A stretch of DNA of 64,000 bases from NCBI GenBank assembly GCA_040220235.1, contig JAVJTO010000070.1; one strand, given 5' to 3'. This DNA is from Coleofasciculus sp. B1-GNL1-01 (lineage in GTDB: Bacteria > Cyanobacteriota > Cyanobacteriia > Cyanobacteriales > Coleofasciculaceae). The notes below the pieces were generated by a model that saw nothing but the letters and a program-made list of their open reading frames with translations, was not told the origin of the DNA and ran no database searches. A program made the translations under genes and the position numbers. Positions 1 to 64,000 of the stretch are shown in pieces (positions within the stretch are counted from its first letter, which is position 1; each line of letters begins with the position of its first letter).

Positions 1-319
1 AAAGTCTCACGGTGTAATACTTGTAGGTTAGGTTGACGAAGGGAACCCAACTAATTAAGCGATTAAGCTAGGTTTTCTTCAAATCAAGCCAATCGCTACA
101 CATATAAGGAAAATTTATCACCTTATGTACGGGAGAGCCAATGAGAATGAGAAATTCTTTATAAAACTTCATCTAATCAGACCTCTGACAACTGTTGTGT
201 CAACCCATTTTCTCATGCTTTACCCCCATCGTGATTACTGGACTGGCGCTCTAGGGGTAATTCTCCCCTCCTGGTCGGAAGGCTCAAATTACTATGGGAT
301 AAGGCTTGGCGCTATAGTC

Positions 320-1030
320 TTTCTCATAATGGCTTTTCGTGAGTTTACTTATGTGTATAGAGCCTTGGTCTTGAACGACTACTGTCAATTTTCCGGTTTT
401 TTCCCATCTTTCTTTAGCTTGAGTCGCTTGCCAATCCATTAATTTTATATAACTCTCACTTTTAAAACTTTTTAATACCAGACCATACTCAAAACTTTTT
501 CCCACTTCTAACAAGCCACATATATTTAACCTTTTTCCTTTCTTTTTTGTTTGTTCAATTCTTTGCAAGTTCTTCTCTTTTTCCTCAAGTATATATTGGC
601 GTATACCACAAGCTAAAACCTGACTCATCTAAGTATTTTAAGCAAATTTCCCCGGCGGCTTCTGCCCATTGGAGCATCTCTAAGTCCGCCTTCTTGATCG
701 CTCTTGCTCTTGAGTCTTGCTTATTCACCAGAGACGTTCTTGTTCTTTTCCAGATATAATTTTTTTTTAGAATTATTCGTAACTGACGTTCACTCAGTTT
801 TACTTTCCTTTCCTTTCACAAAAATTGACAGAGCTGGCGACTATTATAACTTCTTGATTCTGTCTCTATTTTTTTCTCTATTTCGGCTATATCTTCCGTA
901 CTCCATTTCCTTTTTCTTCCCGTTTTTGGTGCATCCCACAATCCGACTAACCCCTTTTCTTCCCATTTATGTATTGTTTCTCGCACTCGTTGTTTTGACC
1001 ATTTTAAATAAACGGCTATTTCTTGGGCGG
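320..1030 (-). pseudogene. IS630-family transposase remnant (truncated, frameshifted)
   Basis: Manual minus-strand translation gives an HTH segment (QEIAVYLKWSKQRVRETIHKWEEKGLVGLWDAPKTGRKRKW), an A9 run at 760-768 at the usual ORF junction, then ICLKYLDESGF and RLNICGLL...TVVVQDQGSIH DDE segments in different frames. Ends are approximate. Confidence 0.85.
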
Positions 1031-1162
1031 CGGCGTAGTCTTAGGGACACATTTTTACATTTACACCAATAAAGTCAGCCTACACATCTAATCCACAACA
1101 AGCCATCTGGAACTCTTCATTACAAAACTTCATACAGTGCCGTTTTCTTTTGTCCGACTACT

Positions 1163-1192
1163 TAATACCCAATTTAAATGCATGACAGCTTA
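1163..1192. repeat. End of a dispersed MITE-like element (TAATACCCAATTTAAATGCATGACAGCTTA)
   Basis: Identical at 43041-43070 and one mismatch at 37989-38018. Confidence 0.85.
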
Positions 1193-1483
1193 CTCGCGAT
1201 CGCGATTTGTTTCTATCCTTTTTAGCACCTCTTTATCGGGTTCGAGGATTCTGATCTCTAAATCGCCTTTCGTCACCTCCGACTGAACGTCGAGGACAAC
1301 TTCATTTCCGGCATCAACCTCAATTTTCCGTCGTTCTGTCCCCGTGAAGGTGTTATAGGAGGCTTTTGTCTGAGTTGGGAGATTCCTACTGAACCAACCT
1401 ACTCTTAGAGAACTAGAACAGGCAGATAGCCCAATCACAACCAAGGCGAATAGTAAGGATTGAATTCCACGTTTAATTCCCAT
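1190..1483 (-). CDS. Putative lipoprotein, possibly C-terminally truncated
   Basis: Basic N-terminus, hydrophobic stretch and LSAC lipobox. The stop codon is supplied by the adjacent repeat end. Confidence 0.65.
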   Translation of the reverse strand: MGIKRGIQSLLFALVVIGLSACSSSLRVGWFSRNLPTQTKASYNTFTGTERRKIEVDAGNEVVLDVQSEVTKGDLEIRILEPDKEVLKRIETNRDRE

Positions 1484-1492
1484 AAGCGCGGC

Positions 1493-3460
1493 TTAAGCAA
1501 ACATCTCGTCAATCAAATCTTGATACTGTTCTCTAACGACATGACGCTTAACTTTTAGCGTCTGCGTCAACATGCCATTTTCTTGAGAAAATGGTTCTGT
1601 AATCAAGCGAAATACACCAATTCGGTCATTGGGATTATAACCAGGACGATTTTTCGCTTCTCGATTGATTTCTTGGCGGAAAAATTCCTGGACGGGTTTG
1701 CTATTTAAATCAATCGTTTCCTCACCAGAAGCAGATTCCTTATCCGGGAGTTGCAGGTGATACTGATTCTGTTCTGCCCACCCTTGTAAGTTATCGAAAT
1801 TTGGTACAATTAAAGCGCCTAGCGATCGCTGATCTTGACCCACTACCACGATCTGATCAATATACCGACTTCGCATACAGGCATTTTCAATCGGTTTCGG
1901 TTCGACATTCTCACCGTTACTCAGGACAATTGTATCCTTTGCCCGCCCAGTTAAAACTAAGTCGTCTTGAACCGTTAACCAGCCTAAGTCTTCGGTATTA
2001 AACCACCCTTCAGCATCAATTACTTTATCCGTGGCTTCTGGGTTGCGATAATAACCCTGCATGATTTGAGATCCCCGCGCCCAAACTAATCCTTTTTCTC
2101 CTTGGGGAAGGGTTTCTCTGCTGTCTGGATCAACAATGCGAATTTCTGTCTCTAGAATCGGTTTACCCGCAGAACCCCGGAGGTTATGCCAAGAACGACG
2201 GGCAGTGAGAACGGGCGAGGTTTCGGTTAAACCATAGCCTTCGAGTACCTCAATGCCAATTATTTCATAAAAATCATCTAATTTCTGGGAAAGTGCGCCG
2301 CCACCACAGATGGTTTGTTTTAAGTTGGCGCCGATTTGTTCGCGGATTTTCTTGTAGATAAATCGGTCTGCTAATGCATGAATGAGAACCAATGTCAAGG
2401 ATTGAAGTCTAGCCCAGAGGCGTTGGAATAGAGAGGGCTGCTGCTGTTCTAAACTTAAGCCATTAACAAGGCGACGGGCTTTAATATAGCGATCGCTAAT
2501 CGAGAATAGGATATTAACTAGGCGTTGCTTGCGGGCAGATTCTTTACTTAGCTGCTTTTGCACCGTCTCATAAATCGATTCCAATAAACGGGGAACCGAG
2601 ACAAAATAGTTCGGGTGTTGGGCATTCAGATCCCGCTTAACATGACGCAGCGTGGTGTAAATCAGGGTACAGCCTTGGGATAGGGCAAAGTATTCAATGG
2701 CGCGTTCATAAACATGCCAAGATGGGAGAATACTCAAGATGCGATCGCCTGCTTCTAGCTGTACAATTGCACCCAAGCTAGTGACTTGATGTAACAGGTT
2801 GCCATGACTTAGCATCACGCCCTTGGGTTTCCCGGTAGTGCCAGACGTGTAAACTAGGGTAGCGAGGGTGTCAGGGGTTTGTTCAATGGGTTGGAATGTG
2901 TGATTGTTTCCCTGTTCCAACACTTGGGAAAAATTGAGGATATTTAACTCCGACTCAGCGTCGGGTTCCTGATCGGATAATAAAATAACCAACTGAATCG
3001 GCAAATCATGCAAATGCTGATCTAACTTGGTTAAAGTATCCTGATTTTCCACCACTAAGGCAGTCGCTTCACTATCCTTAAGGATATAGAGAAGTTCCTC
3101 TTGTTCCGCTTGAGAACTTCGCACCACATCAACCGCCCCAGTGGTCATAATACCTTGGTCAGCTACAAACCAGCGGGAACTATTTTCCGAAAACAACGCC
3201 ACCCGATCGCCCGTCGAGACGCCTAATGCTTGTAATCCAGCCGCAAACTGCTGAATTTGCTGCCACATCTGGGCAAAGGTTAGCTTAACATCGGGTTTAG
3301 CGTAAGGGTTTTCTAAGGCGACAGTCTCCCCAAATCGCTGGGCAGCTAACGACCAAACCTCTGGTAAGGATGATATGGTGTTGTAATCAGCTTGGTGTTC
3401 CAAATTTTGGCGTTCTGGGGGTGTGGGTTTAGACGCGATCGCAATAGCTGGGGCATTCAT
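1493..3460 (-). CDS. aas: Long-chain fatty acid:ACP/CoA ligase (cyanobacterial Aas-like)
   Basis: AMP-binding motifs YTSGTTGKPKG, GYGLTETSP, GRAKDTIVLSNGENVEP and C-terminal LTQTLK. Confidence 0.88.
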   Translation of the reverse strand: MNAPAIAIASKPTPPERQNLEHQADYNTISSLPEVWSLAAQRFGETVALENPYAKPDVKLTFAQMWQQIQQFAAGLQALGVSTGDRVALFSENSSRWFVADQGIMTTGAVDVVRSSQAEQEELLYILKDSEATALVVENQDTLTKLDQHLHDLPIQLVILLSDQEPDAESELNILNFSQVLEQGNNHTFQPIEQTPDTLATLVYTSGTTGKPKGVMLSHGNLLHQVTSLGAIVQLEAGDRILSILPSWHVYERAIEYFALSQGCTLIYTTLRHVKRDLNAQHPNYFVSVPRLLESIYETVQKQLSKESARKQRLVNILFSISDRYIKARRLVNGLSLEQQQPSLFQRLWARLQSLTLVLIHALADRFIYKKIREQIGANLKQTICGGGALSQKLDDFYEIIGIEVLEGYGLTETSPVLTARRSWHNLRGSAGKPILETEIRIVDPDSRETLPQGEKGLVWARGSQIMQGYYRNPEATDKVIDAEGWFNTEDLGWLTVQDDLVLTGRAKDTIVLSNGENVEPKPIENACMRSRYIDQIVVVGQDQRSLGALIVPNFDNLQGWAEQNQYHLQLPDKESASGEETIDLNSKPVQEFFRQEINREAKNRPGYNPNDRIGVFRLITEPFSQENGMLTQTLKVKRHVVREQYQDLIDEMFA

Positions 3461-3474
3461 AGGAATTTTGATTG

Positions 3475-3988
3475 TGTAGGGGCGGGTTTAGGGACATTCG
3501 TTTGGTTGTTAATGATAACCTTTGTACAAAACCCGCCCTTTGTGTAAGTTTGACGTTTGCATCTGTAGGGGCGGGTTTAGGGACATTCGTTTGGTGGTTA
3601 ATGGTAACCTTTGTACAAAACCCGCCCTTTGTTTAAGTTTGACGTTTGTATCTGTAGGGACAGGTTTAGGGACATTCGTTTGATGGTTAATGATAACCTT
3701 TGTACAAAACCCGCCCTTTGTGTAAGTTTGACGTTTGCATCTGTAGGTGCGGGTGTAGGGACAATAGAGTGTTCGTTAATGGTAACCTTTGTACAAAACA
3801 CTCCCATTGTTAAAGATTTACGTTTGAAGCTGTAGTGACAGGTGTATGGAAATACGATATGTTTTTAAAGGTAACATTTGTACAAAACCCGCCCTTTGTT
3901 TAGGTTTGACGTTTGCATCTGTAGGGACAGGTTTAGGGACATTCGTTTGGTTGTTAATGGTAACCTTTGTACAAAACCCGCCCTTTGT
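3475..3988. repeat. Tandem array of six 89-bp units, each containing a REP-like palindrome (GTAGGGGCGGGTTT...AAACCCGCCC)
   Basis: Unit starts at 3475, 3564, 3653, 3742, 3831 and 3920. The last unit is partial and units 4-5 are degenerate. Confidence 0.95.
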
Positions 3989-3998
3989 TGACCTAACA

Positions 3999-5150
3999 TT
4001 AAGCTGGCGTAAGCTGCTTGGCTTTATCTTCAATCGATTGCATCAGCGAATCAAAGGGTTTAGCAAACTTTTCAATCCCTTCCTCAACCAGTTCTGCCAT
4101 AACTTGGTCATAGTCGATCTGAATATCGGGTTCAGCCAGACTTTCCAGCGTCTTCTGCGCTTTATCAGCCTCACTTTCTACCCGATTGGGGGCGACATCA
4201 GCATGATCGGCACAAGCTTCAATTGTGTCCGGGGGTAGAGTATTCACCGTATTCGGACCAATCAACTCATTCACATACATCACATCGCTGTAGTCCGGAT
4301 TTTTGGTGCTGGTACTTGCCCAGAGAACCCGCTGTATATTTGCCCCTTGTTCAGCTAGGGCTTTAAAGCGATCGCTCTCGAAAATTTCCTTAAACCGTTG
4401 ATAGGCAACCTTCGCATTCGCGATCGCGACTTTTCCTTTCAGTTCCCGTAAGCGGGCTTCTTCGTTGAGTTCCTCAGTACCGATCTGTTTGAGTCTCTCA
4501 TCAATGCGATTATCAACCTTAGTATCGATGCGACTGAGGAAGAAACTAGCTACTGACGCAATATTCTCAATCGGTTTACCAGCAGCAACTCGTGCTTCTA
4601 AGCCACGAACATAAGCCCAAGCCGATTCCACGTAACTCTCTACGGAAAACAGGAGAGTGATATTAACGTTAATCCCTTCAGAAATTGCCTGTTCTATCGC
4701 CGGGAATCCTTCTTTCGTTCCCGGAATTTTAATAAACACATTATCCCGGTCAATGGCGCGAAAAAAGCGTCGAGCTTCTTCAATCGTGCGTTGGGTATCC
4801 CGCGCTAAGTGAGGGGAGACTTCGATACTAACAAAGCCATCGGTTCCGCCAGACTCGTCGTAGATGGGGCGGAAAATGTCGCAGGCGTTACGAATATCTT
4901 CAAAGATCAGGGATTCGTAAATCTCTGATGTAGATTTTTTAGCCTCGATCCCCGCTTCGATATCGCTATCGTAGACGCGGTTATTCGCCACCGCCTTAGC
5001 AAAGGACTTGGGATTTGAGGTAATCCCGCTGATTCCACGAGTCTCAATCTTGTTTTTCAGTTCACCGGATTCGATTAGCTGGCGATCCAGATAATCCATC
5101 CAGATACTTTGACCGTATTCCTTGATTTGAAAAATTGGATTATTAGCCAT
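3999..5150 (-). CDS. tal: Transaldolase (long form)
   Basis: GQSIWMD, GITSNP, GFVSIEVSP, FIKIPGT (Schiff-base Lys), NVNITLLFS, VASFFLSRID, LWASTSTKNP. Confidence 0.95.
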   Translation of the reverse strand: MANNPIFQIKEYGQSIWMDYLDRQLIESGELKNKIETRGISGITSNPKSFAKAVANNRVYDSDIEAGIEAKKSTSEIYESLIFEDIRNACDIFRPIYDESGGTDGFVSIEVSPHLARDTQRTIEEARRFFRAIDRDNVFIKIPGTKEGFPAIEQAISEGINVNITLLFSVESYVESAWAYVRGLEARVAAGKPIENIASVASFFLSRIDTKVDNRIDERLKQIGTEELNEEARLRELKGKVAIANAKVAYQRFKEIFESDRFKALAEQGANIQRVLWASTSTKNPDYSDVMYVNELIGPNTVNTLPPDTIEACADHADVAPNRVESEADKAQKTLESLAEPDIQIDYDQVMAELVEEGIEKFAKPFDSLMQSIEDKAKQLTPA

Positions 5151-5435
5151 TATGATTTTATATCCTCCTTAATTACTTGAGCTACTTACAGTTATTCAAG
5201 ACAAGATGCCAAGTGTTTGATATTGGCAATTTATATAACTTGATGCTCGTTAGGTTTTAAAACAAGGGTTCAGCACCTCACTAACCCACCTCAGATTTCT
5301 GAGAGGACGGGAAAATGCTGGACACTCAATAACAAGCCTACTAATTTTTATCAGAGGATTACGTCTACCTGAAGTCAGGGTTAAGGGAAGGGTTGCTGAT
5401 TAGGATTGCCGGAAAAATCTGCCCATAGTTGTAAC

Positions 5436-5515
5436 TGGTCATTTGTCATTTGTCATTTGTCATTGGTCATTGGTCATTGGTCATTTGTCATTTGTCATTC
5501 GTCATTCGTCATTCG
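5436..5515. repeat. STRR-type heptamer tandem repeat (TTTGTCA/TTGGTCA/TTCGTCA)
   Basis: Directly visible tandem heptamers. Confidence 0.95.
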
Positions 5516-5520
5516 TTTAC

Positions 5521-5598
5521 TCCCTCATCTTCCCCAGCTCCCCCAGCTCCCCCAGCTCCCTCTGCTTCCCTAGCTCCCCCAGCTTCCCCAGCTCCCCA
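5521..5598. repeat. 9-mer tandem repeat (CCCCAGCTC and variants)
   Basis: Directly visible. A related G-rich run lies at 40707-40780. Confidence 0.9.
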
Positions 5599-5762
5599 CA
5601 CCCGACACCCCCTTTTCCAGAAAGTTGATCTATCTTCTATGACAGGTGTTCTCACGCGCCATCCCGGATTACAAATCATCCGGTTAGGCAGACGTTCAAT
5701 TGGTAGGGGTGTGTAGACCCTGAAAATTAAACGCTAGAGAGAACATCAGTTCTATTGCCGTT

Positions 5763-7205
5763 ATGACCCAGTATCCTATGCGTCGCACTAAAATTATCTG
5801 TACCATTGGACCCGCTACCGCCTCACCCGAACGCCTTGATGCCTTAATCGAAGCGGGGATGGATGTTTCCCGGTTAAACTTTTCCCACGGTTCCCATGAG
5901 TTTCACGGACAGACGATTCAGCAACTCCGAGAAATTAGCAGCCAACATCGCAAACCCCTCGCCTTGCTGCAAGATTTATGCGGACCGAAAATTCGTCTGG
6001 GAAAACTACCTCCCGATGGGATTAATGTGAAAACGGGGGATGAAGTAACCTTTGTGTTAAACGAGGAAGGCAATAACCCGGATGAGATTCCCTTACCCAT
6101 TCCCACCCTGTTTGCTATGGTGCGCGTGGGTGAACCGATTTCGATTAATGATGGTCGAGTCAAGTTGATTGTCACAGAACGGGATACAGATAGTATTCGC
6201 GCCTTGGTGAAAATTGGTGGACTCCTGTCCTCTAAAAAGGGAGTTAACTTACCTGAAACCTATTTACCCGTTACATCCGTCACCGAAAAAGACATGACCG
6301 ATTTACGGTTTGGGTTGCAATCGGGGATTGACTGGGTGGCGGTGTCTTTTGTGCGAAGCGCCAGTGATTTAGAACCCGTGCGGCGGATGATTGAAGCCGC
6401 AGGCGCTAAAACCCGTGTGATTGCCAAAATTGAAAAACGGGAAGCGGTGGAAAACTTAGAGGAAATCCTCCATGTTGCTGATGGAATTATGATTGCTCGT
6501 GGTGACTTGGGAGTTGAGACGCCGTTGGATCAAGTACCCTTAATCCAAAAAGAGATTACTCGTCGCTGCAACCAACTCGGTAAACCTGTGATTACAGCCA
6601 CCCAGATGCTAGAGTCGATGATCAGCGCTCCTGATCCCACTCGCGCTGAAGCCACCGATGTCGCCAACTCAATTTTAGATGGGACGGATGCGGTGATGCT
6701 TTCAGGTGAAACTGCTGTGGGACAATATCCCATCGCCGCCGTGGAAATGATGAACAATATTGCTATCCAGACGGAAAAAGCCCTAGCCGAAGGATTGCAA
6801 CCCTCCTCTGAGTTTCCCAGTTGCAGTATTAGCACCACCGAATCCGTAGCCGAAGCCGCTTGTCATATTGCCAGTCAATTAGGCGCACGGGGAATTATGT
6901 GTAATACTTCCTCCGGCAGTTCCGCCCGACTGGTGTCTAAGTATCGCCCCAAAACTCCGATTATTGCGTTTACACCAGAAGAAAGTACCTATCGTCAGTT
7001 GGCTTTGTCTTGGGGAGTGCAACCTTATCTGATTACCCCGGTATACAATGCTGAACAGATGTTAACCAATGTGGTAAATGCTGCGGTGGAGATGGAGTTA
7101 GCCGAATACGGGGACAAGGTGGTGATTACCTCCGGTGTTCCCATTGGTACGCCAGGAACCACCAGTTTGATCAAAGTCCACAAGATTGGACAGGCGATCG
7201 CGTAA
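5763..7205 (+). CDS. pyk: Pyruvate kinase (no C-terminal PEP-utiliser domain)
   Basis: RRTKIICTIGPA, RLNFSHG, IAKIE, ARGDLGVE, TATQMLESM, DAVMLSGETA. Confidence 0.97.
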   Translation: MTQYPMRRTKIICTIGPATASPERLDALIEAGMDVSRLNFSHGSHEFHGQTIQQLREISSQHRKPLALLQDLCGPKIRLGKLPPDGINVKTGDEVTFVLNEEGNNPDEIPLPIPTLFAMVRVGEPISINDGRVKLIVTERDTDSIRALVKIGGLLSSKKGVNLPETYLPVTSVTEKDMTDLRFGLQSGIDWVAVSFVRSASDLEPVRRMIEAAGAKTRVIAKIEKREAVENLEEILHVADGIMIARGDLGVETPLDQVPLIQKEITRRCNQLGKPVITATQMLESMISAPDPTRAEATDVANSILDGTDAVMLSGETAVGQYPIAAVEMMNNIAIQTEKALAEGLQPSSEFPSCSISTTESVAEAACHIASQLGARGIMCNTSSGSSARLVSKYRPKTPIIAFTPEESTYRQLALSWGVQPYLITPVYNAEQMLTNVVNAAVEMELAEYGDKVVITSGVPIGTPGTTSLIKVHKIGQAIA

Positions 7206-7542
7206 AATGTCATCGATCATTGGTGATTGGTGATTGGTCTTATGTCATGTAAAGGCGACCCACACCGCATCAATGTCCATGTAGGGGCGACCCGCTTGCA
7301 TTAATTCGCAACGGTAGTCCTATCAAAAAAATCGGGTCGCCCTCCGCCCAAAGGTTCAAGCGATCGCGTAAAATGTCATCGGTCATTGGTGATTGGTGAT
7401 TGGTCTTATGTCATGTAGGGGCGACCCACACCGCATCAATGCCCATGTAGGGGCGACCCACACCGCGTCAATGCCCATGTAGGGGCGACCCGCCTCCATT
7501 AATTCGCAACGGTAGTCCTATCCAAAAACTCGGGTCGCCCTC
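7194..7542. repeat. Two-copy direct repeat containing REP-like GTAGGGGCGACCC...GGGTCGCCC palindromes
   Basis: Copies start at HIP1 sites 7194 and 7360. The second copy has an extra ~32-bp subunit. Confidence 0.9.
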
Positions 7543-7944
7543 TGATCCATTGGTATCGACTGGAGATAAACCCCTCCCTAACCCTCCCCTTGTCAAGGGG
7601 AGGGAACAAGACTGCTTCCCCAAAATAACCAGATTTGAATACTCTGAACGCTTAAGTTATTTTAAATTTTATTTCCGTATCAGACGTTACATCCGATCAA
7701 TCTTCACGAAAACTTCATACAATCACCCCAAATACGCGAATTTTATGAAGATTCCGTAAAGATGCTCAATATGAGCGATCGCTCACCCCAAAGCTTGATT
7801 AAGATTTTAAAAGTATATCTTCAGGATTTCTGGCATATAGCTTGACACGAGTGCCAGAAACACTGTCTATCTGACCCCAGATGGATGCTGTCAGCCAAGC
7901 TAACTATTAAGCTAGCCCCAACAACCCCCACGACTAGGAGCCAG

Positions 7945-9072
7945 ATGACACACTCTACCGCAACACCGACTATTTCGGTAATCATCCCTGTCTATAACGG
8001 TGGCGAAGCCTTTCGTCGTTGCCTTACCAGGCTTGCACAAACCTCACCTCAACCCTTTGAAGTGATTGTCGTCGCTGACGGTGATACTGACGGATCTGGG
8101 CAGTTCGCTCAAGACTTCGGTGCTAAAGTGATCCGAGTTCCCACCTCTGGCGGACCGGCGAAAGCTCGCAACTTAGGTGCTAAAGCAGCGAGCGGTGATA
8201 TTCTTTTCTTCGTCGATGCCGATGTCGAGGTACATGATAACACCATCGGTAAAGTGGCGACAACCTTCCACCAAGAAGCTGAACTCGCCGCCCTAATTGG
8301 CTCCTACGATGATCAGCCGGGGGCACCTAATTTCTTATCCCAGTATAAAAATTTATTCCATCACTATACCCATCAAACCGGATCAGAAGACGCCTCAACC
8401 TTCTGGGGGGCTTGTGGTGCAATCCGGCGGGATATTTTCTTAGCCGTCGGTGGCTTTGACGAGAGTTATCGCCTCCCTTGTGTAGAAGATATTGAATTAG
8501 GCAATAGACTTAAACGCAAAGGGTATCAAATTGGCTTGCGAAAAACCATCCAAGTCAAGCATCTGAAGTGCTGGAGAACCTACTCCCTGCTGAGAGCGGA
8601 TATCTTTTATCGGGCAATCCCTTGGACAGCGATCATATTACGCGATCGCGAAATGGTCAATGATTTGAATCTCAACCTCTCCAACCGCATCAGTGTAGTC
8701 TTAGTCTATACCTTATTAGCGGCTCTAATCGCCGTTTGGTGGGTATCGGCTGCATGGGTTGGCATCGCGGGATTGAGTTTGGCACTATTGGCAATCAACG
8801 CCTCCGTCTATCAATTCTTTTATCAAAAACGCGGTTTCCTCTTCGCCTTGCAAACCGTACCCTGGCACTGGCTGTACTATTTTTATAGCGGATTAGCCTT
8901 TGCGATCGGACTCGTTCGTCACCATTGGCAAACTTATCAACCGACTATCCCAACCTGGCAAACAGTCCCCAGCAACTTGTTCGCGCTTGAACAACGCATC
9001 TTTGCGTCAATTTCTCGTGAATTAGTCGGTACCTCAATTCTCGTTTCTTTAGTAATTGGCAATTCTTTCTAG
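7945..9072 (+). CDS. GT2 glycosyltransferase with C-terminal transmembrane helices
   Basis: ISVIIPVYN, GPAKARNLG, FVDAD, GGFDE...VED. AGGAG precedes ATG 7945 (the ORF track starts at 7885). Confidence 0.9.
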   Translation: MTHSTATPTISVIIPVYNGGEAFRRCLTRLAQTSPQPFEVIVVADGDTDGSGQFAQDFGAKVIRVPTSGGPAKARNLGAKAASGDILFFVDADVEVHDNTIGKVATTFHQEAELAALIGSYDDQPGAPNFLSQYKNLFHHYTHQTGSEDASTFWGACGAIRRDIFLAVGGFDESYRLPCVEDIELGNRLKRKGYQIGLRKTIQVKHLKCWRTYSLLRADIFYRAIPWTAIILRDREMVNDLNLNLSNRISVVLVYTLLAALIAVWWVSAAWVGIAGLSLALLAINASVYQFFYQKRGFLFALQTVPWHWLYYFYSGLAFAIGLVRHHWQTYQPTIPTWQTVPSNLFALEQRIFASISRELVGTSILVSLVIGNSF

Positions 9073-9115
9073 TCCTCTACATCTCGAAGATAATAAAGCA
9101 TTAGGAGGCAAATCC

Positions 9116-10576
9116 TTGACCCATCATCCAGTGGTAATTATTGGAGGCGGTCCTGCTGGCTTGACGGCGGGTTACGAACTACTCAAACAGGGAATTAAAC
9201 CCATCGTCCTGGAAAAAGCCGATAAAGTGGGTGGGATTTCCCGCACCGAAACCTACAAAGACTATCGCTTTGACATTGGCGGTCATCGCTTTTTCACCAA
9301 GGTAGGCGAAGTCGATCAGTTTTGGTATGAAATTCTGGCAGACGAATTTATTAAAGTCCCACGTCTGTCCCGCATCTATTATCAGGGCAAGTTTTACAAC
9401 TATCCCCTTTCTCTGTTCAACGCCCTATCCAATCTTGGCATCGTCCAAAGTTTCCTAATTCTGGTGAGTTACTTACGAGCAAAACTCCACGCTAAATTAA
9501 ACCCGGATTTTGAACCGGAAACCTTTGAAGAGTGGGTGATTGACTGCTTTGGGCGTCGCCTCTATAGAATTTTCTTCAAGACTTACACCGAAAAAGTTTG
9601 GGGAATTCCTTGCAGCCAAATCCGCGCGGACTGGGCAGCACAGCGCATTCAAGGGATGTCTCTCAAACGAGCGGTGATCAATGCCGTTTTCAAAAGTCAA
9701 AATGCCAAAAGCTTAATTAAGGAATTTAAGTATCCGGTATTAGGACCGGGAATGATGTGGGAACGTTGCCAGGAAAAGCTAGAGAGTCAAGGCGCTCCCG
9801 TGCATCTGCATACAACCGTGACTCGCATCGAACGGGAAGGGACTCGGGTTAAGAGTATCACAGCAAAACGAGGGGATGAAACCCTGCAATTCACAGGCGA
9901 TCATTTCATTTCTAGTATGCCTGTAACTGCCCTACTGTATCGACTCGACCCCCCGCCCCCTGACCATGTATTAGAAGCGGCAAAGGGTCTAAAATATCGA
10001 GATTTTCTGATTGTCTCACTGATTGTGAATCAGCCAGACCTATTTCCCGACAACTGGATTTATATTCATAGCCCAGAATTCCAAGTGGGACGCATTCAAA
10101 ACTTCAAAAATTGGAGTCCGGCGATGGTGCCTGATTCAAGTAAAACCTGCTTGGGAATGGAATATTTTTGCAGTGAAGGTGATCCGCTTTGGGAATTATC
10201 AGATGTCGAGTTGATTAAATTAGCGACTCGTGAGGTGATTAACCTCAATTTAGGCGTTCAGGAGGGTGATGTTGAAGACGGCGTGGTTATCCGTCAACAT
10301 AAAGCCTACCCCGTTTATGACGGCGAGTACCGTAAACATCTTCAAGTCTTGCAAGAGTATATCGAGACCTTTGACAACCTGCAAACAGTGGGTCGGAACG
10401 GGATGCACCGATACAACAATCAAGACCACTCCATGCTGACAGCGATGCTAGCCGTGAAAAACATCCTCGGCGAAAATCACGATTTGTGGAATGTCAATGT
10501 TGAGCGGTCTTACCACGAGGAGTTTACCACAAAGGAGTCGCCTAAAAAGCCCCAGCGACAGCTTGTGACAAAGTAA
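9116..10576 (+). CDS. FAD-dependent oxidoreductase (HemY-like / UDP-galactopyranose mutase-like fold, glycan-cluster type)
   Basis: IIGGGPAG, VGGISRT, FDIGGHRFFTK, GRNGMHRYNNQDHS. AGGAGG precedes TTG 9116. Confidence 0.8.
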   Translation: MTHHPVVIIGGGPAGLTAGYELLKQGIKPIVLEKADKVGGISRTETYKDYRFDIGGHRFFTKVGEVDQFWYEILADEFIKVPRLSRIYYQGKFYNYPLSLFNALSNLGIVQSFLILVSYLRAKLHAKLNPDFEPETFEEWVIDCFGRRLYRIFFKTYTEKVWGIPCSQIRADWAAQRIQGMSLKRAVINAVFKSQNAKSLIKEFKYPVLGPGMMWERCQEKLESQGAPVHLHTTVTRIEREGTRVKSITAKRGDETLQFTGDHFISSMPVTALLYRLDPPPPDHVLEAAKGLKYRDFLIVSLIVNQPDLFPDNWIYIHSPEFQVGRIQNFKNWSPAMVPDSSKTCLGMEYFCSEGDPLWELSDVELIKLATREVINLNLGVQEGDVEDGVVIRQHKAYPVYDGEYRKHLQVLQEYIETFDNLQTVGRNGMHRYNNQDHSMLTAMLAVKNILGENHDLWNVNVERSYHEEFTTKESPKKPQRQLVTK

Positions 10577-10599
10577 ACAAACTTTGAGTTTTGAGTGTG

Positions 10600-10642
10600 T
10601 AGGGGCGGGTTTCACTACTATCTTTTCGGTTGCACCCAGATG
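10600..10642. repeat. REP-like palindrome region (GTAGGGGCGGGTTT...AAACCCGCCCC; right arm extends to about 10658)
   Basis: Same arms as the 3475 array. A related inverted copy lies near 42597-42650. Confidence 0.75.
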
Positions 10643-10736
10643 TGACTAAACCCGCCCCGACTCAGGTTTCTAGACTATAAACCGCCTGTCCCTAAAAATT
10701 TCATTGATAACAAATCACCGCTTTCTCGCCAAGGAA

Positions 10737-11660
10737 ATGGAATCTCATTCTCATCCATTTGTATCCGTCATCATTCCCGTCTATAATGACGCCGAGCGTC
10801 TGAAGCTTTGTTTAGAGGCTTTGGAAAATCAGACCTATCCCAAAACAGGATATGAAGTGATTGTTGTCGATAATGCATCTGACGAAGCAGCGGATATTAA
10901 AGGGGTAGTCGCTCAATTTGGTCAAGCGATCGCGGCTTATGAAAGCACGCCTGGTTCTTATGCAGCTCGGAACAAAGGGATATCTTTGGCGAAAGGTGAG
11001 GTGATTGCTTTTACTGATGCTGACTGTATTCCAGCATCGGATTGGATTGAAAAGGGAGTTCAACATTTACTCAATACACCCAACTGTGGTTTAGTGGCAG
11101 GAGAAATCAAAATTTTCTTCAAAAATCCTGAGCGACTCACACCTGTAGAACTTTTTGAAAAAGTTACCGCTTTTGAGCAAAAAGACTATCTGGAAAACTA
11201 CAAATATGGGGCAACAGCCAACTTATTTACGCTCAAAACCGTAATTGAGCGGGTTGGATCTTTTAATTCTAGTCTGAAATCAAGCGGAGATGTAGAGTGG
11301 GGACAGCGGGTTGCTGCGTTTAATTATCAACAGGTTTATGCTGCCAATGCTTGTGTCGCTCATCCGGCGCGATATTCCTTTAAACAGCTCTATAAAAGAA
11401 CAACTCGAATCGTGGGTGGGTTTTATGATCTACACTGGAATAAAAATCATCTGATTTTACAGCGCAATAGGATATTAATCCAGGCACTCTTAGCCGATCT
11501 ACTGCCACCACTAAATTTTGTAGTTAAAACATTTCGAGATATTCGATTAAAGGGAATTGAGGAAAAGCTAAGAGTGTCTTTGGTTATGTTTTTTGTTAGG
11601 TATGTAAGTGCTTGGGAAAGGATACGATTAATGATAGGGGGTGCTTCAATTCGAGAATAG
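10737..11660 (+). CDS. GT2 glycosyltransferase
   Basis: VSVIIPVYND, VVDNAS, GSYAARNKG, FTDADC. Confidence 0.92.
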   Translation: MESHSHPFVSVIIPVYNDAERLKLCLEALENQTYPKTGYEVIVVDNASDEAADIKGVVAQFGQAIAAYESTPGSYAARNKGISLAKGEVIAFTDADCIPASDWIEKGVQHLLNTPNCGLVAGEIKIFFKNPERLTPVELFEKVTAFEQKDYLENYKYGATANLFTLKTVIERVGSFNSSLKSSGDVEWGQRVAAFNYQQVYAANACVAHPARYSFKQLYKRTTRIVGGFYDLHWNKNHLILQRNRILIQALLADLLPPLNFVVKTFRDIRLKGIEEKLRVSLVMFFVRYVSAWERIRLMIGGASIRE

Positions 11661-11724
11661 CTGTCTAGGAGTTGTGAAAATAAAGGTTGAGCAATCTCGC
11701 CGTATTGAGAAAGAAAAAAATGTT

Positions 11725-12996
11725 ATGAAAATTGCGTTCATAGTCGGTCAGTTTCCCACGTTATCGGAGACGTTTATCTTAAATCAGATTACAGGTCTTC
11801 TCGACCGAGGGCATGAGGTTGATATCTACGCGGATCACCCCGGTGATTTGACTAAGCTGCATGATGATGTGGTGACTTACCGTCTGCTTGATCGCACTTA
11901 CTATCTCCCTGAAATTCCAGCTAATCTTTTCTGGCGTGTGGTTAAAGGTTGCGGTGTATTCCTATCTAAATTTGTGCAATCGCCTAGAGATACCTGGGAA
12001 TCCCTAAATTTTCTCAAACATGGAGAGCAAGCGATATCACTTTGGTTGCTTTACACGCTGATTCCTAATTTTCAACAAAACTATGACATTATCCATTGTC
12101 AGTTCGGAACCGTTAGCTTCAGAGGTATGGCGTTCCGGGCTGTCAATTCGCCGAATGCCAAGTTAATTACGATTTTTCGAGGACACGATATCAGCAATTT
12201 TGTTCAAGAACACGGTGAAACTATTTATAATCCTTTATTTAAAAGGGGAGACTATTTTCTGGCAAATTGCGAGTTTTTTAAGCGCCGCACGATCAAACTA
12301 GGCTGTCCTCCGGAAAAAATCAGAGTGCATGGTTCGGGGTTAGACTATAGCCGTTTCCCCTTTAAACCTCGTCACTTTCCTCAAGATGGTTTAATTCGCA
12401 TCGCCACGACAGGACGTTTAGTGGAAAAGAAAGGGATTGAATATGCTATTCGAGCAGTGGCGAAAGTTTTAGACCAGTATTCTAACTTGGAATACATCAT
12501 TATTGGGGAGGGACTATTACGCCCGGAATTAGAGCAACTCATTCAGTCCCTTAACGCTGAAAAAGCGATTAAGTTAGTGGGGCAAAAATCTCAAGCGGAA
12601 TTAATTACATTACTAGAGAATTCTCACTTATTTATTGCACCAAGCGTGACGGCGGCTGATGGCAATCAGGATGCTCCCGTTAACGTTCTCAAAGAAGCAA
12701 TGGCGATGGGTCTACCTGTGATCAGTACCCTTCATGGAGGGATTCCAGAGCTAGTTGAAGAGGGGGTATCTGGCTTCTTAGTCCCAGAACGAGATGCCGA
12801 TGCGATCGCGGATCGGTTAATTTACTTAATTGAGCATCCTGAACGTTGGTCGGCAATGGGACAAGCCGGACGCTTGTTTGTGGAACAACATTATGATCTT
12901 AATCGTTTAAATGATGCCCTTGTCGCCCTTTATCAATCGCTACTTCAGGGTGACTCAGTTCCTCACCCCGAGGTGGCACTCCCCTTAAGTACATAA
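11725..12996 (+). CDS. GT4 glycosyltransferase, WcaL-like
   Basis: MKIAFIVGQFPTLSETFILNQITGL, GRLVEKKG, EAMAMGLPV...HGGIPE. Confidence 0.9.
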   Translation: MKIAFIVGQFPTLSETFILNQITGLLDRGHEVDIYADHPGDLTKLHDDVVTYRLLDRTYYLPEIPANLFWRVVKGCGVFLSKFVQSPRDTWESLNFLKHGEQAISLWLLYTLIPNFQQNYDIIHCQFGTVSFRGMAFRAVNSPNAKLITIFRGHDISNFVQEHGETIYNPLFKRGDYFLANCEFFKRRTIKLGCPPEKIRVHGSGLDYSRFPFKPRHFPQDGLIRIATTGRLVEKKGIEYAIRAVAKVLDQYSNLEYIIIGEGLLRPELEQLIQSLNAEKAIKLVGQKSQAELITLLENSHLFIAPSVTAADGNQDAPVNVLKEAMAMGLPVISTLHGGIPELVEEGVSGFLVPERDADAIADRLIYLIEHPERWSAMGQAGRLFVEQHYDLNRLNDALVALYQSLLQGDSVPHPEVALPLST

Positions 12997-13018
12997 CAAC
13001 TATCACGGAGGATTTTAT

Positions 13019-14101
13019 ATGACTCTCACGACTCACCCATCTACCTCTAATACCCTATCCTCAGAGCAACCCCAGGTTACGATTGTGGTTGTTCCCCGCG
13101 AGCGATTTAGCTGTGCGCGTCGGTCTCTAGAGAGTGTATTTGCTCACACTCAATTGCCCTATAAGCTAATCTACGTCGATGGGAATTCTCCTGCACCCGT
13201 TCGACACTATTTGGAACAGCAAGCGGAGGCAAAAGGGTTTCAGCTATTACGCACAGAGTATTACCTTTACCCCAACCAGGCAAGAAACCTAGGTTTATCT
13301 CAAGTCGATACCAAATATGTCGTCTTTTTAGACAATGATGTCATTGTTTCACCCAATTGGCTCACCACTTTAGTACAGTCGGCGGAGGAAACAGATGCGG
13401 CGGTCGTCGGTCCTCTGATGTGTCAGTATGAGCCGATTCATGAAATTGTCCATTTCGCTGGTGGAGAATCTCATATTTGGGTCGATCAAACGGGACGGCG
13501 GCGGCTGCGGGAGAAAATGTATGACCAGGGAAAACCTGTTACAGAAGTTCGCGATCGCCTTGAGCGCACTCAAACAGAGTTAGCCGAATTTCACTGTGTA
13601 TTAGTCCGTCGGTCTATTTTCGATCAGGTGGGTCAACTGGATGAAGCGATGCTCAACACCAAAGAGCATTTAGATTTTTGCATGAGCGTTCGCCAAGCCG
13701 GAGGTGCCGTTTATTTTGAACCCGCTTGTATCGTTACCTATGTTCCCGGACCCCCTCTGAAGTGGTCTGATTTGCATTTCTATATGCTGCGCTGGAGCGA
13801 TGCTTGGACATTCGCTAGCTTGATGCATCTGCAAAAGAAATGGGATCTGGCTGAAGACAGCTATTTTCAAACGAAATACAAAAAGCTGCAAAAGGGGTGG
13901 CGGAGAAGAGGCACGATTATTATTCCTTTGGTTCGTTTTTTAACCTTTGGTATCGGCAGCGGCAAATTGGAAAGTCTTTTAATTAAGCCAGAACAGTTAC
14001 TGAATCAAACCTTAACCACTCGCCATGCTAAACAACAACGACAGCAACAGTCTGCCACTTCACCTGCGCCAAACTTAGTCTCCAGTCCAGCTAATCATTA
14101 A
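13019..14101 (+). CDS. GT2 glycosyltransferase (paralogue of 30766-31827)
   Basis: VVVPRERFS, YVDGNSP, ARNLG, FLDNDV, EFHC, EHLDFC. Confidence 0.9.
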   Translation: MTLTTHPSTSNTLSSEQPQVTIVVVPRERFSCARRSLESVFAHTQLPYKLIYVDGNSPAPVRHYLEQQAEAKGFQLLRTEYYLYPNQARNLGLSQVDTKYVVFLDNDVIVSPNWLTTLVQSAEETDAAVVGPLMCQYEPIHEIVHFAGGESHIWVDQTGRRRLREKMYDQGKPVTEVRDRLERTQTELAEFHCVLVRRSIFDQVGQLDEAMLNTKEHLDFCMSVRQAGGAVYFEPACIVTYVPGPPLKWSDLHFYMLRWSDAWTFASLMHLQKKWDLAEDSYFQTKYKKLQKGWRRRGTIIIPLVRFLTFGIGSGKLESLLIKPEQLLNQTLTTRHAKQQRQQQSATSPAPNLVSSPANH

Positions 14102-14128
14102 TGACAATTTCCTTAGTTAATCAGATAC

Positions 14129-15064
14129 ATGGAACAATTTCTCTTTTCAGTAATTATCCCCAGCTATAACCGCCCCCAGCAACTTACGGCTTGTCTGGAA
14201 TCTCTAACTCAGCTTGAGTATCCGCGCGATCGCTTTGAAGTGATTGTGGTGGACGATGGCAGTGACAGCCCCTTGGACACAGTGGTGGCTCCCTTTAAAG
14301 ACTCACTCAACCTAAGGCTGATTCGACAGAACAATGCCGGACCTGCAGCAGCACGCAACGGTGCAGCTCAACAGGCACACGGGAAGTATCTTGCTTTCAC
14401 CGATGATGACTGTAGACCAGCGACGAATTGGTTACAAGCGCTAGAAAACTGCTTCACGGCAACACCTGATCGCATTGTCGGCGGTCGAACGGTGAATGCC
14501 CTAGCTGATAATCCTTACTCCACAACGAGTCAGAACATTATTAGTATGGGGTACGCCCACTATAACGCCATTGCCGACCAAGCCCGCTTCTTTGCCTCCA
14601 ACAACATGGTTGTACCTGCCGATCGCTTTCGGGAACTGGGCGGGTTTGATCAAAGCTTCACCACCTCAGAAGATCGGGAATTGTGCGATCGCTGGCTGCA
14701 TCAGGGCTATCAGATGACCTATGCACCTGAAGTCGTCATTTATCATGCTCATCCGATGACACTTCGCAGCTTCTGGAAGCAGCATTTTAGCTACGGACAG
14801 GGAGCCTTCCGCTTCCATAAAACTAGGGCACAGAAAGGCTGGGGAAATTTCCAGATTGAAGGGAACTATTATCTTAATCTTCTCCGCTATCCCTTTGAAA
14901 ATGGGCAGGGAAAACAAGGGTTGGTGCTAACAGCCGTCTTGTTTGTATCCCAGGTGGCAAACGCGGCGGGTTTCTTTTGGGAAATGATTCAGTCCAAAAA
15001 AGCATCACGCTTCAATGGACAAGCCAAGAATCTCAAATTTGAGGAATCCGAACTTTCCCCATGA
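14129..15064 (+). CDS. GT2 glycosyltransferase
   Basis: SVIIPSYNR, VVDDGS, GPAAARN, FTDDDC, GGFD..SED. Confidence 0.92.
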   Translation: MEQFLFSVIIPSYNRPQQLTACLESLTQLEYPRDRFEVIVVDDGSDSPLDTVVAPFKDSLNLRLIRQNNAGPAAARNGAAQQAHGKYLAFTDDDCRPATNWLQALENCFTATPDRIVGGRTVNALADNPYSTTSQNIISMGYAHYNAIADQARFFASNNMVVPADRFRELGGFDQSFTTSEDRELCDRWLHQGYQMTYAPEVVIYHAHPMTLRSFWKQHFSYGQGAFRFHKTRAQKGWGNFQIEGNYYLNLLRYPFENGQGKQGLVLTAVLFVSQVANAAGFFWEMIQSKKASRFNGQAKNLKFEESELSP

Positions 15065-15187
15065 TTCGGGTTACCCAAACTCTTACTGAGGCGCGATCCC
15101 TTACTAAACTCAACACTTAAAACGTCAGACAATCGGAACGCCTAATTTAAATCGAGCATCAAGGCTGATTAGCCGGATATGGTATAA

Positions 15188-16642
15188 ATGTATTCTCTCC
15201 ATCGTAGACAGTTCGTTGTTGGTTCAAAACCATTTACTCTAGACCATTGGTGTAGCAAGCAGCTTGACCCATTGACTTGGATTTCGTTTTGTCCCGAACT
15301 GCGTCTTAGTGTGACCACTGATGCTGAAGGCATACCATGGTGTCTAGTCGGACGAGCTGTGGAAACATTAGAAGCGCAAGCCGATCCTCTTACCGCCATT
15401 CCTCAAACTTCCAGCCGAGACGTTCCCAGTCTGTACCCAAGTTGGGCAGGTCGTTGGGTTTTAATCGGTCAAGGTCAAATGCATCTAGATGCCAGTGGTT
15501 TGTTGGGTTGCTTCTATGGAGTAGACCAAAACCGCGAAGGTTGGTGTTCGAGTAGCCCATCACTACTAACCAGCATTCTCTTCCCAGAGGTTCCCCCAAA
15601 AACCGACCCTAAGACCTTAAAGTACAAAACGGGCATTGCTTGGTTTATCCCGCCGCGATCGCGCTTTGAAGGCATCCGTCGCCTCCTACCCAGCCAAGTC
15701 CTAACCATTCGGGATGCTACCCTTGACCCTAGAGCTTTGATGCCACCGATTAATCCTTCTCTAGATTATAATCACGCTTTAGAACTGTTGAAATCTAGTT
15801 TGGTAACCGGTCTCAAACGGCTGGCTAACCAAGAGAATCAACTTTGGCTAGGACTATCGGCAGGATACGACTCTCGTGTGGTTTTAGCCATTGCTCGATA
15901 TGCAGGCATCGATCTCAAGACATTTACCCGGGTAACCCCTCGTATGTCTTTAGCAGACCGTATCCTGCCGCCTCAACTGGCAGAACTATCGGGATACGAG
16001 CATTTTTTCCTCAAAAAGCGTCAAGGACATCCAGAACGCCAGCACCTAGCCACTACACACACAAACGGTCACGTATCACAGGGAGATGCACAACCCTTTA
16101 TTCATGGTGTCAGGTCTTCTCTCCAAGGAATTTGTATAGGGGGACAATGCTTTGGAGTTGGTAAAGTTCTCTATCGCTCGTTCCCTGAGCAGATTTCTGA
16201 CCCAGAAGAGACGGCGTGTCACATTCTGCACATTAGGCAAGAACCCTTACTATCCAGTACACTAACAGCCCTCACAGAATGGCTAGAGTGGGTACTCCAA
16301 ACTCCCCACGAACATCTTGACTGGCGCGATCGTTTTTACATTGAGCAACGGCTAGCTGGCTGGCAGAGTTCTAAGGAGCAGCTATACGACCTTGATGATG
16401 TTGAGAGGTTTTTCCCAATCAATTCTAGTCGTAATTACTCCCTCCTACTAAGCATAGAAGAAAAGCGGCGCCTAAATTTCCAGCATCAGGTGGAATTGAT
16501 CCAAAGAATTGCCCCTGAGTTACTTAACTATCCGATTAATCCAGATAATTGGTATTTTGGCATGGTTAGAGGACTCTATATACGATTACTCGATGACCCC
16601 CTATATTTGTTCAAGAAAATTAGTAATAAATTCCAGAAATGA
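15188..16642 (+). CDS. Asparagine-synthase-like adenine nucleotide alpha-hydrolase (PP-loop) protein
   Basis: LGLSAGYDSR matches the SGGxDS PP-loop. The N-terminal region (GRWVLI...DASGLLGCFY) resembles a degenerate Ntn domain. Confidence 0.6.
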   Translation: MYSLHRRQFVVGSKPFTLDHWCSKQLDPLTWISFCPELRLSVTTDAEGIPWCLVGRAVETLEAQADPLTAIPQTSSRDVPSLYPSWAGRWVLIGQGQMHLDASGLLGCFYGVDQNREGWCSSSPSLLTSILFPEVPPKTDPKTLKYKTGIAWFIPPRSRFEGIRRLLPSQVLTIRDATLDPRALMPPINPSLDYNHALELLKSSLVTGLKRLANQENQLWLGLSAGYDSRVVLAIARYAGIDLKTFTRVTPRMSLADRILPPQLAELSGYEHFFLKKRQGHPERQHLATTHTNGHVSQGDAQPFIHGVRSSLQGICIGGQCFGVGKVLYRSFPEQISDPEETACHILHIRQEPLLSSTLTALTEWLEWVLQTPHEHLDWRDRFYIEQRLAGWQSSKEQLYDLDDVERFFPINSSRNYSLLLSIEEKRRLNFQHQVELIQRIAPELLNYPINPDNWYFGMVRGLYIRLLDDPLYLFKKISNKFQK

Positions 16643-16673
16643 TCATGTTCAGTATTCATAGATATAAATAGAA

Positions 16674-17576
16674 ATGGAAAAACCATCGAACTGGAACAGA
16701 AAACCAGCGAATACCTTAGACAGAAGAAAATTACAGCTTGAGATAATTTATACTCCCGAAAGCTTACTCAGACACCCCCGACAACTGTTTCGGCAAATGT
16801 GGTATGACTTACTCGCTTCTCGCGAGTTAGCGTGGCGGCTAATGGTGCGCGATATCAGCGCTAAGTATCGTCAGTCAGTCTTGGGAATTGCTTGGGCATT
16901 TATTCCTCCCATCGCCATGGCAGTCGGATTTACCCTGGCAAGTGAAGCCAACATTGTCAATGTCGGTCAAACCGATTTTCCTTATCCTGCCTATGTCATG
17001 TTCAGTACTGCCTTGTGGCAAACCTTTGTTGAATCGTTGAATGGTCCAGTCGAGGCGGTAACCAAGGCAAAGCCAATGCTTGCCCGTGTTAATTTTCCCC
17101 GCGAAGCGGTTATCTTAGCTAAAGTTGGAGAGGTTTTCTTTAACTTTATGATTAAATTAGTTTTGATTATCGGGCTATTTATTTGGTATCGCATTTCCGT
17201 GAGTTGGACATTAATCATAGCTCCAGTTGCTCTTATTCATTTAATTATGTTGGGTACTCTTTTCGGGACATTGCTGTCTCCCTTAGGAGTGCTTTACCAA
17301 GATGTGCAAAAGGGATTAACAATGGTGACAGGCTTCTGGCTATTTCTCACCCCAGTTGTCTATTCCGTTCCTGAATCAGGTTTATTTGGTTTTTTCGTTC
17401 AACTCAATCCGGTTACTCCCTTATTGGTAACCACACGAGAGTTAGCCACAACTGGCATTATTACCGAACCCGTAAACTTTTGGGTCGTCAGTATCTTAAC
17501 GTGGATTGGTTTGCTTCTCACCTGGATTGCTTTCCGGATTGCGCTTCCGTATGTTATAGAAAGGGTAAGCTCATGA
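16674..17576 (+). CDS. wzm: ABC-2 polysaccharide exporter permease (Wzm/TagG-like)
   Basis: RDISAKYRQSVLGIAW, FPREA, FLTPVVY, LNPVT and multiple TM helices. Confidence 0.92.
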   Translation: MEKPSNWNRKPANTLDRRKLQLEIIYTPESLLRHPRQLFRQMWYDLLASRELAWRLMVRDISAKYRQSVLGIAWAFIPPIAMAVGFTLASEANIVNVGQTDFPYPAYVMFSTALWQTFVESLNGPVEAVTKAKPMLARVNFPREAVILAKVGEVFFNFMIKLVLIIGLFIWYRISVSWTLIIAPVALIHLIMLGTLFGTLLSPLGVLYQDVQKGLTMVTGFWLFLTPVVYSVPESGLFGFFVQLNPVTPLLVTTRELATTGIITEPVNFWVVSILTWIGLLLTWIAFRIALPYVIERVSS

Positions 17577-17674
17577 CTGAAGGAAGGCAGAAGAGATTTA
17601 TCCCCATGCTCTTAATTGAGTTAGTGAAAAACTCCAAATTGGATCTCAAGAAAAAATAAGGCAAGTAAAAGAAA

Positions 17675-18991
17675 ATGACTCTTGATGAAGCACAGACCGT
17701 CGAAAAATCATTGATACAAAACAGTTCATCTTCCTTCATTCCCGACTCAGATGGGGTAATTTATGTCAATGGAGTGTCGAAAAAGTTTTGTCGAGATTTG
17801 AAGCGATCTTTGTTTTATGGGGTTGGTGATATCTTCACCGACTTAACCGGTAGATGTCGCCAGAGTAACACGCTACGAACCGGAGAATTTTGGGCGCTAG
17901 ATAACGTTAGCTTCCAGCTACGGCGCGGAGAAGCACTCGGTCTAGTGGGGGCGAATGGTGCAGGAAAAAGTACTTTATTACGCATTCTGAGTGGTCTGAT
18001 CAAACCCGATACAGGTTCCGTCAGAGTTCGAGGGCGAATCGCTCCTTTAATTGCGTTAGGGGCTGGGTTTAATCCAATTTTAACAGGACGAGAAAACATT
18101 TATGCCAATATGGCAATTTTAGGTTTATCAACCCAGGAAATAGAAGAAAAGTTTGAAGATGTGGTTGAGTTTGCCGAAATTCAAGATGCTATCGATGCGC
18201 CTGTGCAAACCTACAGTTCTGGTATGGCGGCGCGATTAGGTTTTGCCTGTGCTATTCACGTTGAACCCGAAATTTTATTGATTGATGAAGTGTTGGCGGT
18301 TGGGGACGTAAAATTCAAAATGAAGTGCCATCATCGGCTGGCTAAGTTAAAAGAAAATGGCACTGCCTTTATTTTAGTTTCCCACAACCCATACACAGTT
18401 TTGAATGTTTGCGAAAACTCTATCTATTTGCGAAAGGGTCAATTAGTGCTGGCGGGAGAAACAGAATCGGTGATTCATCAGTATGAAAAGGATCTATCCT
18501 TATCTGGAACTAGCCCGGTTCCGGGGATGATGACCTTACCCGAAAAACCTAAACATCAAAGTATAGGTCTAGATATTTTAGCACTGTTTTTTCGGGATGA
18601 ACAGGACAATATAATAGAATTTCCTTCGACAGGAGAACCTGCTTCTTTTTGTGTCAAATGCCGAGCTTACGAAGATATTAGTTCAGTTAATCTCGGTGTT
18701 CTAGTGACCTCTTTATCGGGAGAAAGTAATCGCATTCTCAACCTTACGTCTGTCAATGATAATGCCACATTGGATGTGCCTGCTGGACAGTTTGAACTAC
18801 AAATGTATATGCCCTACTGCTGTCTAATACCGGGGGTTTACAGTGCCAAAATCTATGTCAAGCAGGGAGTGCGTTCCTTTGATATTGTGCGCTCTTTTAG
18901 ATTCCGGGTAGACTCCAGGAAGAATACTAGTCGTTGCATGTTCTATCAACCTCGAAGCTGGAGGGTAGTCAACCCAGAGAAGATTAATTAA
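17675..18991 (+). CDS. wzt: ABC polysaccharide exporter ATPase (Wzt) with C-terminal carbohydrate-binding-type domain, copy 1
   Basis: GANGAGKST, YSSGMAARLGF, LLIDEVLAVGD, VSH and a long beta-rich C-terminal extension. Confidence 0.92.
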   Translation: MTLDEAQTVEKSLIQNSSSSFIPDSDGVIYVNGVSKKFCRDLKRSLFYGVGDIFTDLTGRCRQSNTLRTGEFWALDNVSFQLRRGEALGLVGANGAGKSTLLRILSGLIKPDTGSVRVRGRIAPLIALGAGFNPILTGRENIYANMAILGLSTQEIEEKFEDVVEFAEIQDAIDAPVQTYSSGMAARLGFACAIHVEPEILLIDEVLAVGDVKFKMKCHHRLAKLKENGTAFILVSHNPYTVLNVCENSIYLRKGQLVLAGETESVIHQYEKDLSLSGTSPVPGMMTLPEKPKHQSIGLDILALFFRDEQDNIIEFPSTGEPASFCVKCRAYEDISSVNLGVLVTSLSGESNRILNLTSVNDNATLDVPAGQFELQMYMPYCCLIPGVYSAKIYVKQGVRSFDIVRSFRFRVDSRKNTSRCMFYQPRSWRVVNPEKIN

Positions 18992-19049
18992 GCCAATGCT
19001 AGTCCGATTCGGTATAATTTTATAATAATAAAACTACGGATAAATTTTA

Positions 19050-19928
19050 ATGTTATTAAGACTTCTACTGAAAAAACGTAAAAAACTCCCTTTACCCATT
19101 CAATTGAGTCTAGCTCATTTAGCCACTCTGGGAACAAGGCAGAAATTCGCTCACTGGTTCACAGATATAGAAACCTACTGCACGTTTATCGGCTATTCTC
19201 GAAGCGGACATAGTATCGTCGCCGCTTTACTTGATGCACACCCCAATATTGTCATGGCTCATGAACTGCGTGCTGTTAAATATGTTCAGGCTGGCTTTGA
19301 GCGAGATGCCCTATATTATCTCCTGTTTCAAATGACTAGAATTAGAGGACATTCTTGGATGCGCGGGGGTGGGTATACCTACGATGTGCCCGATCAATGG
19401 CAGGGTTCTTTTAAAAAGATTCGGGTTATTGGTAATAAGCATGGCGAGTTTACAGTTAATAACCTGGCGGCTAACCCAGAGTTACTTCAGAAGCTTCGAG
19501 ATGTGGTCAAAGTACCAGTACGATTTATTCACGTTGTCCGCAATCCGTTTGATAATATAGCAACAATGGCGCTCAAGAAAGCCCAGAAGAACGCCCAGCA
19601 TAATTCGTTAGATCTTCAGGCAACTACAGATCGCTATTTCCGGGTTTGTGAATCCGTTATGAAGGTGAAAGAAATGGCGGATTCAGGAGATGTATTTGAT
19701 CTGCGTCACGAAGATTTTGTCAGCGATCCCAAAGCGCAACTGCGTAACTTGTGTCTCTGGTTGGGAGTAGAGCCATCATCAAGTTATTTAGATGCCTGTG
19801 CCAGTATCGTTTTTGAATCACCGAAGAAAAGTCGGCATAAAATAGAGTGGACTGTAGATTTAAAGCAAGAGATTGAAAACAAAATTCATTTATTTCCGTT
19901 CCTGGAAGGGTATACATTTGAACGTTAG
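19050..19928 (+). CDS. Sulfotransferase-family protein
   Basis: FIGYSRSGHS...LDAHP (5'-PSB-like), HVVRNPFD (3'-PB), RHEDFVSDP. Confidence 0.8.
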   Translation: MLLRLLLKKRKKLPLPIQLSLAHLATLGTRQKFAHWFTDIETYCTFIGYSRSGHSIVAALLDAHPNIVMAHELRAVKYVQAGFERDALYYLLFQMTRIRGHSWMRGGGYTYDVPDQWQGSFKKIRVIGNKHGEFTVNNLAANPELLQKLRDVVKVPVRFIHVVRNPFDNIATMALKKAQKNAQHNSLDLQATTDRYFRVCESVMKVKEMADSGDVFDLRHEDFVSDPKAQLRNLCLWLGVEPSSSYLDACASIVFESPKKSRHKIEWTVDLKQEIENKIHLFPFLEGYTFER

Positions 19929-19989
19929 GAGATGAGGAATAAGTTAGAATAATTTAATTGAAATTATTGATTCACGGAAGAGGTCTATT

Positions 19990-20700
19990 ATGTCTGAAGT
20001 TGGTGATACTATATCTGTAGCAAATGCTCGTTGGTCTTTCGGTGGTAGCGTACCGGAAACCTTCGATAACCATGTTGGTCGCTCAGTTCCCCAGTATCAA
20101 CAAGGTCACGGAATTGTGGTGGCGCTGTCTGATTTTTTTATCCGTCCAGGTTCGAGAGTGTATGAACTGGGCTGTTCGACAGGCGAACTCACGAGAAAGA
20201 TGGCTGAAGCGAATAGCGATCGCCATGTCTCTTTTATCGGTCTGGAAATTGAACCAGCAATGGTGGAAGCGGCAAAGCGCAAAACCTCGAATTTACCCCG
20301 GGTTGAAATCCGAGAGGCTGACATTATCGATGCGGAGCTGGAGCCGGCTGATTTGATTGTTGCTTACTATACCATTCAGTTTGTCCAACCCGCCGTTCGG
20401 CAGCTATTGTTCAATAAAATTTACAACAGCTTGAACTGGGGTGGTGGATTTCTCCTGTTTGAAAAAGTGCGGGCTCCTGATGCTCGCTTTCAGGATATGA
20501 TGTCGTCACTCTACGTAGATTTCAAATTACAGCAGGGATTTACTGAGCAAGAGATTGTCAATAAGAGTCGTAGTTTAAAGGGTATACTCGAACCCTTTTC
20601 CACTCAGGGAAATATTGACTTGATGCAGCGGGCGGGCTTTGTGGATATCATGACGGTATTTAAGCACCTTTGCTTTGAAGGCTTTTTGGCAATTAAATAG
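19990..20700 (+). CDS. CmoA (carboxy-SAM synthase)-like class I SAM-dependent protein
   Basis: WSF...FDNHVGRSVPQY, VYELGCSTG, YTIQFV, LLFEK, FKLQQGFTEQEI.K, AGF, all as in the CmoA family. Confidence 0.75.
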   Translation: MSEVGDTISVANARWSFGGSVPETFDNHVGRSVPQYQQGHGIVVALSDFFIRPGSRVYELGCSTGELTRKMAEANSDRHVSFIGLEIEPAMVEAAKRKTSNLPRVEIREADIIDAELEPADLIVAYYTIQFVQPAVRQLLFNKIYNSLNWGGGFLLFEKVRAPDARFQDMMSSLYVDFKLQQGFTEQEIVNKSRSLKGILEPFSTQGNIDLMQRAGFVDIMTVFKHLCFEGFLAIK

Positions 20701-20759
20701 CAGCGCCGTGGAAAACGCATAAGATTGTAATAAAACAAACATTAAGAGAATAAGAAAAG

Positions 20760-21626
20760 ATGACTATCTATCATACGTTACGTTCTTACTGGTGGGATGC
20801 CGCTCTACTGATGCGCCATCTTCGGCGACAACAAAGCAAACAAGGAAAACGGCTATGGTGGCAGTTTCTTACCGCTTGGGAGTCGGCAACACCGTCGCTC
20901 TATCACAACCTACAAACAGCTTATCGCCGCCAGCGACCCCTACCAGAAGAAACAATATCTTCCCAGATGTATGGCTCGGTCGTCACGGTAGAGGGTATCC
21001 GCATGCGTATCGATCCGAAAATGTCAGCCTTTCAAGTGCGAAAGCTCCTATCGGGGCGCCACACTCGACACGAACGTCACTTGGTAATCTCTCGGCTAGA
21101 GCCTGACGATATTGTGATGGAACTCGGCGGTGGAATTGGCATGTTGGCAACCGCCTGCGCCTTGAAAATCGGCGGCGATCGCGTTCATTCCTACGAAGCT
21201 AATCCCTTCCTGGAGTCTTTAATCCGTGATAACTACGCCCTCAATGAGGTGAACCCACACCTAAAAATGTGTATGCTCGGTCGGACGGCTGATACCTGCA
21301 CGTTTTATGTTTCTGAACACTTTGCCCGTTCGTCAGCCTATAAACTCGAAGCTCAACAAGAAACCACAGCTTGCGAAGTACCTGTTGAGCCTCTCAACGA
21401 TGAGATCCAGCGCATCCAACCGACGGTTTTGATTATGGATGTTCAAGGTAGCGAAGGTGAACTGTTGAGCTTCGCGGATCTCTCTACCGTTCGTAAACTT
21501 CTCGTCGAGATGCATCCCAATGTACTAGGGATTTCCCGCGTCAATGCACTACGCCGACAATTGCGAAATCAGGGCTTCTTGGAAATAGAGCGTGCTGGTC
21601 AAAGTTTTTTCTACGTCCGCCAATAA
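20760..21626 (+). CDS. FkbM-family methyltransferase
   Basis: VMELGGGIG, SYEANP, MDVQGSE, VEMH. Confidence 0.8.
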   Translation: MTIYHTLRSYWWDAALLMRHLRRQQSKQGKRLWWQFLTAWESATPSLYHNLQTAYRRQRPLPEETISSQMYGSVVTVEGIRMRIDPKMSAFQVRKLLSGRHTRHERHLVISRLEPDDIVMELGGGIGMLATACALKIGGDRVHSYEANPFLESLIRDNYALNEVNPHLKMCMLGRTADTCTFYVSEHFARSSAYKLEAQQETTACEVPVEPLNDEIQRIQPTVLIMDVQGSEGELLSFADLSTVRKLLVEMHPNVLGISRVNALRRQLRNQGFLEIERAGQSFFYVRQ

Positions 21627-21702
21627 CGAGCGATCGCGCTGCGATTGACAAGGCAGAAGATACATCAATACGACTTCTCCAGGACTACCCGTATGTTTGA
21701 TT

Positions 21703-22461
21703 ATGTCGCCTCATATCTTTTCTAAAAAACCCCGAATTTTTTTCATGCATGTTCCCAAGACAGGTGGAACTTCGGTAAATTCAGCCATCCAAAGACATTA
21801 TGGTCGCCAGAGTTATATCCTTGATCCAATCCGAACGAAAGCGATGGCAAAATTGCTTTATCAGTCTGTTCCTGCTGTTGAAAGAGGAACATACCTATTG
21901 CGAGATAGCTTTATCTTAGATGCCATGAATCGAGATGTTTCATATATTTCCGGACACGCTCACTTTAATCAACAAATTTGGGAACGTTATTCAAAAAACT
22001 ATGCTTATGTGACGCTGCTTCGAGATCCAGTCAAACGATATATATCTAACTATTTTTTTGATGCTAGTAAAGTCAAAGGAGACCATTCTTATGTCGAACA
22101 GAGTCTTTTGGATTTTCTGAAAACTCGTAGAGGGATTAGGCGGGGACACTTATATATCAACTATTTTTCGGGATTCCCCATCGAGCGCGACTATAATTTG
22201 AGTAAGCTTTCCCAACGAGTTGAAATTGCCAAGCAAAATATTTTGAAATTTGATTGTGTTGGCATTTTAGAAGATTTAAAAGAATTTAAAGCCCAGTTTA
22301 AACAGCGGTTCGGATTAACGCTGAGAATTCCTCATCAAAACAAAAATCCTGTTGTTCAGCCTTTTGTTGAACCTAATATATTGAAGGTAATTCAAGAGCT
22401 TTGTCAACCTGATATAGAGATTTATGAGTTTATGAAATTGCATTGTCTCAAACAAGCTTAG
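21703..22461 (+). CDS. Sulfotransferase (family 2-like)
   Basis: FMHVPKTGGTS, SGH, LLRDPVKRYISNY, VGILE, DIEIYE. Confidence 0.85.
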   Translation: MSPHIFSKKPRIFFMHVPKTGGTSVNSAIQRHYGRQSYILDPIRTKAMAKLLYQSVPAVERGTYLLRDSFILDAMNRDVSYISGHAHFNQQIWERYSKNYAYVTLLRDPVKRYISNYFFDASKVKGDHSYVEQSLLDFLKTRRGIRRGHLYINYFSGFPIERDYNLSKLSQRVEIAKQNILKFDCVGILEDLKEFKAQFKQRFGLTLRIPHQNKNPVVQPFVEPNILKVIQELCQPDIEIYEFMKLHCLKQA

Positions 22462-22610
22462 TTCTACCGTTCAATGAGTATAGGGATATTTATTAGTTTT
22501 TTTAGTCATGATGCCAAGTTCTAATTGATCTGAAGGATAAGCAACTTGCCTACAGGGTTAACTGAACTGGACAATCTGCTTTCTGCTGACTTACACTAAA
22601 AACTTGACAA

Positions 22611-23465
22611 ATGCTAAAACAAAGAACGGGAAATTTACCAAATTTAATTGTTATTGGCACACAAAAAGGCGGGACAAGCAGCTTGCATTACTACTTATCT
22701 CTCCATCCACAAATTTATATGTGTCGAGAGAAAGAGTTGGATTTTTTTATTGCTCAACGCAACTGGGAACGAGGTGTTGAATGGTATAAGAAAAATTTTG
22801 TCGGTGAAGCAAAGATTTATGGAGAATCATCCCCCAATTACACAGACTATCCTCGGTATGCTCAAGTGCCAAAAAGGATGCACTCTATCGTCCCGGAGGT
22901 AAAAATTGTCTATATTCTGCGAGATCCAATTAAGAGAATAATTTCTCATTACATGCACTGGTACAGTGCTGGTTTAGAAAATAGAAGTCTATCAGATGCT
23001 TTGAGGAATATAGAATCGAGTCGCTATACACGTCGTTGCCTCTATTATATGCAACTAGAGCAATATTTAAACTATTTCGCTAAATCTAATATTTTCATCA
23101 TGACGAGTGAAGATTTGTATAATAAGCCTCAAAAAATTATGCAAAAACTATTCACTTTTTTAGAGGTAGATAATTCATTTTACGATCATAAATTATCGCG
23201 TATTCATCATAATTCTAGCAATAAGAGACGCAACAACGCCCTGGGAAAGTCTTTAGAAAAAAGTCCACTAGGAGAGACAATTGAACACCTGCCCCGCCCG
23301 ATTAGAGAAAAAGCCAAAACATTATTGTACTTTCCGTTTTCCCAAAAAGTTCAACGACCAACATTGGACAAGACTTTGGAAGCTGAATTAATCGACTATC
23401 TCCGACCCGATATCAATCGTTTGAGAGACTATACTGGACTGGCTTTCGAGGATTGGTGTTTATAA
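22611..23465 (+). CDS. Sulfotransferase (heparan-sulfate sulfotransferase-like fold)
   Basis: IGTQKGGTSSL..YLSLHP, KELDFF, GESSPNY, LRDPIKRIISHY. Confidence 0.9.
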   Translation: MLKQRTGNLPNLIVIGTQKGGTSSLHYYLSLHPQIYMCREKELDFFIAQRNWERGVEWYKKNFVGEAKIYGESSPNYTDYPRYAQVPKRMHSIVPEVKIVYILRDPIKRIISHYMHWYSAGLENRSLSDALRNIESSRYTRRCLYYMQLEQYLNYFAKSNIFIMTSEDLYNKPQKIMQKLFTFLEVDNSFYDHKLSRIHHNSSNKRRNNALGKSLEKSPLGETIEHLPRPIREKAKTLLYFPFSQKVQRPTLDKTLEAELIDYLRPDINRLRDYTGLAFEDWCL

Positions 23466-23534
23466 TTATCTGGTGTTTGCTCTCTGATTTGAAAAAGAGT
23501 AAACTACTGTACGAGGCTATACAGAGGCTACTCA

Positions 23535-24872
23535 ATGACTTATGATTCTGAAGACGGTAAGTTTTTAATGAATAGAACAATTAGTGAAAGTACAGATAAA
23601 GATAGTGCCAATCAACCGGGCGACAATGAGGTCGTCATTTCGGTAGATGGGGTTTCTAAGAAGTTTTGTCGCGACTTAAAGCGGTCATTATTCTATGGCG
23701 TGCAAGATATCACCACTGATTTAGTCGGAGGACGGCGCCAGAGTGAAGTGTTACGTCCTTCTGAGTTTTGGGCGTTAAAAGATGTTAGTTTTCAGTTACG
23801 GCGAGGCGAGGCGCTAGGTTTAGTTGGCGCTAATGGTGCGGGGAAGAGTACGCTGCTACGGATTATTAGTGGTTTGATTAAGCCAGACACTGGCTTGATC
23901 AAGGTTAAGGGACGGGTGGCTCCGCTCATTGCTTTGGGAGCCGGATTTAATCCAATTCTGACAGGAAGAGAAAATATCTATGCCAATATGGCAATTTTGG
24001 GGTTGTCTAAAACAGAAATTGAGGAGCGATTTGATGCGGTAGTAGATTTTGCCGAAATTGGGGATGCCATTGATGCACCCGTACAAACTTATAGTTCGGG
24101 TATGGCAGCACGGTTAGGGTTTGCCAGTGCAATTCATGTAGATCCGGATATTTTGTTGCTTGACGAAGTGTTGGCTGTAGGGGATATAAAGTTTCGAGCA
24201 AAATGTGGTCGCAGGCTAGCAGAGATTCGGGAAAAGGGAACATCTTTTATATTGGTGAACCATAAACCAGCGGCAATTTTATCTATATGTGACTCAGCCG
24301 TTTACCTTTCTCAGGGAAAAGTGGTTTTGAAAGGGGAAACGAATTTGATCATCAAACAGTATGAAGAAGATTTGATGATCAAGGGAATTGAATATTCAAA
24401 AGGGAAGGTGGTTTTGCCAGAGAAAGATGAGACAGAAAGTGGAGGGATTGATATTACTTATCTTTGCTTTAGAGGCGAAGGCAATGATATCATAGATTTT
24501 CCTCAAACTGGAAAACCTGCTTATTTTTGTGTTGGCTGTAGAGTGCATCGTAAGTTTGACGATGTTTACCTTAAATGTAAAGTTTGTGACATGGCTCGAG
24601 AAAATGAAATTATTCTCGATCTTAATAGTGATTATGATAACAATTTGTTTAGTCTAGAGACAGGAAATACGGAAATACAAATTAAAATGTCATCTTGTAA
24701 TTTAAAACCAAGCACATACAGTATGGAAATTTATTTGGTGAAGAAGCCTCAATACTGTTTTGATATCATTCAAAATTTTAGGTTTAAGGTTGAGGAATCG
24801 GAGGATGTTAATTTACTGATGAGTCGGAATTTATATTATCAAGACAAAGAATGGGTAGTAAAAAATATATAA
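23535..24872 (+). CDS. wzt: ABC polysaccharide exporter ATPase (Wzt), copy 2, with divergent C-terminal domain
   Basis: The NBD is nearly the same as copy 1 (GVSKKFCRDLKRSLFYGV, GANGAGKST, YSSGM). The C-terminal domain differs. Confidence 0.92.
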   Translation: MTYDSEDGKFLMNRTISESTDKDSANQPGDNEVVISVDGVSKKFCRDLKRSLFYGVQDITTDLVGGRRQSEVLRPSEFWALKDVSFQLRRGEALGLVGANGAGKSTLLRIISGLIKPDTGLIKVKGRVAPLIALGAGFNPILTGRENIYANMAILGLSKTEIEERFDAVVDFAEIGDAIDAPVQTYSSGMAARLGFASAIHVDPDILLLDEVLAVGDIKFRAKCGRRLAEIREKGTSFILVNHKPAAILSICDSAVYLSQGKVVLKGETNLIIKQYEEDLMIKGIEYSKGKVVLPEKDETESGGIDITYLCFRGEGNDIIDFPQTGKPAYFCVGCRVHRKFDDVYLKCKVCDMARENEIILDLNSDYDNNLFSLETGNTEIQIKMSSCNLKPSTYSMEIYLVKKPQYCFDIIQNFRFKVEESEDVNLLMSRNLYYQDKEWVVKNI

Positions 24873-24936
24873 CTGTTTAATAAAATAATAAAAAATGGCG
24901 GAGTAAGTTCAAACTAATACAAGACACTAAGAAAAA

Positions 24937-25899
24937 ATGATGTCAAAAACAACGGCAAAACTAACGATTGGAATCCCGACAAAAAATCGTCCTTTGATGT
25001 TGGCAGAATTACTAAGTGACATTGAAAAATATCAAGCCGATTTACCAGTGGTTGTATCTGATAACAGTGATCGACCCGAGGATACAGCTAAGGTAGTCAA
25101 AGAATATGCTGAACGTTTAAAGATAAACTATGTACATACGGAATTTAGTATATCCCAAGCCGAAAATTTCAATATCGTGTTGAGTAATTCGTCTACTAAG
25201 TATGTCGTTATTATGCATGATGATGATCGGTTTCTCCCCACCTCTATTAATACTTATCTATCTCTAGTCAACTATCTGGATAATATTGATATTGATGTAT
25301 TTGGAGTTTATGTTCATGCGTTCAAGTTTAAAAATGAGGACAAGTTAAACAAACTCATCGATCTTCCTATAACTGTACCCGATTTAATTGATATTAAAGA
25401 GAATCTGAAAGTTTTTGCTAAGGGAGAGTACCTAAAGTATTTTGTTGAGGAAGGTATAGGCGGTAAAGCCTCAGGAGTACTTGTTAATCGCTTTTTGATG
25501 GGAAAATATAACATCAATTTTCCTACAGATACTGGAGCCAAACATGATAAAGCATTTTTTCTAACTGCAAACACCTTGGGATCAGTGGGATACTGGAGAA
25601 AAAAAGTTATCGCCAAGAGACTTCATCAAAGTCGGTCTATACATAGAAAAGTAACGGAAAATTATTGCTTATTTAATCAAAAAGTTTTAGAAATTTATCA
25701 AGGTGATGATTTATCGATTAAAAAGATTCATAAGAAAAGATTTGAAAAATGGATACAGGATGAATCAGGTTTTAAACCTCTTGAGTGTTGGCGTCTGATT
25801 TCATTAAGTCAAGTAGGCGTCTTAGAACGGGCTAATCTGTTAATGAAGTATCTGTTGCATCATCTAAAAACAATAAAATTCAAAACTAAAACAACTTAA
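24937..25899 (+). CDS. GT2 glycosyltransferase (AT-rich)
   Basis: TIGIPTKNR, VSDNS, ENFN, MHDDD. Confidence 0.85.
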   Translation: MMSKTTAKLTIGIPTKNRPLMLAELLSDIEKYQADLPVVVSDNSDRPEDTAKVVKEYAERLKINYVHTEFSISQAENFNIVLSNSSTKYVVIMHDDDRFLPTSINTYLSLVNYLDNIDIDVFGVYVHAFKFKNEDKLNKLIDLPITVPDLIDIKENLKVFAKGEYLKYFVEEGIGGKASGVLVNRFLMGKYNINFPTDTGAKHDKAFFLTANTLGSVGYWRKKVIAKRLHQSRSIHRKVTENYCLFNQKVLEIYQGDDLSIKKIHKKRFEKWIQDESGFKPLECWRLISLSQVGVLERANLLMKYLLHHLKTIKFKTKTT

Positions 25900-25907
25900 G
25901 CCAACCA

Positions 25908-26813
25908 ATGAATAATTTATTGCCAAGAAAAAATAGTCAAGAGCGAATCGGTTTTGCTATTGGTACGGGGCGCTGCGGCACTAAATTTATTGCCAAAATT
26001 ATAGATCAAGAATCAAGCGTTTCATCCGTTCATGAACGGAATCCGTTAAATGAAACATTTCATCGCTACTGTAAATGGTATGATTTGCCTGTAGATCACG
26101 AGGGTTTTTTGCAGACAAAAGAAGGTGAAATTAAACAAGACTTAGAAAATCATCTCTTTTCTTTTGAAGCAAGCGCTCACCTTTCCCTCTCACTGCTAGA
26201 ACTCTATAATCGCTTTGAATCCAAGTTTCTTCTTTTAGTGCGTAGCCCAGAGCGAGTCGTTAACTCTTATTTGCGTAAAGGATGGTATGAAAAACCCGCA
26301 GTGAGAGCGAATCCTGACTTAGCACCAGGCTATCAAGACTACTGCCATAATTTTCATCACGTTCTCGGTCGAATTATGCCCTCTGGGGACAAATTCCGGC
26401 AATGGAACCAAATGAGCCGAGTGGGAAAGATTGCTTGGTACTGGAATGCACTCAATGCCAAAATTATGGAACAGTTTGAAAGCATACCAGAAACCCACTG
26501 GCGGATAGAAAAGCTGGAACACTTATCCTATAGCCGCTATCTAGAAATTGCTCAATTTTTTGGCTTCCAGTCTATGGTTTCACAGGAAATCTATGAAGAA
26601 TTGGCGCTACGTCGTCCCAATGCAAAATCTAGCGTTCCTACGATTGCGACATGGACTCCCTCAGAGATTAGTGAGTTTGAGGCAGAGGTGGAGCCGATCG
26701 CTAAAAGGTTGGGTTACGAATACAGGGTGAGTCATTTACCCGTTCCTCAGCCCAGACAATCTGAAGTAAAACAATCTTTGATTCAACAATTATTCACCAA
26801 AAAGAATAGATAG
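25908..26813 (+). CDS. Sulfotransferase-like protein
   Basis: AIGTGRCGTK, SVHE, LVRSPERVVNS. Confidence 0.7.
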   Translation: MNNLLPRKNSQERIGFAIGTGRCGTKFIAKIIDQESSVSSVHERNPLNETFHRYCKWYDLPVDHEGFLQTKEGEIKQDLENHLFSFEASAHLSLSLLELYNRFESKFLLLVRSPERVVNSYLRKGWYEKPAVRANPDLAPGYQDYCHNFHHVLGRIMPSGDKFRQWNQMSRVGKIAWYWNALNAKIMEQFESIPETHWRIEKLEHLSYSRYLEIAQFFGFQSMVSQEIYEELALRRPNAKSSVPTIATWTPSEISEFEAEVEPIAKRLGYEYRVSHLPVPQPRQSEVKQSLIQQLFTKKNR

Positions 26814-26822
26814 CAATCCTCC

Positions 26823-27644
26823 ATGAAGCTGACTATGCAAAGCACAATCGAAACTCTGTTTTGGCTCTTTGTTCCTATCCCTCGCCAATCGAGATTTGAA
26901 TCAGTACGCCTAAAGTTGGCAAATCTCGGATTCCGATATAAGTGTCCACTTTGTCAGGCTCGGCTTGGTTCTTTGCACCCATTAGGTGAAAATTTTCCCA
27001 TCCTATTTGAAAAAAATGTTGTTGGCGGTAGGAAACGGAATGCTCGCTGTCCTTGCTGTAAATCTTCAGATCGCGAACGATTGATTTATCTGTTTCTCTT
27101 ATATCAAACTGACTTGTTTTCACGCCCAACTAAGCTGCTACACGTTGCTCCAGAGAAACGTCTGACCAAACTGATTGCCAAATTCTCCCACTTAGATTAT
27201 CTGACTGCCGATCTCGATTCAAGTCCGTCTCGTGTTATGGAACAGATGGACATAACCGATATCCATTATCCCGATGCATCTTTTGATGCCATTCTTTGTA
27301 ATCACGTCCTTGAACATGTGCCAGAGGATAGAGTAGCGATGTCTGAACTGTATAGAGTGCTTCGCCCTGGTGGCTGGGCGATTCTTCAGGTGCCTATTTC
27401 TCTCACTCTGGATAGGACGTTTGAAGACCCATCAATATCTAGTCCAGAGGAGCGAGAGCGAGCCTATGGTCAGTACAATCATGTCAGACTCTATGGGCGT
27501 GATTATATTCAAAGATTGCAAAGCGTCGGATTTATAGTTAACGAATTCATTTGGTCAAAATATCCCCAATATTTTGGTGGCTCAAAAAATAAATATGGGT
27601 TAAATCCGGATGAAATTATCTTTTTTGCCGTTAAGCAGAGTTGA
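26823..27644 (+). CDS. Class I SAM methyltransferase with N-terminal CxxC pairs
   Basis: CPLC, CPCC.S..RER, LHVAPE, DITDI, CNHVLEHV, RVLRPGG, GQYNHVRLYG. Confidence 0.85.
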   Translation: MKLTMQSTIETLFWLFVPIPRQSRFESVRLKLANLGFRYKCPLCQARLGSLHPLGENFPILFEKNVVGGRKRNARCPCCKSSDRERLIYLFLLYQTDLFSRPTKLLHVAPEKRLTKLIAKFSHLDYLTADLDSSPSRVMEQMDITDIHYPDASFDAILCNHVLEHVPEDRVAMSELYRVLRPGGWAILQVPISLTLDRTFEDPSISSPEERERAYGQYNHVRLYGRDYIQRLQSVGFIVNEFIWSKYPQYFGGSKNKYGLNPDEIIFFAVKQS

Positions 27645-27709
27645 CTAAGGTTAACCGTTGCTATATTCAATGCCATTAGCCGTGTTTTCTTTTTTTAAGA
27701 CCGATAGCC

Positions 27710-28885
27710 ATGCGTATCCTGGTTTCTTGTGTGTTTGAAGCCTCCTCCCAAAAAGCTCACGCGATTAATACGATTAAGATGGCTCAGGGGCTTGCTCGAC
27801 TGGGGCATGACGTTATTGTTGTTTGTCGCGAACCCCCAGAGGGTAGAGTCTCCCCGGATAAGCTAGCCAAAATTTATGGGTTAACCGAACCGCTACGCTG
27901 GGTGCAATTGCCTCGTAAGATTCTGGGCTGGAGTACGGATACCTATTGGCGGACAGCGCTATTAACTCTACCAACTGCACTCCAAATCCGACCCGACTTG
28001 GTTTTTGCTCGTGGCTACCTTTTTCCTTGGTTAAGTAGTAAATTGGGCATGGCTACTGTTGCAGAAAAGCATTCACGGGTGGGAGTCGTTAATTCTCGCT
28101 TCTTTCGTTTAGTCAAAGGAACCCACCATCGCGCTTTCCTGGCTTGGCTGACGATCTCCCATCGTTTAGCTGATTACTACCATTCTCAAGGTGTGCCTAA
28201 GGAAAAGCTGCTTGTACTCCCCGATGCAGTCGATCTCAAGCTTTACCAGCGCCCAGACTGCTTACCAGACAGTCCTTATCCTGCAAATTGTGCCAATGTT
28301 GCTTATGTGGGACACTTATATGATTACAAGGGTATCCCTACTGTGCTAGAAGCAGCAGCCAAGCTACCGGAGGTTATTTTCCATTTTGTCGGGGGATGGC
28401 AAGAGGACATTGACCGACACCAGAAACGAGTAGAAGAACTGAGATTACAAAATGTCATTTTTCACGGACTTAAGCCTCAAGTCGAAGTACCCAACTTTCT
28501 TTGGCATGCAGACATATTACTGCTTCCACCTTCGCAACATCATCCCAGTGCGGCTTGGACGAGTCCAGTGAAACTGGGTGAGTACTTGGCATCAGGAACG
28601 CCAGTCGTGGCGACAGATATCCTCGCCCTGAGAGACTGGTTAACGGATGAGGAAGTAGAATTCGTCCAACCTGATAATCCGGAAGCGTTGGCTCAAGGGA
28701 TTGGTCGTCTGTTAAGTGACAAATCCAGGGTTGAGCAGCTTCGAGTCGCTGGGATCAAGAAAGCACAAGCGCTGTCATACGAGAAAAGGGTGGAAGCGAT
28801 TCTCAAGTACTGTGGATTATCGGTCTACGGGACAACATTTTCCCTTGAAGATACGCCATCACTCACACAAGGACTTGGACAATGA
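27710..28885 (+). CDS. GT4 glycosyltransferase
   Basis: AHAINTIKMAQG, YVGHLYDYKG, SPVKLGEYLASG. Confidence 0.9.
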   Translation: MRILVSCVFEASSQKAHAINTIKMAQGLARLGHDVIVVCREPPEGRVSPDKLAKIYGLTEPLRWVQLPRKILGWSTDTYWRTALLTLPTALQIRPDLVFARGYLFPWLSSKLGMATVAEKHSRVGVVNSRFFRLVKGTHHRAFLAWLTISHRLADYYHSQGVPKEKLLVLPDAVDLKLYQRPDCLPDSPYPANCANVAYVGHLYDYKGIPTVLEAAAKLPEVIFHFVGGWQEDIDRHQKRVEELRLQNVIFHGLKPQVEVPNFLWHADILLLPPSQHHPSAAWTSPVKLGEYLASGTPVVATDILALRDWLTDEEVEFVQPDNPEALAQGIGRLLSDKSRVEQLRVAGIKKAQALSYEKRVEAILKYCGLSVYGTTFSLEDTPSLTQGLGQ

Positions 28886-29730
28886 GGAAACCTTTACTCA
28901 GCATCATTATCCCAACTCGCGATCGCCCTCACTTGCTCCCCCATGCTGTCAACAGTGCGTTAGCACAAACCCTAGACGATTTAGAGGTCATTGTCGTGGA
29001 TGATGCCTCGACTCAGATGGCTCAACTGCCCCAAGACTCTCGGCTGCGGGTGATTCGCCTAGAGCAGTCGCGGGGTGGGTCTGGAGCCCGTAATGTCGGC
29101 ACTGAAGCAGCGCAAGGGCGTTGGGTGACCTACTTAGATGACGATGACCGCCTTCTGCCCCAGATGGCGGAGGTTTCGCTGGCGGCGATCGCTCGCTCCT
29201 CGGCAACCCCACCGATAGGTGTCATTTCCGGGCTGGAAAAAGTCAGCGATCAAGGAGAGGTGATCAAGGTTCGAGTGCCACCAACACTCTGTCCGAAAGG
29301 TAGCCACTTTTTTCTCGAAGATCCCGAAGCTGGGCGATCCTACGCCACCAAGCAAACCCTGGTCGTAGAACGAGCCGTAGTCTTGCAGATTGGCGGGTGG
29401 GATGAACAGTTTCGCTCCCGGGTACACTCAGAGTTTTTCTTACGGCTCAACCCCGTCTGTACCTTAATTGGAATACCTACTGTAACGTATCAACTTCGCA
29501 GCCACAGTGGTACTCGCGTATCAGGCAATCCGAAACTGCGACAGGAGAGCTTTCACCGCTTAATTGAAAAGCATTGGGTTGCCTTTGAATCCCATCCTCG
29601 CCAGTTTGCTCAGTTTGTTTATCGGCATGCCCGAAACTCCTGGCGACAAAGGCAGTTTCGAGCTGCCCTGCTGGCGATGGGTTGGGCTTTGAGAATCAAC
29701 CCAAACCAGACCCTAAGGAACTTCCTTTAA
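28882..29730 (+). CDS. GT2 glycosyltransferase
   Basis: SIIIPTRDR, VVDDAS, ARNVG, YLDDDD. ATGA overlap with the upstream gene. Confidence 0.9.
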   Translation: MRKPLLSIIIPTRDRPHLLPHAVNSALAQTLDDLEVIVVDDASTQMAQLPQDSRLRVIRLEQSRGGSGARNVGTEAAQGRWVTYLDDDDRLLPQMAEVSLAAIARSSATPPIGVISGLEKVSDQGEVIKVRVPPTLCPKGSHFFLEDPEAGRSYATKQTLVVERAVVLQIGGWDEQFRSRVHSEFFLRLNPVCTLIGIPTVTYQLRSHSGTRVSGNPKLRQESFHRLIEKHWVAFESHPRQFAQFVYRHARNSWRQRQFRAALLAMGWALRINPNQTLRNFL

Positions 29731-29793
29731 TTTTGGTTGCTAACCCTTAAAAATTATGACCTACTCTGTAAAGACGCTAAAAGCCATATTCGT

Positions 29794-30708
29794 ATGGACA
29801 ACAAACTGAAATTTTCAATCATCATTCCCACCTATAACCGACCTCAACTACTGCCACGGGCGGTTCGGAGTGCGCTAGCTCAAACGATAGAGGATTTTGA
29901 GGTGGTTGTTGTCGATGATGGTTCGCCAGAGCCAGTTAATTTACCGGAGCATCCGCGACTGCGAGTGGTGCGATTACCTAAAAACCGAGGTACAGCCGCC
30001 GCCCGCAATGCTGGGGCAAAAGCCGCTCGCGGACGCTACATCACCTACTTGGATGATGACGACCAACTGTTACCCCAAATGGCAGAGGTTTCACTCACAG
30101 CCCTTGCCAATACAACGCTTCCCCAACCCGTGGCGGTGCTGTCTGGTTTGGAGGTCGTGGATCTCGATGGCAACGTGACTCAGAGGCGGATTCCCCCGAC
30201 GCTGCCACGCGGAAAGCATTTTTTCCTCGAAGAGATCGAGCCAGAGCAATCCTTTCTCTCGAAGCAAACTTTAATGGTGGAGCGTGAGTTGCTTTTAGGT
30301 ATTGGTGGATATGACGAATCATTCAACTCTCGCGTTCATACTGAAATTTTCCTGAGACTTAATCCAGTTTGCTCGCTCCTTGGTCTGCCGATTGTCACCT
30401 ATCAAATGTTCGTCCATGAGGGTTCACGTATTTCTCGCGATCCATCGCTGCGTCAAGTCAGTTTTAATCAACTGCTCCGTAAGCATGGTGCAATTTTTCA
30501 GGCGCACCCAAAGATGTTTGCTGATTTTGTCTACAAACACGCCCTTAAGTCCTACGAGCTGAATCAAAAACGGGCAGCGTTCTTGAGCGTATTATTGGCG
30601 CTGCGGATTCATCCAACTTATACCCTCAGTCAAGTTACTGAGTCCTTTTGGCACAGACTAAGCGAATCTACCGTGCGAATGTTAACAGAACCGTTGAAGA
30701 GCAATTAA
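29794..30708 (+). CDS. GT2 glycosyltransferase (tandem paralogue of 28882-29730)
   Basis: SIIIPTYNR and YLDDDD; shares HFFLE, SRVH.E.FLRLNPVC with its neighbour. Confidence 0.9.
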   Translation: MDNKLKFSIIIPTYNRPQLLPRAVRSALAQTIEDFEVVVVDDGSPEPVNLPEHPRLRVVRLPKNRGTAAARNAGAKAARGRYITYLDDDDQLLPQMAEVSLTALANTTLPQPVAVLSGLEVVDLDGNVTQRRIPPTLPRGKHFFLEEIEPEQSFLSKQTLMVERELLLGIGGYDESFNSRVHTEIFLRLNPVCSLLGLPIVTYQMFVHEGSRISRDPSLRQVSFNQLLRKHGAIFQAHPKMFADFVYKHALKSYELNQKRAAFLSVLLALRIHPTYTLSQVTESFWHRLSESTVRMLTEPLKSN

Positions 30709-30765
30709 ACTTGTCTAAACGTGAACGCTAATTCTACTCAATCCAATTGTTAGGAGACTTCAAAA

Positions 30766-31827
30766 ATGGAAACTGCACGTACAAACGAACCGCAAGTCAC
30801 AGTGGTTGTTACCCCACGAGAGCGTTTCAGCTATACTCGTGAATCCCTGGAGAGCATTTATGACTATACGGAAATTCCCTTTAACTTGGTTTATGTCGAT
30901 GGGGGTTCGCCTCAGCATATCCAGCAATATTTGGCAGATAAAGCACAGGAGAAGGATTTTCAGCGGATTCGAGTCGATCGCTACCTGTCGCCTAACCAAT
31001 CCAGAAATTTAGGATTGCGTCAGGTCAAGACAAAGTATGTTGTTTTCATCGACAATGATGTTGTTGTCACACCCGGTTGGCTGAAGGGATTAGTCGAATG
31101 TGCCAATGAGACAGGAGCAGCAGTGGTTGGACCCGTAATCTGCATTGGCACGCCAATTCATGACATGATCCATAATCCTGGCGGAAGCATCTCGATCAAG
31201 GAGGAGCAGGTTGGCGAGGAGCAAATACGGCGTTTTCACCACAAGTGCCATTTTAAAAGACGAGTGGATGACGTGCGCGATCGCCTCCAACGAGCAGAGT
31301 GTGACTACGTAGAGTTTCACTGTATGTTGGCTCGCACTGACATCTTTGAAAAGACGGGTCCCCTTGATGAAGGTTTGTTCAGCACTCGCGAACACCTCGA
31401 TTTTTGCATGATGGTGGCTCGTGCTGGAGGCAAAATTTATGCAGAGCGACAGGTGATTGTGACCTATGTTCCCGGACCGCCTGTGCAATGGTCTGACCTG
31501 GGCTTCTTTATGCTGCGCTGGAGTGATGCTTGGGATTTAGCCAGTCTGGAACATTTCCGAGAAAAGTGGGACTTGACTGAAGATCATTACTTCCAAAGCC
31601 GATATAAAAAGCTAGGATTCCGCCGACATAAAGCTTATGTCAAACCTCTAGCCAAAAGCCTTCTGTTTGGACAGCGCAGTCTGACATTAGAAAAAATTCT
31701 CATCCGTCTCGATAGAATGGTGAACCGTCATGTCAGCGATCGCTACGCCCGAAGCCAACGTCAGAGCGCTCCCACTCAAGGCTTAGAGATGCAACCGTTT
31801 CCAGCAAGTACTAATCCTTCTAAGTAG
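30766..31827 (+). CDS. GT2 glycosyltransferase (paralogue of 13019-14101)
   Basis: VVTPRERFS, FIDNDV, EFHC, VTYVPGPP..WSDL.F.MLRWSDAW. Confidence 0.9.
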   Translation: METARTNEPQVTVVVTPRERFSYTRESLESIYDYTEIPFNLVYVDGGSPQHIQQYLADKAQEKDFQRIRVDRYLSPNQSRNLGLRQVKTKYVVFIDNDVVVTPGWLKGLVECANETGAAVVGPVICIGTPIHDMIHNPGGSISIKEEQVGEEQIRRFHHKCHFKRRVDDVRDRLQRAECDYVEFHCMLARTDIFEKTGPLDEGLFSTREHLDFCMMVARAGGKIYAERQVIVTYVPGPPVQWSDLGFFMLRWSDAWDLASLEHFREKWDLTEDHYFQSRYKKLGFRRHKAYVKPLAKSLLFGQRSLTLEKILIRLDRMVNRHVSDRYARSQRQSAPTQGLEMQPFPASTNPSK

Positions 31828-31918
31828 GGTTTGCTGAATAAGTATTGTGGTGAGGGTAGGCAACAGGGAACAGTTTTCTCATAACTTCAATTTCAACCGC
31901 CCTGCCCTTAAATGGTGC

Positions 31919-33478
31919 TTACCCAAAACCACAGAACCATACTGTTGTACCAATAGCTAGAATTAATACGAATCCCCAAACAATCAATAAGACTAGGGAA
32001 ACTTTACCTAAAGCCGGATTATCGGCAGCCTCTTGGCGAAGAGTAAACGGGAGAAAGTTGAGGTGATTCAAATGGTTTAAATAGGGTCTCTTGTCCGGAT
32101 TACTATTGACACAAAACTTAGACAATGAGCCGTTGCTCAAACAAACGATATTAATCAAACGCTGACCGATGCGGAATTCAAGCCGAGACCCCGGCATTCC
32201 CACTCTAGCTTGATAAATTTCTAAGTTCATCGGCATTGCCACCGACGCAATTTGGAATAGAATCGCTAATGTGAAGATTCCCCGTAGTAGCCACACCTTT
32301 ACCCCTTTAGCCGATAGAAGATGCTGGATAAACAGACCAGTCAGGGGAATAAGTAATAGGTGAACAGACGTCAGATGATACCTTGCCCCCCAAGCATTAT
32401 CCCCGTGCCAGAAACCAAGACGACTGGTGAGAATGATATGGATACCTAAGTTGAGGATTCCCGTCACCAGATACCACTGTAGGTAGGGAGAAAGTCGCCG
32501 CCAAAATCTGATGGCTAACACCAAGCCCGGTAGTAATAATGGATCATAGATAAAAAAACTTTTGGCTGGTGAAAAAAACACGCCCCAGAGTCCAGGATAT
32601 CGATTGCTAGAAAACTCATCAGGCATGCCAATTTTAGCGGCATTCGACGAATTGGATTTGGGGTTGATTTGATGCAATAGTAAACCTTGTCCATGAGTCA
32701 AAAAATTACCATAGCGAATGTAATCCAAAAGGCGTCCGAGGAACGCCAAGGGAATAAAACCGACAATCCACAATCCGATAACTTTGAGAACTTTGCGCGT
32801 ATTCCGATTTTGATAAGCAGCACAGCCGAATAAGAACAAGACGACGGTTAACGCATGAATAGCACTGGTCACCCGGATCAGCATAGCCGCCCCCAGTGAT
32901 AATCCACTCCAGATCAGAAAACGAGGATTTTGGCGTAGTAGAAAAGCCAGTGCATTAGCGTAACCGAGAGTGACAAACAGCAGGACTTGATTATTCTGGT
33001 GATGCACTTGAGAGTAATGCAAAACTGTTGTCCCCAGTAACCAAGCAATACTCGCTAAACCCGCGATTTGTTCTTCAAAGTTAAACAGTCTGAGCAACCA
33101 GAAACAAGAGACGACAACCGCCACATTTAAAGGGATAAAAATTAACAGACTGACAACTAAAGCTCGAAAATCCTTGGCGGGTAATATGGGGAACCATTGA
33201 TGAAGCTGAGTTCCCAACCAGTCACCCGGAAGCATCAGCATAGACTGTCCCGGTTCATAGGCGATGTAACGCTTACCCCCAACGCCGACGACTCCTAACC
33301 GGATGTCGGTTCGCCCTCTGGGTTTATAATCGGGAGCAACTTGTACTTCTTCGGTTCCTGTCCACCAACTATGAGCCATCTGCAACCTGAGTTCTGTATC
33401 TAGGACACCCAATGTTCCGGAGTTGATAACGGTAATCCATAAGAAGGCAATCAACGTTATCTTGGAAATCGTTTTCAT
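31919..33478 (-). CDS. Multi-TM membrane protein, GT-C fold-like
   Basis: A first TM followed by an acidic loop (LDTE), many TM helices, SPAKSFFIYDP and WHGDNAWGARY. Confidence 0.6.
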   Translation of the reverse strand: MKTISKITLIAFLWITVINSGTLGVLDTELRLQMAHSWWTGTEEVQVAPDYKPRGRTDIRLGVVGVGGKRYIAYEPGQSMLMLPGDWLGTQLHQWFPILPAKDFRALVVSLLIFIPLNVAVVVSCFWLLRLFNFEEQIAGLASIAWLLGTTVLHYSQVHHQNNQVLLFVTLGYANALAFLLRQNPRFLIWSGLSLGAAMLIRVTSAIHALTVVLFLFGCAAYQNRNTRKVLKVIGLWIVGFIPLAFLGRLLDYIRYGNFLTHGQGLLLHQINPKSNSSNAAKIGMPDEFSSNRYPGLWGVFFSPAKSFFIYDPLLLPGLVLAIRFWRRLSPYLQWYLVTGILNLGIHIILTSRLGFWHGDNAWGARYHLTSVHLLLIPLTGLFIQHLLSAKGVKVWLLRGIFTLAILFQIASVAMPMNLEIYQARVGMPGSRLEFRIGQRLINIVCLSNGSLSKFCVNSNPDKRPYLNHLNHLNFLPFTLRQEAADNPALGKVSLVLLIVWGFVLILAIGTTVWFCGFG

Positions 33479-33840
33479 CTAGCCTCCTGGTTACCTGTTA
33501 CATGGTTGATGGTTCAAATTTTTGGGGAGATAGTCCCAAACAGGGTGCAATTAACGCTATAACTTGATTAGCATAACTTGATTAGCGATCGCTTCGCCGC
33601 CGTCTGGCTGAGAATTGTTGCCCTGTGTGTCTCCCTGCTGGCAACCTTTTTAAGCTTATTGTACTACAAAATACACGTCAAGTTGAAGTACAATATATGG
33701 GATACAAAACTATATACTATGTGAATCCGGCGCAATTTTATAGAATTGGAAGGATATTTAAAATGAAATTGGTAAAACCAAACGAATTTTGACCTTGTAC
33801 TGGACAAATCAAGTCAATCGATACTGGCAGGGGTAAACTG

Positions 33841-33887
33841 ATGAATGTTAAATATGATTCAGATGCAGATATTCTCATCTTTATTTT
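33841..33887 (+). pseudogene. Possible DUF2283-like gene start, cut by a MITE
   Basis: MNVKYDSDADILI resembles the DUF2283 N-terminus. The resemblance ends at the inverted repeat at 33888. Confidence 0.4.
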
Positions 33888-34046
33888 TGTCAACTTAAGC
33901 CACAATCCTTGCCAATTATTGTTTCGAGCAGTTCGACACAAACTGATCGTATTGCTTCTCCCTAAGCTATTACAGGAGCAAGAGCAATCCGCAAGAACAT
34001 TCTCTTGCTTCCCCTGCTTCCCCTGCTTTTAGCGCTTAAGTTGACA
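33888..34046. mobile_element. MITE-like element with a 13-bp perfect terminal inverted repeat
   Basis: TGTCAACTTAAGC at 33888-33900 and GCTTAAGTTGACA at 34034-34046. Confidence 0.75.
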
Positions 34047-34250
34047 CCAATGGTCGCTGGATTATCTGGCATGGGGAAGCCTATTAATTTGATCGACTCG
34101 CCCTCATCGGTCATCTGGAAGCCTATAACAATGTGGCACTAGCAATAAAATTGCTACAATCCACGCGGTCTAATAACGTACCTTTTGGGCGTAAAGTAGA
34201 TAACAATGAGAAATAGCGATGATCGCGCTAGTCATGACTAGAGGTGCTGA

Positions 34251-35996
34251 ATGCTTTATTTTATGATTACCTGGCTTTTTCTGATTGGTGTTTGTTTCTC
34301 AATTGGCACAGCTATTTTGCATCGGTTGCAAGCCGATCGCATTGATCGCAGAGGCGATCGCTTCATCGCCGCCGTCTGGCTGGGAATCGTTGTCCTGTGC
34401 GTCTCTATGCTAGCAACCTCTCTGATTTTACCGTTATCTAGCGCCGTTGGCTTTGTCCTTGTCCTCGGTTTAGTCGCCCTATCTCTCCTGTCTCAGCCCA
34501 CCCGGCGTGAACTGGTGACATTTCGCTCAATTCTTTCTCCCAGCCTTATCGTTGGATTTATTACCTTAGAATTAATTATTGCCGCTTTTACCAGTCAAAA
34601 AATAGTCTGGTTTGACACCGGACTCTATCACTTTGGTTCTATGCGATGGATGTCTCAATTTGGCGCGGTTAATGGATTAGCACTAATTCATGGCAAGTTT
34701 GGCTTTACCTCCTCTTGGTTTGCTCTCGCCGCACCACTTACATCGCCAATTTTTGGCAGTCGAGTCAGTGCGATTACCAATGGTTTTGTCTTCCTTATCG
34801 CTATTTTACAATCTCTAATTACCCTCAACCAAATAGTCAGCCGGAAAGGACGCTTATCAGACTGGTTTTTATTAATATTTTCCGCTATTGCCATTCTCGT
34901 TTATACAGGAACCGCGTTTACGGGTTCACCGATCCTCATCTCATTTTCCCCTGATGTAACCGTAGCGTTTCTTATTGGCGTGACAGCCTGGTCAATTCTA
35001 GTTATTTCCCACAGCGCTCAATCTTCGTTACAGAATAATGATACCAAAACGCCTCTTGTCGATGCCAGAACCATTCCCCTAATTCTATCAGCCGGAGCCG
35101 TAACTGTTAAGCTTTCGGCGCTACCTCTGCTCCCCATAGGATTTCTTTTTTATCTGATGGGTAATCAGTTTAAACTCCAAATTAAGCGGCTCTTGACAGG
35201 CGGTGCTATTACTCTATTAATCCTATCACCCATGGTTTTATATAGCCTGACGACATCCGGATGTCCCCTGTATCCTTCAACTTTTATGTGCCTCGACCTG
35301 CCGTGGTCAGTTCCCATCGAGAAAGCCATGAAGGAAGCTAAACCCATCAATTTTTGGTGGGTGTTCTCGGATTCAGATGAGTCGGGATTGACGGCTATCG
35401 CGTTAGGTGTTTGGCGATGGTTAAAAGGCTCAATCAAGTCTCAAATAATGGCGTTTATTACAATTTTTGTTATTCTATTTTCTATTCCCATATTCAGACA
35501 ATTTAGAAAACATCTCAAATTAGGAACTGCTTGGATATTAATGTTAGGATTACTCGGCATTACTTTTATTATGCTGCAAAGTCCTTTAATCCGGTTTGGC
35601 TTGGGCTATTTTCTGCTTATTCCAGCTTTATTTGGGGCGATATATGGTAAACGTCTGTTTGAGAAAATTCCCTCTAAATTGACCCAGCCGCTGTTTCGAT
35701 TCACTCATACCCTAAAACAACCTCAAACAATCCTGTTGACTTCCCTATTTTTACTTGGTTTGACGACTGTTGGTCTGATTCAGGATAATGCTCAATCGCG
35801 GTTGATTTTACCTCCTCCCTTACCCAGCGTTAATCTAGTATCTGACCAAGTAAATGATGTTACGTATGTCTATCCAGCCAACTGGACAGTCCGATGCTGG
35901 GCATCTCCGTTACCCTGTTCAGCCGTACCGATTAAAAATATCAGGCTTCGCAACCCATCACGGGGAATTGGTGCTGGGTTTGTGTCTGTGAAATAA
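34251..35996 (+). CDS. Multi-TM membrane protein (LIC_10190-like, possible GT-C)
   Basis: FDTGLYH...GLALIHGKFGFTSSWF, SPD, VKLS, SGCPLYP, C-terminal CW.SPLPC. Confidence 0.7.
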   Translation: MLYFMITWLFLIGVCFSIGTAILHRLQADRIDRRGDRFIAAVWLGIVVLCVSMLATSLILPLSSAVGFVLVLGLVALSLLSQPTRRELVTFRSILSPSLIVGFITLELIIAAFTSQKIVWFDTGLYHFGSMRWMSQFGAVNGLALIHGKFGFTSSWFALAAPLTSPIFGSRVSAITNGFVFLIAILQSLITLNQIVSRKGRLSDWFLLIFSAIAILVYTGTAFTGSPILISFSPDVTVAFLIGVTAWSILVISHSAQSSLQNNDTKTPLVDARTIPLILSAGAVTVKLSALPLLPIGFLFYLMGNQFKLQIKRLLTGGAITLLILSPMVLYSLTTSGCPLYPSTFMCLDLPWSVPIEKAMKEAKPINFWWVFSDSDESGLTAIALGVWRWLKGSIKSQIMAFITIFVILFSIPIFRQFRKHLKLGTAWILMLGLLGITFIMLQSPLIRFGLGYFLLIPALFGAIYGKRLFEKIPSKLTQPLFRFTHTLKQPQTILLTSLFLLGLTTVGLIQDNAQSRLILPPPLPSVNLVSDQVNDVTYVYPANWTVRCWASPLPCSAVPIKNIRLRNPSRGIGAGFVSVK

Positions 35997-36123
35997 GTGC
36001 CTGAACATCAATTTTGTACGCTGTACTAAGAAATGTCAACAAGCCTCAAACCCTTACTGTTGCCTGTTGCCTGTTGCCTGTTCCCTAATCTCAACCGTTA
36101 ACTTTAATTTTGTCCGACTACTT

Positions 36124-37467
36124 ATGGCGACTTATCAAGACCGAGAAGCGTTTATTCCCTATCGTCGTAGCGATTTAATCGAACTGTGCATAGACGATGG
36201 ACAGTTACCTAACGAGAAGGTGCAACAGTTTCGGGATTTCTGTACTTTACTTTCCGCCTATTATCATTTTAAGTTTCATGCCTATTTGGAACGATTAAAG
36301 GATAATTATGATCCGTTCAACCCTGATGCGTTCAACCCGGATTCTGATACTCAATCGAGGATTGAACTCACTCCCGATAAATTAGCCGAACGCGAAGCGA
36401 ATGTGGTGACCGACTTTCAGACGATTCTTGAACGCGCCAATTATGTTCCCCTCTCTCCGAATAGTTTACAACGCGCCTTTAAAGAAAAGTCTTTAATTCA
36501 ACTGAAAACTGATGTTGATTTTGATGAATTTGACCAACTCGTCTGCTACTGTCGCGGAGATTATGAAAAAACAATTCAGGTAAAAAAGTTTTTAAAGAAA
36601 AAAGACAAAACAATAAATCTTTTTGAACGAGTTGTTTTATTGATTAAATTCAAAGACACCGATTATTTCAAACACAAAGGCGATGAACTAGATTCTCTCC
36701 AGTTCACACCAGGGAAAATGTATCTCTATTTTTACAAGAATATCCCTAAGTTTGACTTGGAACTCCTTTTCCCCAATATCAAAATTAGCATGACCTGGAA
36801 AGACCGCCTCTTCTTAATCGTTCCGGCTATTGGCGCTGCTATTCCAGTCATCTTGAGAGTTCTGCCTAAACTTCTTGTTGTGATTGCAGCTATTTTATTT
36901 TTTACCATGGGACCATCGGTTCTGGACACGATTCAGGCAAGTGAAGAGGAGGTGCGTGATATTATGCCCGTCCTCGTCGCTGTGTTATCGCTACTGGTGA
37001 CATTAGGGGGGTTTGCCTATAAGCAGTATAGCAATTATAAGAGTAAGCAGATTAAATTCCGCCAAACTGTGACCGAAACCCTGTTTTTTAAGAATATGGC
37101 AAATAATGCCAGCGTATTTCATGCCTTAATTGATGCGGCGGAAGAGGAGGAATGTAAAGAGATTATTCTAGTTTATTACCATCTTTTAATTAGCCAGAAT
37201 TCCCTAACTCCTGCCCAGTTGGATAACCGAATTGAAACTTGGATGGATAATAAGTTTGGCACCAAGATTGATTTTGATATCAATGGTCCAATTCAGAATT
37301 TAGAGAAGATCCGGGGTAAACTGATGCAAGATGGCAAAGATACGGCAAGTCTCCCGGAAATTCCGTTATTGACGAAAGATAAGCGAGGATGTTGTCAGGT
37401 TCTGCCTTTAGATGATGCTAAACGATTAATTGATTACATCTGGGATCATATCTTTCTCTACACCTGA
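36124..37467 (+). CDS. TMEM143/DUF3754-family membrane protein
   Basis: REAFIP, FERVVLL, FYKNIPKFDLELLFPN, LIDAAEEEECKE. Confidence 0.8.
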   Translation: MATYQDREAFIPYRRSDLIELCIDDGQLPNEKVQQFRDFCTLLSAYYHFKFHAYLERLKDNYDPFNPDAFNPDSDTQSRIELTPDKLAEREANVVTDFQTILERANYVPLSPNSLQRAFKEKSLIQLKTDVDFDEFDQLVCYCRGDYEKTIQVKKFLKKKDKTINLFERVVLLIKFKDTDYFKHKGDELDSLQFTPGKMYLYFYKNIPKFDLELLFPNIKISMTWKDRLFLIVPAIGAAIPVILRVLPKLLVVIAAILFFTMGPSVLDTIQASEEEVRDIMPVLVAVLSLLVTLGGFAYKQYSNYKSKQIKFRQTVTETLFFKNMANNASVFHALIDAAEEEECKEIILVYYHLLISQNSLTPAQLDNRIETWMDNKFGTKIDFDINGPIQNLEKIRGKLMQDGKDTASLPEIPLLTKDKRGCCQVLPLDDAKRLIDYIWDHIFLYT

Positions 37468-37508
37468 ATCATTAAGCTTCGCTGAGGGAACAGGAAACAG
37501 GCAATAGG

Positions 37509-37580
37509 TTGAGTGTGGAACAAGTGGCGGAGGCATTAGGGTTTGAGGTGAAAGACGTGAGAGATTTCTGTCAAACGTAA
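37509..37580 (+). pseudogene. Orphan C-terminal helical fragment of an Rpn-like gene
   Basis: Translates as LSVEQVAEALGFEVKDVR, typical of cyanobacterial Rpn-family C-termini. Confidence 0.5.
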
Positions 37581-37821
37581 CTTTTGTTTCGGATCTTGCG
37601 ATTATCTGGTGGTATCGTTATAAAATAGGGTTATATACTGTACTTCGGTACTTCCACCTAATGCCTTATCTTACGCAAGAATCATGCCAAAAGAACATAG
37701 GACTTCTGTGCAGTTTACGGCTGAGGAGCGTGAAACACCACATATCAAACGGTTAGGTTTTAGATGCTTGTGTTATTTTTCCAATGCCCTTGTGTGATAC
37801 TGGAGAGCCTTAACAAACATC

Positions 37822-37890
37822 GGTGGGTTACGGCGGATTGTTCATTAAATGGTTATCGCTTCCGTTTAAATCCCGCCTAACCCACCCTAC
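37822..37890 (-). repeat. REP-like element (GTAGGGTGGGTTAGGCGG...CCGTAACCCACC)
   Basis: A second copy with the same arms and a different loop lies at 61544-61612. Confidence 0.85.
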
Positions 37891-37914
37891 GTTACTACGT
37901 TACTTGTGTTCTGG

Positions 37915-38018
37915 TAAACTGTTCGGCATTTAGACCTTCATGTTAACAATGGTGAAATCTTTGTAATGCGAGCCGGAAAGCTCGCTACTAATACCCAATT
38001 TAAATGCATGACAACTTA
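37915..38018. mobile_element. ~104-bp MITE-like element with an internal GCGAGC...GCTCGC hairpin
   Basis: Imperfect TIRs TAAACTGTTCGGCATTTA / TAAATGCATGACAACTTA. Related copy at 42965-43070 and partial copies at 1163-1192 and 49781-49807. Confidence 0.75.
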
Positions 38019-38115
38019 TGGTAATCTTTACGCGATCGCATCCCATCCTCCACACGCTTCCTAACCCCTACCCAAAGAGTGCTACCCTAGAAAACACTGC
38101 CTCATATTCCCGACT

Positions 38116-40179
38116 ATGCCATCTTCTCACCAACCTCTGAACTACCCCACCACCCGCCAAGCTGATCAAGTAGACGACTATCATGGCACGAACGTCGCTG
38201 ATCCCTATCGCTGGTTAGAAGATCCCGACTCCGACGAAACCAAAGCCTGGGTAGAAGCACAAAATAAAGTCACCTTTGGCTATCTGGAAGACATCCCCCA
38301 ACGGGAATCCCTGAAACAGCGCATCACCAAACTCTGGAATTACGAAAAATATGGCATTCCCTATAAAGAAGGGAATCGCTACTTCTATTTCAAAAATGAT
38401 GGACTCCAGAACCAAAGCGTTCTCTACACCTTAACCTCTCTGGATGGAGAACCCAGAGTCCTGATTGATCCCAATACCCTCTCCGAAGACGGGACTATCG
38501 CCCTATCGGGTATCGCGATTAGTGACGATGGGAACCGCATGGCGTATGGTTTATCTACCTCCGGTTCCGACTGGCAAGAATGGAAAGTACGGGATGTGGA
38601 AACGGGAGACGATTTATCGGATCATCTTAAATGGGTGAAGTTTTCCGGTGCATCCTGGACAACGGATAATCAAGGCTTTTTCTATAGCCGCTATGATGAA
38701 CCCAATGATGCCACAAAATTAGAAGATGCTAATTATTATCACAAACTCTATTATCACAAACTCGGCACAGACCAATCCGATGATCTGTTAATTTACCATC
38801 GCCCTGACCAGAAGGAATGGATGTTTAATGGGTCGGTGACAGAAGATGGACATTATCTGATTATTTATGTCAGTCAAGGAACTGATCCCAAGAATCTGGT
38901 TTTCTACAAAGACTTACAAACTCCCGACTCTCCTATCGTCGAATTAATTTCAGAATTTGAAGCGAATTTCAGTCTGATTGACAATGACGGGTCAATCTTT
39001 TGGGTTCAAACTGACTTAGACGCACCACGAGGTCGGGTGATTGCCATTGATATTCATAACCCAGGGCGCGAGAACTGGCAAGAACTGATTCCCCAATCTG
39101 AAGAAACATTAGAAGATGTCGGTGTTCTGAATAACCAGTTTGTCGCCGATTACCTCAAAGATGCCCGTTCTTCGATTAAGATTTTTGACCTCAATGGTGC
39201 CTTTGTCCGAGAAGTGGAATTACCGGGAATTGGTTCAGCCGGGGGATTCGGCGGGAAGCGGTATGATACGGAAACCTTCTATGTATTTACCAGTTTCACC
39301 ACCCCAGCCACGATTTACCGCTACGATATGGTAACCGGGGAACGTTCCCTATTTCGCCAACCGACCGTAGACTTTGATCCGACTCAATACGAAACGCGAC
39401 AAGTGTTCTACCGGAGTAAAGATGGGACACAAGTGCCGATGTTTATTACCCACAAAAAGGGGTTGGCATTAGATGGCAATAATCCCACCTATCTCTATGG
39501 TTACGGTGGATTTAATATCTCCCTAACTCCCAGCTTTTCAATTAGTAATCTGGTGTGGATGGAGATGGGAGGCGTGTATGCGATTCCGAATCTCCGAGGC
39601 GGTGGAGAGTATGGCGAAGATTGGCATCAAGCGGGAACAAAGCTGAACAAGCAAAATGTGTTTGATGATTTTATTGCCGCAGCGGAATGGTTAATTGAGA
39701 ATAACTATACTCGCCCGCAAAAACTAGCAATCGGTGGCGGAAGTAATGGCGGTTTATTAGTCGGGGCTTGTATGACTCAGCGTCCCGATTTATTCCGTGC
39801 TGCCCTTCCTTCAGTTGGGGTTCTGGATATGCTGCGCTTCCATAAGTTTACGATTGGTTGGGCGTGGTGTTCTGATTTTGGTTCACCGGAAAATCTGGAG
39901 GAATTTAAGGCGCTTTATGCCTATTCTCCGTTACACAATCTCAAGCCAGGGACGGCTTATCCAGCTACATTAATTACGACGGCGGATCACGATGACCGCG
40001 TGGTTCCAGCCCATAGTTTCAAGTTTGCTGCAGCGTTACAAGCGGCACATGCTGGGGATAATCCGGTCTTAATTCGCATTGAAACTAAGGCGGGTCATGG
40101 TGCGGGAAAACCGACGGCTAAGATTATTGAAGAAATTGCCGATAAGTGGGCATTTTTGCAGCGAGTTATGGATGTCTAG
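38116..40179 (+). CDS. Prolyl oligopeptidase (S9A)
   Basis: DPYRWLED, GGSNGG nucleophile, DHDDRVVP, AGHGAGK. Confidence 0.96.
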   Translation: MPSSHQPLNYPTTRQADQVDDYHGTNVADPYRWLEDPDSDETKAWVEAQNKVTFGYLEDIPQRESLKQRITKLWNYEKYGIPYKEGNRYFYFKNDGLQNQSVLYTLTSLDGEPRVLIDPNTLSEDGTIALSGIAISDDGNRMAYGLSTSGSDWQEWKVRDVETGDDLSDHLKWVKFSGASWTTDNQGFFYSRYDEPNDATKLEDANYYHKLYYHKLGTDQSDDLLIYHRPDQKEWMFNGSVTEDGHYLIIYVSQGTDPKNLVFYKDLQTPDSPIVELISEFEANFSLIDNDGSIFWVQTDLDAPRGRVIAIDIHNPGRENWQELIPQSEETLEDVGVLNNQFVADYLKDARSSIKIFDLNGAFVREVELPGIGSAGGFGGKRYDTETFYVFTSFTTPATIYRYDMVTGERSLFRQPTVDFDPTQYETRQVFYRSKDGTQVPMFITHKKGLALDGNNPTYLYGYGGFNISLTPSFSISNLVWMEMGGVYAIPNLRGGGEYGEDWHQAGTKLNKQNVFDDFIAAAEWLIENNYTRPQKLAIGGGSNGGLLVGACMTQRPDLFRAALPSVGVLDMLRFHKFTIGWAWCSDFGSPENLEEFKALYAYSPLHNLKPGTAYPATLITTADHDDRVVPAHSFKFAAALQAAHAGDNPVLIRIETKAGHGAGKPTAKIIEEIADKWAFLQRVMDV

Positions 40180-40217
40180 TCCCGAATAACCAATGACGAA
40201 TGACCAATGACAAATGA

Positions 40218-40568
40218 TTAACAATAAGCACTGATATCTTCCCCACATTGGTCAGCCAAGTAGCAAAGGGCGCGAAAGCGAAGGCTAACAAATTCGTCGT
40301 AGAAAGGATTGAGTTTGCACAAGGGAGGAATGTGGGCAACCCGACGCCCAAAGAGGCAAATATCGCGTTCAAAAGGACATTGGGCGGGAATCATTTTGCA
40401 GAAGAATCTAGCTTTGGTGGGGTTGTGAATTTCGATGTTCTCTAACCATTGCTTGATGGTTTGCAGTGGCTTGATGGGTTGTTGGGGCGAGGTGGGAGGG
40501 GTGATGGGGTTTGTCTTGGCTTCAACAGGGGTAGAATTGATCAGTCCGTTTTGGTAGGTGGTATACAT
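40218..40568 (-). CDS. 'Mo-dependent nitrogenase C-terminal domain' small protein
   Basis: CKMIPAQCPFERD...HIPPLCKLNPFYDE...LRFRALCYLAD.CGED. Confidence 0.9.
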   Translation of the reverse strand: MYTTYQNGLINSTPVEAKTNPITPPTSPQQPIKPLQTIKQWLENIEIHNPTKARFFCKMIPAQCPFERDICLFGRRVAHIPPLCKLNPFYDEFVSLRFRALCYLADQCGEDISAYC

Positions 40569-41250
40569 GGTTTGATTTGCTCCGTATGTGTGGTTTATTT
40601 GTCTCTATTCATAATTTAACCCAATTTAGCGACAGCACAAATATAAAAAACTATTATCATTGATTAGCTCTGCTTGTAGGCATCGTCCTGTTGGGGGCAG
40701 ATTGGCGGCGGGGGAAGCGGGGGAAGCGGGGGGAGCAGGGGAAGCAGGGGAAGCTGAGGGAGCAGGGGAAGCTGAGAGAGCAATGATACATTTTCCCTGA
40801 TAGCGGTGTAAGGGTATGAAAAAGTTTTACCTTATGTCCTTGAAGATGATCCAATTTCCATGTTACTCAAAGCCTTGATAGATAATGGTTTTGGAGTTGT
40901 GCAGTAAACCCTAAGTAGAAAATCTCCTATGAATTAAAAGTTGGGCGAGTCGCCAACTTTAAGTGTTTATAACTTTAAGTGTTTATATTTCCGTGGAATA
41001 TTGTACTGATCGCAACACTTTATAATAGTAGTTATTAAGCTAGGGTGCGCGATGATGATGTTAACGTTACCAGTACCTGTTGCTTGTCAGCGTTAGAACA
41101 CTGAGAACTACAGCTAAAAGATGATTCAGAATACCGGACTAGAGGCGACATGTTCTTGGTCAAATCTGGCGCTGTTGGCGTGGTAAAGGATTAAGTTTTG
41201 ATCCTTCGCTTCGCTCAAGAACAGGGTTTTGATAATAAGGATAATTCGCA

Positions 41251-41874
41251 ATGAGACAACTCTACAGCAAATCTTGGTTCATTGGCGCGATCGCGACTGG
41301 ATTAATGAGTACCTTGGCAACGTCTGTGCAAGCTCAGGATATCTTTGATAATCGGGCTGTGCAATTCCCAGAGGATACGATTGTGGAATTTGAATTCCTG
41401 CAATCTCATGGATCATACCAAGCCGCGTTTGGTGTACGGAATGAAACAACCGGAGAAGAAACGATTCTGTTTCAGGAAGTCAAACCCTATGATGCTTTTG
41501 GCACAAACCAGCCAATACAACCCTCTCGTGGTCAAAACGATCTGGGGACGCAAGCGGATTTTGTCGGAACAGTTGAGGGGGGAACGATATCAAATCAATT
41601 CAACGAGTTTATGTTTAAAGCCAATAACCGCTATGTTTTCTTTCTTGAATCGGTAAGTCCTACGGGTCAAACCCGACGCCGTATTGTTTCGACCCAAAAC
41701 TTGGCTCAGTTTAATGGTCGTTTGGACGGGGGAAGAAAGGGTAATATTACAGGAAGTCGCGTGTCTTGGGAAGATGGAGGACGGGTAGAGGTTGGCAATG
41801 ATGATGATTTCGATGATTTTGTGATTGAGGCAGGGGGATATTTAATTGATTTGAATTGTCCGCCGATTCGGTAA
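41251..41874 (+). CDS. Secreted hypothetical protein
   Basis: Signal peptide (VQA-Q), EFEFLQSHG and acidic WED...DDDFDDF motif. Confidence 0.75.
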   Translation: MRQLYSKSWFIGAIATGLMSTLATSVQAQDIFDNRAVQFPEDTIVEFEFLQSHGSYQAAFGVRNETTGEETILFQEVKPYDAFGTNQPIQPSRGQNDLGTQADFVGTVEGGTISNQFNEFMFKANNRYVFFLESVSPTGQTRRRIVSTQNLAQFNGRLDGGRKGNITGSRVSWEDGGRVEVGNDDDFDDFVIEAGGYLIDLNCPPIR

Positions 41875-41903
41875 TCTTAAGTTTATTTAACGGATGCCTG
41901 AGT

Positions 41904-41940
41904 GACGGTTCCAGATGTAGTCGGCTACCTCTGGAACGTC
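41904..41940. terminator. Stem-loop downstream of 41251-41874
   Basis: GTTCCAGA-T-GTAG/TCGG/CTAC-C-TCTGGAAC. No U-tract follows. Confidence 0.4.
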
Positions 41941-42142
41941 CCCATCTCCCTTATCCTCCTGAGAGAAGCGAAGGAACAGCGGTGCTGGGTACGTCACGAT
42001 CATTCCTGCACCCTGCACTCCCAAATTCAGCCAGATTGCGGAACTTGAGTGACCTGAAATCAGCCTTATGACGATATTTTGCCGCTCAGAGTAAATGTTA
42101 TAATACCTAAAAGCTAGAGAGCCATAGTAGGTATAGGTTGTT

Positions 42143-42526
42143 ATGAGTACAGTGTTAGTCGTAGAGGACGATCTCACCCAACAACATTTGCTCTCTAAGC
42201 TGCTTGAGCGTGTAGGGCTGACAGTGATTGTGGCTGGGGATGGCGTGGAGGCGCTGGAGAAAATTCAGCAATTTCACCCAAATTTGGTGATTTTGGATAT
42301 TGTCCTTCCCCGGATGAATGGCTATGAAGTCTGTCGTCGTCTGAAATCGGAACCTGAGACTGAGAATATTCCGGTGTTAATGTGTTCGGCGAAAAAAGAG
42401 GATTTTGACCGCTACTGGGGAATGAAGCAAGGCGCGGATGCTTACTTAGCCAAGCCTTGTCATCCCCAAGAAATTGTCGAGACTGTAAAGAAATTATTAA
42501 AGTCCCATCATCAAGCGGCAAGCTGA
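42143..42526 (+). CDS. Single-domain CheY/PilH-like response regulator
   Basis: VLVVEDD, ILDIVLP.MNGYEVCR, DRYWGMKQGADAY..KP. Confidence 0.93.
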   Translation: MSTVLVVEDDLTQQHLLSKLLERVGLTVIVAGDGVEALEKIQQFHPNLVILDIVLPRMNGYEVCRRLKSEPETENIPVLMCSAKKEDFDRYWGMKQGADAYLAKPCHPQEIVETVKKLLKSHHQAAS

Positions 42527-42692
42527 TGGGCAATCGTCATTCGTCATGGCTTGAGGAATATTTACAATTAACTAATTCTAGAACTTAACATTAAGTCAGG
42601 GCGGGTTTCGTCACATCTGGGAAGACAATGATAGGAGTAAAACCGCCCCAGAAAGAAGCGCCAGAAAGACGCGCCATGGCACATCTCTACAT

Positions 42693-42885
42693 TCAACACT
42701 CAAAACGTCCTAACCCCACAGATTGCAAAAGCCCTGCCAACACATCAGGATGAGTATGACGTAATTGTAGCGCGATAGCGAGTGACTCATGCCAAATTCC
42801 GGCTTCTGCATAGAGTTGGGCTTGCTGGAGGAAATCTCCTGTCTCCAACTGACTGACGGACTAATTCTGTGGCTAATTCTCGACG
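42693..42885 (-). pseudogene. 3' remnant of a DUF928-like gene
   Basis: A frame not shown in the ORF track reads QLETGDFLQQAQLYAEAGIWHESLAIALQLRHTHPDVLAGLLQSVGL, matching the DUF928 C-terminal pattern (YA..GIW...LL.SVGL). No start codon. Confidence 0.7.
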
Positions 42886-42964
42886 CTACTCTATTTTTGA
42901 AGAGGTAGAATATAATAAGTATAAGTAGCACCGCTCTAAATACAGCGTTTTCCGACTTGCTCAT

Positions 42965-43070
42965 CTGTTCGGCATTTAATTAAACCTTATAAATGCCAAG
43001 AATGGCAAAATCCTTGTAGTGCGAGCATCTTGCTCGCTGCTAATACCCAATTTAAATGCATGACAGCTTA
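42965..43070. mobile_element. MITE-like element, same family as 37915-38018
   Basis: CTGTTCGGCATTTAA...GCGAGCATCTTGCTCGC...TAAATGCATGACAGCTTA. Confidence 0.75.
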
Positions 43071-43290
43071 TAATCCACCAACACAAGAGTAGGAAAAAAC
43101 TATTCCCTGGTGACTGGACTACACTGTGTTAGAAAGTGCTGTAAATCCTAGCTCCAAGCTTAACAATTCACGGGGCAGACCATTTTTCCTTAAAAAGTAA
43201 GTTGCATACACCCTCTAGAAGTCTTTGAGAGGAAGATGAGTTATTTTTCGGTAAATGCTTCCAAGATTTTGACCTATGCCTACTTGACCT

Positions 43291-43803
43291 ATGCCTACTT
43301 ACAGTGTCGGTGATGTTTTAGACATCATCAAAACTTTAACTCCTGAACAGAAGCTAGAATTACAGGGGCAACTCCCTAGTGTTTTAGCGACTATCCCGTC
43401 GGACTCAACACGTCCTGCGAAGAGTCAAAGCATGAGTGGAGTCAATATTACGGGAAGTAGTGATATTGATCTGAGTCAACTTCAAGCTGATGGGGGGAGC
43501 CAGATCAACCAAAGCAAGGCTCAAGCAACATTGCCAAATGCTGATTTGCAGGAAGCCCTGGAGCTGTTACAAAGGTTGAAGCAGGCGATCGCCTGCCATG
43601 ATAAACTTAATCCTCTGGTCAAAGAAGCGGCAGAGGAAAAGATCCAGACTATCCAGAAAGAAGTAGAAAAAGCACAACCTGATAAAGATTTAGTCAGCCA
43701 AGCAATTTCAACCTTGAAAAAAGGATTGGAAGGGGTGGAAGAACTAGCAGAACCCGTAACTAAAGTGGCTAGTTTAGTGGCGAAAGCTTGGATGGTGGTC
43801 TGA
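43291..43803 (+). CDS. Small protein: short N-terminal helix pair, Q/N/S-rich motif, C-terminal helical domain; candidate NLR partner
   Basis: 170-aa ORF whose TGA overlaps the next ATG (TGATG 43801-43805). Confidence 0.85.
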   Translation: MPTYSVGDVLDIIKTLTPEQKLELQGQLPSVLATIPSDSTRPAKSQSMSGVNITGSSDIDLSQLQADGGSQINQSKAQATLPNADLQEALELLQRLKQAIACHDKLNPLVKEAAEEKIQTIQKEVEKAQPDKDLVSQAISTLKKGLEGVEELAEPVTKVASLVAKAWMVV

Positions 43804-46800
43804 TGATACAGGAAGTTCCCCTAAATCCCGGTGACGGCGGTAGTGAACAGGCTATCCACGATGTATCTGTGGTCAATAGTCAAAATGTGACGTTCAATCA
43901 GACGCAAATTATCCAGATCTCAGTGGAAGAGATCAAGACTCGGACACTCATTACGACATCACCCTATAAGGGATTGAAAACGTTTGAGTTAGAGGATAAG
44001 GAGCGGTTTTTTGGGCGAGATCAATGTCTTACTGGCTTGGTGAACGAGCTAGAACAAACTAATCTGATTTTGCTTTTGGGAGCATCGGGAAGTGGCAAGT
44101 CTTCAGTCATTCGAGCCGGTTTAATTCCTTGGTTGGCTCAAAAGTGGGGCAGTTATTTTGTCAGTCTAGTCTTTACGCCGGATCGAGACCCCTTTGATTC
44201 ACTCTATGCCAGTTTGTTGGGCAGGTATAAACAATCAGATTCACAGCTTGCTCGTCTTGTCAAGCCGGAAACATTAACTCAAGTGGTGCGATCGCTCAAA
44301 CATCAAGATGACTACTGGTTTATCCTGATCGATCAGTTTGAGGAGTTATTTACTACTACTGAATCAGACAAGCGGAATGTTTTTATCCAAGGGTTAGTCA
44401 ACCTTGTGAATACCCTAAGTAAAAAGAGCGATCACTCAGTTAAACTGGTAGCAACCATGCGGACAGACTTTCTAGATCGCTTGAGTCCCTATCCGGCTCT
44501 GATTAAACTGACGGATAAGCATCGTCCGATGATTGCTGATTTGCAAGCAGATGAGTTACGCCTAGCTATTGAGCAACCTGCTGCTCATCATGGCGTGGTG
44601 TTTGAATCAGGATTAGTGAAGGAAATTATTGATGATGTACAGGGACAAGCCGGATATTTACCCCTGTTGCAATACACCTTGAATTTGCTCTGGGAGATGG
44701 AAGTTCAGACTGAGAGCATTGAGGATCGGACGCTCAATCTCAGCAACTATCACAAGTTAGGTGGGGTGCGGGGCGCACTTCAGCAGCATGTTGATCGCAT
44801 CTACAGTGCTTTGTCTGACGCCGAACAAGTCGCTACCCGGAGAATTTGTCTCAAGTTAGTTGATATTGGTGCAGATACAAAATCTGGAACAGACTGGAAA
44901 CCTGTACGACGACGTGCTAACCGCTCGGAATTTAGTGAGCCGCTAGAGCAGACTGTTTTAACTCAGTTAGTGAATCAAAACCTGCTGGTGAGTAATCGGG
45001 TAAAAGAGTCTCAAGACAGCACAATCGAGATCGCCCATGAAGTATTACTTACCTCTTGGAAAACGCTGAATATTTGGATCGCGGAAAACCGTCAGGCGAT
45101 CGCCCTGCGGAATCGTTTAAATGATGATGTGATTCAGTGGCAAAAGACAACATCATCTGAGGACTTGTGGTCGGGATCTCGCTTAGAGCAGGCTTTAGAA
45201 CTGAGGCAGAATCAAACCTTTAATCAGGTTCTTGGTGGTTTTAGTCCAACAGCCAATCAGTTTTTAGAGCAAAGTCGGGATAAGCGCGATCAGCTAGAAA
45301 AAGAAAAACTTAGAAGAACTCAACTGACGGTGATAACGGCGATCAGTGTTGCTGTCTTACTAGGAGGTTTCTGGTGGCGCTCTGAGCGATTAAGACAAGA
45401 GACAGTATTGAGAGAAAATATTGCCACGGCAAGAAATCTATTGACCACAGACCCAACTCAAGCAGCAGTTAGATCCATCTACGTCGCAGGACAAAGCGCA
45501 GCTCACTACACAAATCTTTTGAGTTCAACAGAGAGTGTTTTGTTGGATGGTATTCAGAGAGCAAGAGAGGAAAATGTTTTCAATGAACATGAAGGACAAG
45601 TTTTATCTGTTGCCATGAGTCCTGATGGTCAAACAATCGCTAGTGCTGGGGCAGATGGCAAGGTAATACTTATTGATCTTCTAGACTTTTCAAAAGAAGT
45701 CATAGAAAATTTTCAGGATTCTTCAGCTACAAGTGTGGCATTTAGTCACAAGGGGCAATTTTTAGCAAGTGCTGATAGCAATGGAAATGTAAAAATTCGT
45801 CGATTGGAAGATCACTCTCTTGTGTGTGACTCTCCAAGCGAGGATGATAACATTTATTATCAATCAATATACGGTCTTGACCTTAAGACAATAGTGGAAT
45901 TTAATCCTAAAAATGAAACTTTTTTAGTTAATGCAGGTCCCAACAATCAGATACATCAATTACAACTAAGAAATAGAAATTGCAAGAAACAAAATATTTT
46001 GACTTTAGAAGATAAAAATGTAGATCAGAATCACGATTACGAAGTATATCCTCCATTAGCGAGATCTATCGCATTTAGCCCTGATGGACAACAATTAGCT
46101 ATTGGCTATGATTCTGGATTAATATTACATGATCTGTTAAATGAGACCACCCAAGTTTTATGGGAAGGAAGATCTGCAGAACCAGTTGAGTCGATATCTT
46201 TTAAAAATCGTATCTTCTTCAGTATCTGTATTGGTGAATGGGCAGAGGGTAATTCAATAACGATTAAAACACTCGATAAATCTCATAGTGACTTTAGAAC
46301 TCCTGAAGGATTCACAGTACATGAAGACTGTTCTCGCGCTGTTTTAGTAGACTCTGAGACTGACAGGATTATTAGCGGTGGTAATGATCGGGGTGATCGT
46401 AGTAATTTAGTTACCTTCATCTCATGGAAAGAGAGAGATTTATTTTCATTTATTGGTCATAAAGGCAGGGTGAATGCCTTGGCAATGAGTTCCGATAAAA
46501 AGCATCTTGTCAGTGCAGGTAGTGATGGCACAGTTAGACTGTGGAGCGTAGAAAATTTTCCTAACGATGTTGCTAGTCTTTTTAGGAATCAATTCAATGA
46601 GCAGTTAGAGGTTTGGGATTTAGTTGGTCGTCAGTTAAATCTAAAGAAACAAGACGAAGCAATTGAAATTCAAGGGAAAAGCGAAAGTCTAATTAAGACA
46701 GATGGTAAAAGCACTCCATTTGTTTCTCAGCAACGATATCCCAAGAAGTTTTTCGGGTACGATGGTCAGACAGTGATAACAGTAGAAACTATCTCAGCAT

Positions 46801-47375
46801 CTTCAAGCGAAACACCAGGTACTCCTGCTACTCTCCAACAATTAATTCTAATCAATCAAAGAGAAACAAATTCTCAATTAGGAAAAATTGAGCTGTCGGG
46901 TGAAGTTTGGTTTGCAGCCGCTAATCATAAACAGAATAAGCTCATAGTAATCAAACCAGACAAAATTGAGATTTTCAACTTCCAAGGGACACAATTAGAT
47001 TCATTCCCAAACGACAAAGAAGCTAATGTTGCTGCCATTAGCCCCGATGGGAGAATGTTCGCAATAGCTAAAGAGCATTTTAGTCCTGGTTTCCGCGCTA
47101 CTGCTTTACAACTCTTTGATATGAAAGGCAAAGCTATAGCAAACTTTGAGAATGAAGGTATAGTAAGCGTGTTAGGATTTAGTTCTGACAGCAGACACGT
47201 TATAACTGAGAAATTCGGTGAAATTCATTTATTTCCTGCTAATTGGCAAGCCTCCTTAGAAATTCTCTGCGATCGCCTTCGTCATCATCCTGTCTTGACT
47301 AATCCCCAAGACGAGATTGCCAGAGGTGCCAGGGAAACGTGTCAGAGTTATGCTCCAAGCTGGCAAGCCAAGTGA
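43803..47375 (+). CDS. NLR-like STAND NTPase (nSTAND1-type) with a TM helix and WD40 repeats
   Basis: SPYKGL..F, FFGR, GASGSGKSS..RAGL, IDQFEELF, PLLQYTL, EIAHE, TM segment VITAISVAVLLGGFWW, WD40 units (GH.G.V..LAMS.D...LVSAGSDGTVRLW). Confidence 0.92.
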   Translation: MIQEVPLNPGDGGSEQAIHDVSVVNSQNVTFNQTQIIQISVEEIKTRTLITTSPYKGLKTFELEDKERFFGRDQCLTGLVNELEQTNLILLLGASGSGKSSVIRAGLIPWLAQKWGSYFVSLVFTPDRDPFDSLYASLLGRYKQSDSQLARLVKPETLTQVVRSLKHQDDYWFILIDQFEELFTTTESDKRNVFIQGLVNLVNTLSKKSDHSVKLVATMRTDFLDRLSPYPALIKLTDKHRPMIADLQADELRLAIEQPAAHHGVVFESGLVKEIIDDVQGQAGYLPLLQYTLNLLWEMEVQTESIEDRTLNLSNYHKLGGVRGALQQHVDRIYSALSDAEQVATRRICLKLVDIGADTKSGTDWKPVRRRANRSEFSEPLEQTVLTQLVNQNLLVSNRVKESQDSTIEIAHEVLLTSWKTLNIWIAENRQAIALRNRLNDDVIQWQKTTSSEDLWSGSRLEQALELRQNQTFNQVLGGFSPTANQFLEQSRDKRDQLEKEKLRRTQLTVITAISVAVLLGGFWWRSERLRQETVLRENIATARNLLTTDPTQAAVRSIYVAGQSAAHYTNLLSSTESVLLDGIQRAREENVFNEHEGQVLSVAMSPDGQTIASAGADGKVILIDLLDFSKEVIENFQDSSATSVAFSHKGQFLASADSNGNVKIRRLEDHSLVCDSPSEDDNIYYQSIYGLDLKTIVEFNPKNETFLVNAGPNNQIHQLQLRNRNCKKQNILTLEDKNVDQNHDYEVYPPLARSIAFSPDGQQLAIGYDSGLILHDLLNETTQVLWEGRSAEPVESISFKNRIFFSICIGEWAEGNSITIKTLDKSHSDFRTPEGFTVHEDCSRAVLVDSETDRIISGGNDRGDRSNLVTFISWKERDLFSFIGHKGRVNALAMSSDKKHLVSAGSDGTVRLWSVENFPNDVASLFRNQFNEQLEVWDLVGRQLNLKKQDEAIEIQGKSESLIKTDGKSTPFVSQQRYPKKFFGYDGQTVITVETISASSSETPGTPATLQQLILINQRETNSQLGKIELSGEVWFAAANHKQNKLIVIKPDKIEIFNFQGTQLDSFPNDKEANVAAISPDGRMFAIAKEHFSPGFRATALQLFDMKGKAIANFENEGIVSVLGFSSDSRHVITEKFGEIHLFPANWQASLEILCDRLRHHPVLTNPQDEIARGARETCQSYAPSWQAK

Positions 47376-47477
47376 TTGTAAGAGGTAAGGAATTTATTAT
47401 GCTAGAACGGGTGAGGTAGTAAGGATTGACTAGGCAATCATCGCCGCTTCAATGAAGTTTGGCATTGTATGCTAGCC

Positions 47478-47825
47478 TCAAAACAGTTCTTCGCTTTGCA
47501 TCAAGTCCTGTACTTTTCCTACATAACTCACTAGACTCCAGACTTCGTCTTGAACGGAATAGGTAGCTACTACATGAATATCAACGCATCTATATATATA
47601 TTGATCAACGTTTAACAAGTCAAAAGCCTCGTACACCCAAACCATTCTTCGGGAACGAGACCATTGAACGGCAGTGGCACTAACCGCACCCGATGCTACC
47701 AGTAAATCTGCGGTCGCGTTGACAATTCCGGCTGGCAGTATCTTTTCCATTCCGGGCTTCGCGCCCAGAGTGACAATGTTCAGTGCTACCTTACGCGCTG
47801 TGTTACTGGGTTTGTCTTTGTACAT
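47478..47825 (-). pseudogene. Probable N-terminal fragment of an LCM-type class I methyltransferase
   Basis: The N-terminus (KPSNTARKVA) is typical of this family, but no SAM-binding motif follows and the tail looks non-coding. Confidence 0.4.
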
Positions 47826-48080
47826 TTATTTGAATTACCTATCAGAAAAATGATGCTCAAGATTGCTACAAGGCTAGTTGTCGAGATTTTTGAACGACCC
47901 GTTATTGGGTATAATTCCTCACGATTGTGCTTGTGATAGAGGTTTGATAAGATTGCACCTATATACTTTTACAGTATATTGTGTTGAGAATTATCAACTC
48001 TATCTTTTTGATATCCAATGTATCAACATAGGACAAAATCTGTCAAAATAGATGCAGTAGACGTTCCCATCGATGCCGTT

Positions 48081-48971
48081 ATGCCCCAAACACACATCCG
48101 ATTTGATTGGGCGATTAAAAAATTACTGAGAAACAAAGCCAATTATGGTGTTTTGGCAGGTTTCTTGAGTGAGTTGTTGAGGAAACCAATTACGATTCAA
48201 TCAATACTCGAAGGTGAAAGCAATCAACAAGCCGAGGATGACAAGCTAAATCGAGTCGATATTCTCGCGAAAAATGACCAGGGAGAATTAATTCTCATTG
48301 AAGTGCAAAACAGTACAGAGCAAGATTATTTTCACCGGATGCTCTACGGCACATCCAGATTAATTACCGACTTTCTGGAAAAAGGAGAACCCTACGGGAA
48401 CGTCAAAAAAGTCTATTCAGTGAATATCGTCTACTTTTCTTTGGGACAGGGAGATGATTATATTTACCACGGGACATTAGAGTTTCGGGGGCTTCATTTA
48501 GATGATAAATTAGGTCTATCAATTAATCAGCGGAAGTTGTTTAATAGTCAAGATGTTTATGAGATTTTCCCGGAGTATTATGTGATTAAAATCAACAACT
48601 TTAACGAGGTGGCTTCCGATACCCTAGATGAATGGATATATTTCCTGAAAAAGAGCCAAATCAAAGAAGAATTTACTGCCCAAGGGTTAGCGGAAGCGAA
48701 GGAAAAATTACTAGTCGATAGTTTGAGTGAAGCAGAAAGAGCTAACTACCTGAGATTTATGGAGAATCGACGCTACGAAATTAGCCTAATAGAAAGTTCT
48801 CGCTCAGAGGGAAGATTGGAGGGTTTAGAAGAGGGACTCAAGGAGGGTATGGAGCAAGGTAAACAGCAGGAAAAGACGAACATAGCCAGAATCTTAAAAC
48901 AACAAGGGACTGATATTGATACCATCACAGCAGCAACCGGACTGACTAGGGAAGAGATTGAGGAACTATGA
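48081..48971 (+). CDS. Rpn-family PD-(D/E)XK nuclease / putative transposase
   Basis: IRFDWAIKKLL, NRVDI, LIEVQN, RMLYG, EG-repeat tail and TGLTREEIEEL. Confidence 0.9.
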   Translation: MPQTHIRFDWAIKKLLRNKANYGVLAGFLSELLRKPITIQSILEGESNQQAEDDKLNRVDILAKNDQGELILIEVQNSTEQDYFHRMLYGTSRLITDFLEKGEPYGNVKKVYSVNIVYFSLGQGDDYIYHGTLEFRGLHLDDKLGLSINQRKLFNSQDVYEIFPEYYVIKINNFNEVASDTLDEWIYFLKKSQIKEEFTAQGLAEAKEKLLVDSLSEAERANYLRFMENRRYEISLIESSRSEGRLEGLEEGLKEGMEQGKQQEKTNIARILKQQGTDIDTITAATGLTREEIEEL

Positions 48972-49783
48972 ACCAGCCAATCATTCAAGTTGATGCCTTC
49001 ACCTGTACCCCATTTACGGGTAATCCAGCCGCTGTCTGTGTTCTACCGACTCCCCAACCGGATAGCTGGATGCAGAATGTGGCACAGGAGATGAATCTGT
49101 CTGAAACTGCCTTTTTGGTTCCTCAAGAGGATGGGTTTAATCTGCGTTGGTTTACCCCGACAGTAGAAGTCCCTCTTTGTGGTCACGCTACCTTAGCTAG
49201 CGCCCATGTTTTGTGGTCAGAGGGTCATCTGTCCCCGGAGAAACCCGCCCGTTTTTATACCAAAAGCGGCATACTCATCGCCCAGCGTCAGGGTGAATGG
49301 ATTGAGTTAGACTTCCCGGTGAATCATTCCCAACCCACAACCGTCCCCCCAAACCTTGCGTCAGCCTTAGGTGTACCGATTCAGTCCGTTTGGCAGAATT
49401 CTTTGGGCTATTTGGTGGAAGTGGAATCGGAAGAGAGGGTGCGACATCTACAGCCCAATTTTGGCTTACTCAAAACTTTACCGATATCTGATGTTATGGT
49501 TACCAGTCAGACTGATTCGGGTTCGGAGTATGATTTTGTTTCTCGTTTCTTTGCACCAGGGTTAGGGATTGATGAAGATCCGGTGACGGGTGCAGCCCAT
49601 TGTTGTCTAGCACCTTTCTGGCGCGATCGCATCCGTAAAAATGAGTTCTTAGCCTATCAAGCCTCCCATCGAGGAGGGGTCGTCAAGGTACGCTATACCG
49701 GAAGCGATCGCGTCATTTTGGGCGGACAAGCGGTTACCGTGATGCGGGGGGAATTGACGGTAATGGAGAATCAGAGGACTTAG
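48968..49783 (+). CDS. PhzF-family isomerase
   Basis: VDAF...GNPAAV, EMNLSETAF, LCGHATLA, EDPVTGAAH. Confidence 0.95.
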   Translation: MNQPIIQVDAFTCTPFTGNPAAVCVLPTPQPDSWMQNVAQEMNLSETAFLVPQEDGFNLRWFTPTVEVPLCGHATLASAHVLWSEGHLSPEKPARFYTKSGILIAQRQGEWIELDFPVNHSQPTTVPPNLASALGVPIQSVWQNSLGYLVEVESEERVRHLQPNFGLLKTLPISDVMVTSQTDSGSEYDFVSRFFAPGLGIDEDPVTGAAHCCLAPFWRDRIRKNEFLAYQASHRGGVVKVRYTGSDRVILGGQAVTVMRGELTVMENQRT

Positions 49784-49829
49784 TAGCGAGCAAGATGCTC
49801 GCACTACGAAGATTTCGTTATGATTGACA

Positions 49830-50150
49830 TTACGGTTTGGCTGCCGAACGGCTTACTTGATAACCTCGATCGCTCTGATATAAAGGAGAAGGCGTTTCTG
49901 TTTCCTGTTGCACTTGCAAAAAATCGCACAGAATCGTAGCCGCTAAATCCGCCACACCAAATCTCTTTTTATAGACTTCTAAATGAGCGTGGGGAATGGC
50001 TTCAAACAGGAGGCGCTGTTGGGGAAATAGAATCCGTTCAAAGTACCAATTGGGAATATCAGTGATCCGAATGAGCTGAATCTGTTGGCTGGTATTTGTA
50101 TAGTAACAGAGAATTCGATTGGTGTATTCAGTCGGTAAGGAATTAAGCAT
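49830..50150 (-). CDS. DUF1830-family protein
   Basis: ILCYYTN.SQQIQLIRI..IPNWYFERILFPQQRLLFEA. Confidence 0.85.
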   Translation of the reverse strand: MLNSLPTEYTNRILCYYTNTSQQIQLIRITDIPNWYFERILFPQQRLLFEAIPHAHLEVYKKRFGVADLAATILCDFLQVQQETETPSPLYQSDRGYQVSRSAAKP

Positions 50151-50178
50151 GGGAAGTGATACCACAGGAAGGAACCAA

Positions 50179-50377
50179 TTATCGATGAATGAAGCCACAG
50201 TCCACCCCATCAAGGTGTTCAGCATAAGTGGTAAAGGGGGAAATGGCTAAAGGACAAGCTTTCCATTTTCCCTGTACAGCCACGCCTAGCTGTTGACAAG
50301 TAACCTCCCCAGCCTTTTTGGGGTTGATAGTGACCACAATGACGACAGATTGATACTGCATGGTTGATGGTTCTCAT
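50179..50377 (-). pseudogene. Small Cys-rich cyanobacterial protein with a 1-nt frameshift
   Basis: MRTINHAVSICRHCGHYQPQKGWGGY, then in another frame CQQLGVAVQGKWKACPLAISPF. Span is 199 nt (3n+1). Confidence 0.7.
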
Positions 50378-50405
50378 GATTTTATTAAAATGGGTTGATT
50401 AAAAA

Positions 50406-50720
50406 TTAGTTGAGACAGTGGCAGCTATCTGACAATAAATAATTCATGCCTTCACGAATATACGATTCCATGTGTAATCGCATTTCCAATGAATAATAGG
50501 GAAACGTATGCTTACTGCACAGTTTTTTGCCTTGTTCAACAGCTACAGTCTGGGGATCATTCGATAGTTTACACAAAACGTAGAATAGTAAATCCTGGCG
50601 TAGATTGGGACAGGTGAAAAAAATTCGGCAAAATTTGTCTGGATAAGCGTCTAAGGCGTTTTCAATTTCTTCTTGGATTACTTTCAACAGGCGGTTTTCA
50701 ACTGGCAAATTTTTGATCAT
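50406..50720 (-). CDS. ComFB-like small protein
   Basis: VIQEEIENALDAYP...PNLRQDLLFYVL and final IREG resemble cyanobacterial ComFB-like proteins. Confidence 0.55.
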   Translation of the reverse strand: MIKNLPVENRLLKVIQEEIENALDAYPDKFCRIFFTCPNLRQDLLFYVLCKLSNDPQTVAVEQGKKLCSKHTFPYYSLEMRLHMESYIREGMNYLLSDSCHCLN

Positions 50721-51072
50721 GGTTATACTCCAAAATTGATTCGGGTGTTTAGGTTTTAACACAAGTCAAGCACAGCGATTCAGTCGTTGATTTTAAGCCT
50801 AAAATTCCCTTGAATAGACACAGTATCTCATGTCTATACTGGATAGCTGGTCATCCCTAATGGTAGTTACCTGAATCGACGGCGGACTTGTTTGGAGAAC
50901 TTGAGCCAGTTGTTTGGGAATTTGGGCAAAAATTTAAACGGGTTGATTTATTAAAAATGGTTGAGTTATCAAAATGGCAAAAGAACACTGTATTTTTGGC
51001 TCTCTTGCCTCATGTTTAAACAGTAATCAATGCCATACATTCAGAGACAACTGACTCAGGTTCCCCCAAACC

Positions 51073-51321
51073 TCAATCCAGACTATCTTCAAAAAGGGTT
51101 AGGTTTTGAGGACAAACTTGTTTGATTGTGACACTCATGAGATGGGCACTTTCTTCGAGAATATCTTGCAGATAACCGAACTGGGATAATTCAGCTTCTT
51201 GGATTGTGCCAAAGGGACCAAAGTAGTAAACACACCAAGGATGATCGGTGATGACTTCCAACCAATAGGCTAATCCCAGTTTGGATAAGATTTCTAAAGA
51301 CAGTTCTGTTTTTAAGTTCAT
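51073..51321 (-). CDS. DUF1816-family protein
   Basis: YWLEVIT.HP.CVYYFGPF...EAE...GYLQDILEE...P..LT. Confidence 0.85.
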   Translation of the reverse strand: MNLKTELSLEILSKLGLAYWLEVITDHPWCVYYFGPFGTIQEAELSQFGYLQDILEESAHLMSVTIKQVCPQNLTLFEDSLD

Positions 51322-51369
51322 ATCATGATTATCTCCCTCAATGTTATCGGCGGACTGGTTAAGCAAAGG

Positions 51370-51636
51370 TTAAGTAGTTTCGGCGACAAAATCCTCGATC
51401 GCCTCGTGTAAGGCTTGAGTCATCTGGTGTACCGAGTCTTGAATCATTTGCAGATACTCTAACTGTTGATCGTCGCTCAGGTGTCCCTGGGAATCTTCTA
51501 GGAGTTTGAGGAAAATCTTGATCAGGAGCATCTGCTCTTCTAGCTCTTGGGAGATTTTATAGGTAAATCCATACTTTAAGTGACTCAAGTTAGTTGGAGG
51601 GGAGTTAGTCGGTCTTACCTGTTGCAAGAGTTCCAT
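51370..51636 (-). CDS. Stand-alone HisKA-like helical protein lacking the phospho-acceptor His
   Basis: KISQELEEQMLLI...QLEYLQMIQDSVHQM resembles a DHp helix pair, with SQEL in place of SHEL. Confidence 0.5.
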   Translation of the reverse strand: MELLQQVRPTNSPPTNLSHLKYGFTYKISQELEEQMLLIKIFLKLLEDSQGHLSDDQQLEYLQMIQDSVHQMTQALHEAIEDFVAETT

Positions 51637-52205
51637 TTTCTGAAAACCTACCTTCTCATTTTTCAAAAGCTTGGAAGCTTGTAATCCTTTTCTGTTTTAT
51701 AGACTACATGATCCCCAGAATTCGTCAAGGTTTTTGTTTGTTTTTTCTTTCTGAATTTGTTGAATTTAAATTAAAAACGTTTGCATTTGTTTTTTTTCAC
51801 ATAACTTAATAGTTATTAGGTTGTTTTTTAATGGATTTAACAAAGTGCTACTTTAGGTAAACTTATGCTAGACTCCAGTTCGAGCCGATTTATCCTAGTC
51901 TATAGGGTGATCTATCAACATCGCGTTGAGATTGATTATCAATATGTATAAGTTAGTATGATTTGGCGTGTTTTTTCTAGATCACCTACATAACTAGCGC
52001 CAATCCGATAACCGAATTGAGGTTCATCAACTACCAATTCAATCATCCCAGTTTAGGAGAGCCAGATTGGATGTTGAAATGCACCTTGTCGCGTCCATTC
52101 AACATCAACAAAGGGATTATTGTATAGCAGTGTTACCGTTTCTTCAGAACCTCCCCAACAGGATGCGATCGCGGAATCGGAAGTTGAGAACGGTGGAGGT
52201 ATGAT

Positions 52206-54584
52206 ATGGGTAAACGATCGCTGTCGGCAAATGCACAGGGTATCATCCAAGCCAAAGAAGCCATGGCGCGGAAACAGTGGACTCATCAAGTGCTGGCGAA
52301 AAAAGTTGGCGTGAAGACTCGCCTATCCATCAGTAAATTTTTTGCGGGTCGTCCCGTTGAGCGACGGATTTTCATTGAGATTTGCCGACAACTGGATTTA
52401 TCCTGGCAAGAGGTGGCGACTCAGGTTCCAGACGAGAGGCTATCCCCGGCGAGGAATCCTGCGGCAAATCAGCCTGTTGAACTCAACGCCTTAGTGGCTG
52501 AGGTTCGTGCTTGCTGCCAGGATCAGATTGAGACTCAATTGGATACCGTGCAATTATGGGATGTGCCTCAACCAATTTCCCTAGCGGATATTTATATTGA
52601 TGTAGAGGTTTGGCAAGATATCCCCAACCGACGCTGGTTCGACTTGGCGGATTGGCGGCGACATTTTCAGGTGAATCGGGATCAGTTTTATGAGTTGAGT
52701 CCGGATGGAACCTCTCAGGAACGAGTGTTGGCAATGGCGGTATTGGCTAGACTTACCAACCTGATTATATGGGGGAAACCGGGAACGGGTAAAACGACGT
52801 TTTTGCAGTATGTAGCGACTCAGTGTAATCACGGCAACTTTGCCCCAGATCGGGTGCCGATTTATATTGAATTGAGGGATTTGGTGCAAGATGCCAATAC
52901 GCTGAGTTTGCTGGATTATATCTGCCAAGACTTTAGCGATCGCGGTGTCTCTGGGGAAACGGTGAAAACCTTACTCCAAGCGGGAAAACTGCTGATTTTG
53001 CTAGATGGCTGGGATGAAGTCTCCCCGTCGAGGCGTTTTTCCCTCTTTAACAAACTGCGGTGGTTCTGTAATCGTTATCCTAAAAATCGCTATGTGATCA
53101 CCTGTCGCACTGGGGCGGATTTGTATCGGTTTGGTCGATTTACTGAGGTGGAACTCGCCGATTGGACGTTGACTCAAATTAGCGATTTTGCCCAGAAGTA
53201 CTTTGTGGCGGTGGCTGGTGTGAATTGGGAGAAGGGGTTAGCGAAAGCGGCTGAGTTTAGGGTACAACTGGAGTATCCGGAAAACCGGACGATTCAGGAC
53301 ATGGCAAAAACCCCTCTATTACTCAGTTTCATCTGTCATGTCTTCCAATCCCAAGCCCATTTTCCTCGCCAACAGGCTAGACTCTATCAGGAAGGATTGG
53401 ATATTCTGCTCCAGAAATGGGATGATGGCAAAGGGGTTGAGCGAGATTCCGCTGAACAACCCTTGTCTTTGGTGAATCGGTTGAAGTTGTTGGATCAAGT
53501 GGCGTCTGTTACCTTTACTCAACAGCGGTATTGCTTTGCTCAATCTCAGGTGGAACACTATATTGGTGACTATCTGCAAACACTCCCAGATTATCAAGAC
53601 GTTGATCCAGTTGGCTTACAAATACAGAGTCAAGGGATTTTAAACGCGATTGAATGTCACCATGGAGTATTGGTAGAGCGATCGCGGCGACTCTATTCCT
53701 TTGCGAATTGGAGTATTCAGCAATACCTCACCGCTAGAGAGTTTACCACGAAAACAGCCCAAAACCCCGACGCGATCGCGGAATTAGTGACGCACTTGAC
53801 CGAACAATCCTGGCGGGAGGTGTTTTTATTCACCGTCACCCGATTGCGTCACCCTGAAGGATTAATCCAGGCGATGAAACAAGGGGTGGATCAGTTATTG
53901 ATACCGGATCAGCGGTTAGGGCAATTCGTGAACTGGATAGATCATCGCTCCAAATCTAGCCCATTATCTCACAAGTCAGCCGCCGTGCGTGCCTTTGATT
54001 TTGCCCTGGCTTTAATTTTGGATCAGGCGTTAGTCCAAACACTCAATTCATATCGGCTTAATCAACCTTTGGAAGCGCCACCGTTACAGCAATTACCCTC
54101 ATGCTTATCCTTACCCCAAAAATTGGACGTTGAGTTTACATTACCGGAGGCGTTAGCGTTTAAAACGAAGGAATATTTACCCAAGGAGTCGTTTCCGCCA
54201 CCGTTATATCGGGCTTTAATCCTTAACGCTACCCTGGATTATAGTCTCAAGTTTAACCTCGCTCTTAATCCTGAGCGTCTGGGTCAATTAGCGCGATCGC
54301 TCAACACTTTACTCCATCCGGTGTTTGAGTTTCAATCTAACCTGGAGATATTGAACCAATGGTGGTCGAATCATCGTCACTCTTGGATCGAGCGAGTCTG
54401 CTTTTTCCTGGGACAACATCACCAAGGGGAACATGATTGGCAGTTTAGCAGAAACCAGAGGCGATCGCTATGGGATTATTATGACGCCAATCAATTATTG
54501 GTGGATTGTTTAAGGATCAGTGATGATCTCAATACTCAGGTGCAGCAACACATTGAGGACGAGTTATTTATGTATCGGGAATAG
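52206..54584 (+). CDS. HTH-NACHT NTPase with a cyanobacterial C-terminal helical domain
   Basis: N-terminal HTH, GKPGTGKTT, LLLDGWDE-type Walker B, ITCR, TPLLL, C-terminal DWQF...YYDANQLLVDCL. Confidence 0.9.
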   Translation: MGKRSLSANAQGIIQAKEAMARKQWTHQVLAKKVGVKTRLSISKFFAGRPVERRIFIEICRQLDLSWQEVATQVPDERLSPARNPAANQPVELNALVAEVRACCQDQIETQLDTVQLWDVPQPISLADIYIDVEVWQDIPNRRWFDLADWRRHFQVNRDQFYELSPDGTSQERVLAMAVLARLTNLIIWGKPGTGKTTFLQYVATQCNHGNFAPDRVPIYIELRDLVQDANTLSLLDYICQDFSDRGVSGETVKTLLQAGKLLILLDGWDEVSPSRRFSLFNKLRWFCNRYPKNRYVITCRTGADLYRFGRFTEVELADWTLTQISDFAQKYFVAVAGVNWEKGLAKAAEFRVQLEYPENRTIQDMAKTPLLLSFICHVFQSQAHFPRQQARLYQEGLDILLQKWDDGKGVERDSAEQPLSLVNRLKLLDQVASVTFTQQRYCFAQSQVEHYIGDYLQTLPDYQDVDPVGLQIQSQGILNAIECHHGVLVERSRRLYSFANWSIQQYLTAREFTTKTAQNPDAIAELVTHLTEQSWREVFLFTVTRLRHPEGLIQAMKQGVDQLLIPDQRLGQFVNWIDHRSKSSPLSHKSAAVRAFDFALALILDQALVQTLNSYRLNQPLEAPPLQQLPSCLSLPQKLDVEFTLPEALAFKTKEYLPKESFPPPLYRALILNATLDYSLKFNLALNPERLGQLARSLNTLLHPVFEFQSNLEILNQWWSNHRHSWIERVCFFLGQHHQGEHDWQFSRNQRRSLWDYYDANQLLVDCLRISDDLNTQVQQHIEDELFMYRE

Positions 54585-54781
54585 GGAGATAGGGGAGATG
54601 GGGAAGATGGGGGAGATGATTCAACCCTGAGTCAGGGCGGGTTTTGTACCAACGTTAGCATCAATAGTAAAACGTGATTCCCTAAACCCGCCCCTACACC
54701 ATCACAATTTGGTCATTTGGGCGGGTTTTGTACTAACGATATTATCAATAGTGAAACGTGATTCCCTAAACCCGCCCCTAC
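54585..54781 (-). repeat. GA-rich 9-mers plus two REP-like palindromes between convergent genes
   Basis: GGGCGGGTTTTGTAC...CCCTAAACCCGCCCCTAC at 54635-54697 and 54719-54781. Confidence 0.9.
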
Positions 54782-57162
54782 TATTTCAATCCTAATAACT
54801 GCGCCACAATTGGTAAAACTGCATTCGCGCGATCGCTATCCAATTCCTCTTCCCCTATCCCCGGTGTCTCAACTGAGGTTCCCCGTTTAACTCGTTCACC
54901 GATTTGTCGTCGTTCAGCCGTAGAAAAGCTGGCAAAGGTGCGGCGTAATAAGGGTAATATCTCGGTAAAGGTTTCCCCCGGAAGCTGAGTAATCCAATCA
55001 TCAATTATCTGCCACAAGGTATGGTCATGTACGAGTAACAATCCACTCCCCTGCAAAAACCCTTCTATCCAAGCCGCCGCTTGAGGGGGTTCACTGGCGT
55101 GAGATAGAGCAAATTCTAACCGACGGGAGGCGTCATTTCCCTTAAATACCCCAGCATTTAATAATAATCGACAACTTCGACCCGCGAGTAACCCATTCAG
55201 GTTGGCTTGATCTGCCAGTTGCAATAACACCTGTTGCCAGGATTGTTTATACTCCTGATTATTTAACAGAGAAATCGCGTAATTCATCTGTTGGATACGC
55301 TGATCGATATGTCGCGCCGCGTCATCATCCAGAGACGCACAAGCCAGGGGTAAACCCAGACAAATCCGCGTCACCAACCCATCCACCACCGAGGTAATCA
55401 TCCGGGTATCGGTTTGGCGCACATTTCCGTAGCGTAATACCTGCGCCAATGGGAGTAACGCCTCCATTAATTGGGCGACATCTCGGTTAAGGGTGGCTTC
55501 AGTTTGCAGGCGATGCATCACCTCCGGTAAGGCATCAGGTAAGTTTGCCAATAAAACAGTTTCGACTAACTGAGTCAGACTGGGTAACGCTTGCGCCTGT
55601 TGTGCCTGATTTCGGGTGTATGCTGTCGCCGCTGTATCAATCGTATTCCCCCAAATCCCGGCTTCAATCAGTTTCACCGCAAATTCCGGATGCCATTGCA
55701 GCCGCCATCCTTCTTTAAAGGTTCCTTTCCCCCTTGTCGATTGCCGTATCCCCCAAGGAATACCGAGTAAATTGAGACGATGGAGAAGATGCGATCGCGC
55801 TAAGTCGTTCGTTTTGCGTAAATCGAGTTCATACTGTTTCTCGGTGGGATTAGCGGGGAGGCGTAAGCGTTTCTGCTGCTGCTGTAAATCTCGTTGTAAG
55901 GGAACCATGGGCGTATCATCAGGAACCTCTCCCAATCGTTCACCCACAATCAGTTGATCCTGAATTAAACCCATCGGCAGATCACTGCCAAAACAGAGAA
56001 CCGTTTGCGTGGCTTCATTTAACTCAAGCAAACCCGGTAACGAGCGATCGCGCAATGCTGCCAAAGATTCCGCTAACCGTACCGCTTCAATCATAAGGGC
56101 AGATGAGGCATCTAAATCTTCCTGACGCAACAACTGCGCCACCTTAATCAACCACCGAATCGCGATCGCTGATTGTTGATGGTTGATTGTTGATAGTGTA
56201 GGGGCGGGTTTAGGGACTTTCTGGTCACGATTGATAGTAACGTTGGTACAAAACCCGCCCTGAATCAGGGTTGAATCAACTCCCTCATCTCCCCCATCTT
56301 CCCCATCTTCCCCATCTCCCTCATCTCCCCCATCCTGATAACAATCCCACAAATGACCATACCAACCCGGCGATTCAACACCCGCCCCATAGCCACTCTT
56401 AAATGCCAGTCGCCCATAAGTCCAAGGTATCCAAGTGGCTTCAACTTTCGTTTTCGCCAATCCTTTCAGCAACGCATTATCCGCTTTCGCCGCAGGCATA
56501 TCCACCAAAGCGGGAGCGTGCCATGCACCACAGACGACAGCAATGCGTTGAAATCCTTCTTTTTGCGCCGCCCGAATCTGTTTCCGCATATAGGCTTCCC
56601 GTTGCGCTTCCCTAGGGTTATCTCTAGGGGGTATCTCTTGGCGCAACGCCGTCATTGCCGCTAAAATCGCCTCAAATACATCCGTACTCTCCTGGCGATG
56701 TTCAACTAACTGTTCCCACCAGCGTTCCCCATCACTATACCCAGCAATTCTTGCCAAATAACCCAAAGGATCATAGTAAATCTCATCCTCTCCCCCATCT
56801 ATGAAATGGGGTTTGGAGACCAAACCCCTACAACTCTCATCTCCCTCAGCCAACTGATGCACCAAAGGCAAATCCATAAACCGTACCGGAATCCCTTGAG
56901 TTAAGGCATAATCAATCCCTTGCCATTCTGGGGAAAAAATAGCAAAAGGATAATAAACCGCCCGTTGGGGTTGGTCGGGTCTATAAACCAATAACGCTAC
57001 AGGCAGTTGCATCTGGGGATGGGTGACTAACGGGAGCATCCCATCCCCATCCGGGGGACCTTCCACCAAAAGGATATCCGGGTTAAGACGATGCAGAGAA
57101 TGACAGAGCGATCGCGCACATCCGGGTCCATGATGACGTATACCAAAGATATGGATGCTCAT
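54781..57162 (-). CDS. DUF5682 / YehM-like protein
   Basis: IFGIRHHGPGCA, VEGP, PFA.FSPEW, REAYMR, VVCGAWH, LDLR, AAWIEGFL, LPLLRRTF. Confidence 0.88.
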   Translation of the reverse strand: MSIHIFGIRHHGPGCARSLCHSLHRLNPDILLVEGPPDGDGMLPLVTHPQMQLPVALLVYRPDQPQRAVYYPFAIFSPEWQGIDYALTQGIPVRFMDLPLVHQLAEGDESCRGLVSKPHFIDGGEDEIYYDPLGYLARIAGYSDGERWWEQLVEHRQESTDVFEAILAAMTALRQEIPPRDNPREAQREAYMRKQIRAAQKEGFQRIAVVCGAWHAPALVDMPAAKADNALLKGLAKTKVEATWIPWTYGRLAFKSGYGAGVESPGWYGHLWDCYQDGGDEGDGEDGEDGGDEGVDSTLIQGGFCTNVTINRDQKVPKPAPTLSTINHQQSAIAIRWLIKVAQLLRQEDLDASSALMIEAVRLAESLAALRDRSLPGLLELNEATQTVLCFGSDLPMGLIQDQLIVGERLGEVPDDTPMVPLQRDLQQQQKRLRLPANPTEKQYELDLRKTNDLARSHLLHRLNLLGIPWGIRQSTRGKGTFKEGWRLQWHPEFAVKLIEAGIWGNTIDTAATAYTRNQAQQAQALPSLTQLVETVLLANLPDALPEVMHRLQTEATLNRDVAQLMEALLPLAQVLRYGNVRQTDTRMITSVVDGLVTRICLGLPLACASLDDDAARHIDQRIQQMNYAISLLNNQEYKQSWQQVLLQLADQANLNGLLAGRSCRLLLNAGVFKGNDASRRLEFALSHASEPPQAAAWIEGFLQGSGLLLVHDHTLWQIIDDWITQLPGETFTEILPLLRRTFASFSTAERRQIGERVKRGTSVETPGIGEEELDSDRANAVLPIVAQLLGLK

Positions 57163-57890
57163 GTTTTCGTCTGACTCCCCTGCATATAGCGTTTTTTTTG
57201 TCAAATCAGCAACCGATGGCGTTGCCAAAATTGTGTCGTTGAGATCGGCGTGTAATATTTGTAGTGCTTGATCCTTAAAACTGCCAGATTGTTGGCAGAA
57301 TCAGCAATTAGAGGATTTTTTGACTCAATATATTGATAAAAGCGAATATAAACCCAATATCTCATGGTTAATTTATCTTCATAAATCATACTACAGTCCC
57401 CGCACAACGGCAAGATAAGGGTTTCCAGTTGTTTTTTAGCTGTTCACATTCCTTAACATAAAACGTATCATTTGCTTTACTTGACAGATTTAAACGGTTA
57501 ACCGACAGACTATAAAGTTTCACTTATACTAATACCCTTTCAAAATAAAATAGGAGGATCGTCATTGGTGAATCTTGTTCCCCTTCTCCCCACGGTTCGG
57601 AGTTGGGGTTAGGGGATGAGGGGGAAAATGTCGAGGAGTAGATAGACAAATTAAATCCGGCTGATAGAGTTTCACAGCTTCAATCATTACCTGATCATTT
57701 AAGCCTAATTCAATCGAAACCTGATCACCCCGATACGCCAACTCTAAATGAGTGTGCTGGGTTAAACTATTGTATGCTGTGGCTAAACAGTAATATCTTC
57801 ATGGATGCAACCTCTAGATTCTATTGATTGACTTGAATGATGTCATGATCAATGAGAAATAAATGACATAAGATCAATGACCAATGACAA

Positions 57891-60509
57891 TTAAACTTCA
57901 CAGGTTTCACGTACCCGTTTGGGAGGTACTGAAATATCTGATTTTCGGCTTGGAGTTTGAGAAATGGGAATATCGATACAAAACTCTGTTCCTTCGCCAA
58001 GTTGGGAGAAACACTGTAATGTACCCTTGTGTGTTTCCACGACAATTTGATAACTAATCGACAATCCTAACCCCGTACCCTGACCCACGGGTTTAGTCGT
58101 GAAAAACGGGTCAAACAAATGAGTTTTAACGTTCTCAGGGATACCCGGACCCGTATCTTGAATCCGAATCCGTACCTGATCCGTCTCTTCTAGGACCTCA
58201 GTGGTAATCGTGATTTGTAACGGCGGGGATTGATCATCCAGGGCATCAATCGCATTATCTAGGAGATTCATAAACACCTGATTTAATTGCCCGCCATAAC
58301 ACTCCACCTGGGGCAATTGACCATACTGTTTGATAATCTCAATCGGAGGATGTGTCTCCTTGGCTTTGAGTCGATTACCCAAAATCAATAACGTATTCTC
58401 AATTCCTTCATGGATATCAATCGACTTGATATCCGCCTCATCCAAGCGGCAGAAATTACGCAGAGATTTCACCAAATCTCGGATACGCACCGCCCCCATT
58501 TTCAGAGACCCTAAAAGTTTGGGAAAATCTTGGATCACAAACTCCAGATTCATTGCTTCAGCTTGTTCCTGAATAGCAGCCGGGGGTTCTGGATAATACT
58601 GCTGATAAAGCTTTAATAGCCGCAGCAAGTCTTGAGCATATTGATTAGCGGGTTTGATATTCCCATAGATAAACGACACCGGATTATTCAGTTCATGGGT
58701 AATCCCGGCAATCATTTGACCCAAGCTGGACATCTTTTCACTTTGAATCAACTGCGCCTGAGTTTGTTGTAACTTCTGCAAGGTTTGCTGCAATTCCTTC
58801 GCTTGCGCCGTCGCCGTCGTTGCGGTGCTATGGGCAGAGGCATACAGTTGGGCTTGGTCGATCGCGATCGCCAGTTGATCGACAACCGCCGTCAGGAGTT
58901 CGACTTCACTTTGACTCCAGGTATGGGGTTCTCGATAATCGGTACAAACTAAAGCACCAATTTGACCGGAATTCGTTTTCAGGGGGAGAATCAGTTGCGC
59001 TGTAACCTGAGACCGAGTTAGGAGTTGCCGTTGAGCGGTATCCAAGTCTGGGTCTTTGGTGACATCATTAATCTGAATCATCTCTAAATCCTGGATGGAT
59101 TGGATCAAAGAGAGGACTTCGGGATTCGAGTAGTACCCTAACCGACTGGGTAAATTCGATTTTCGCGCCTCGTGAGTGATGGCAATACTGAGTTTTTCTT
59201 GGTTTTGGGTACGCCAGAGGAATTGACAGCGATCGAGATCTAACAAGCTGCGAACCGAGAAAACAGCCGTATCCAGAATCGTATTCACATCCAAAGAATT
59301 ACGAATCTCTCGCCCTAGATAATTGAGTAAGGCTTCCCTTTGGGCAAGGGAATGAGCTTCCTGTTCCGACGCTTGCAGTGCCTGAAACGTCTGCTTACAG
59401 TCGGTAATATCGTGATAGGTGAGGACAATCCCCGCCACACTCGGCAAACGCAACAGGTTATTGGCGATGACTTCAAACTCGCGCACCTCACCTGAGACGT
59501 TAGGTACACGCAGTTCCACTGTTACATTACGGTTGGGGGAATCCAGGGCTTGGGTTAACAGACTATCAGCGATGGGATTATCTTCATTTAAGACAAATTC
59601 CCCGATGGTTTTACCCAACCACTCCTCCGTGTCATACCCCAACACACGCGGTAAGGAGGGACTGGTATAGCGAATCATCCCCTCGCCTGTCACCACGGTG
59701 ATGAAATCAGAAGCATTTTGCAGCAACGCCTGAAACCGTTCTTCACTTTGGCGCAAGGTTTCGGCTTTTGCCTTCTCCACATTCAGGCGTAGATCAAATA
59801 AGAAGACAATTAGGGGTAATGCTAAGATAAACAACGTCGCCACACCGATAAATCGAGCCAGCAATACGTTATCAATCATTGAAGATGAAGGCAGAACAAC
59901 GGAATCTGTTGTTTGGAAGTGAACCGCCGCCACCCCTATATAATGCATCCCCGAAATCGCCAAACCCATAACAATCGAACTCGCCAGCTTGGGTAAGGTT
60001 CTCGCATCAGTCTGGATATGCCGCAATTGAAACGCTAACCCTAACGCCACAAAAGACGCCGCGATCGCAACCGCTATTGAAACCGCCACCAGTGTCAGGT
60101 TATAATGGGCGATTGCTTCTAATTTCATTGCCATCATCCCCGTATAATGCATCGCGGCAATCCCTAATCCCATAAATACACTACCCAAGAATAGTTGCAG
60201 CCACCTTATATGAGGACGAGAACCTAGCCACAACGCCACTCCAGAACCCAGAATTCCCACCAGCATTGACACCCAGACACGAGAAAGGTTGTATGATATC
60301 GGGATAGGCAGGTTATACGCCAACATACCGATAAAGTGCATTGACCAGATGCCAATCCCCATCGCCACAGCCCCCCCAGCTAACCAAAACTGGCGAGTTC
60401 GCCCTTTTGCCACGGTGACTCGCCCCACCAAATCGAGTGCGGTGTAAGACGCAATAATGGCAATAGCAATAGAAAGAAAAACGAGGTTGAAGTTATAGGT
60501 AGCATTCAT
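57891..60509 (-). CDS. Sensor histidine kinase, MHYT-PAS-GAF-HisKA-HATPase
   Basis: MHFIGM, MHYTGM and MHYIGV motifs, a PAS domain ending in DIT, a GAF domain, THELNNP, NAIDA, DTGPG, FFTTK..G.GTGLGL. Confidence 0.95.
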   Translation of the reverse strand: MNATYNFNLVFLSIAIAIIASYTALDLVGRVTVAKGRTRQFWLAGGAVAMGIGIWSMHFIGMLAYNLPIPISYNLSRVWVSMLVGILGSGVALWLGSRPHIRWLQLFLGSVFMGLGIAAMHYTGMMAMKLEAIAHYNLTLVAVSIAVAIAASFVALGLAFQLRHIQTDARTLPKLASSIVMGLAISGMHYIGVAAVHFQTTDSVVLPSSSMIDNVLLARFIGVATLFILALPLIVFLFDLRLNVEKAKAETLRQSEERFQALLQNASDFITVVTGEGMIRYTSPSLPRVLGYDTEEWLGKTIGEFVLNEDNPIADSLLTQALDSPNRNVTVELRVPNVSGEVREFEVIANNLLRLPSVAGIVLTYHDITDCKQTFQALQASEQEAHSLAQREALLNYLGREIRNSLDVNTILDTAVFSVRSLLDLDRCQFLWRTQNQEKLSIAITHEARKSNLPSRLGYYSNPEVLSLIQSIQDLEMIQINDVTKDPDLDTAQRQLLTRSQVTAQLILPLKTNSGQIGALVCTDYREPHTWSQSEVELLTAVVDQLAIAIDQAQLYASAHSTATTATAQAKELQQTLQKLQQTQAQLIQSEKMSSLGQMIAGITHELNNPVSFIYGNIKPANQYAQDLLRLLKLYQQYYPEPPAAIQEQAEAMNLEFVIQDFPKLLGSLKMGAVRIRDLVKSLRNFCRLDEADIKSIDIHEGIENTLLILGNRLKAKETHPPIEIIKQYGQLPQVECYGGQLNQVFMNLLDNAIDALDDQSPPLQITITTEVLEETDQVRIRIQDTGPGIPENVKTHLFDPFFTTKPVGQGTGLGLSISYQIVVETHKGTLQCFSQLGEGTEFCIDIPISQTPSRKSDISVPPKRVRETCEV

Positions 60510-61068
60510 AAGTTATATCCATGTGAGTTAGATTAGGTTTTATCCCGTTGGTAGGGGTCTAAAATAGCGATAGCTTTAATCGTTGTTAAGGGTGAAACGA
60601 ATCCAACATTCACTAAAGCGTTGAATCACGGCGGTTCGTGCAGTAGGGTTTCAAATGACTCACCAACGCCAATCACCCCTGCTTTTTTTGCCTCAGCAGA
60701 AGAAATCATGACAGGTTTGCTGCTGTCTATTGCCTACAACCTCACGTTGAATCCCAAAATCTATGTTGAACCTGGCTATCTGTTTGATGCGGTTCGATAC
60801 AACTAAGTTTAGAGACAATGGGGATAGCTATTCAGTAAAACTGACTATATCTAACTGTAAGAAAAAAAACCCGTTCTTGCCATGACTCTTAAGATTTAGA
60901 TGAGACTGTATCTTAAGGCGTAAAATAACCGTTATCTACGTACATGAGAACAGGGTTATCGGGGATGGCAGGAGAATGTTGCGATCTGGCGGGAAATGTT
61001 GCGATCGCGCCTTCAATCTCCTGATCGCGCCTTCAATCTCCTATACACTCTCTCGCCTTTATTGAGGG

Positions 61069-61176
61069 TATAGCACTACGAGGATACGTTAGGATATCAG
61101 TTAATCCCAACCGGGAACCGGGAACCAAGAACTTTTAACAGTAGAAAATGTCTTAACCTGCCTTGGTAAAGCTATA
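61069..61176. mobile_element. MITE-like element with imperfect 29-bp TIRs and TA ends
   Basis: TATAGCACTACGAGGATACGTTAGGATAT versus the reverse complement of the right end, TATAGCTTTACCAAGGCAGGTTAAGACAT. Confidence 0.65.
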
Positions 61177-61223
61177 AATATAGCACCAAGCGACAATTTA
61201 AGATTGAGATAATTTTCGACCTT

Positions 61224-61334
61224 ATACCAAGTTGCAGTCTAATGTAGAACTTTCTTTTTCCCCCATCTCTCCCTCACCCCATCTCCCCCTCACCCCATCT
61301 ACTCTATCTGCTATCTTTGAACGCAACTTAGTAT
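61224..61334. mobile_element. MITE-like element enclosing CCCCATCT repeats
   Basis: ATACCAAGTTGC ... GCAACTTAGTAT inverted ends. Confidence 0.6.
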
Positions 61335-61365
61335 TACATTTATTCCTATCGACGCTGTATGGGCT

Positions 61366-61495
61366 GTAGGGGCGAGTCGCTGCATATTGTTACGAGGAAA
61401 TCCATTAATTATCTCGACTCGCCCCACTATCGTTACGAGGAAATCCATTAATTATCTCGACTCGCCCCACTATCGTTACCGGGAAATCCATTATT
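61366..61495. repeat. REP-like palindrome with a 43-bp tandem amplification of its right half
   Basis: GTAGGGGCGAGTCG...CGACTCGCCCC with units at 61389, 61432 and 61475 (partial). Confidence 0.9.
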
Positions 61496-62116
61496 TCGTT
61501 GAGGAATTCTCATCCTTAGTTCACCCGTTGGCACGAATAAGGTGGTGGGTTACGGCGAAGCGCCAATTAAAGGGTTTGTGTTGTGAATTAATTACCGCCT
61601 AACCCACCCTACGAATTACGGTTGATCGGGGTCTATAGGACGGCACATTTTCCCATGATATAAAAGTACCTAAAATGTACCGAAAAGTCAAGGGCTAATT
61701 CGTTTTTTTTTAGCATCAATAGTTCTGATTTTGGCTTCTAATGCATACAACCTTATTCTTGTCAATTCCGCGACAGAATTCGTTGCCAAAATTAGGTCAT
61801 TGAGGGGTAGATGTAGTATTTTTGTTGTCTGACCTGAGGACTGTCCGATATAACCAATAGTTAGGGTTTGAAGCGACAGTTAGACACAAATACCTGAAAG
61901 AAGTCAATAAAACCCCAAATTATCTTAAGCTAACCGAAAATCTGATCGTACTACATTCGCCATCTCACGACAAGATAAAGGTTTCCAGGTGTTTACTTTA
62001 CTTAACATTGTCAGGAAAAACCGAATAAACTTGAGAAAATTAAAACAGAACCCTTATGTCCAAAAGGTTTGACTTATTTAGACTGAGATTAAGTTCTGCA
62101 AATAGTCCTCAAACAC

Positions 62117-62178
62117 TGACGAATGACCAATGACCAATGACCAATGACCAATGACCAATGACCAATGACCAATGACCA
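62117..62178. repeat. STRR-type heptamer tandem repeat (TGACCAA)n
   Basis: Directly visible immediately after the FHA gene stop. Confidence 0.95.
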
Positions 62179-62179
62179 G

Positions 62180-62626
62180 TTAACCCTCCACCTGATCCCG
62201 ACGCACTCGGTAGTAAATCGCCTTCACATTAGGACCAAAGACAATCTCCTCTTCATTTTGCAGTTCATAGCTTTGGTGCTTTTGACCGTTAATTAACAAG
62301 CCATTAGAACTTAACTTCCCTTTGAGATTACCATCAACAATGCGATAGGCATCATGCCCATCCTCACCCTCTACTCGCATTAACGTGGCGTGGTGACGGG
62401 AGACAAACTGTGAGAACAGACGAATATCACAATCATGGTCTCTGCCAATGGAATAGAGTTCACCATCTAAAACAAACCGATGTCGTCCTCGGTCATCTTG
62501 AACAATGAGAACATGTCCCTCTGCAAAATCGGACGTATCAGAACTCACCGCGTCAGTAGATGACTGATCCGATGAGGGTGGGGAATCTGGAGAAGGTTCT
62601 ATGGGCAACATCTCACTTATGCTCAA
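62180..62626 (-). CDS. FHA-domain protein
   Basis: YSIGR, VSRHHA, SSNGLLING. Confidence 0.93.
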   Translation of the reverse strand: MSISEMLPIEPSPDSPPSSDQSSTDAVSSDTSDFAEGHVLIVQDDRGRHRFVLDGELYSIGRDHDCDIRLFSQFVSRHHATLMRVEGEDGHDAYRIVDGNLKGKLSSNGLLINGQKHQSYELQNEEEIVFGPNVKAIYYRVRRDQVEG

Positions 62627-62677
62627 GCACTACAGGTAATGGTAGCGACAGGAGTCGCCGACTGAAACAACTTGATC

Positions 62678-63784
62678 CTAAGATCCAACATCTCGGCAAG
62701 CACGATACAGGTCTGTCCAGCCTTTGCGTTCTTTGACCACAGTTTCGAGATACTCGTTCCACACTAACGTATCTTGAATCGGATCTTTAACCACAGCCCC
62801 CACCAATCCAGACGCAATATCCTTAGCGCTGAGGTGTCCATCGCCAAAATGGGCGGCTAGGGCTAACCCACTATTCACCACCGAAATTGCCTCAGCTGTA
62901 CTCAGGGTACTACTGGGAGATTTTAGTTTAGTTTTACCATCTTCGCTGATACCGCTACGCAGTTCGCGGAAAATCGTCACCACCCGGCGGACTTCAGTTA
63001 AGGCGGGGGCTTGCACCGGGAGTTCTAAAGCACGTCCTAAGCTTGCGACTCGTTGTTGAACGATCTCGACTTCCTCTTCGATGGTTTTCGGTAAAGGAAG
63101 GACAACAGTATTAAAGCGGCGTTTCAGGGCGCTAGACAAGTCATTGACCCCCTTGTCGCGATTATTCGCTGTGGCGATAATATTAAAGCCTTTAATCGCT
63201 TGCACCTCATCCCCCAATTCGGGAATTGGTAGCATCTTTTCTGAGAGAAGGGTAATTAGGGTATCTTGGACATCTGCCGGAATCCGAGTTAATTCTTCCA
63301 CCCGGGCAATTTTCCCCGCTTCCATCGCCACCATCAGTGGACTTGCCACTAACGCCTCCATCGAAGGACCTTGGGCGAGTAATCGGGCATAGTTCCACCC
63401 ATAACGAATGGATTCTTCACTGGTTCCGGCTGTTCCTTGAATCAGTAACGTTGAATCCCCAGAAATAGCGGCGGCTAAATGTTCTGATACCCAAGACTTA
63501 GCCGTTCCCGGAACCCCCATCAGTAATAAGGCGCGGTCTGTGGTGAGAGTGGCTACAGCTATTTCAATCAGTCTGCGATCGCCAATATACTTGGGCGATA
63601 CCACAAACCCGTTCTCTAGTGTACCTCCCAATAGATATGTTGTGACTGCCCAGGGGGATAAATTCCAGTTCGGCGGGCGCTGGCGTTGATCTGCTTTTGC
63701 CAATTCCGCTAATTCTTCGGCAAACTGTTGTTCCGCATGTTCACGCAATAAAAAGTTTTGATTGTTTAGCTTTGCACGATTCAC
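62678..63784 (-). CDS. MoxR-type AAA+ ATPase, YehL-like
   Basis: LR.HAEQQFAEEL, RP.NW.LSP, GVPGTAKSW.SEHL, RYGWNYA, VEELTR, SSALKRRF. Confidence 0.92.
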   Translation of the reverse strand: MNRAKLNNQNFLLREHAEQQFAEELAELAKADQRQRPPNWNLSPWAVTTYLLGGTLENGFVVSPKYIGDRRLIEIAVATLTTDRALLLMGVPGTAKSWVSEHLAAAISGDSTLLIQGTAGTSEESIRYGWNYARLLAQGPSMEALVASPLMVAMEAGKIARVEELTRIPADVQDTLITLLSEKMLPIPELGDEVQAIKGFNIIATANNRDKGVNDLSSALKRRFNTVVLPLPKTIEEEVEIVQQRVASLGRALELPVQAPALTEVRRVVTIFRELRSGISEDGKTKLKSPSSTLSTAEAISVVNSGLALAAHFGDGHLSAKDIASGLVGAVVKDPIQDTLVWNEYLETVVKERKGWTDLYRACRDVGS

Positions 63785-64000
63785 AGTTGTTTGTCCTGAA
63801 AAAGACTCTTCCGTACCTGCTATACTAAACTAACTTTCTCCCTATTCGTCATTTGTCACTTGTCATTCGCCCTTTGTCATCCTCATGAAGCGCCAAGCAA
63901 GCTACAACCTTTGTCAGCCTTTGAGGACTATTTGCAAAACTTAGTACCGCCTACAAAATTTGTATTCAGGCAATTAAAGCCAATAGCTTAAAAGAGTAAT

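Follow-up and report, generated by a model that had tools for sequence, protein, structure and literature searches.

A stretch of 64,000 nucleotides from Coleofasciculus sp. B1-GNL1-01 (the window) carries two overlapping plus-strand genes that may form an NLR-type immune module wired by a common beta-arch motif, an account which, taken as a whole, we regard as evenly balanced. The partner gene (43291..43803) is a 170-aa ORF, and the NLR-like receptor gene (43803..47375, ATG at 43803) encodes 1190 aa. A preliminary description of this DNA had reported a 170-aa ORF coupled by TGATG to a STAND-TM-WD40 gene and had placed a shared motif at 43426-43485 in the partner and 43848-43907 in the NLR; both genes, their stop/start overlap (43801..43805, read from the sequence) and the two motifs were indeed found at these sites. 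ATGA or TGATG overlaps join the two genes at many homologous loci, and homologous receptors start at the overlap about 15 aa before the motif, which argues against a receptor start downstream of it. Contigs from four RNA-library runs cover both genes, one of them spanning 43042-47617, and such contigs are uninformative on transcription, strand or a joint transcript.

The receptor consists, in this order, of the motif, an nSTAND1 module, a membrane helix and WD40 repeats. Its NTPase (aa 54-452, 43962..45158) is of the nSTAND1 class (PF20703, E 8.8e-109) and neither NB-ARC nor NACHT according to Pfam, with a Walker A (GASGSGKS) and a Walker B discernible in the sequence. A hydrophobic 19-mer preceded by a basic stretch (aa 506-524, 45318..45374, mean hydropathy 1.65) is predicted to be a membrane helix, and a comparable segment with a hydropathy of at least 1.65 is present in 13 of 15 complete homologues. 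The WD40 sensor region detected by Pfam (about aa 575-1140, 45525..47222) is swapped or divergent among homologues, being 5-43% identical in 14 of the 15 complete ones and 99% identical in the near-identical L090. No enzymatic effector domain precedes the NTPase, as had been claimed: a spacer and the motif alone stand there, and the motif leads directly into a conserved strand, TQIIQISV. Other nSTAND1 receptors of the same genome have N-terminal domains of about 250-310 aa in place of the motif.

The partner was modelled by AlphaFold2 (54-row alignment, mean pLDDT 77.5) as a helical hairpin, a disordered linker holding the motif (pLDDT <50 over aa 38-79) and a four-helix bundle. The bundle (aa 84-170, 43540..43800), a candidate effector or regulator, has its hydrophobic helix last, as opposed to the releasable N-terminal helix of the HeLo/Bell/MLKL type. 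The last 18 residues have a mean hydropathy of 1.15 in 59 clade-A bundles and 1.19 in 18 bundles of a sister clade, clade B; these values are under the usual membrane-helix level, and the helix may merely pack within the bundle. The internal position of the motif, with a helical domain C-terminal to it, had been noticed before and proved to be family-wide, about 100 aa including the bundle following the motif.

The preliminary description had missed the conserved hairpin (aa 6-33, 43306..43389, helices 6-15 and 18-33 in the model), which occupies the slot of the CHAT, Bell or TRADD-N domains of relatives. It is 70-88% identical among nine close homologues and missing from some relatives, and its first helix is strongly amphipathic. 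A weak resemblance of the hairpin to the L7/L12 N-terminus (E 0.14) is a mere lead.

Searches of Pfam, NCBIfam and PADLOC with the partner gave no match above cut-off; in particular, no Bell (HetE-N-like), CHAT, TIR, hydrolase or cyclase domain was matched by Pfam in this protein. The best E value of a PDB sequence search was just 0.11, Foldseek returned no match at E<=0.001 against PDB and viral structures with both models, and the best hits of a VIA fold search (Z 11.9, 11.8 and 11.4) were generic four-helix bundles; HeLo, Bell and MLKL chains were not among the fold-search matches listed, which excludes nothing. A likeness to xenorhabdolysin B (E 8e-4, 18.8 bits vs a cut-off of 40) was taken as coiled-coil noise. 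The bundle bears a weak likeness to the C-terminal part of the PADLOC candidate PDC-M14B, below cut-off (E 1.5e-8), and to DUF4404 and DUF5955 (Atlas feature scores of 0.84-0.90, the families occurring on 14-23% of cluster members). Neither DUF matched the partner in Pfam, DUF5955 was not found in this genome, and a literature search covering five such names found none; all of these are leads only. That the partner has its helical domain behind the motif rather than in front of it suggests a class of effector or regulator not yet described.

At this locus the two motifs resemble each other only weakly. The previously proposed 20-residue match is present, but the motif is longer in both proteins, covering about aa 44-72 of the partner (43420..43506) and aa 16-42 of the receptor (43848..43928). 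The ungapped 20-mers share 5 of 20 residues (BLOSUM62 score 30), and the local score of 33 lies about 2 SD above that of shuffled NLR N-termini (23.5 +/- 4.6, maximum 43). Among the 5026 ORF N-termini of the genome, the receptor ranks first in the 20-mer match, tied with one other, and first with a profile built from eight partner-side motifs, while a generic 9-column profile places it at just rank 897. Conservation marks the motif in both genes despite predicted disorder: in comparisons with L001-L003 and L091, identity is 79-83% over partner aa 44-67 and 10-30% over the preceding spacer, and it reaches 89-93% over the receptor motif against 74-80% for the NTPase and 40-53% for the spacer. 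N, Q, S and G are enriched and K, P, L, E and R depleted, with V and I raised on the NLR side only. The DGGS reported next to the motif in both proteins follows it in the partner and precedes it in the NLR, and neither protein retains it in the three closest named loci, so we attribute this likeness to chance. The G-h-Q-h-G core of BASS3/RHIM is absent from both motifs by inspection, and a RHIM match was found neither in Pfam for the partner nor among the 25 families listed for the NLR. An uncontrolled complex prediction with three partner and three receptor motifs scored 0.01 against a mark of 0.32, which speaks neither for nor against pairing.

Across the family, the matching is strong. Partner homologues comprise 95 representatives at E<=0.001; L004 and P0093 were chance matches and were excluded from use. 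A STAND NTPase was found directly downstream at 68 of 91 homologous loci and not at the other 23, so that the adjacency asked about in the preliminary description is conserved. The motifs also co-vary: cognate motifs score 62.4 vs 40.3 for non-cognate ones in 27 non-redundant pairs (permutation p 5e-5, the lowest value that 20,000 permutations allow; two controls null), and clade B repeats this in 12 pairs (60.5 vs 33.9); the p-values are overstated because related pairs are not independent. Gapped motif variants are common to both members of a pair at L067, L066, L084, L087 and L015. This locus has the lowest cognate score of the 27 pairs. The same genome holds a second pair, on contig C36, which belongs to the sister clade and apparently has an NTPase type different from nSTAND1; when the two are crossed, the partner linker of this locus matches its own NLR with a score of 33 and the other NLR with a higher one of 41, the reverse cross scores 19 and the second pair itself 89, so that for this locus the crossing does not separate the two circuits. 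Judging from these comparisons, cognate matching is strong across the family and weak within this locus alone.

Further analysis linked the motif family to a known one. With a profile of partner-side motifs alone, each of the 57 cognate NLR N-termini scored beyond the 99.9th percentile of 10,052 genome termini, and four Bell tails reached 13.8-20.6 bits, scores that carry no composition correction; three of these tails are found unchanged in the published BASS2 set (datasets PMC8086366). Among the partners of related NLR N-termini are ordinary Bell proteins with BASS2-set tails, so the family is BASS2-related rather than wholly new. The motif of this locus shows marginal likeness to the four tails (shuffle fractions 0.013, 0.24, 0.19 and 0.077), and none of its core words turned up in the examined part of the dataset of Dyrka et al. 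By sequence comparison, then, the family, described earlier as unrecognised, connects to a cyanobacterial variant of BASS2, although this locus carries a divergent form. Its composition is near the reported BASS bias (Q, N, G, V and I enriched; K, P and L depleted). The proposal of an amyloid-signalling NLR/effector pair is supported in part, by adjacency, motif conservation, co-variation, BASS-like composition and a receptor start upstream of the motif, with the amendment that the motif is not unrelated to known ones.

Could the likeness reflect low-complexity linkers or a functionless local duplication, the genes being neighbours for other reasons? The match here is weak, N/Q/S-rich segments readily align and the profile scores are uncorrected for composition, but cognate pairs outscore non-cognate pairs of equal composition, gapped variants are pair-specific, and the motifs outdo their flanks in conservation in both genes; co-variation and conservation have already largely refuted this reading, which we hold to be highly improbable. 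Co-variation demonstrates matching, not polymerisation, and the receptor motif abuts TQIIQISV and could belong to the NTPase fold. The motifs might accordingly pair by ordinary beta-strand addition or as a short closed beta-solenoid on an NLR ring, giving stoichiometric recruitment without a self-propagating amyloid. Against this stands the link to BASS2, since motifs of the same class, BASS1, BASS3 and BASS11, formed fibrils and prions according to the accessible parts of the reports, which do not list BASS2 among those tested; non-amyloid pairing seems improbable to us, and amyloid templating from NLR to partner is likely.

A further question is whether the bundle is the executioner. It is often fused behind other effectors, among 27 scanned proteins behind CHAT in nine, TRADD-N in two and a Bell-like domain in one, and the CHAT domains look intact; a different helical tail replaces it in L175 and L177. 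This exchangeability and the fusion behind potentially self-sufficient effectors fit an accessory role. No NTPase follows the genes of L017 and L019-L024, long proteins that combine a motif-like stretch with a related tail. The hairpin, whose first helix is strongly amphipathic, fills the classic effector slot and shows higher identity than the bundle among close homologues, 82% against 70-75%. The bundle could accordingly be a cap, solubiliser or membrane tether within an amyloid-type coupling, the output lying in the domain before the motif (CHAT, Bell, TIR or TRADD-N; here the 33-aa hairpin) and proteins of motif and bundle modulating the receptor as adaptors or decoys. We consider this unlikely, though less so than non-amyloid pairing. 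In many operons, among them L015, L016, L125, L128 and L129, the partner is made of motif and bundle alone beside a motif-only NLR, which leaves the bundle as the sole candidate effector; at L078 the NLR itself begins with a copy of the bundle. No second strong motif match was found in this genome (12.3 bits for the best other protein vs 38.1), which gives no indication of an effector acting in trans, and the hydrophobic last helix is kept across two clades about 20% identical to each other. That the bundle is a mirror-image HeLo/Bell-like membrane effector is plausible, if a little short of even; the hairpin probably serves as an accessory that dimerises or restrains.

In the mechanism we favour, one membrane helix would anchor the receptor with motif and NTPase in the cytoplasm and the variable WD40 sensor probably on the opposite side. 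By analogy with NWD2/HET-S and Bab/Agp, ligand binding would oligomerise nSTAND1 and bring the N-terminal motifs close enough together to form an amyloid nucleus. This nucleus could template the matching motif of the partner, and the conversion might loosen the bundle and free its last helix for membrane attack, leading to cell death or arrest. The polarity would be reversed relative to HeLo and Bell, whose hydrophobic helix comes first and motif last.

The pair resembles the Bell/NLR pairs of BASS1-10 (Dyrka et al., bioRxiv 10.1101/2020.01.06.895854; PMC8086366) in its collinear, often overlapping genes, short NLR N-terminus whose motif has its counterpart in the neighbouring protein, richness in N, Q and G, occurrence in cyanobacteria and use of CHAT as one of the effectors. 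In contrast, their motif is C-terminal, whereas here it is internal, followed by a four-helix bundle and without a Bell domain in the partner; their screen, as far as its accessible text describes, covered Bell C-termini and NB-ARC/NACHT neighbours, not nSTAND1 receptors with a membrane helix. The Bab/Agp antiphage system (BASS11, bioRxiv 10.1101/2024.11.07.622273) is, in the available part of its report, likewise built from adjacent genes with a common motif and a small helical partner, and its working model is activation by templating, as proposed here; Bab, however, has its hydrophobic helix first and motif last, and Agp is a TPR-GreA/B-PIN protein rather than a STAND. Fungal NWD2/HET-S, in the partial accounts available, also combines an NTPase-WD40 receptor bearing a motif-only N-terminus with an adjoining effector gene, but has a NACHT, an HRAM motif in two repeats and an N-terminal HeLo domain, and those accounts describe no membrane helix in NWD2. 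All-in-one nSTAND1 receptors (nSTAND1 named in PMC8195603) share the NTPase clade and repeat sensors, but fill the N-terminal slot with varying effectors or EADs, a slot that here holds nothing but the motif, the partner being encoded separately. A search of largely open-access literature found no account of the motif-then-bundle layout.

The partner family is present in about 7-9% of sampled cyanobacterial genomes (29/401 and 36/401) and the sister clade in 56 of 391. The distribution is patchy; longer fused forms amount to one protein among 7999 scored candidates, which is weak evidence, and searched viral contigs held no relative. Patchiness and swapped sensors are only indirect hints of a role of the pair in protection against phage. 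A wider picture, less likely than not, is of widespread cyanobacterial mirror-image death effectors (motif, bundle, pore helix) templated by membrane-spanning nSTAND1 receptors sensing outside the cytoplasm, with the motif serving Bell, CHAT and bundle effectors alike as an exchangeable socket and several circuits with different motifs operating within one genome.

What is new is the layout, in which the motif precedes a four-helix bundle whose hydrophobic last helix is conserved, together with a membrane-spanning nSTAND1 receptor whose sensor ends are swappable. Should the bundle kill, it would be a new executioner of reversed polarity and would allow one to ask directly whether the order of domains matters for amyloid-triggered helix release, and the natural motif variants provide ready cognate and non-cognate pairs for studying specificity. 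Amyloid signalling motifs have been described, in the accessible literature, at effector C-termini and receptor N-termini, with screens confined to these and to NB-ARC/NACHT neighbours. Because an internal motif and an nSTAND1 receptor with a membrane helix fall outside such screens, and given how many cyanobacterial genomes carry the family, much of the amyloid signalling in bacteria may so far have escaped counting.

The partner ORF (170 aa, 43291-43803) and the receptor ORF (1190 aa, ATG at 43803 to 47375), both read from the sequence, are joined by a TGATG stop/start junction (43801-43805), and relatives are cyanobacterial. A domain scan of the receptor matched nSTAND1 (aa 54-452, E 9e-109) and WD40 repeats; a hydrophobic 19-mer lies at aa 506-524, and nothing but a 15-aa spacer and the motif precedes the NTPase. 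In the AlphaFold2 model of the partner, a low-confidence linker holding the motif (aa 38-79) separates a helical hairpin (aa 6-33) from four helices (aa 84-169). Across the partner family (95 representatives at 50% clustering, including one chance match), motif and bundle form the constant part, and the motif is preceded by a hairpin, by nothing, or, among 27 scanned proteins picked mostly by length, by CHAT (9/27), TRADD-N (2/27) or a Bell-like HetE-N domain (1/27). The final 18 residues of the bundle keep their hydrophobicity (mean 1.15 over 59 sequences; first helix, 0.04), and no library searched gave the bundle a name. These data bear out the preliminary description as to the TGATG overlap, the STAND-TM-WD40 layout, the motif-only receptor N-terminus lacking an enzymatic domain, and the internal motif with a helical domain C-terminal to it.

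A 15-bp tandem duplication (43270-43299) spans the partner start codon, its first copy forming an in-frame three-codon ORF (ATG-CCT-ACT-TGA) immediately before the true start. Upstream of the operon, a dispersed repeat of ~100 nt (42965-43071) has at least 39 other copies with 84-89% identity (40 scored of 354 candidates), and its summed depth in contigs from RNA libraries is very high. A further NLR-like gene 5 kb downstream (52206-54584) encodes NACHT (E 7e-17) and NCH2, with a weak N-terminal HTH match.

Within this locus, the claimed 20-residue match holds in part. The own receptor ranks first, with one tie, among the 5026 N-termini of the genome, but the two 20-mers share only five identities, with hydrophobic residues equally spaced, and their score of 33 exceeds that of shuffles (23.5 ± 4.6) by ~2 SD. 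The DGGS said to adjoin both motifs sits on opposite sides of them and is not conserved. The earlier observation is partly confirmed and its interpretation partly supported.

Gene adjacency, which had been proposed as a check, is common among homologues. In three overlapping samples, each of 401 genomes, profile searches matched 32 (E≤1e-5), 29 (E≤1e-9) and 36 (E≤1e-11) genomes, and a metagenome scan gave 34 loci; in the E≤1e-9 sample, none of 6 same-genus and none of 27 same-family genomes matched. Among 123 loci, some sequences being present twice, 111 had a terminal bundle match, 91 of them at E<1e-15, and in 68 of these 91 a Walker A ORF begins directly downstream. Four of the remaining 23 stop within 300 nt of a contig end. 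Sixteen of the other 19 were read: an NLR, NLR fragment or propeller-like ORF lies directly upstream in five (L011, L098, L052, L053, L068), a broken NTPase lies downstream in L103, a long ORF lies two genes on, on the opposite strand, in L115 and L118, and seven have no NLR within ~1.5 kb. The genome of one of these seven (L054) has an NLR with a like motif elsewhere (L169). In L116 (3075-5198), the last of the sixteen, a CHAT-motif-bundle gene is followed downstream by one that opens with a matching motif and continues into a protease-like domain, presumably trypsin-like, without Walker A. In L106, the partner is frameshifted and the receptor intact; both lie among genes that we take to be partition-like and resolvase-like, a setting that suggests a plasmid or island.

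Partner and receptor motifs also co-vary. From 68 pairs, six were removed (a duplicate, L078, one whose start was unresolved and three whose linker was broken or missing), and the 62 left gave 27 non-redundant pairs at 60% redundancy. The mean linker/N-terminus score was 62.4 for cognate and 40.3 for non-cognate pairs, and at all four redundancy levels the cognate value lay beyond every one of 20,000 permutations; because related pairs are not independent, the p-values overstate the support. Control comparisons were null (bundle versus N-terminus, p 0.93; linker versus NTPase, p 0.68). Ranked by raw score, the cognate receptor came first in only 6 of 27 rows, and its median normalised rank was 2, indicating pairing by subtype rather than one to one; the window locus has the lowest cognate score of the set and a normalised rank of 2. 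Among close homologues, both motifs are better conserved than their surroundings: identity is 89-93% for the receptor motif versus 40-53% for its spacer and 74-80% for the NTPase, and 79-83% for the partner motif versus 10-30% for its spacer. Motif conservation and co-variation, which the preliminary description had set as checks, are found in homologues. Receptor sensor regions share 5-43% identity in 14 of 15 complete homologues, a divergence that would be expected of immune receptors.

The motif, at first not recognised, was compared with BASS. When the search was turned round, with receptor N-termini as queries, 32 of 401 genomes matched; the 14 highest-ranked loci were circular, and the other 16 were examined. 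The upstream gene encodes a Bell-like protein whose motif is C-terminal in four (L181-L184; L181 HetE-N, E 2e-17), a clade-B bundle protein in three and a CHAT-motif protein with another helical tail in two, with broken remains in two more; in the rest, the partner is downstream (two), a contig edge intervenes (one) or there is no partner (two). In L175 and L177, the CHAT-motif protein has a different helical tail, and the receptors downstream of it are nSTAND1-like, their matching motif being of another type. The published file for cluster C02, equated with BASS2 by the dataset README, contains the tails of L181 and L183 and, except for one residue, that of L184 (PMC8086366, deposited files). 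A profile built from partner-side motifs only, scored without composition correction, gave 13.8-20.6 bits for the four Bell tails and 9.4 bits for the window receptor N-terminus. With this profile, all 57 distinct cognate receptor N-termini exceeded 7.9 bits, the 99.9th percentile for 10,052 termini from the genome. A terminal QAG[RG]D is shared by many family members and by BASS1 (PMC8086366). From the Bell tails in the BASS2 set and the profile scores, the motif family is, judged by sequence, BASS2-related, with the window locus at its divergent end. The pair would work like BASS systems but differs from them as published in three defining features (motif position, effector domain and NTPase clade), and is therefore not filed as a BASS member. 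The literature searched gave no account of the motif-then-bundle layout, and the BASS logos, Table S2 and BASS11 alignment, outside that search, may hold members; a fungal paper names internal motifs within NLRs as possible scaffolds (PMC9815663).

A second pair in the same genome (G000:C36:296-3264, L124, minus strand) comprises a 138-aa motif-plus-bundle protein, encoded 11 nt before an 846-aa NTPase; 13 motif residues are identical between the two, and no other pair of the family offers so clean a test case. Its clade is the sister of the partner's clade (HHalign probability 98.5; folds alike), and its profile matched 56 of 391 genomes. A Walker A ORF lies downstream in 18 of 33 sister-clade loci read, a count that retains L140, a false call; the labels TIR for L140 and caspase-like are our presumptions from the sequence. 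Twelve non-redundant pairs scored 60.5 (cognate) versus 33.9 (non-cognate).

In HET-S and Bab, as described in the parts of those reports consulted, NLR oligomerisation templates the partner motif and frees a hydrophobic helix (10.1101/2020.01.06.895854; 10.1101/2024.11.07.622273). Alongside the observed architecture, adjacency, co-variation and BASS2 link, receptor oligomerisation probably templates the partner's motif by analogy with these systems. Against this reading, the linker of the window partner scores higher with the C36 receptor (41) than with its own (33). The order would be reversed relative to HET-S and Bab, with the last bundle helix as the one released. Reversed-order release is supported because motif-plus-bundle partners adjoin motif-only receptors and because the L078 NLR starts with a bundle copy; we would give the whole chain, from templating through release, even chances or slightly worse. 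The L078 NLR (G717:C35, plus strand), directly after a CHAT-motif-bundle gene, has this four-helix copy followed by the motif, perhaps from recent duplication. Three points count against bundle-helix release: in relatives the bundle is also found behind CHAT and Bell, the tail is exchangeable, and the output could instead be the N-terminal hairpin.

Twelve loci (L017, L019-L024, L027, L028, L030, L033, L035) encode long cyanobacterial proteins (500-800 aa) that end in a stretch rich in G, N and S plus a helical tail that is distantly related; no NTPase lies downstream. Judging from such proteins, the motif/helical-tail module may be much more widespread.
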